Positions 1 to 22,027 of a DNA stretch of 22,027 nt are shown here, piece by piece. Position 1 is the first letter of the stretch. Each line of letters begins with the position of its first letter. Origin of the DNA: Pseudomonadota bacterium (GTDB taxonomy: Bacteria > Bdellovibrionota > Bdellovibrionia > Bdellovibrionales > SG-bin7); the NCBI GenBank assembly GCA_034439715.1, contig JAWXAY010000038.1:1-22027 (forward strand). The letters are read 5' to 3'. A model generated the notes under the pieces. It was not told the DNA's origin and did not search any database. It saw nothing but the letters and a program-made list of their open reading frames with translations. Both the position numbers and the translations under genes were made by a program.

Positions 1-98
1 GAAATATTAAAAACGATGCAGGACTTCTCGCTAATTACAATAACCAGAGGCAATCAACCGCGCCAATTTAAAGCGGAAGAAATTGCGTGAACACCACA
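1..98 (-). mobile_element. Probable terminal segment of a transposable element (5'-TGT end) interrupting the methyltransferase gene
   Basis: On the minus strand, similarity to DUF1156 proteins stops after codons TAT GAT CCA (YDP, ending at 99). The sequence then reads TGTGGTGTTCACGCAAT from 98. TGT termini are typical of IS481, IS21, Tn7 and Mu-like DDE elements. No transposase or second end is in the window. Confidence 0.45.
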
Positions 99-527
99 TG
101 GATCATAAAATGAAGGAAGCTTTTCTGGATTGAAAAGCTCGTCGGCCTGAGGATGATCCTTATTTAATTGGCATGTTTCGATCCAGCTCTTTCGAATTTC
201 CGCATTTGCCTCTTTCAAAACCGCATCGTTGTTTGAATTCTCCCATAAAACCATTCGCTCTATGATCCGAAATAAGCGCTGCCGTTCTGAGTCGGCTTTC
301 GCTTTATTTACCCCTCTTCCCAAATCGCGTTCATATCCAGGATCATTCACTAGTTGCGAAAATATGACCGCACGCGCAGCTGCGAGTGGTCGTCTGGCCC
401 ACCATAGATGCAGAGTGCTCGGGTGACCGTGACGAATAGACTTTTCCTTACCACAGGCAATATTTATCGCATCCAGTGGTAAGGCGACTTCAATTAACTT
501 TCGTGGTCGTTTCACTTCAAAATTCAT
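54..527 (-). pseudogene. Truncated DUF1156-family adenine-specific DNA methyltransferase (N-terminal ~143 aa only)
   Basis: It has the hallmark N-terminus [12 protein letters not shown]...[29 protein letters not shown]. The expected motif I DPFxGGG is replaced after DP by [14 protein letters not shown]. Family members are normally several hundred residues longer. Its start overlaps the helicase stop (ATGA). Confidence 0.8.
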
Positions 528-3500
528 CGTTTCTCCAAAGTTGTTTCTGGCTTAACAGCTCGACCGAGAAATTGACTCAGGTTAAAATTGCGACTCTCTT
601 CTCCAAAACCGGGTCCATTTTCAAATGGGTTCTTAATGTAAAATGGGCCTTCTGTCGTTTCACCATCTACGATCACAATCGCCAAAATGAATTTATCCTG
701 TTGGTTAAGTGCATACATAATTTCATTCGCGGTAATCGTGACAGTTGATTGTCCTTTTGCCTTACCCTTAACTTCGATGTGTCGATCGGCTGGAAGCTTA
801 TCTCCGCGAGCGGCTGGGCGCGCAGTTATATCCCATCCGCATTTTTCTGCAGAAACATCAATCACGGCATGACCAAATGATCGCTCTACTTCAACAACAG
901 CCTGCATCGCTGCAAGTTCAATTCTTTTTCTAGCAGCAGCGTCCACACTAAATGTTGTTTCACCAGATTTTTGTGCCAGCAGCCCAGCCGGAATAACCAA
1001 TGCGCCGCCGATCACGTTTGGCGTTGCCGAAATGACATTTCTCATTACTGCAATTTCACGTTTGCGCTGCTCTAAACGCGCAGTAAGTTCATCTACTCGG
1101 CGCTTGGCATTTTCAGGTTGCATCCTTGGTTGCTTACCAGCAGAAACTTCCTCTTTTAGTTTTATATAACGGTCTGACCAATAATCAATTTCTCTTGTTA
1201 GGCGTTCATGAACTGCTGCCAGAATTCGATCAGACTGTGTTTCTCGGCGTTCTTTAATTTCAGCAAAATGGGCTTGAGCAAGGTGCTGTGATGCAAACTC
1301 CTGCGCTTTCGCTTCAAGGTCTTGTTTAACCCAAGAAGTGGAAACAACATCTGAAACAAGTTCTCGCTCGGCAGCAGAGATTGGGCGCAAATCAATATGC
1401 GGAGCCCAGCCTGCGTTGATTGGCTTCAGTGTTTGGTCAATCGAAACAAACTGGAGCCGTTGAGAAACAGTTCGTTGATTGCCGGAACTTTCACGAATTC
1501 CATGATCAAGCATAAAAATAACTCTGGGCTCAATTCCATCGTCCGAAGGATCAATTAAAATTGTACCTTCTCTTAATATCTTGCGATGGTTTTCAAGAAT
1601 AATGTCGGTGACCGAAGCCATCATGGGGTGGCCCGGATGTATGAGGTCAGCCATCGGCTTACCATCAACTCGAATGTCTTGTTTTTCAAAACAGATGCGC
1701 TCGTAGGCTTTAGCTACAGGCGTTCTAGTTTCACCAATGACTCGGTCACGCTCCCGAATAGTTGGTGGAACATTTCTAATTTCCCAGCGGCCATTTTCTC
1801 GTGGTTTCATGTCACCACCAAGAGACTCAAGTGCAGCTTTAAAAAATGATCTAATAAAATACGGTTGGAGCTTGCGGGCTTCGGCTTTATCCATGTCATC
1901 TTTAACTTTATAAAGATGCTCAAGGCTCATGTGCTGCTCAACCAGCGCATTTCGGCGCATGATCTCTAATAAGTTTTTTGTATCAAGAACACCTTCGATT
2001 ACCTGTCTCTGTCTTGCGCGCACTTCGGCACTCTCACCATAACGAATCGCCTCTATCAAAAGTTTTTTTAGCGAAATGCCATCAAAGGCCTCACCTAAAA
2101 CATTGAACACTCTTCCGCCTAAGGCTCTGCTCTGAACTTCTAGCTTTTCTAGAAGTCGCTGAAAGACTTCGCCTTCACGCGTGCCCTTTGCGAGCATATT
2201 CCAAAGATGGCACACTTCGGTCTGACCGATACGATGTATACGACCAAAGCGCTGTTCAATTCTGTTTGGATTCCAGGGCAGATCATAGTTCACCATCAAA
2301 TTGGCATTCTGAAGATTCACACCTTCGCCAGCCGCATCCGTTGCGATTAAGATCAAAACATTTGGGTGACTTCTAAATTGAACTTGTATTTGTCGCCGTA
2401 AATCGCGGTTAGTGCCGCCATGAATGGTAACTACCGATTCTTGATTGCCCAGCATTTGCACGATACGATCATGGAGATAATTTAAGGTGTCTCTACTTTC
2501 AGTAAAAATGATGAGCTTGCGAAGTCTGCCGGAAGCGTCTTTCATTTCAGGTGTGTCCTGCAGGAGTTTTGAAAGTTCGGTCCATTTACGGTCTTCACCG
2601 GAATGAACAACTCTTCGAGCATCTTCTTCTAAATCTTTTAGAATAATAATTTCGGCAGAAAGCTCTTCAATAGTTTGGGCCGCAGTTGCTTGATCAACAA
2701 CGTCTTGAGTGAGGTTCTCGTATTCTTCTGCATTCAACTCGTCTGCCGCTTCATCCAAATCTTCAGAAATAGTTTGGTCATACTTTGCAAGGATTTCAGA
2801 ATTCAATTGGCCACGTCGGACCAATTTTAATTCCTCTAGCTTCAACTCTAATTTTTTATGCCTTCGCTTTAACGATTCATAAATGGCGGCGGGACTTGAG
2901 GCCAAGCGTCTTTGCAGGGACGCCAAGGCAAAGCCAACAGTGCCTTTTCTCTTTCCATTGTCCTCTATTCTGTCAGCACGATTCATTTCTTCGCGAACGT
3001 AATCAGTAACTTTTGCATAGAGTGCAGCTTCAGCGTCTGATAAATCATAAGCCGCCGTATAAGCTTTTCGCTCTGGGAATAGTTTTGTACCGTCGAACTT
3101 TAGAAGTTCCTCTTTAACCATTCTTCGCATCATGTCTGTAACATCAACTTTATGTGCTCCCTCGCGGAACTTGCCGTAAAATCTATCACCATCAAGGAGT
3201 GACATGAATAGCTGAAAATCTTCCTCTTTACCGTTGTGCGGGGTGGCAGTCATTAGAAGGAAATGTCTGGCTAACGAACTTAATTTTTTGCCGAGCTTGA
3301 AGCGATCAGTCTCTTTGAGGTCACCACCAAAATATGTTGCCCCCATTTTATGTGCTTCATCGACAATAATTAAGTCCCATTCGGTGGCAGACAGTTTAGC
3401 AACCAATTCTTCATTTCGAGAAAGCTGATCGAGGCGACAAATTAAATGATTCGCCTCTTCGAAATAATTACCCGTGACTGATTGTTCTTGTTTTTCTTTG

Positions 3501-4051
3501 CTGAAAATTTGAAAGGGCAGACCAAACTTTTCGAGTAGCTCGTCCTGCCATTGTTGCGAGAGCGAGCCCGGCGTAACGATTAGAACGCGTTTTGCATCAC
3601 CCCTCATAATTAGCTCTTTAATTAACAACCCCGCCATAATTGTTTTTCCCGCGCCTGGATCATCCGCGAGTACAAATCTAAGAGGCTGACGAGGTAGCAT
3701 GGATTCATAAACTGCGGTAATTTGGTGTGGCAGCGGGTCCACATTTGATGTGTGTACCGCCATCATCGGATCAAAAAGATGAGCCAATCTAATTCGCTGT
3801 GCTTCAAGAGCTAGCTTGAAGTAAGTCCCTTCGGCAGCAAAACTCCACGGGCGCGACGCAACCTCAACCAGCGAGATGCTGGCCTCATGGGAGCGGCCAA
3901 GCAGTTGCTCATGTATGTGCCCTTTATTGTTTTTGCAAATCACTGTCATAGATTCGGTGCCGACAGGTACTGTTGCAACGATTTGAATTACTTCATCGCC
4001 TACCAAACCGCGAACGTAAATATTAGGTTTTAATTCTTCAAGTTTAAGCAT
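524..4051 (-). CDS. SNF2-family (SF2) helicase with C-terminal DUF3883/NOV-C-like PD-(D/E)xK domain
   Basis: Motifs [42 protein letters not shown] and [22 protein letters not shown] are present, plus a C-terminal GWDITA...RHIEVKG...ITANE. The start is placed at ATG 4051 (MLKLEE), 2 nt after the upstream gene's stop, rather than at 4123. Confidence 0.92.
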
Positions 4052-4053
4052 AA

Positions 4054-4275
4054 TTAAGTTAACCCTGTATCCTTTGATGAATCGTGAGTTGGGGCTACTG
4101 AAGCACCTCCGCTCAAAACCCATTCATCAACATCTGAGGCGCGAAATCGCCAGAGTTTGCCGATCCTGCTAGCTGGAATCTTCTGCTTGTCCAGCCAGCG
4201 ATAAATCGTTTCCTTTGAGACACTAAGATGTACGGAAATTTGCTCAACACTGAGCCACGGTTCAGCTTCACTCAT
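4054..4275 (-). CDS. Excisionase-like (HTH_17/MerR-type) DNA-binding protein, probable regulator of the helicase-methylase operon
   Basis: [44 protein letters not shown] is a typical Xis-like winged HTH. GGAG lies 9 nt before ATG 4275; an alternative start is at 4305. Confidence 0.85.
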
Positions 4276-4312
4276 AATCTTTTGCTCCAAGTTTTTTTGC
4301 GCCATTTCAGTA

Positions 4313-4335
4313 TGGTCAATGACAATCCCTGACCA
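4313..4335. promoter_or_regulatory. Inverted repeat TGGTCA-N11-TGACCA, candidate operator upstream of the HTH gene
   Basis: TGGTCA is at 4313-4318 and TGACCA at 4330-4335, immediately upstream of the minus-strand operon. Confidence 0.35.
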
Positions 4336-4691
4336 GTAAAGACATAAACAATTACCTGACTCAACGCAGGATATTGTTTGAAATTCATAGATGATTTTTA
4401 CCTAGGCTCACCAGAGCAAACACCACAACAAAAAGCCTTCTTTTCAGCGTTGATCAACGTTTACTAGAATGAAAATTTTGTGAACTGTAATCGAATAATT
4501 AGATTAACTTAGTGTAATCGCGCCAAGCCAGCACAAGTGAAAGCAATATTTATCCGAGAATCGGAGGGGGAAGCTCTTTGATAAATGATCAAAAGTAATT
4601 ACTTAAATAGCGCTACGCATCTAAATATGGATGTCTTTATGCGATTTAAGCATCAAATTTTACGCAGATAATTCGATAACTTACTGAAATT

Positions 4692-4762
4692 TGAGACTCA
4701 AGTCTCACAATCAAAATTTGAAAATCCATTAGTTTCAATAAGTTGACAAAGAAATAGTCTCA
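4692..4762. promoter_or_regulatory. Palindrome TGAGACT-CA-AGTCTCA, IHF-like site and extra half site upstream of the signalling operon
   Basis: Perfect 7-bp arms at 4692-4698 and 4701-4707. TTTCAA-TAAG-TTG at 4733-4745 has one mismatch to the IHF consensus WATCAANNNNTTR. AGTCTCA occurs again at 4756-4762. Confidence 0.65.
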
Positions 4763-4804
4763 TTGTCTAAAGGTGCCATCTGATAATGCAGAATGAGGTG
4801 GAAA

Positions 4805-5188
4805 ATGAAAGATCAAATCGTCGGAACATGGCTTCTAGAGCGCTTCTTAATTGAATCTTCAGAAAATGGACTACGCGACTGGGGAACCAATGCTCAAGGT
4901 TTATTAATCTACACTTCATCAGGCCACATGAGCGTAAGCATCAACCGAGATGTAGAAAAAAAATCTGCGGTCGAAGCTCAAAATTATTTTGATTCAATAC
5001 TTTTTTATTCGGGGACATTTGCCGTAGATGCAACAACAGTAAAGCACCAAGTAACTCAAGCTTCTAATCCAACCCGCATCGGGAAAGAACAAATCCGTTA
5101 TGCGAAACTTGAAAATAATATTTTAACGTTAACATCACCTGACGAGTCGTTTGGTCGTGCGATTTTGACATGGAAAAAAATTGCATGA
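4805..5188 (+). CDS. Lipocalin-like domain protein (Lipocalin_5-type), no signal peptide
   Basis: IVGTWLLERF...GLLIYTSSGHMS...YSGTFAV...VKHQV..ASNP..IGKEQIR..L....LTL matches this beta-barrel family. GAGGT RBS before ATG 4805; alternative start at 4793. Confidence 0.75.
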   Translation: MKDQIVGTWLLERFLIESSENGLRDWGTNAQGLLIYTSSGHMSVSINRDVEKKSAVEAQNYFDSILFYSGTFAVDATTVKHQVTQASNPTRIGKEQIRYAKLENNILTLTSPDESFGRAILTWKKIA

Positions 5189-6312
5189 AATTTTTGATAA
5201 TATGTTTGTTGAATTTATTATTTTCAGCTTCGGCCTTTTCGCTGTCTGATAACAAGCAGCTAATAAAAGTTAAAATTTCTTTTATGGAAGCATTAGCGCC
5301 AAGAGACACGACGTCTTCAGAACGCTTTCAAAAAGAATATGAATACGCGGTACAAACAGGCAAGGACCTGACTCGTGAAAAGCTAAAATCGTGCGGCTAT
5401 GAAATAACTGAAGAAAAAGTTTTCTATGATGCCAGTGATAACTTGCAAGCCTTTGAGCAAGCAAAAAAATCTGAAGCTTCTGGAGCATGGCTTATTGTTG
5501 GACCGCGAAGAAGCAACCATTACCTTTTAGCTGTTAAGGGTGCCCCAGAAACGCCCAGCGTGAGCATAATGGCTTCAGCAAAAGAAGTATTTGAGTTGAA
5601 TTCGCTACACCTGTCACTGGCTCAGTCAAATCAGCGAATGGCCGAAGTGCTGGCTCGTGAGGTTAAAAATAAATTTAAACCCAATGCCAAATACCTTTCG
5701 ATTGTCAGCGAAGATTGTGTGTCTTGTGTTGATTTTGCCGAAAGCTTTGATGCCTCTGCAAGGAAGCTAAAATTAAAGAATAGCCACCAATTAAAAATTT
5801 CAGGTGAACAGCCTAATATTGATGGTCTTAAAAAATTGTTTCTAAAAGAAAAGCCAGACTTCGTCCTCATTCCAAATTACTCAATGGTGTCTGCATATTT
5901 AATGGGAATTATTTCAACGTGGAATCCTAAAATTTATTTCCTTGGCGGAGATGGCTGGGGCGACGCCAAATATGGATTTGTCCACGATTCGCCACAACTC
6001 TCAAAAGTTAACGGCATGACAGTGAAGGGTCTGCCCCCTGTTAGTAAGGGTTTAGAATTTTTCGATTTAGGAAAAGAAATTTTAAAGAACCCAAGTCTTG
6101 CTTCAGCTTTTCCAGCAAGTGGTTCTGCACAAGCCTTGCTGAAAGCAATTCAAGATGTGTCTGACATTATTTGTAAATATAAGCCCAAAGATAAAACAGA
6201 ATTTGCACAAAACTTTAAAGAGAACGTTTCGCAATACTTTAAAAACCCGTGGGGCGTTAGTGTTTACAAACTTTCTGAAGGCGAAATTGTTTTCGACAAA
6301 ACTGTGAAGTGA
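5185..6312 (+). CDS. Periplasmic type I (LivJ-like) ligand-binding protein
   Basis: Signal peptide MKFLIICLLNLLFSASAFS and an ATGA overlap with the lipocalin stop. Fold-typical motifs FYD, LIVGPRRS, KPDFVLIP and FLGGDGWG. No ABC permease or ATPase genes are adjacent. Confidence 0.75.
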   Translation: MKFLIICLLNLLFSASAFSLSDNKQLIKVKISFMEALAPRDTTSSERFQKEYEYAVQTGKDLTREKLKSCGYEITEEKVFYDASDNLQAFEQAKKSEASGAWLIVGPRRSNHYLLAVKGAPETPSVSIMASAKEVFELNSLHLSLAQSNQRMAEVLAREVKNKFKPNAKYLSIVSEDCVSCVDFAESFDASARKLKLKNSHQLKISGEQPNIDGLKKLFLKEKPDFVLIPNYSMVSAYLMGIISTWNPKIYFLGGDGWGDAKYGFVHDSPQLSKVNGMTVKGLPPVSKGLEFFDLGKEILKNPSLASAFPASGSAQALLKAIQDVSDIICKYKPKDKTEFAQNFKENVSQYFKNPWGVSVYKLSEGEIVFDKTVK

Positions 6313-6313
6313 T

Positions 6314-7594
6314 ATGAATAAGCCGCAGCAAATAAAGCATTATATTTTTCATTCTTGGCTTGTTGCTGGGGTTATTGCTTTTTCTGCAAGTGTAATTTTA
6401 TTTTTTGCACTTGGCTTTTTCAGCTACAACAAGGCTACAGAAATAGCTAAATTGGAATTGGCGGAAAAGGCAACAAAAGCGGCTCGTCGAATTTCTGCTG
6501 AGCTTTTATTAGAAGGTCGTGGTTCGCCAGAATCAGTCAGACTGCAAATGCAAAAATATTTCAATATTGAACAAATTGAAATTCTTCCTATCAATCAAAT
6601 CGCTCAACTTAATAGTGGCAACATACAGGTTCAAGTTCCAGTTCCTAATTTGGAATCTAAATTTTCTTTGGTGGCGAGTATAAAGGGAATTACATATTAT
6701 AATCATTTTAACTTTTTGCTGCTAGTAAGCTGCTTTTCGCTGATTGGTTTAATTGTGATTTCAGGTCTTTGGATGCAAATAAAATATTTAAAAAGACATG
6801 TTATAAAACCTATCGAATCACTTGTGGCTATTTCAACTGGCGAAAAAGTAGCCTGCGACAACTGGCCGACCGAGCTTCAAGAAATATCAGATAAACTAAA
6901 CCAGTCTTTTCGTGAACGTGAGCAAGTGGTCTACAGCCAAGTTGCACAAGGTGTAATTCACGACATTCGAACGCTATTGCAATCTCTTCAGGTCGCTACT
7001 GATTTGGCTTCAGAAAAGCAATCTGAAGAGCGCTTTAAAAATCTACTAACGATATCAAAATCAAAGCTTCCTAATTTGCTAGCAATTGTAAATACAGCTT
7101 TGGATGGAAGTCGCGAGATCAAAATTAAATCAACTCTCTCTGATTTAATCAAAACACTGAAAAACTCTATCGAGACTAATCAGGCTATTGCGATTTCAAA
7201 AAATATTAAAATTGATTTTGAAACAAGACCGGATTCACTGTTCGCCGCCCACGATCCAATTCAACTTGAGCGAGTATTCACGAATATCTTAAAAAACGCT
7301 GTCGAAGCAGTCGAAGATCAGCAACAAGCAGAAAAGAAAATTAAAATCACTTGCGAAAGTATTTTGCCTAACAAAGTTAAAGTCACCTTTGAAGACAATG
7401 GACATGGACTTCCGCCAAAAGCTGAAAGTGTCTTCCGGCTTTTAAAAAGTACAAAGACTCATGGCTCTGGTCTTGGGTTGTTAGTCTCACGAAAAATTGT
7501 TGAAGCGCACTTCGGAAACATAAAAGCTTCGCATTCAATTGATTTAAAAGGTGCCAGGTTTGAAATTGAGCTGCCGCGTGAGGTTCAATTATGA
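6314..7594 (+). CDS. Membrane sensor histidine kinase
   Basis: Two hydrophobic TM segments flank a ~95-aa extracytoplasmic loop. H-box GVIHDIRT, N-box QLERVFTNILKNAVEA, G1 EDNGHG, G2 GSGLGL. Confidence 0.92.
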   Translation: MNKPQQIKHYIFHSWLVAGVIAFSASVILFFALGFFSYNKATEIAKLELAEKATKAARRISAELLLEGRGSPESVRLQMQKYFNIEQIEILPINQIAQLNSGNIQVQVPVPNLESKFSLVASIKGITYYNHFNFLLLVSCFSLIGLIVISGLWMQIKYLKRHVIKPIESLVAISTGEKVACDNWPTELQEISDKLNQSFREREQVVYSQVAQGVIHDIRTLLQSLQVATDLASEKQSEERFKNLLTISKSKLPNLLAIVNTALDGSREIKIKSTLSDLIKTLKNSIETNQAIAISKNIKIDFETRPDSLFAAHDPIQLERVFTNILKNAVEAVEDQQQAEKKIKITCESILPNKVKVTFEDNGHGLPPKAESVFRLLKSTKTHGSGLGLLVSRKIVEAHFGNIKASHSIDLKGARFEIELPREVQL

Positions 7595-8967
7595 ATCAAG
7601 AACGAGTTCCTAGAATTTTAGCTTTAGACGATGATTCTGAATGGTTGAGCCAGATTCCTATCATGTTCGAGGATCACGGCTATCACATTGACCTGTATGC
7701 AAATATTGACCAAGGTTTAATGGCTATTGAAAATTTCTTTTATGACGTTGTTCTTTTGGATATGAACTTTATTGGGGACAATCGAACTGGGCTAGAGATC
7801 TTTCGTAAAATTGCAGCTAAAGATTCTGAAGTCGATGTCATTGTAATAAGTGGAGAAACTAACCCCCATAAGCTTATTGAAGTCATGAATGCTGGAATAA
7901 CCCAATTTATACCCAAGCCCGCGCAAGTTGGACAAATTCGTGACTCAGTTCAAAAGTCGATCAGGCGGAAAGAATTACGACGGCATTCAATTATTTTAAA
8001 TCAATCAAAAAGTGCTGTGATTGTTGGCTCATCTAAAATTATTCTGGACCTTAAGGCAGAAATTGCGAAGGCAGCGCAGTCTGGGGTTAAAGACATACTA
8101 ATAACTGGCGAGTCAGGCACCGGTAAAGAGGTCGTAGCGCGTTCAATTGCTGAACTTGCTGACTCAGCTAAAAGATTTATTCCGATTCATTGTGCGGCCA
8201 TTAATGACGGCGTAGCCGAGTCTGAACTATTTGGTCACGTTCGAGGAGCCTTTACCAGTGCTGATAAAGATCGTGTTGGTGCTTTTGAAGCAGCGCAGGG
8301 TGGATTTGTATTTCTGGATGAAATCGGAGATATGCCTTTAAACCAGCAAGCAAAACTTCTAAGGGTTTTGCAGGAGCGAAAAGTATCACGTGTTGGAGCA
8401 ACCGAAGAAAGATCTGTCAGCTTCAAATCAATTTGCGCAACCCATGTTGATTTGAATAAAGCTGTTATTGAAAAGCGTTTTCGTGAGGATCTTGTTTACC
8501 GAATTGCGAAGTTCAAAATTGAAATCCCACCACTTCGAAAACGCATCGAAGACATTCCTGAACTGGTTTATCATTTTTTAGCGACTAAGTTTAACAATGA
8601 GTTCACGATCACGCCTGAAGCAATTGGACTTCTCCAAAGTTACTACTGGCCGGGAAATGTTCGCCAACTTGAAGCTACCATTGAAACAATGATCTATCGT
8701 CGAGAAGGAAAAATTATTCGCGAAAAAGATGTTTGCAAGGCTGTTCCAGATCTATCAAATTTGATAACACCAAAGCAAAATGTTTCTTTTCTTGGGAAAG
8801 CTGGCGCGACTCTATTTACCCAAGAGCGCAAAAAATTTGAAAAAGCTATTGTTGATGCTAGTGGTGATCGTACGCTTGCTGCGAAGTCTTTGAATGTATC
8901 GAGGGCTACGTTCTTTAGAAGAGCGAAAGAGCTTGGTCTAGTTGCAAATAAGCGAAGTTCGATATGA
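7591..8967 (+). CDS. NtrC-family response regulator / sigma-54 enhancer-binding protein (REC-AAA+-Fis HTH)
   Basis: REC domain (ALDDD, LLDMN, PKP), Walker A GESGTGKE, ELFGHVRGAFTSA, FLDEIG, FREDLVYRI, WPGNVRQL, and C-terminal HTH AAKSLNVSRATFFRRAKELG. ATGA overlap with the kinase. Confidence 0.95.
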   Translation: MNQERVPRILALDDDSEWLSQIPIMFEDHGYHIDLYANIDQGLMAIENFFYDVVLLDMNFIGDNRTGLEIFRKIAAKDSEVDVIVISGETNPHKLIEVMNAGITQFIPKPAQVGQIRDSVQKSIRRKELRRHSIILNQSKSAVIVGSSKIILDLKAEIAKAAQSGVKDILITGESGTGKEVVARSIAELADSAKRFIPIHCAAINDGVAESELFGHVRGAFTSADKDRVGAFEAAQGGFVFLDEIGDMPLNQQAKLLRVLQERKVSRVGATEERSVSFKSICATHVDLNKAVIEKRFREDLVYRIAKFKIEIPPLRKRIEDIPELVYHFLATKFNNEFTITPEAIGLLQSYYWPGNVRQLEATIETMIYRREGKIIREKDVCKAVPDLSNLITPKQNVSFLGKAGATLFTQERKKFEKAIVDASGDRTLAAKSLNVSRATFFRRAKELGLVANKRSSI

Positions 8968-9021
8968 AGTCCACCATATGGGAATGGATACAAATCCTAA
9001 GATAATAATTGAGCCGGTTCC

Positions 9022-9047
9022 GACCAAGGGCTTGGTTTTATTCTTTC
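9022..9047 (+). terminator. Weak hairpin plus T-rich tail after the response regulator, possible intrinsic terminator
   Basis: GACCAA-GGGC-TTGGTT followed by TTATTCTTT. Confidence 0.3.
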
Positions 9048-9088
9048 ATTTAAACTGTCTGCTTATAAATCCGAAACGTCTATAGATT

Positions 9089-10795
9089 ATGAAGCCAAAA
9101 TCGACAATAGAGTTTAAGTCCCTTGAAAGAATGTTGGAGTCTGAAAAAAGAGCTCAATATTCGACCTATCGTTTAGAAACCGAATCACCACTTAGTCGTA
9201 TTTGTGAATCTGGTGATGCATTAGGACCTTTGATTTTTAAAAAACAGATTGGCTTTTCTAAATGGCTGTTAACGGGTGACGTTTTTTATTCGCGATTTAG
9301 GCCCGGAGACAGAGTAGAAATGAGAATTCAAAAAATCAATACTGATCGCTCGGTAAATTTATCTTACGATTGGAAGGTTGATGGTGTCTCTTATCCTGCG
9401 CCTGGTAAGATTGAGATATTAGTCACAGGGGAAAGACCTTTAGATGCTGAAGGCGTTAATGAGGTATTTCTTTTTAAAAGTTCGTCAGTAAGATTCAATA
9501 ACTTACTGATAAAAAAGCTCAGTGAAATTTCCAATTCAAATGGCTCTAAAATTTTAGGAAATGATCATTTTAAGCTTTCTACACAAGACTCAAAATTCAA
9601 AGAATTTTATGAAAAACTGAATGACACCCAAAAAAGTGCAATAGATTATTTAATTGAAAACAATTTAAGCGGCGCGATCCAGGGGCCACCTGGTACTGGC
9701 AAGACGCAATTACTCCAAGCCATTATTACTCTAGCCTTAAAGTCCAACATGAAGGTTTGCGTAACATCTTTTACAAATGCAGCCGTTGATAATTTAATGG
9801 GACGAATCGTCGGCGACAATTTTGAACATGATTGGGCCCGAGTTGGAAATTCCGAAAAAATTAAAAGAGAGCTATATCCAAACGTCCGAGAAAATTCGAA
9901 CTTTGTGTTTCAAAACTTTAAAAAAGAAGTCAATAACTCTAGCTTAATAGGATCAACACTTCATAAGCTTGCGTATAATAAATCAGCGCCCAAAGTTGAT
10001 TTGCTAGTTATTGATGAGGCAGGTCAGGTGCCAATTTATTTTTGGCCTTTTCTTGAGCTTCTTGCGAAACGTGTTGTCCTTGTAGGAGATCAATTTCAGC
10101 TACCACCTGTGTTTGCAGCGGAACATACAGAACTTCCATTTGATAACGTGTTTTCCTTACTCATCAACGATGAAACGCCTATGCTTGAGACTCAGTACCG
10201 AATGCGACGTGAAATTCAAGCTTGGTCTTCTGAAAAATTTTATAAAGGAAAACTTACCCCTCATGCATCAGTTGCAGATCGTGATTTTTTCAACGGTAGC
10301 TTTGCGTTGTTTCCTGACGGTTGTGTGGAGTCTAAGAAATTTGACTCTTTGACTTCAGGAAAGTCTTCAAAGAATGAGGCGGATTTTATCAGCGACAAAA
10401 TTGAAAAAATACTTAAAGACGATTTCAGTTTAAACAATGTGGGTGTGATTTGTCCTTACCGCGCACAGGCAGGCCTCGTAAATTCAGCTTTACAGCATCG
10501 ACTTGGAGTCAACGAAGCATCTAAAGTTCTAGTTGATACTGTTGAAAGGTTTCAAGGCCAAGAAAAGGAAGCAATATTTTTATCGTTTGGTAGTTCTGGT
10601 GACTATCAAGATGAGCTCCGTTTTCTTTCTGATCCAAAACGATTAAATGTTTCAATCACACGGGCGAAATCCAGATTTTATTGCCTATTTGATAGCAAAC
10701 TCTGGGAACGGTCTCATGAAGCCCAATCTGAGGACCTGAATGAATTTTTGCGATGGGTGACATATGGGAAAACTAGCATTAAACGAGCGGCTTAA
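9089..10795 (+). CDS. Upf1/DNA2/NAM7-like superfamily 1B helicase (AAA_11/AAA_12 type)
   Basis: LNDTQK, IQGPPGTGKT, SFTNAAVDNL, IDEAGQ, LVGDQFQLPP, LETQYRM, GVICPYRAQ, DTVERFQGQEKE, RLNVSITRAK. Confidence 0.92.
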   Translation: MKPKSTIEFKSLERMLESEKRAQYSTYRLETESPLSRICESGDALGPLIFKKQIGFSKWLLTGDVFYSRFRPGDRVEMRIQKINTDRSVNLSYDWKVDGVSYPAPGKIEILVTGERPLDAEGVNEVFLFKSSSVRFNNLLIKKLSEISNSNGSKILGNDHFKLSTQDSKFKEFYEKLNDTQKSAIDYLIENNLSGAIQGPPGTGKTQLLQAIITLALKSNMKVCVTSFTNAAVDNLMGRIVGDNFEHDWARVGNSEKIKRELYPNVRENSNFVFQNFKKEVNNSSLIGSTLHKLAYNKSAPKVDLLVIDEAGQVPIYFWPFLELLAKRVVLVGDQFQLPPVFAAEHTELPFDNVFSLLINDETPMLETQYRMRREIQAWSSEKFYKGKLTPHASVADRDFFNGSFALFPDGCVESKKFDSLTSGKSSKNEADFISDKIEKILKDDFSLNNVGVICPYRAQAGLVNSALQHRLGVNEASKVLVDTVERFQGQEKEAIFLSFGSSGDYQDELRFLSDPKRLNVSITRAKSRFYCLFDSKLWERSHEAQSEDLNEFLRWVTYGKTSIKRAA

Positions 10796-10929
10796 TACAA
10801 AAGTGTACAGCTCAATTCAATAAGTTTCTAATCCGTTCCATTTAGACCGCCAATGATAACTTCTTAAAAATCGAGTGAAACCACATCGCACGAGTTTTCG
10901 TTATTTTTTCTGGCATTGATTTTTAAACT

Positions 10930-11008
10930 TGATACTCCAGTATCATTTTGCACTACGTCAGTGAGACTCGCACTGAGATCCGTGAGACTCAGTCTCACCG
11001 TTGAGACT
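10930..11008. repeat. Cluster of TGAGACT-type repeats and palindromes, candidate upstream activating sequence
   Basis: TGATACT-CC-AGTATCA at 10930-10945, TGAGACT at 10962, TGAGATC at 10974, TGAGACT-C-AGTCTCA at 10983-10997, TGAGACT at 11002. Confidence 0.8.
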
Positions 11009-11074
11009 CGATAAAAAAACTAAAAACAAAGTGAAATTATATACTTAACATTTTTAACCACTGCGTAAGCGGAT

Positions 11075-11089
11075 TGGCACGCCTTTGCT
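11075..11089 (+). promoter_or_regulatory. Sigma-54-like -24/-12 box (GG-N9-GC, one base shorter than canonical)
   Basis: TGGCAC-GCCT-TTGCT compared with the consensus TGGCAC-N5-TTGCW. It is preceded by A-tracts and a partial IHF-like site (AATTAT-ATAC-TTA, 11035-11047) and lies about 50 nt before the first gene of the transfer operon. Confidence 0.5.
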
Positions 11090-11102
11090 CTTATTACCTT
11101 TC

Positions 11103-11123
11103 GAGACCGTTAGAGTCTCACAA
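11103..11123. promoter_or_regulatory. GAGAC-N7-GTCTC inverted repeat in the leader just before the RBS
   Basis: GAGAC at 11103-11107 and GTCTC at 11115-11119. AGTCTCACAA (11114-11123) is identical to 4701-4710. AGGAG RBS at 11131-11135. Confidence 0.55.
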
Positions 11124-11140
11124 CAAAAAAAGGAGAAAAA

Positions 11141-11362
11141 GTGCAACAGAAGAAGCCAGGAATTTTAGAACAGATTTTTTATGAATCTGAAAAATATAAA
11201 ATTTCAAGACGAAAAGTGAGCGAAGCCCTTCGACGAGTCCGCAATTGGTTTAAAAGAGAATTCAGGGCCAGTGAGCCACTGCCGCCGGAATTTAAAGATT
11301 TTCAACTTGAAAAAGAAATTGACAGAAATCGAGCGAAAGATCTATGGCAAAAATATTTTTAG
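11141..11362 (+). CDS. Hypothetical protein, possibly the N-terminal part of a frameshifted gene
   Basis: Strong AGGAG RBS and GTG start. It ends at TAT TTT TAG inside a T5 run and overlaps the next ORF by 19 nt. Confidence 0.6.
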   Translation: MQQKKPGILEQIFYESEKYKISRRKVSEALRRVRNWFKREFRASEPLPPEFKDFQLEKEIDRNRAKDLWQKYF

Positions 11363-11688
11363 GCCATGAATTTAAAAATATTCAACACCATTTTCGCGAA
11401 TGGTACGGATCTTTAAGTGTTCTTGAGTTGTCTGCTAACTCAAAACTGATTCGTAAAATTCAAGAGATTGAGACTCATCTTGAGACCATTAAAAAACCTC
11501 AAGAAAACAACGAAAAATTTAAAATGAACCTTAGCCAGCTAGAAACTGACTTGAGTTTTTTGTGGGAATTATTAACTCCTACGGAAAAATCTAGAGCGTT
11601 AGTTTTTAACAAATTTTTAGAACTTCAAAAGAAAGTTCGAGCTACTTGTGACGTAACTCAGCATAACTTAACAGACAAAGGAATTTAA
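11344..11688 (+). CDS. Hypothetical alpha-helical protein, possibly the C-terminal part of the same gene
   Basis: 114-aa ORF with no clear RBS. Its stop is 1 nt before the next ATG. Confidence 0.6.
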   Translation: MAKIFLGHEFKNIQHHFREWYGSLSVLELSANSKLIRKIQEIETHLETIKKPQENNEKFKMNLSQLETDLSFLWELLTPTEKSRALVFNKFLELQKKVRATCDVTQHNLTDKGI

Positions 11689-11689
11689 A

Positions 11690-12055
11690 ATGAATAAGCA
11701 TAGTGAAAAACATGAAATCTTCACGGGATTTCGCAAAGAAAATGTAGTTGAAGCAAAACTATTAGTTGGTGCTGCCTTTAAAGATGAAGGCACCAGCTAT
11801 TACAAAATCAGACTCATGATGTTTCCGGGGTATACATACTATTTGGTAAAGAATCAAAATGCCGTTGATAGATACACGGTTTATTCGCGCATGATTGCAG
11901 ACGATAAAAATAGAAACCAAATCAAATTTTTGAATCCCGTCGGAAACGGAATTTTAGACTCAAAACTTCAAAGCTATTTGGAAGTCAGATTTCCAATGCT
12001 TCGAGCTTATGTGTATATGTCACTTTATCCACAAAAACAAAATTACAAGGAGTAA
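11690..12055 (+). CDS. Hypothetical protein with internal duplication, DUF736-like (possible ssDNA-binding)
   Basis: AAGGA RBS. Two similar beta-rich units: VGAAFKDEGTSYYKIRLMMFPGYTYYL and VGNGILDSKLQSYLEVRFPMLRAYVYMSL. Confidence 0.5.
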   Translation: MNKHSEKHEIFTGFRKENVVEAKLLVGAAFKDEGTSYYKIRLMMFPGYTYYLVKNQNAVDRYTVYSRMIADDKNRNQIKFLNPVGNGILDSKLQSYLEVRFPMLRAYVYMSLYPQKQNYKE

Positions 12056-12061
12056 GTAGGA

Positions 12062-12343
12062 TTGAATAATCAAAAGGTTTTTTCTGCTCTTACATTGATT
12101 CTAATTATCGCGTTCCCATTGATTGGCTTTTGCAGCGTTGAATCTAGTCTTGCTGCCGTTCAGTCAAAACTGATCGGCACAATATTGCCGCTGGTTGCAA
12201 TCATAGGGCTTGTGTTCGCAGGCCTTTCATTTGTAGCCGGTAGCCCTAGTGCCAGAAATCATTTGGTCCTAGCGATCATCGGAGCCGCTATCGGATTCGG
12301 AGCGCCAAGTATCGTGAGCTGGATTCAATCACTGATTCACTAA
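12062..12343 (+). CDS. virB2: VirB2/TrbC-like conjugative pilin
   Basis: 93 aa, TTG start, with a leader followed by two hydrophobic helices and AIIGAAIGFGAPSIVSWI. First gene of the T4SS block. Confidence 0.8.
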   Translation: MNNQKVFSALTLILIIAFPLIGFCSVESSLAAVQSKLIGTILPLVAIIGLVFAGLSFVAGSPSARNHLVLAIIGAAIGFGAPSIVSWIQSLIH

Positions 12344-12352
12344 TTTTAACCA

Positions 12353-12382
12353 GGGGCTTCCAAACACGGAGGTCCTATTTTT
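12353..12382 (+). terminator. Hairpin plus T-run between pilin and virB3 (partial terminator or mRNA stabiliser)
   Basis: GGGGCTTCC-AAACAC-GGAGGTCCT (9-bp stem with 3 G-U pairs) followed by ATTTTT. Confidence 0.45.
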
Positions 12383-12395
12383 AGGGGTATATAAA

Positions 12396-12719
12396 ATGGA
12401 ATTAAAAGTTACCGAAGTTAGTCGATGCTTAGATAAAAAGATGATGATCATGGGATTTGAAGTTCCCGACCTGCTTTTCATTTTTTTAACGATGTCGATT
12501 TTAAATTTCTTATTTGGAACAACAAATTTGAAAATGCTTTTTGTTTGGCTTCCTAGTGCCGCAATCGCCTTGACGATTAGATTCACAAAGCGTGGCAAGC
12601 CGGACAATTACTTAATTCATTGGCTCAGGTTTCAAATAAAACCTGGGGTTCTTGCCGCCTTTCCTGATCCTACAAATCAAACGCCAGCGCCAACTCTTTT
12701 ACAAAGGAAGTCTGCATGA
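12396..12719 (+). CDS. virB3: VirB3/TraL-like inner-membrane protein
   Basis: 107 aa with two TM segments, LDKKMMIMGFE motif, located between pilin and VirB4 with an ATGA overlap. Confidence 0.7.
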   Translation: MELKVTEVSRCLDKKMMIMGFEVPDLLFIFLTMSILNFLFGTTNLKMLFVWLPSAAIALTIRFTKRGKPDNYLIHWLRFQIKPGVLAAFPDPTNQTPAPTLLQRKSA

Positions 12720-15133
12720 GTGCAAAATTAGCTGATTACTTACAAGTCTGGGGGCTTGAAGAAAAGCATATTATCTTTACGGATGGTTCATTTGGTCTAG
12801 GGTTTAAACTTAAACCGACGGACGCAAGTTGCTGGTCAGTGGACCAAGCTAATGAGTACTCACAAAAATTGATTCAATTTTTGAATGGCTTGCCGCCAGA
12901 AATTGATTTTCAACTTGTGAGCGATATCAAAGCTGGTAACGCCGAAATAATGCAAAGACATCAATTGTCAGATTGTTCCGACAGCGATGTTGTTCGGGAA
13001 TTGACGTCTGCGCGAGTTGAGAAATTTTCTGATCTAGATGCGCGAGGATTACTTCCAAGTCATGGTCTATTCTTATTCGTAAGACGCAAGGCAAATAGTT
13101 CTCTGTTAAAAAAAGCGAGTTTCTTTTCTAGGCACAACGATTTTCAGGCAATTGCTGACGACAAATTGAAACACGAGCTGGCAACGAGTGAACGACTTTC
13201 GCATGATTTGAATTCAAGTCTTTCAGCTTTAGGACTTGAGCCGGAATTTTTAGATCCAGAGGCACTTTTGAAGCTAATGCATCAGCAATGGAATCCAAAT
13301 CGAAAAATCGTTCTTGGTTCTGTTAACCCCGATAATCTACGGAGTGGTTTATTGTTTACTGACGTCGGCATTGATCAAAAAGGATTTATGATGAGTGACT
13401 ATAATTATAGAGTCATTTCTTTAAAGCTTTTGCCTGATCAGACCTATGCAGTTATGGCCGCAAAGCTTCGGGAATTACCTTTTGATACCAGATTATCCTT
13501 AACGGTTCATGTTCCGAATCAGCAAAAAGAACTTGAGACATTGCAAACTCAGCGGCGAATTGCATTTTCTATGGTGGCCGGAAAAAAAGTTGGGGTGGCC
13601 GATTTAGAGTCCGAAGCTAAATTTCGAGATCTTGAAACCTTGCTTGAGCAAATGGTCTCTCAAGGCGAAAAAGTTTTCCACATGAGTCTGCAAGTATTGG
13701 TTCGGTCTACTTCGGTTGAAGATCTAGATAACAAAGTTTCGGAGGTTTTAGTCAAGATTCGTGAAATGGGCGGCGCCGAAGCAATGGAGGAAACTTTAGC
13801 TGCTTTTGATATTTTCAGTGAAGCCGCAATTCCAAATTCAAGATGTAAGGAAAGAATAAAAAGAATCAAAACTTCTAATTTATGTGATCTTCTTCCAGTA
13901 TATGGCCCTTGGAGTGGTCATAAAGATCCGAAAATTTTGCTCAGATCAAGATTAGGTAGTCTTGTCAGTTTCAACCCATTCACCAGTGAGCTAACGAACT
14001 CGAACCAAATTGTCAGCGGTGGATCTGGTAGCGGTAAGTCCTACATGACAAATATTTTGATGATGCAGATGATGAAAGAAAATCCGAAAATATTTATCGT
14101 CGATATCGGTGGGTCATACAAAAAGATCTGCGAAAACTTTAACGGCCAGTATATTCAGCTAGGCGTTGATACAGATCTATCAATAAACCCTTTCGATCTT
14201 GCCGTTGGCGAAACTAAACCAACCAGTCAAAAAGTAAAATTCATTTTAAGCTTAGTTGAAATCATGACTAAGGAAAATGAAAAGCTTCAGTTAGGCAAAC
14301 TTGAAAAATCCGAAATCGAATCGGCCATTGAAAAAGTCTACGAAGTTTCAAAAAATCCAAGGCTATCGGATTTGAGAAAACTTTTAATTGAACACGATGA
14401 CGTAAATATACAGCGTATCGGTAAAATTTTAACCAGTTGGTGCGGAAATTCCCCTTACGGCAAATTTGTAGACCAGAAAACTACGCTTGAACTACAGCGA
14501 TCCTTGGTCTGTTTTGACCTTAAAGGAATGGAGTCTTATCCGGATCTTCAATCGGCGTGTTTATTTATTATTACAGATTTTGTTTGGCGCGAGGTTCAGG
14601 CCGACAAATCTAAAATGAAGTTTCTAATTCTTGATGAGTGCTGGAAGCTCATGGAAAATGATTCGGCTTCTCTTTTTATTGCGGAAGTATTCAGAACATT
14701 TAGAAAATACATGGCCTCGGCCATTGCTATTTCGCAAAACATTGACGATTTCGCGAAAAGTAAAATTGCTAATGCGATTTTGCCTAATTCTTCTATTAAA
14801 TGGGTCTTGAAACAAAAGGGAGCTGATAAAGATAGACTCAAAGAGGTTCTTGGACTTAATCCAAACGAAGTAGATCTTATTTCATCACTGGGACAAGAGC
14901 GCGGTTCATATTCAGAGGCTTTTTTAATGGCCGAAGACTCAAGAGCCGTCGTGATTATTGAATCAACTCCGCTTGAATATTGGTTAGCTACGACCGACGG
15001 CCGTGATCTTGGCAAAATTGAGGATTACAAAAAGCAATACTCTGAAATTTCACAACTTGAGGTTTTGAAGAAGCTTGCGTTCGAATTTCCCAGAGGTATT
15101 GCGGCCCATCAGCAGAAACGAAATCAATCATGA
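12716..15133 (+). CDS. virB4: VirB4/TraC-family T4SS ATPase
   Basis: 805 aa. Walker A GGSGSGKS, IVDIGGSY, SINPFD, Walker B ILDECW, RTFRKY...ISQ. Confidence 0.92.
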   Translation: MSAKLADYLQVWGLEEKHIIFTDGSFGLGFKLKPTDASCWSVDQANEYSQKLIQFLNGLPPEIDFQLVSDIKAGNAEIMQRHQLSDCSDSDVVRELTSARVEKFSDLDARGLLPSHGLFLFVRRKANSSLLKKASFFSRHNDFQAIADDKLKHELATSERLSHDLNSSLSALGLEPEFLDPEALLKLMHQQWNPNRKIVLGSVNPDNLRSGLLFTDVGIDQKGFMMSDYNYRVISLKLLPDQTYAVMAAKLRELPFDTRLSLTVHVPNQQKELETLQTQRRIAFSMVAGKKVGVADLESEAKFRDLETLLEQMVSQGEKVFHMSLQVLVRSTSVEDLDNKVSEVLVKIREMGGAEAMEETLAAFDIFSEAAIPNSRCKERIKRIKTSNLCDLLPVYGPWSGHKDPKILLRSRLGSLVSFNPFTSELTNSNQIVSGGSGSGKSYMTNILMMQMMKENPKIFIVDIGGSYKKICENFNGQYIQLGVDTDLSINPFDLAVGETKPTSQKVKFILSLVEIMTKENEKLQLGKLEKSEIESAIEKVYEVSKNPRLSDLRKLLIEHDDVNIQRIGKILTSWCGNSPYGKFVDQKTTLELQRSLVCFDLKGMESYPDLQSACLFIITDFVWREVQADKSKMKFLILDECWKLMENDSASLFIAEVFRTFRKYMASAIAISQNIDDFAKSKIANAILPNSSIKWVLKQKGADKDRLKEVLGLNPNEVDLISSLGQERGSYSEAFLMAEDSRAVVIIESTPLEYWLATTDGRDLGKIEDYKKQYSEISQLEVLKKLAFEFPRGIAAHQQKRNQS

Positions 15134-15813
15134 AAAAGATAGTCTCAATTTTTATGGCAGTTTCGATTATGACTTCAGCGCCAGCAAAGGCAGATATGTT
15201 CGGTGGTGACCTTATCTATCTTGCTCAAATTTTGGCGAACGCAATAAAGCAATTAACCGAATTGAAAAATATGGTTGATACTGGTAAAGATCAGTTGAAT
15301 CTTTTGACAGAAATTAATCGCGGTATTAACGATTCGTTGCGACTAGCGCAAACAATTGCTCCAAATATAGACCCCGGCATTTATAAAGACTGGCATAACG
15401 CAAGTGATGCCCTAGTTAAACTTCAGGCTATCTACGGAATAGTGACGAATTCACCAGACTCAAAGGTTTATTCAGACACAGATCAAAATGTAGCAGAAGC
15501 CGTAACTCTAAATAACGATATTTATAAATATACAAAAAATATCGACGAACTTGGCGAAGCAATAAAGGACTACAGTCATGACGTATCCCCTGGTGGCGCT
15601 CAAAAGCTCACGGCGCAGACGTTGGGAGTCATGCTTCAGGTATTGAACCAAACACTCAGGACTCAAGCAACTGGTTTAAAACTTCAGGCGCAAACAATGG
15701 CTGTGCAAAATAAAAAAGAGAAAGACTCAACTAAACAGTATTTAGAAACAGCAAACACTCTTCGGATCGCTATGAAAAAAGAAAAAATTCAATTCGTAGC
15801 GCCTAGATTTTAA
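15130..15813 (+). CDS. TrbJ/VirB5-like secreted helical protein
   Basis: Signal peptide ending APAKA, followed by coiled-coil segments (NAIKQLTELKNM; QAQTMAVQNKKE). Located between virB4 and virB6. Confidence 0.65.
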   Translation: MKKIVSIFMAVSIMTSAPAKADMFGGDLIYLAQILANAIKQLTELKNMVDTGKDQLNLLTEINRGINDSLRLAQTIAPNIDPGIYKDWHNASDALVKLQAIYGIVTNSPDSKVYSDTDQNVAEAVTLNNDIYKYTKNIDELGEAIKDYSHDVSPGGAQKLTAQTLGVMLQVLNQTLRTQATGLKLQAQTMAVQNKKEKDSTKQYLETANTLRIAMKKEKIQFVAPRF

Positions 15814-15823
15814 GGAGTAAATT

Positions 15824-16741
15824 ATGACTTCAGATATTGCGTGGCTTGCGATCGAAGCCAAAAAGCTTCATGAGATATTTTCAGGATACTTTTATCTTAT
15901 CGTAACGGTGCTTATGCTTCTAGGGATTGCCATTGAATACTTTAAATGGCCCATCGGCGGTGTGCCAAATTTTGGTACCATTGTCGGTCGTGCATTAATT
16001 GCGGCTCTTTTGCTACACGCTTACCCCGAAATTACAAACACGATTGCAGATGTCACAGACGCAATGGCCGCAAGACTTGGCGATTTGAATAATTTTAAAA
16101 TGATTTTAGATAAGATGGGAGACAAAGTTGGTGAACTTTCTTGGTCATGGGTCAGTTTCAAAGACACGATCATGCTGCTTATCAGCTTTCTAACGTTTTT
16201 CATTTTGTATTTTTCGATTCATATCGCGGATAGTTTCTATATTTACGTCTGGGTGATGCTTTATGTGTTTTCGCCACTGCTGATTGCTCTTTATGTCCTA
16301 CCGGTTACAGCGTCAGCGACATCGGCCTTGTTTAGGTCACTGATCGAGGTGGCCTGTTGGAAAATTGTCTGGTCGGTTATTGCGACCTTACTTTGGAGTA
16401 GCGCCTTAAGTCAGATCAATCAAGATGGAACGCAAGTGAGTTTTTTAACAGCTATTGGCTTTAATATTATTTTAGCCGGTTCGCTGTTGTTGACCCCCTT
16501 CGTTGTTCACGCTCTTGCGGGAAGTGGTTTATCGACGATGGGTCGAGATTTAAGTTCACTTGCTATCGGCGGAATGACGATCAGTCCAAGTCGTACAATG
16601 GGTGTTACAAAAAGTTTAGCCTCAAAAACCATTTCAAATGGGAAAAGTTATTTTTCAAAGCCCGGTTCAAATAAAAATATGAGCCAAAATAATCAGAAAC
16701 ACTCTGCGAATAGTAAATCGCAAAAGCAAATTAAGGCATAA
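15824..16741 (+). CDS. virB6: VirB6/TrbL-like polytopic membrane protein
   Basis: About 5-6 hydrophobic segments, YVFSPLLIALYVLP motif, polar basic tail, AAGGAG RBS. Confidence 0.75.
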   Translation: MTSDIAWLAIEAKKLHEIFSGYFYLIVTVLMLLGIAIEYFKWPIGGVPNFGTIVGRALIAALLLHAYPEITNTIADVTDAMAARLGDLNNFKMILDKMGDKVGELSWSWVSFKDTIMLLISFLTFFILYFSIHIADSFYIYVWVMLYVFSPLLIALYVLPVTASATSALFRSLIEVACWKIVWSVIATLLWSSALSQINQDGTQVSFLTAIGFNIILAGSLLLTPFVVHALAGSGLSTMGRDLSSLAIGGMTISPSRTMGVTKSLASKTISNGKSYFSKPGSNKNMSQNNQKHSANSKSQKQIKA

Positions 16742-16757
16742 CTAGGAGAGTTTTATT

Positions 16758-17300
16758 ATGAAGTACACAGAAGCATGGTCTTCAGTCGTATCGCAGAATT
16801 TTAATTTAAAATTAGTCACAGTAGTTCTTGGAGCGTTAACGATTCTTTTGTCAATGGTGACATTGAAGATGACTTTTAAAGATTCAATCATCGTCGAGCG
16901 AGGATGTTTTTCAAGATCACTTCAGCCAGCAAAAGACGAGCACTCAAAGCAAGAAATTGAAAACTTTCTAAGAGAGGCCTTGTCGCAAAGATTTGATTCT
17001 TTAGTCATGGCTACTGACGGGCTTCTTTCGCCAGATGAGCTGAAGCTTCGAGATCAAGAACAAAAGGAATTTGGAGCTAGAAATATGAAGCAACGCTTAG
17101 TTGTCAATTCAGTTTCTGAGACTACTGAAGGCTTTAAAGTAGATGCTGATCGGATGATTTCAGTTGGAGATGTCAGATCCGCATTTAGGTTTTCACTATT
17201 AGTGAAACTGGAATCCAAGTCGAGATCTTTTTCAAATCCTTATGGTCTGTTGATTATTTCGACGAAGCAATGGGAAGAAAAAATAAAGGAGTCAAAGTGA
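16758..17300 (+). CDS. virB8: VirB8-like protein
   Basis: Single N-terminal TM segment and the C-terminal R...NPYGL motif typical of VirB8/TrbF. Confidence 0.75.
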   Translation: MKYTEAWSSVVSQNFNLKLVTVVLGALTILLSMVTLKMTFKDSIIVERGCFSRSLQPAKDEHSKQEIENFLREALSQRFDSLVMATDGLLSPDELKLRDQEQKEFGARNMKQRLVVNSVSETTEGFKVDADRMISVGDVRSAFRFSLLVKLESKSRSFSNPYGLLIISTKQWEEKIKESK

Positions 17301-17722
17301 AATTAAATAATACAACGAGTTCGGCATTAAGATTGTTCAAAATGTTTCTAATGTATCTAGGTGTAACATTTCTATTGATCATGTTAGCGAATGAGGTCGA
17401 TGCCAAAACTTCACTCCGAACCGTTAAGTGCGACGAATCAAAAATGATCGAAGTCTATGTTAAGCCAAGCTTCAGCACGATTGTTAATTTTCCTATTAAG
17501 CCCGACAACGTCGTTTTGGGTGGGAAGAATCAATTTGCAATTGAGTATATTAAAAATGATATCGCGCTGACAGCTTTGGCCTCGAATTCGAGAACAAATT
17601 TATTCGTGTATTTATTTGGCAGGAGATGTGGTTTTCAGCTCATGGCGTCCTCACTGAAACACGACAATTTGATTCTTGTTCGCGACCCAGAAGAAGCAAA
17701 AATAAAAGTTCCTTTGAAATAG
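17297..17722 (+). CDS. Short VirB9/TrbG-like protein (N-terminal domain only)
   Basis: GTG start with AGGAG RBS overlapping the virB8 stop. Signal-peptide-like leader, then IEVYVKPSFSTIVNFP...VVLG...RTNLFV. Confidence 0.65.
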   Translation: MKLNNTTSSALRLFKMFLMYLGVTFLLIMLANEVDAKTSLRTVKCDESKMIEVYVKPSFSTIVNFPIKPDNVVLGGKNQFAIEYIKNDIALTALASNSRTNLFVYLFGRRCGFQLMASSLKHDNLILVRDPEEAKIKVPLK

Positions 17723-17731
17723 GCGGTAACG

Positions 17732-18631
17732 ATGGACGAAGAAGTTAAAGTAAGTCTTGTCGGCGATGACGGCCATAAAAGGCGCTGGGGTTTAGAAAAC
17801 CTGCTCTACCGCAAGGAAGGTCGCAAACTTAGTATCAACGTCAAAGTCACCGCGTGGATGTTTTGTCTTTTTATTTTGGCTGGCAGCGCTTACTCAATTA
17901 TTTCAGAATTTTTTAAACCTACGCCGACAGAGAATTCGGTTCCAATTGCTTTCACCGAACAAATGGGTTCAAGATCGTCAGGATCGGAAAAAATTCAGAT
18001 ACCCAGTGGCAATTCAGAATTCAATAGACCTGCGCCGACAGGCAGCAAGTCTAAGGTCGTGGTTTATTATTCCGCTCCGCAAGTCATTGGCAGACCCAAT
18101 TTAGGAAAGATACCACCAGGCACAATGGTCAAAGCAAAATTTATTACAGGGGCCTCCAATGGCCCTTTAAAGGCAATGCTTGTGGAGGCCTTAGCAATCA
18201 ACGGCGAAGATATCGCTCCTGAGGGAACAACCTTGGTTGGCTCAGGTAGTTCGGGTGATGACAGGCTGAGTGTGCAGTTTACCAAACTTGTATTTAGAGA
18301 TGGTAAATCGCAAAGCATCCAAGCCCAAGGGTGTGATCTGTCCGATCAAACTGTTGGCGTTAAGGGTAAAAAATTAAGTAAGTACGCTGTTCTTTTGGCA
18401 ACTGGCGCAGGACTTAATTTTTTGGGTGGTGTTGCTGAGGGTTTGCAGGAGACCCAAGTTCAAAACGGTGTCGCTACCAAAAAATCAGACCTCAAAAATG
18501 CTGCCCTTAACGGAGCCTCAAAATCAGCCCTCGATTTATCAACAGACGTTCTATCGGACATGAAAAGTAAAAAATCAGTCATTCAAGTTGAAAGCGGAAA
18601 AGAATTCTATGTTCTATTCGAAGGAGAATAA
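17732..18631 (+). CDS. virB10: VirB10/TrbI-like core complex protein
   Basis: TM segment, Pro/Ser-rich linker, IPPGTMVKAKFITG, APEGTTLVG, hydrophobic antenna helices, and C-terminal IQVESGKEFYVLF. Confidence 0.85.
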   Translation: MDEEVKVSLVGDDGHKRRWGLENLLYRKEGRKLSINVKVTAWMFCLFILAGSAYSIISEFFKPTPTENSVPIAFTEQMGSRSSGSEKIQIPSGNSEFNRPAPTGSKSKVVVYYSAPQVIGRPNLGKIPPGTMVKAKFITGASNGPLKAMLVEALAINGEDIAPEGTTLVGSGSSGDDRLSVQFTKLVFRDGKSQSIQAQGCDLSDQTVGVKGKKLSKYAVLLATGAGLNFLGGVAEGLQETQVQNGVATKKSDLKNAALNGASKSALDLSTDVLSDMKSKKSVIQVESGKEFYVLFEGE

Positions 18632-18633
18632 AT

Positions 18634-20085
18634 TTGATATTTAGTCAAAATCAGAAATCAAATTCGACACAGGCAAATACCGATGCCTTTATTAAATTGT
18701 GCAAAAATCTTGTTTTTGGAATCGGACAGCCCATAGTTGAGATATTTTACGGAATAAAGAAAGATACAATTCCCTATTTGCCAATCTTAGCCTGGGGGCT
18801 GGTATTTGATATTCTAACCCTGAGCCATCTGGATCAAAAAATATTTAAATTTTTAAAGCTTGGTTGGCTTTACCCGCAGAATCCGATCACCTATTCGATT
18901 TATTGCTTTTTCGGAGTAACATTTGGCTTTTCGGTATGGGGCGCAATTCAAACCAGAAAGAAAACAAATATGATTCAAAGACTCACTGAAGTTTTTCAAG
19001 AGACTGGCCTTAAAAGTCCAATGGGAAAGCTGCCTAATTTTATTTTCGATAAACCAGTGGATGAGCTAGTCAGGCGTCTTCGTATTACAAATGCATTTAT
19101 GCCAAAGGCAAAGTTTGAGGAGGCCAAGGATCGCTTAGAAAGTTCCCTTCAGGTTTACATTGATGAAATCAGCGAAAGCAAATCTGGCGGAACAGTGGAT
19201 CTTTTGTATTCTCATTTTGAAATTTCGAAAATGGTCGAGATGACGGATATAAAATCTATTGGCAGACATCGGTTCTTAATTGGCAAGACTAGAGCGAAGA
19301 CGATCTATTCAACACTTTCGGAAACGCCACACTTATTGATTGGCGGCCAAACCGGCGGCGGCAAATCGACTTTTCTTCGGCAAGTTATTACCACGCTTTA
19401 TTGCAACAACCCTGATTACAATTTCACTTTGATTGATATGAAAGGCGGTCTTGAATTTCAACTCTTTGAAAATCGTGATCGGATCAAAGTGATTTCGACT
19501 CCAAATGACAGTAGTAGCCAGTTTACTATTTTGGATCAATTGCTGACTGAAAGATTTGAACTGCTAAAAACGAATCAATGCAAAGACATCGAAGAATTTC
19601 AACAGAAGCCAAAAGATCAACTAAAACTACCAGATGGCCTAAAAGCGGAATCTTTTAAGTTGAATCGCAACATTGTTGTCATTGATGAGGCTGCCGAACT
19701 GTTTCTAGCCAGTGGCAAAGTAAATGTTAGTCTGGTTCAAGAGATGACTAGAAAAGTGATTCGCCTTGCAGCCCAAGGGCGTGCGGTGGGAATTCATTTA
19801 ATCGTCGCAACTCAAAAGCCGGATTCAAAAGCCATCAGTTCCCAAATCAAAGCCAATTTGACTGGAATCATTTCGTTTCCAATGGCAACGCTGGGGGCGA
19901 GTTTTTCCATTTTAGGAAATGGCCGTGCCAAAGAGCTACCATCGATTCCGGGCCGAGCTGTTTGGAAATCAGGTCTTGATCAATTCGAAGTGCAGACTGC
20001 GTTTCTAAGTCCCGATCAGACCAAAATTGAATTGGATAAAAGCTCGGCGCCAAAGGAAGAGGTTCATGAAGAAAAGACAGTTTAA
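18634..20085 (+). CDS. FtsK/SpoIIIE-family ATPase, probable TcpA-like coupling protein or DNA translocase
   Basis: N-terminal TM segments, PHLLIGGQTGGGKS, LIDMKGGLEF, VVIDEAAEL and GRAVGIHLIVATQKP. TTG start with AGGAG RBS. Confidence 0.88.
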   Translation: MIFSQNQKSNSTQANTDAFIKLCKNLVFGIGQPIVEIFYGIKKDTIPYLPILAWGLVFDILTLSHLDQKIFKFLKLGWLYPQNPITYSIYCFFGVTFGFSVWGAIQTRKKTNMIQRLTEVFQETGLKSPMGKLPNFIFDKPVDELVRRLRITNAFMPKAKFEEAKDRLESSLQVYIDEISESKSGGTVDLLYSHFEISKMVEMTDIKSIGRHRFLIGKTRAKTIYSTLSETPHLLIGGQTGGGKSTFLRQVITTLYCNNPDYNFTLIDMKGGLEFQLFENRDRIKVISTPNDSSSQFTILDQLLTERFELLKTNQCKDIEEFQQKPKDQLKLPDGLKAESFKLNRNIVVIDEAAELFLASGKVNVSLVQEMTRKVIRLAAQGRAVGIHLIVATQKPDSKAISSQIKANLTGIISFPMATLGASFSILGNGRAKELPSIPGRAVWKSGLDQFEVQTAFLSPDQTKIELDKSSAPKEEVHEEKTV

Positions 20086-20953
20086 AATAAATGCGGAAGA
20101 CATGAATTGCCTTTGGATGCTTTGGCGTTGGAAATTACTTTCGACCAGCGCGATCCACCAATTGGCGTACAACAAGCGAAGCGTCTACGGCTGCTACGTT
20201 CGCCTTTTAGATTTGGAAGGCAAAGATTTTGTCATTTCAACAGGTTCCTGGGATATGAAAACAGTGGTCTGGCATTTAGGCGAAGCTGGCTACAAAGCGT
20301 TGTTAACTCAATTCAGATCGCCCATTGAGAATGGCTTTCGTTCAGAAAATAAGGATCATGATTTCTGGGTATCAGCCATCCATCTTGGTGAATGGATATC
20401 AGGGACGCCCGATGACTGTGCCAATTTTACGGAGCAGGAATTAAGAAAAATTTCGCTAAATGATTATCCAAAATGGGTGCCGCACACCAAAGAGCATCGT
20501 CCTGATGGCTGGTGGAAGATCGGTCTTGGCAAACACAATAAAGAAAGCCTCATTGCGCTAGAAGTTGAATTATCAAAGAAGTCACCGCAAGATTACAGTG
20601 ACGTCGGCGCATTTTATTCAAATGTCATTGATGTAAGCCAAGTCATTTGGGTTGTCAGATCAGAATCATCGAAAAATTATATTCTGAACCACTTAAAAAA
20701 AGGTTCTTCAACACAAGCCAGTGAACACAGTTTTGTCCTGCTCGACCACTATATTATGTCCCAATGGCAGTCACAAATTATTGATGGCAAACATCAAGGT
20801 AAAAAATTAATTGAGATTCTAAAAATATCTAAGCAAAACGAGGGCAAAACACTTTGTGCCAATTTTGCATTAGACGTTCGAAAATATCCAATGATTTCAA
20901 GATCTCCCATCTTGGCGAGTAAAGCCGATTTGGGACTCAGTAGACAGTATTGA
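20066..20953 (+). CDS. Replication-relaxation (Replic_Relax/MOBC-like) PD-(D/E)xK putative relaxase
   Basis: N-terminal winged-helix (LLSTSAIHQL...RLLDLEGKDFV...VWHLGEAG), HDFWV, RPDGWW and IALEVELSKKS. Directly follows the coupling ATPase. ATG 20066 with GAGG RBS. Confidence 0.7.
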   Translation: MKKRQFKINAEDMNCLWMLWRWKLLSTSAIHQLAYNKRSVYGCYVRLLDLEGKDFVISTGSWDMKTVVWHLGEAGYKALLTQFRSPIENGFRSENKDHDFWVSAIHLGEWISGTPDDCANFTEQELRKISLNDYPKWVPHTKEHRPDGWWKIGLGKHNKESLIALEVELSKKSPQDYSDVGAFYSNVIDVSQVIWVVRSESSKNYILNHLKKGSSTQASEHSFVLLDHYIMSQWQSQIIDGKHQGKKLIEILKISKQNEGKTLCANFALDVRKYPMISRSPILASKADLGLSRQY

Positions 20954-20965
20954 TAGGAGCACGTT

Positions 20966-21199
20966 TTGAAGATAGTAATAATGTTAGTGATAACGGTAAT
21001 AGGATTGAGTTCATGTACGACAATAAATAAGAATAAAATGGATTCAAATAAAGCAATTAATAAAGATGATAATAAATCTCCTTCGTTAACAGCACCAAAG
21101 GTTAGCAGGGTTTGGGTTCCCGATAAAATTGAAGGCGATAAATATATTGAAGGTCATTATATGTGGATTTTAGAAAAGACAACGTCATGGAGTCAGTAA
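20966..21199 (+). CDS. TraV/VirB7-like outer-membrane lipoprotein
   Basis: Lipobox GLSSC after a short hydrophobic leader. C-terminal RVWVPD...EGHYMWIL...W resembles the TraV motif. AGGAG RBS and TTG start. Confidence 0.65.
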   Translation: MKIVIMLVITVIGLSSCTTINKNKMDSNKAINKDDNKSPSLTAPKVSRVWVPDKIEGDKYIEGHYMWILEKTTSWSQ

Positions 21200-21201
21200 A
21201 A

Positions 21202-21720
21202 ATGGAAACAGAAAATAAAGAGCAAAAGATTGAAAGAATAGTTTTAGACACTGCAAATGTAACTGCGGTACTAAAGCTATCGGATCAAATTATTTTGGAA
21301 TTGGGTGATTTAGTTCAAGTCACCCAAAAGGCTGTGGCAAATTTTATTATCCGGAAACGTTCTCAAGCCTTATCATCCCAAGAAATGTCAGAGTTTTTAT
21401 CTGAAAATTACGATCTAGTTAAGGCCTTGAAACACGCTACACAAAAGGCAATTAAGGCTAAGCACAATGGAGATCATATCGAAATTAGTGATGTTCTAAA
21501 ATTAATTCAGACACCAAGTGTTAAGTCTGAATCAGCATCCCATAAGGTTCGCGGTAGAAAGAAAAAAGTCATTACGACACCCTCGTCAAATGGGCAAAAC
21601 AAGGAGCCTAATGGGCAACTCTCTTCATTTGGCGAAGTAACAAATGGCTCTGCCGAGACAGCAAAATCAGATTCAATTTCACAAAAAAATAGTCTAACAA
21701 CTTCTTCTAAATCACCTTGA
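21202..21720 (+). CDS. Hypothetical protein with a basic, low-complexity tail
   Basis: GGAG RBS before ATG 21202, 2 nt after the lipoprotein stop. Helical N-terminal region, then VRGRKKK and a Ser/Thr-rich tail. Confidence 0.7.
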   Translation: METENKEQKIERIVLDTANVTAVLKLSDQIILELGDLVQVTQKAVANFIIRKRSQALSSQEMSEFLSENYDLVKALKHATQKAIKAKHNGDHIEISDVLKLIQTPSVKSESASHKVRGRKKKVITTPSSNGQNKEPNGQLSSFGEVTNGSAETAKSDSISQKNSLTTSSKSP

Positions 21721-21734
21721 TTTCCGAGGGAAAA

Positions 21735-21962
21735 ATGTCGAAAATACTTTTATCGGGATTAGATAAAAGTGAGTCCCAGTTCTTTGAAAATCGAATAGTC
21801 TGTGAGTGGTTATCATCTGCTCAAGTTGCGGCCTTTTTAGGAATTTCTGAAAATGCACTTCGCATAATGGTTTATCGAAGGCAGGTTAAGTTTTCTAAAC
21901 TTGGTCGTAGATTGAGATTTCATATTGATGATGTGAACGCTCTTTTTTCTCGGAAGGGATAA
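21735..21962 (+). CDS. xis: Excisionase-like HTH protein (probable recombination directionality factor)
   Basis: EWLSSAQVAAFLGISENALRIMVYRRQVKFSKLGRRLRFHIDDV. GAGGG RBS before ATG 21735; alternative TTG start at 21717. Confidence 0.8.
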   Translation: MSKILLSGLDKSESQFFENRIVCEWLSSAQVAAFLGISENALRIMVYRRQVKFSKLGRRLRFHIDDVNALFSRKG

Positions 21963-21967
21963 AAGAG

Positions 21968-22027
21968 ATGATCAAATCTTATATGAATGGAAAACAAAAG
22001 CTCTATGAAGTTTATGTAGCCGAACGC
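21968..22027 (+). CDS. Partial ORF running off the window, probably the N-terminus of a site-specific integrase
   Basis: ATG 5 nt after the xis stop, open to the window end: MIKSYMNGKQKLYEVYVAER. The pattern resembles a beta-stranded arm-binding start. The call rests on position after xis; no catalytic residues are visible. Confidence 0.45.
   Translation, partial: MIKSYMNGKQKLYEVYVAER

What the first reader, a model, noticed from the sequence alone, without database searches (positions are those of the whole stretch)
4692..11123. Shared TGAGACT/AGTCTCA motif links the signalling operon to the conjugation promoter: candidate ligand-sensing, sigma-54-controlled conjugation switch
Seen: the same 7-bp arm occurs as a perfect palindrome upstream of the lipocalin-SBP-kinase-regulator operon (4692-4707, half site at 4756). 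It recurs repeatedly upstream of the transfer operon (10930-10945 as a variant with both arms co-varied G to T, then 10962, 10974, 10983-10997, 11002, 11103-11120). AGTCTCACAA and TTCAATAAGTT (4734-4744, 10816-10826) are also shared by the two regions. The second region has the order repeats, A-tract/IHF-like site, TGGCAC..TTGC, RBS. Known: NtrC-family activators bind clustered palindromic enhancers roughly 80-150 bp upstream of sigma-54 promoters with IHF bending in between, and often autoregulate. Inference: the element's own two-component system activates the T4SS operon and regulates itself. I do not know of a characterised ICE whose transfer genes are driven by an element-encoded sigma-54 activator.
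Basis: partly seen in the sequence, partly recalled or inferred. Interest (0 to 1): 0.85.

Follow-up and report, generated by a model that had tools for sequence, protein, structure and literature searches.

The report
Sensor-gated, off-register conjugation promoter
A mobile DNA element of predatory bacteria appears to switch on its own transfer genes with a built-in sensing circuit, and the promoter it acts on is consistently one base shorter than the textbook sigma-54 rule allows, which suggests an unusual way of keeping gene transfer off until a signal is strong.

Summary
The repeats are real. The window is a Bdellovibrionales integrative conjugative element (ICE). TGAGACT arms cluster before the tra operon and in the promoter of the lipocalin-binding protein-kinase-regulator operon. 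In relatives the cluster follows the regulator's DNA-binding helix, not the T4SS, relaxase or Xis-like genes: it is absent at 93-94% VirB4 identity and present at 33%. When the helix changes, the motif changes at both promoters. The binding protein is predicted to dock on the kinase. Two corrections: the sigma-54-like site is GG-N9-GC, one base short of canonical, in 16 of 16 related elements; and the sensor operon has a sigma-70-type promoter. Family-wide, 56 of 66 elements carry a sigma-54 activator with varied sensor modules. Perfect boxes sit at N8/N9 before tra (15 of 17) but at N10 before sensor modules (10 of 10). Best reading: a density-sensing switch driving a detuned sigma-54 tra promoter. 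Binding, RpoN dependence and the signal are inferred, not shown. The scan noted the peptide-signal version before on other DNA (e1-7819256). My ten literature searches found neither this control nor the short spacing.

The parts
4692..4707 (.). Palindromic regulator site upstream of the sensor operon
   Evidence: palindrome-like site in 33 of 50 related loci
4743..4771 (+). Sigma-70-type promoter of the sensor operon: -35 box at 4743-4748, regulator half site at 4756-4762 inside the spacer, weak -10 near 4766-4771
   Evidence: -35 box followed 7 bp later by a half site in 32 of 50 related loci, background 0.002 per 420 bp. The consensus scanner did not call it here; the -10 is poor in this copy
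4793..5188 (+). Lipocalin-like beta-barrel without a signal peptide; candidate signal synthase or ligand carrier
   Evidence: PF13924 E 9e-22; model pLDDT 89, best fold match 4gzv Z 11.7, rmsd 3.7, 103 aligned; maximum hydropathy 0.79; directly upstream of the binding protein in 52 of 52 loci
5170..6312 (+). Exported LivJ-type (PF13458-like) periplasmic binding protein; candidate receptor
   Evidence: No direct Pfam hit; Atlas 0.96 to PF13458 clusters; several homologues carry PF13458; predicted to bind the kinase, 0.78 against best control 0.01
6314..7594 (+). Membrane histidine kinase with two transmembrane segments and a ~95-residue periplasmic domain
   Evidence: HisKA and HATPase_c; H216 and D217 invariant in 33 sequences; hydropathy
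7591..8967 (+). NtrC-family activator: receiver, AAA+ domain with GAFTSA loop, C-terminal HTH
   Evidence: PF00072 and PF00158 E 2.5e-57; full-length alignment to solved NtrC-family protein 4l4u
9089..10795 (+). UPF1-like SF1 helicase; variable cargo, not part of the switch
   Evidence: replaced by other genes in L003, L005 and L108
10930..11008 (.). Enhancer array of about seven arms
   Evidence: Arms kept as islands and at fixed offsets (about -113, -101, -92, -84, -73 from the -24 box) across related elements
11010..11047 (+). A-tract and IHF-like site between enhancer and promoter
   Evidence: host has 3 HU/IHF-family genes
11075..11089 (+). Sigma-54-type -24/-12 site with spacing one base short (GG-N9-GC)
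   Evidence: both boxes conserved, the four spacer bases vary
11103..11120 (.). Downstream imperfect inverted site over the predicted start region, before the RBS at 11131
   Evidence: Kept in most of the N9 promoters shown, absent in L051, L156, L181 and L185
11141..22027 (+). tra operon: three small ORFs, VirB2/B3/B4, VirB6/B8/B9-like ORFs (named by position and size, no family hit), TrbI/VirB10, FtsK-type coupling protein, Replic_Relax-like protein, Xis-like HTH, start of the integrase
   Evidence: gaps of at most 52 bp; the window end overlaps contig C3 by 99 nt, where the integrase continues

Best explanation
This is the master switch of an ICE. The periplasmic binding protein captures a small ligand and signals through the membrane kinase, which phosphorylates the NtrC-family regulator. 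The regulator binds TGAGACT half sites. At its own operon, an upstream palindrome and a half site inside a sigma-70 spacer give feedback (sign unknown; repression is likelier from the position). At the tra promoter, an array of arms 70-145 bp upstream lets it assemble, loop over an IHF-like bend and drive host sigma-54 polymerase. The tra-xis-int operon may be one transcript, so excision and transfer would switch on together. The -24/-12 site is held one base short. I read this as a weakened promoter that fires only at high activator occupancy and ignores the host's other activators. Shown: sequence features, conservation, co-variation, intact catalytic motifs, host rpoN. Modelled: receptor-kinase contact. 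Inferred: DNA binding, RpoN dependence, the threshold role of the short spacing, and that the ligand is self-made by the lipocalin barrel, i.e. quorum sensing (about 55%).
For: Motif follows the regulator: cluster in 5 of 5 regions with regulator identity >=50%, 2 of 63 below 50%, 0 of 27 with none seen; the two exceptions have SRATYYR and SRAHYYR helices like the window's SRATFFR. L076 and L004 (VirB4 93-94%, other regulator) lack it; L108 (VirB4 33%, regulator 69%) and L051 (49%, 55%) have it. Helix change goes with motif change at both promoters: L181 SKSAYYRQ with GGGACT, L156 SRATLYRR with TGAGACA. Other activator clades share other motifs between tra and module promoters, e.g. C7 of this genome, L084, L089, L050. 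56 of 66 elements with >=12 kb upstream carry a sigma-54 activator. Sister elements have canonical N10 sites at the same position. Receptor-kinase model 0.78 against best control 0.01; runs agree in >=97% of contacts, partner pLDDT >=83; the mark was reached by 116 of 157 solved and 2 of 215 mismatched pairs (may reflect likeness to solved receptor-kinase pairs). Sister modules hold a secreted small protein plus YcaO or radical-SAM enzyme, or GNAT, CMAS/thioesterase or hydrolase genes, in the slot the lipocalin fills.
Against: Sigma-54 has a strict spacer requirement with a structural basis (PMC9770992, passage, citing Buck 1986). Host sigma-54 aligns without gaps to solved sigma-54 from the HTH to the RpoN box, and host non-coding sites peak at N10 (29, against 3 at N9), so nothing in the host explains N9. 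No expression, binding or transfer data exist. In 10 of 25 loci with the module and >=9 kb downstream, no tra gene was seen within 9-15 kb. The shared-motif test failed in about half of the 25 elements tried, including L108 by its top 6-mer. The lipocalin has no enzyme match, only a fold match. Related elements are not independent samples.
Confidence: 0.7

Rival explanations
1. The regulator controls tra through these arms, but host sigma-54 alone cannot use the N9 site. It needs an element-encoded helper (for example one of the small ORFs at the head of the operon), or the site docks sigma-54 unproductively while another sigma factor transcribes.
For: Strict spacer rule. Unchanged host sigma-54. 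Perfect boxes are off-register at 15 of 17 tra sites but 0 of 10 module sites. In five N8 elements one enhancer zone serves an N10 module site and an N8 tra site. Small ORFs resembling sigma region 4 or zinc ribbons (my reading of the sequences) head several tra operons.
Against: No sigma-70 match in 10780-11145. Both boxes are kept at fixed spacing with a free spacer, as if read together. The head-of-operon ORFs differ between N9 elements such as the window, L108 and L051. The activator keeps Walker A/B, loop Phe-Thr, arginine finger and sensor II.
Confidence: 0.2
2. Same circuit, but the ligand is an outside cue (prey, amino acid or lipid) rather than a self-made signal; the lipocalin is a carrier or buffer. 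This rival concerns only the input.
For: The binding protein is of the LivJ amino-acid-binding family. The lipocalin's fold neighbours are binding proteins. No transporter or recognised synthase lies in the operon.
Against: The lipocalin is cytoplasmic, so it cannot pair with the receptor outside. It is linked in 52 of 52 loci and has invariant polar residues such as Y40, Y72, H85, R95, R102 and E118. Sister modules have enzymes in this slot.
Confidence: 0.4
3. The repeats are iterons, oriT accessory sites or Xis/integrase arm sites and have nothing to do with the regulator.
For: Clustered direct and inverted repeats on an ICE, near two Xis-like HTH genes.
Against: L007 and L004 keep the Replic_Relax-like protein at 80-82% and lack the cluster; L012 keeps both Xis-like proteins (58%, 72%) and lacks it. 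The motif changes with the regulator helix.
Confidence: 0.03
4. The N9 site is a dead promoter (mutation or assembly error) in a decaying element.
For: It violates the canonical spacing.
Against: N9 in 16 of 16 loci, about 13 distinct, with regulator identities of 49-94% and varied spacers; none at N8, N10 or N11. The tra genes here are open reading frames, and L157 carries the same site.
Confidence: 0.05

Closest known systems
NtrC/ZraR-type bacterial enhancer-binding proteins at sigma-54 promoters; PexR of Myxococcus as a dual activator and repressor (PMC12754779, passages)
   Same: Receiver-AAA+-HTH activator, repeated dyad sites upstream, bend site between, sigma-54 activation paired with action on a housekeeping-sigma promoter.
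   Different: The target is a conjugation operon on a mobile element, and the -24/-12 spacing is one base short.
CTnDOT RteA/RteB (PMC5812530, passages)
   Same: An ICE-encoded two-component pair starts excision and transfer. I recall RteB being annotated as NtrC-family, but could not check it.
   Different: RteB acts on the rteC promoter, not directly on tra; the input is tetracycline-controlled translation; no periplasmic receptor; the passages do not mention sigma-54.
Quorum-controlled ICE transfer: ICEBs1 RapI-PhrI and ICEMlSym TraR (PMC5812530, passages)
   Same: Element-encoded signalling gates excision and transfer.
   Different: Those use Rap/Phr or LuxR-type proteins; here a receptor-kinase-AAA+ activator route, with sensor modules that vary across one element family.
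Vibrio LuxP-LuxQ-LuxO three-component signalling (recalled; also named in e1-7819256)
   Same: Periplasmic binding protein docked on a kinase feeding a sigma-54 activator.
   Different: LivJ-type receptor, simple kinase without a hybrid relay, output is conjugation.
Earlier scan finding e1-7819256 (AI note, unchecked)
   Same: Bdellovibrio-like ICE, sensor module, sigma-54 activator and tra operon.
   Different: That is the secreted-peptide version. The lines shown do not mention the lipocalin/LivJ module, helix-motif co-variation or off-register spacing.

Membership tests
Canonical sigma-54 promoter | -24 box TGGCAC and -12 box TTGC | tested here: met
   GG, CA and TTGC invariant in 14 of 14 aligned promoters, which were picked by that pattern
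Canonical sigma-54 promoter | GG-N10-GC spacing | tested here: not met
   N9 in the window and in 16 of 16 related loci
Canonical sigma-54 promoter | Host encodes an intact RpoN | tested here: met
   TIGR02395 E 3e-138; RpoN box and HTH intact
Canonical sigma-54 promoter | Transcription depends on RpoN and starts about 12 nt after GC | not testable with these tools
   No RNA data were available
NtrC-family enhancer-binding protein | Receiver, AAA+ and C-terminal HTH with intact Walker A/B, arginine finger and sensor II | tested here: met
NtrC-family enhancer-binding protein | GAFTGA loop | tested here: met
   GAFTSA in the window and five close relatives; GAFTGA in most of the clade; Phe-Thr kept in those
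NtrC-family enhancer-binding protein | HTH binds the upstream repeats | tested here: inconclusive
   Strong co-occurrence and co-variation; no binding assay
Integrative conjugative element | VirB4-type T4SS | tested here: met
   VirB4/TraC-like E 1e-92, pilin and TrbI hits
Integrative conjugative element | Integrase and excisionase | tested here: met
   Xis-like HTH_17 at 21717; integrase continues on C3; orthologue in L003 is PF00589
Integrative conjugative element | Relaxase and coupling protein | tested here: inconclusive
   FtsK-type ATPase; the 308-aa ORF has no direct hit, 11 of 20 homologues hit Replic_Relax, 2 over the cut-off
Integrative conjugative element | att sites and excision | not tested
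   The left end is not on the contig
Quorum-sensing module | Receptor coupled to a kinase | tested here: met
   Modelled only: 0.78 against control 0.01
Quorum-sensing module | Element makes its own signal | tested here: inconclusive
   Lipocalin linked 52 of 52 and cytoplasmic, but no enzyme match

The most novel reading that the evidence does not exclude
A widespread Bdellovibrionota ICE family runs conjugation from quorum-sensing cassettes that can be swapped as units with their enhancer. Its tra promoters are working sigma-54 promoters one or two bases shorter than the supposedly invariant spacing, reached more than once, and serve as a threshold or insulation device. In this variant a lipocalin-like barrel makes an unknown autoinducer.
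Probability: 0.35. Interest if true: 0.92.

Novelty: new variant of a known kind. Interest (0 to 1): 0.8.

Why it matters
It would add a control logic for horizontal gene transfer, direct sigma-54 activation by an element-encoded sensor, in a phylum where 147 of 384 genomes of one order carry the VirB4. The conserved N9 and N8 sites are natural exceptions to the sigma-54 spacing rule and can be tested in vitro by restoring the missing base. The family also offers many matched activator-enhancer pairs and candidate signal-synthesis genes.

Tried and rejected
Whole-genome spacing counts in five complete relatives were uninformative: N8 67 (control 72), N9 50 (33), N10 79 (56), N11 70 (57). The idea that the activator clade dictates spacing was rejected: the tree clusters N9 and N8 (2 changes each; quick tree only; six N10 rows dropped by my motif filter; the N8 label of L089 is weak), but L084, sister to two N9 activators, has an N10 site, and N8 elements have N10 module sites. 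An altered host sigma-54 was not found. A single-sequence fold of the binding protein failed (pLDDT 40). Sequence searches of the PDB found nothing useful for it or the lipocalin; no enzyme family appeared in the fold searches. No RNA holder was listed. No plasmid match for the regulator at E 1e-90. The PF13814 search rang nowhere, controls included. No tRNA in the window. Literature: ten searches listed no paper on sigma-54-driven tra genes, Bdellovibrio ICE regulation or short -24/-12 spacing; most subscription journals are not covered. The primary RteB papers, Buck 1986 and a bEBP review were not held, so RteB's family and Buck's result are unchecked at source. L023 was anchored on the wrong VirB4 copy and L053 on a partial match; L023 falls out of the upstream counts, L053 stays in.
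Full report
Observation. The arm TGAGACT occurs 13 times in the window against 2.34 +/- 1.69 in shuffles, with 3 copies before the sensor operon and 5 before the tra operon. The arm is not a genome-wide word, and the head-to-head palindrome occurs at only these two places in the genome. One detail changes the reading: the -24/-12-like site at 11075-11088 is GG-N9-GC, whereas sigma-54 promoters are GG-N10-GC.

What the window is. It is contig C38 of a 3.26 Mb genome whose VirB4 relatives lie in Bdellovibrionales assemblies. From left to right: a divergent defence-like block (DUF1156 protein, SNF2 helicase, Xis-like HTH), the sensor operon, a cargo helicase, and a tightly packed tra operon ending in a Xis-like gene. 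The window end overlaps contig C3 by 99 nt, where a 366-aa integrase follows; its L003 orthologue is PF00589. The host has rpoN, 15 full sigma-54 activator domains and three further elements of this family on C7, C14 and C36.

Who reads the repeats. 147 of 384 genomes of the order have a VirB4 match at E <= 1e-50. I fetched 100 regions, nearly all chosen from the 150 listed matches for likely upstream length, and analysed them with four earlier loci, the window and the three sister elements: 108 in all, some redundant. Among the 95 with >=2.6 kb upstream, a cluster of >=3 arms was present in 5 of 5 with a regulator >=50% identical, 2 of 63 with a more distant one, and 0 of 27 with none seen. 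The two exceptions have nearly the same recognition helix on a different AAA+ clade. Elements with VirB4 at 93-94% but another regulator lack the cluster; L108, with VirB4 at 33% and the regulator at 69%, keeps the arms as islands in otherwise diverged DNA. The relaxase-like and Xis-like genes do not track it. A second set anchored on the binding protein gave 61 loci at >=40% identity. The lipocalin precedes it in 52 of 52, and a same-clade regulator follows in 29 of 32. Tra genes were seen downstream in 15 of 25 loci with >=9 kb and not seen in 10. Where the helix differs the motif differs at both promoters: L181 and L156. L143 has the same sensor genes with another regulator and no cluster. 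This is comparative evidence, not binding, and kin are not independent.

The sensor operon's own promoter. In 32 of 50 loci a TTGAC box is followed 7 bp later by a half site, and 33 of 50 have the palindrome upstream. That is a sigma-70-type promoter with a regulator site in its spacer. The window's -10 is weak and the scanner missed it.

The signal path. The binding protein is exported and LivJ-like. It is predicted to dock on the kinase's periplasmic domain: 0.78 against best control 0.01, runs agreeing in >=97% of contacts, partner pLDDT >=83, with contacts at the invariant kinase residues R59 and E63. The mark was reached by 116 of 157 solved and 2 of 215 mismatched pairs, and likeness to solved receptor-kinase pairs may contribute. 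The lipocalin is a cytoplasmic beta-barrel with invariant polar residues and no enzyme match. Across the family, 56 of 66 elements with >=12 kb upstream carry an activator. The commonest module in those I inspected is a secreted 80-135 aa protein, a family-5 binding protein, a YcaO-like or radical-SAM enzyme and a kinase; others carry GNAT, CMAS plus thioesterases, or hydrolase genes. By position the lipocalin fills the synthase slot, so I put self-made signal at about 55%.

The spacing. All 16 loci with this regulator clade and tra genes downstream have N9, none N8, N10 or N11; about 13 are distinct; three have a one- or two-base variant of the -24 box; 15 of 16 have >=3 arms in the zone examined. 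The spacer bases vary while both boxes stay fixed. With strict boxes, the 95 tra zones gave N8 7, N9 8, N10 2 and nothing else, while 65 module zones gave N10 10 and nothing else. With relaxed scoring, tra zones gave N10 18, N8 11, N9 9, N7 2, most N10 sites having an imperfect -12 box, and module zones gave N10 24, N8 1, N9 1. So canonical spacing is common in the family and the short forms are a subset. In five N8 elements one enhancer zone lies between an N10 module site and an N8 tra site, and L084 has N10 beside an activator sister to N9 elements. Spacing therefore belongs to the tra promoter, not to the activator. Host non-coding sites peak at N10 (29), with N8 at 10, two of them on ICEs, and other spacings at 3-4; host sigma-54 has no gap between HTH and RpoN box. 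The structural literature describes a strict spacer requirement (PMC9770992, passage). A survey writes the consensus with N5-7 between the boxes and lists no shorter form in the section I read (PMC12316311, section 16). My inference is a weakened promoter that sets a high threshold. A helper-dependent promoter is the main rival.

Comparison. It works like an NtrC/PexR-type enhancer system (PMC12754779, passages) fed by a receptor-kinase pair. It is not a canonical sigma-54 promoter, since spacing was tested and not met. Known ICE controls in the review I searched are RapI-PhrI, TraR, SetCD and RteA/RteB-RteC; its only RpoN mention is a reference on nitrogen fixation (PMC5812530, passages). PMC8213034 had no relevant passage. 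Ten searches listed no paper on this control; subscription journals are mostly outside the library, and I read no supplements. The scan had already noted the peptide version on another genome (e1-7819256). I had reached that reading before the look-up, so it agrees but is not independent support.

Verdict. A real feature; the regulator-motif link is about 0.9 likely, productive sigma-54 use of the N9 site by the simple route about 0.7. New variant of a known kind; interest 0.8, mainly for the off-register promoters and the family-wide sensor modules.

Noticed in passing
G000 C14:6755, C36:6742, C7:31241: Three more elements of this family in the same genome, each with its own activator module; tra sites at N8, N8 and N9. 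C36 also has a perfect N10 site at 6341 on the minus strand for its module.
   Followed up: partly
L004:1033-1314, L013:1969-2313, L026, L034 and many others: Secreted 80-135 aa proteins with short C-terminal tails beside YcaO-like or radical-SAM enzymes and family-5 binding proteins; they look like modified-peptide signal precursors.
   Followed up: partly
L012:1761-8090: Divergent activator with CMAS methyltransferase, two thioesterase-family genes and a 7TMR-DISM kinase; suggests a fatty-acid signal module.
   Followed up: no
L104 and L095, tra promoter zone: TGGCAC and TTGC boxes lie 15 and 14 nt apart, far off register, while the module promoters are N10.
   Followed up: no
G000 non-coding sites on C6, C63, C67, C80, C85, C94, C98, C100: Eight further N8 sites, all followed by A, against a background of 3-4 per spacing; possibly a host class of short sites.
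   Followed up: no
G000 C3:21097: The third non-coding N9 site of the genome, a few kb beyond this element's integrase, with no clear downstream gene.
   Followed up: no
window 7591-8967: Most of this activator clade has His in place of the Asn that other activators have before C-A-A-I (the switch Asn, by recall).
   Followed up: no
window 11690-12055: 121-aa ORF without a Pfam hit, conserved before VirB2; matched in 69 of 401 phylum genomes; a usable marker of the family.
   Followed up: partly
window 54-4305: Divergent defence-like block: Xis-like HTH, SNF2 helicase with NOV_C domain, DUF1156 protein; replaced by a type I methylase in L003.
   Followed up: no
L013:6521-8118: cNMP-binding TIR protein followed by a probable cyclase, Pycsar-like cargo between the sensor module and tra.
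   Followed up: no
G000 C35:23196 and five other host sites: The opposite orientation GTCTCA-N3-TGAGAC occurs six times in the host, once 50 bp before an N10 site; possible cross-talk with a host activator.
   Followed up: no
L126, L129, L146, L149, L155, L164, L178, L180, L182: Sensor module present but no tra gene within 9-15 kb; long cargo or reuse for other outputs.
   Followed up: no
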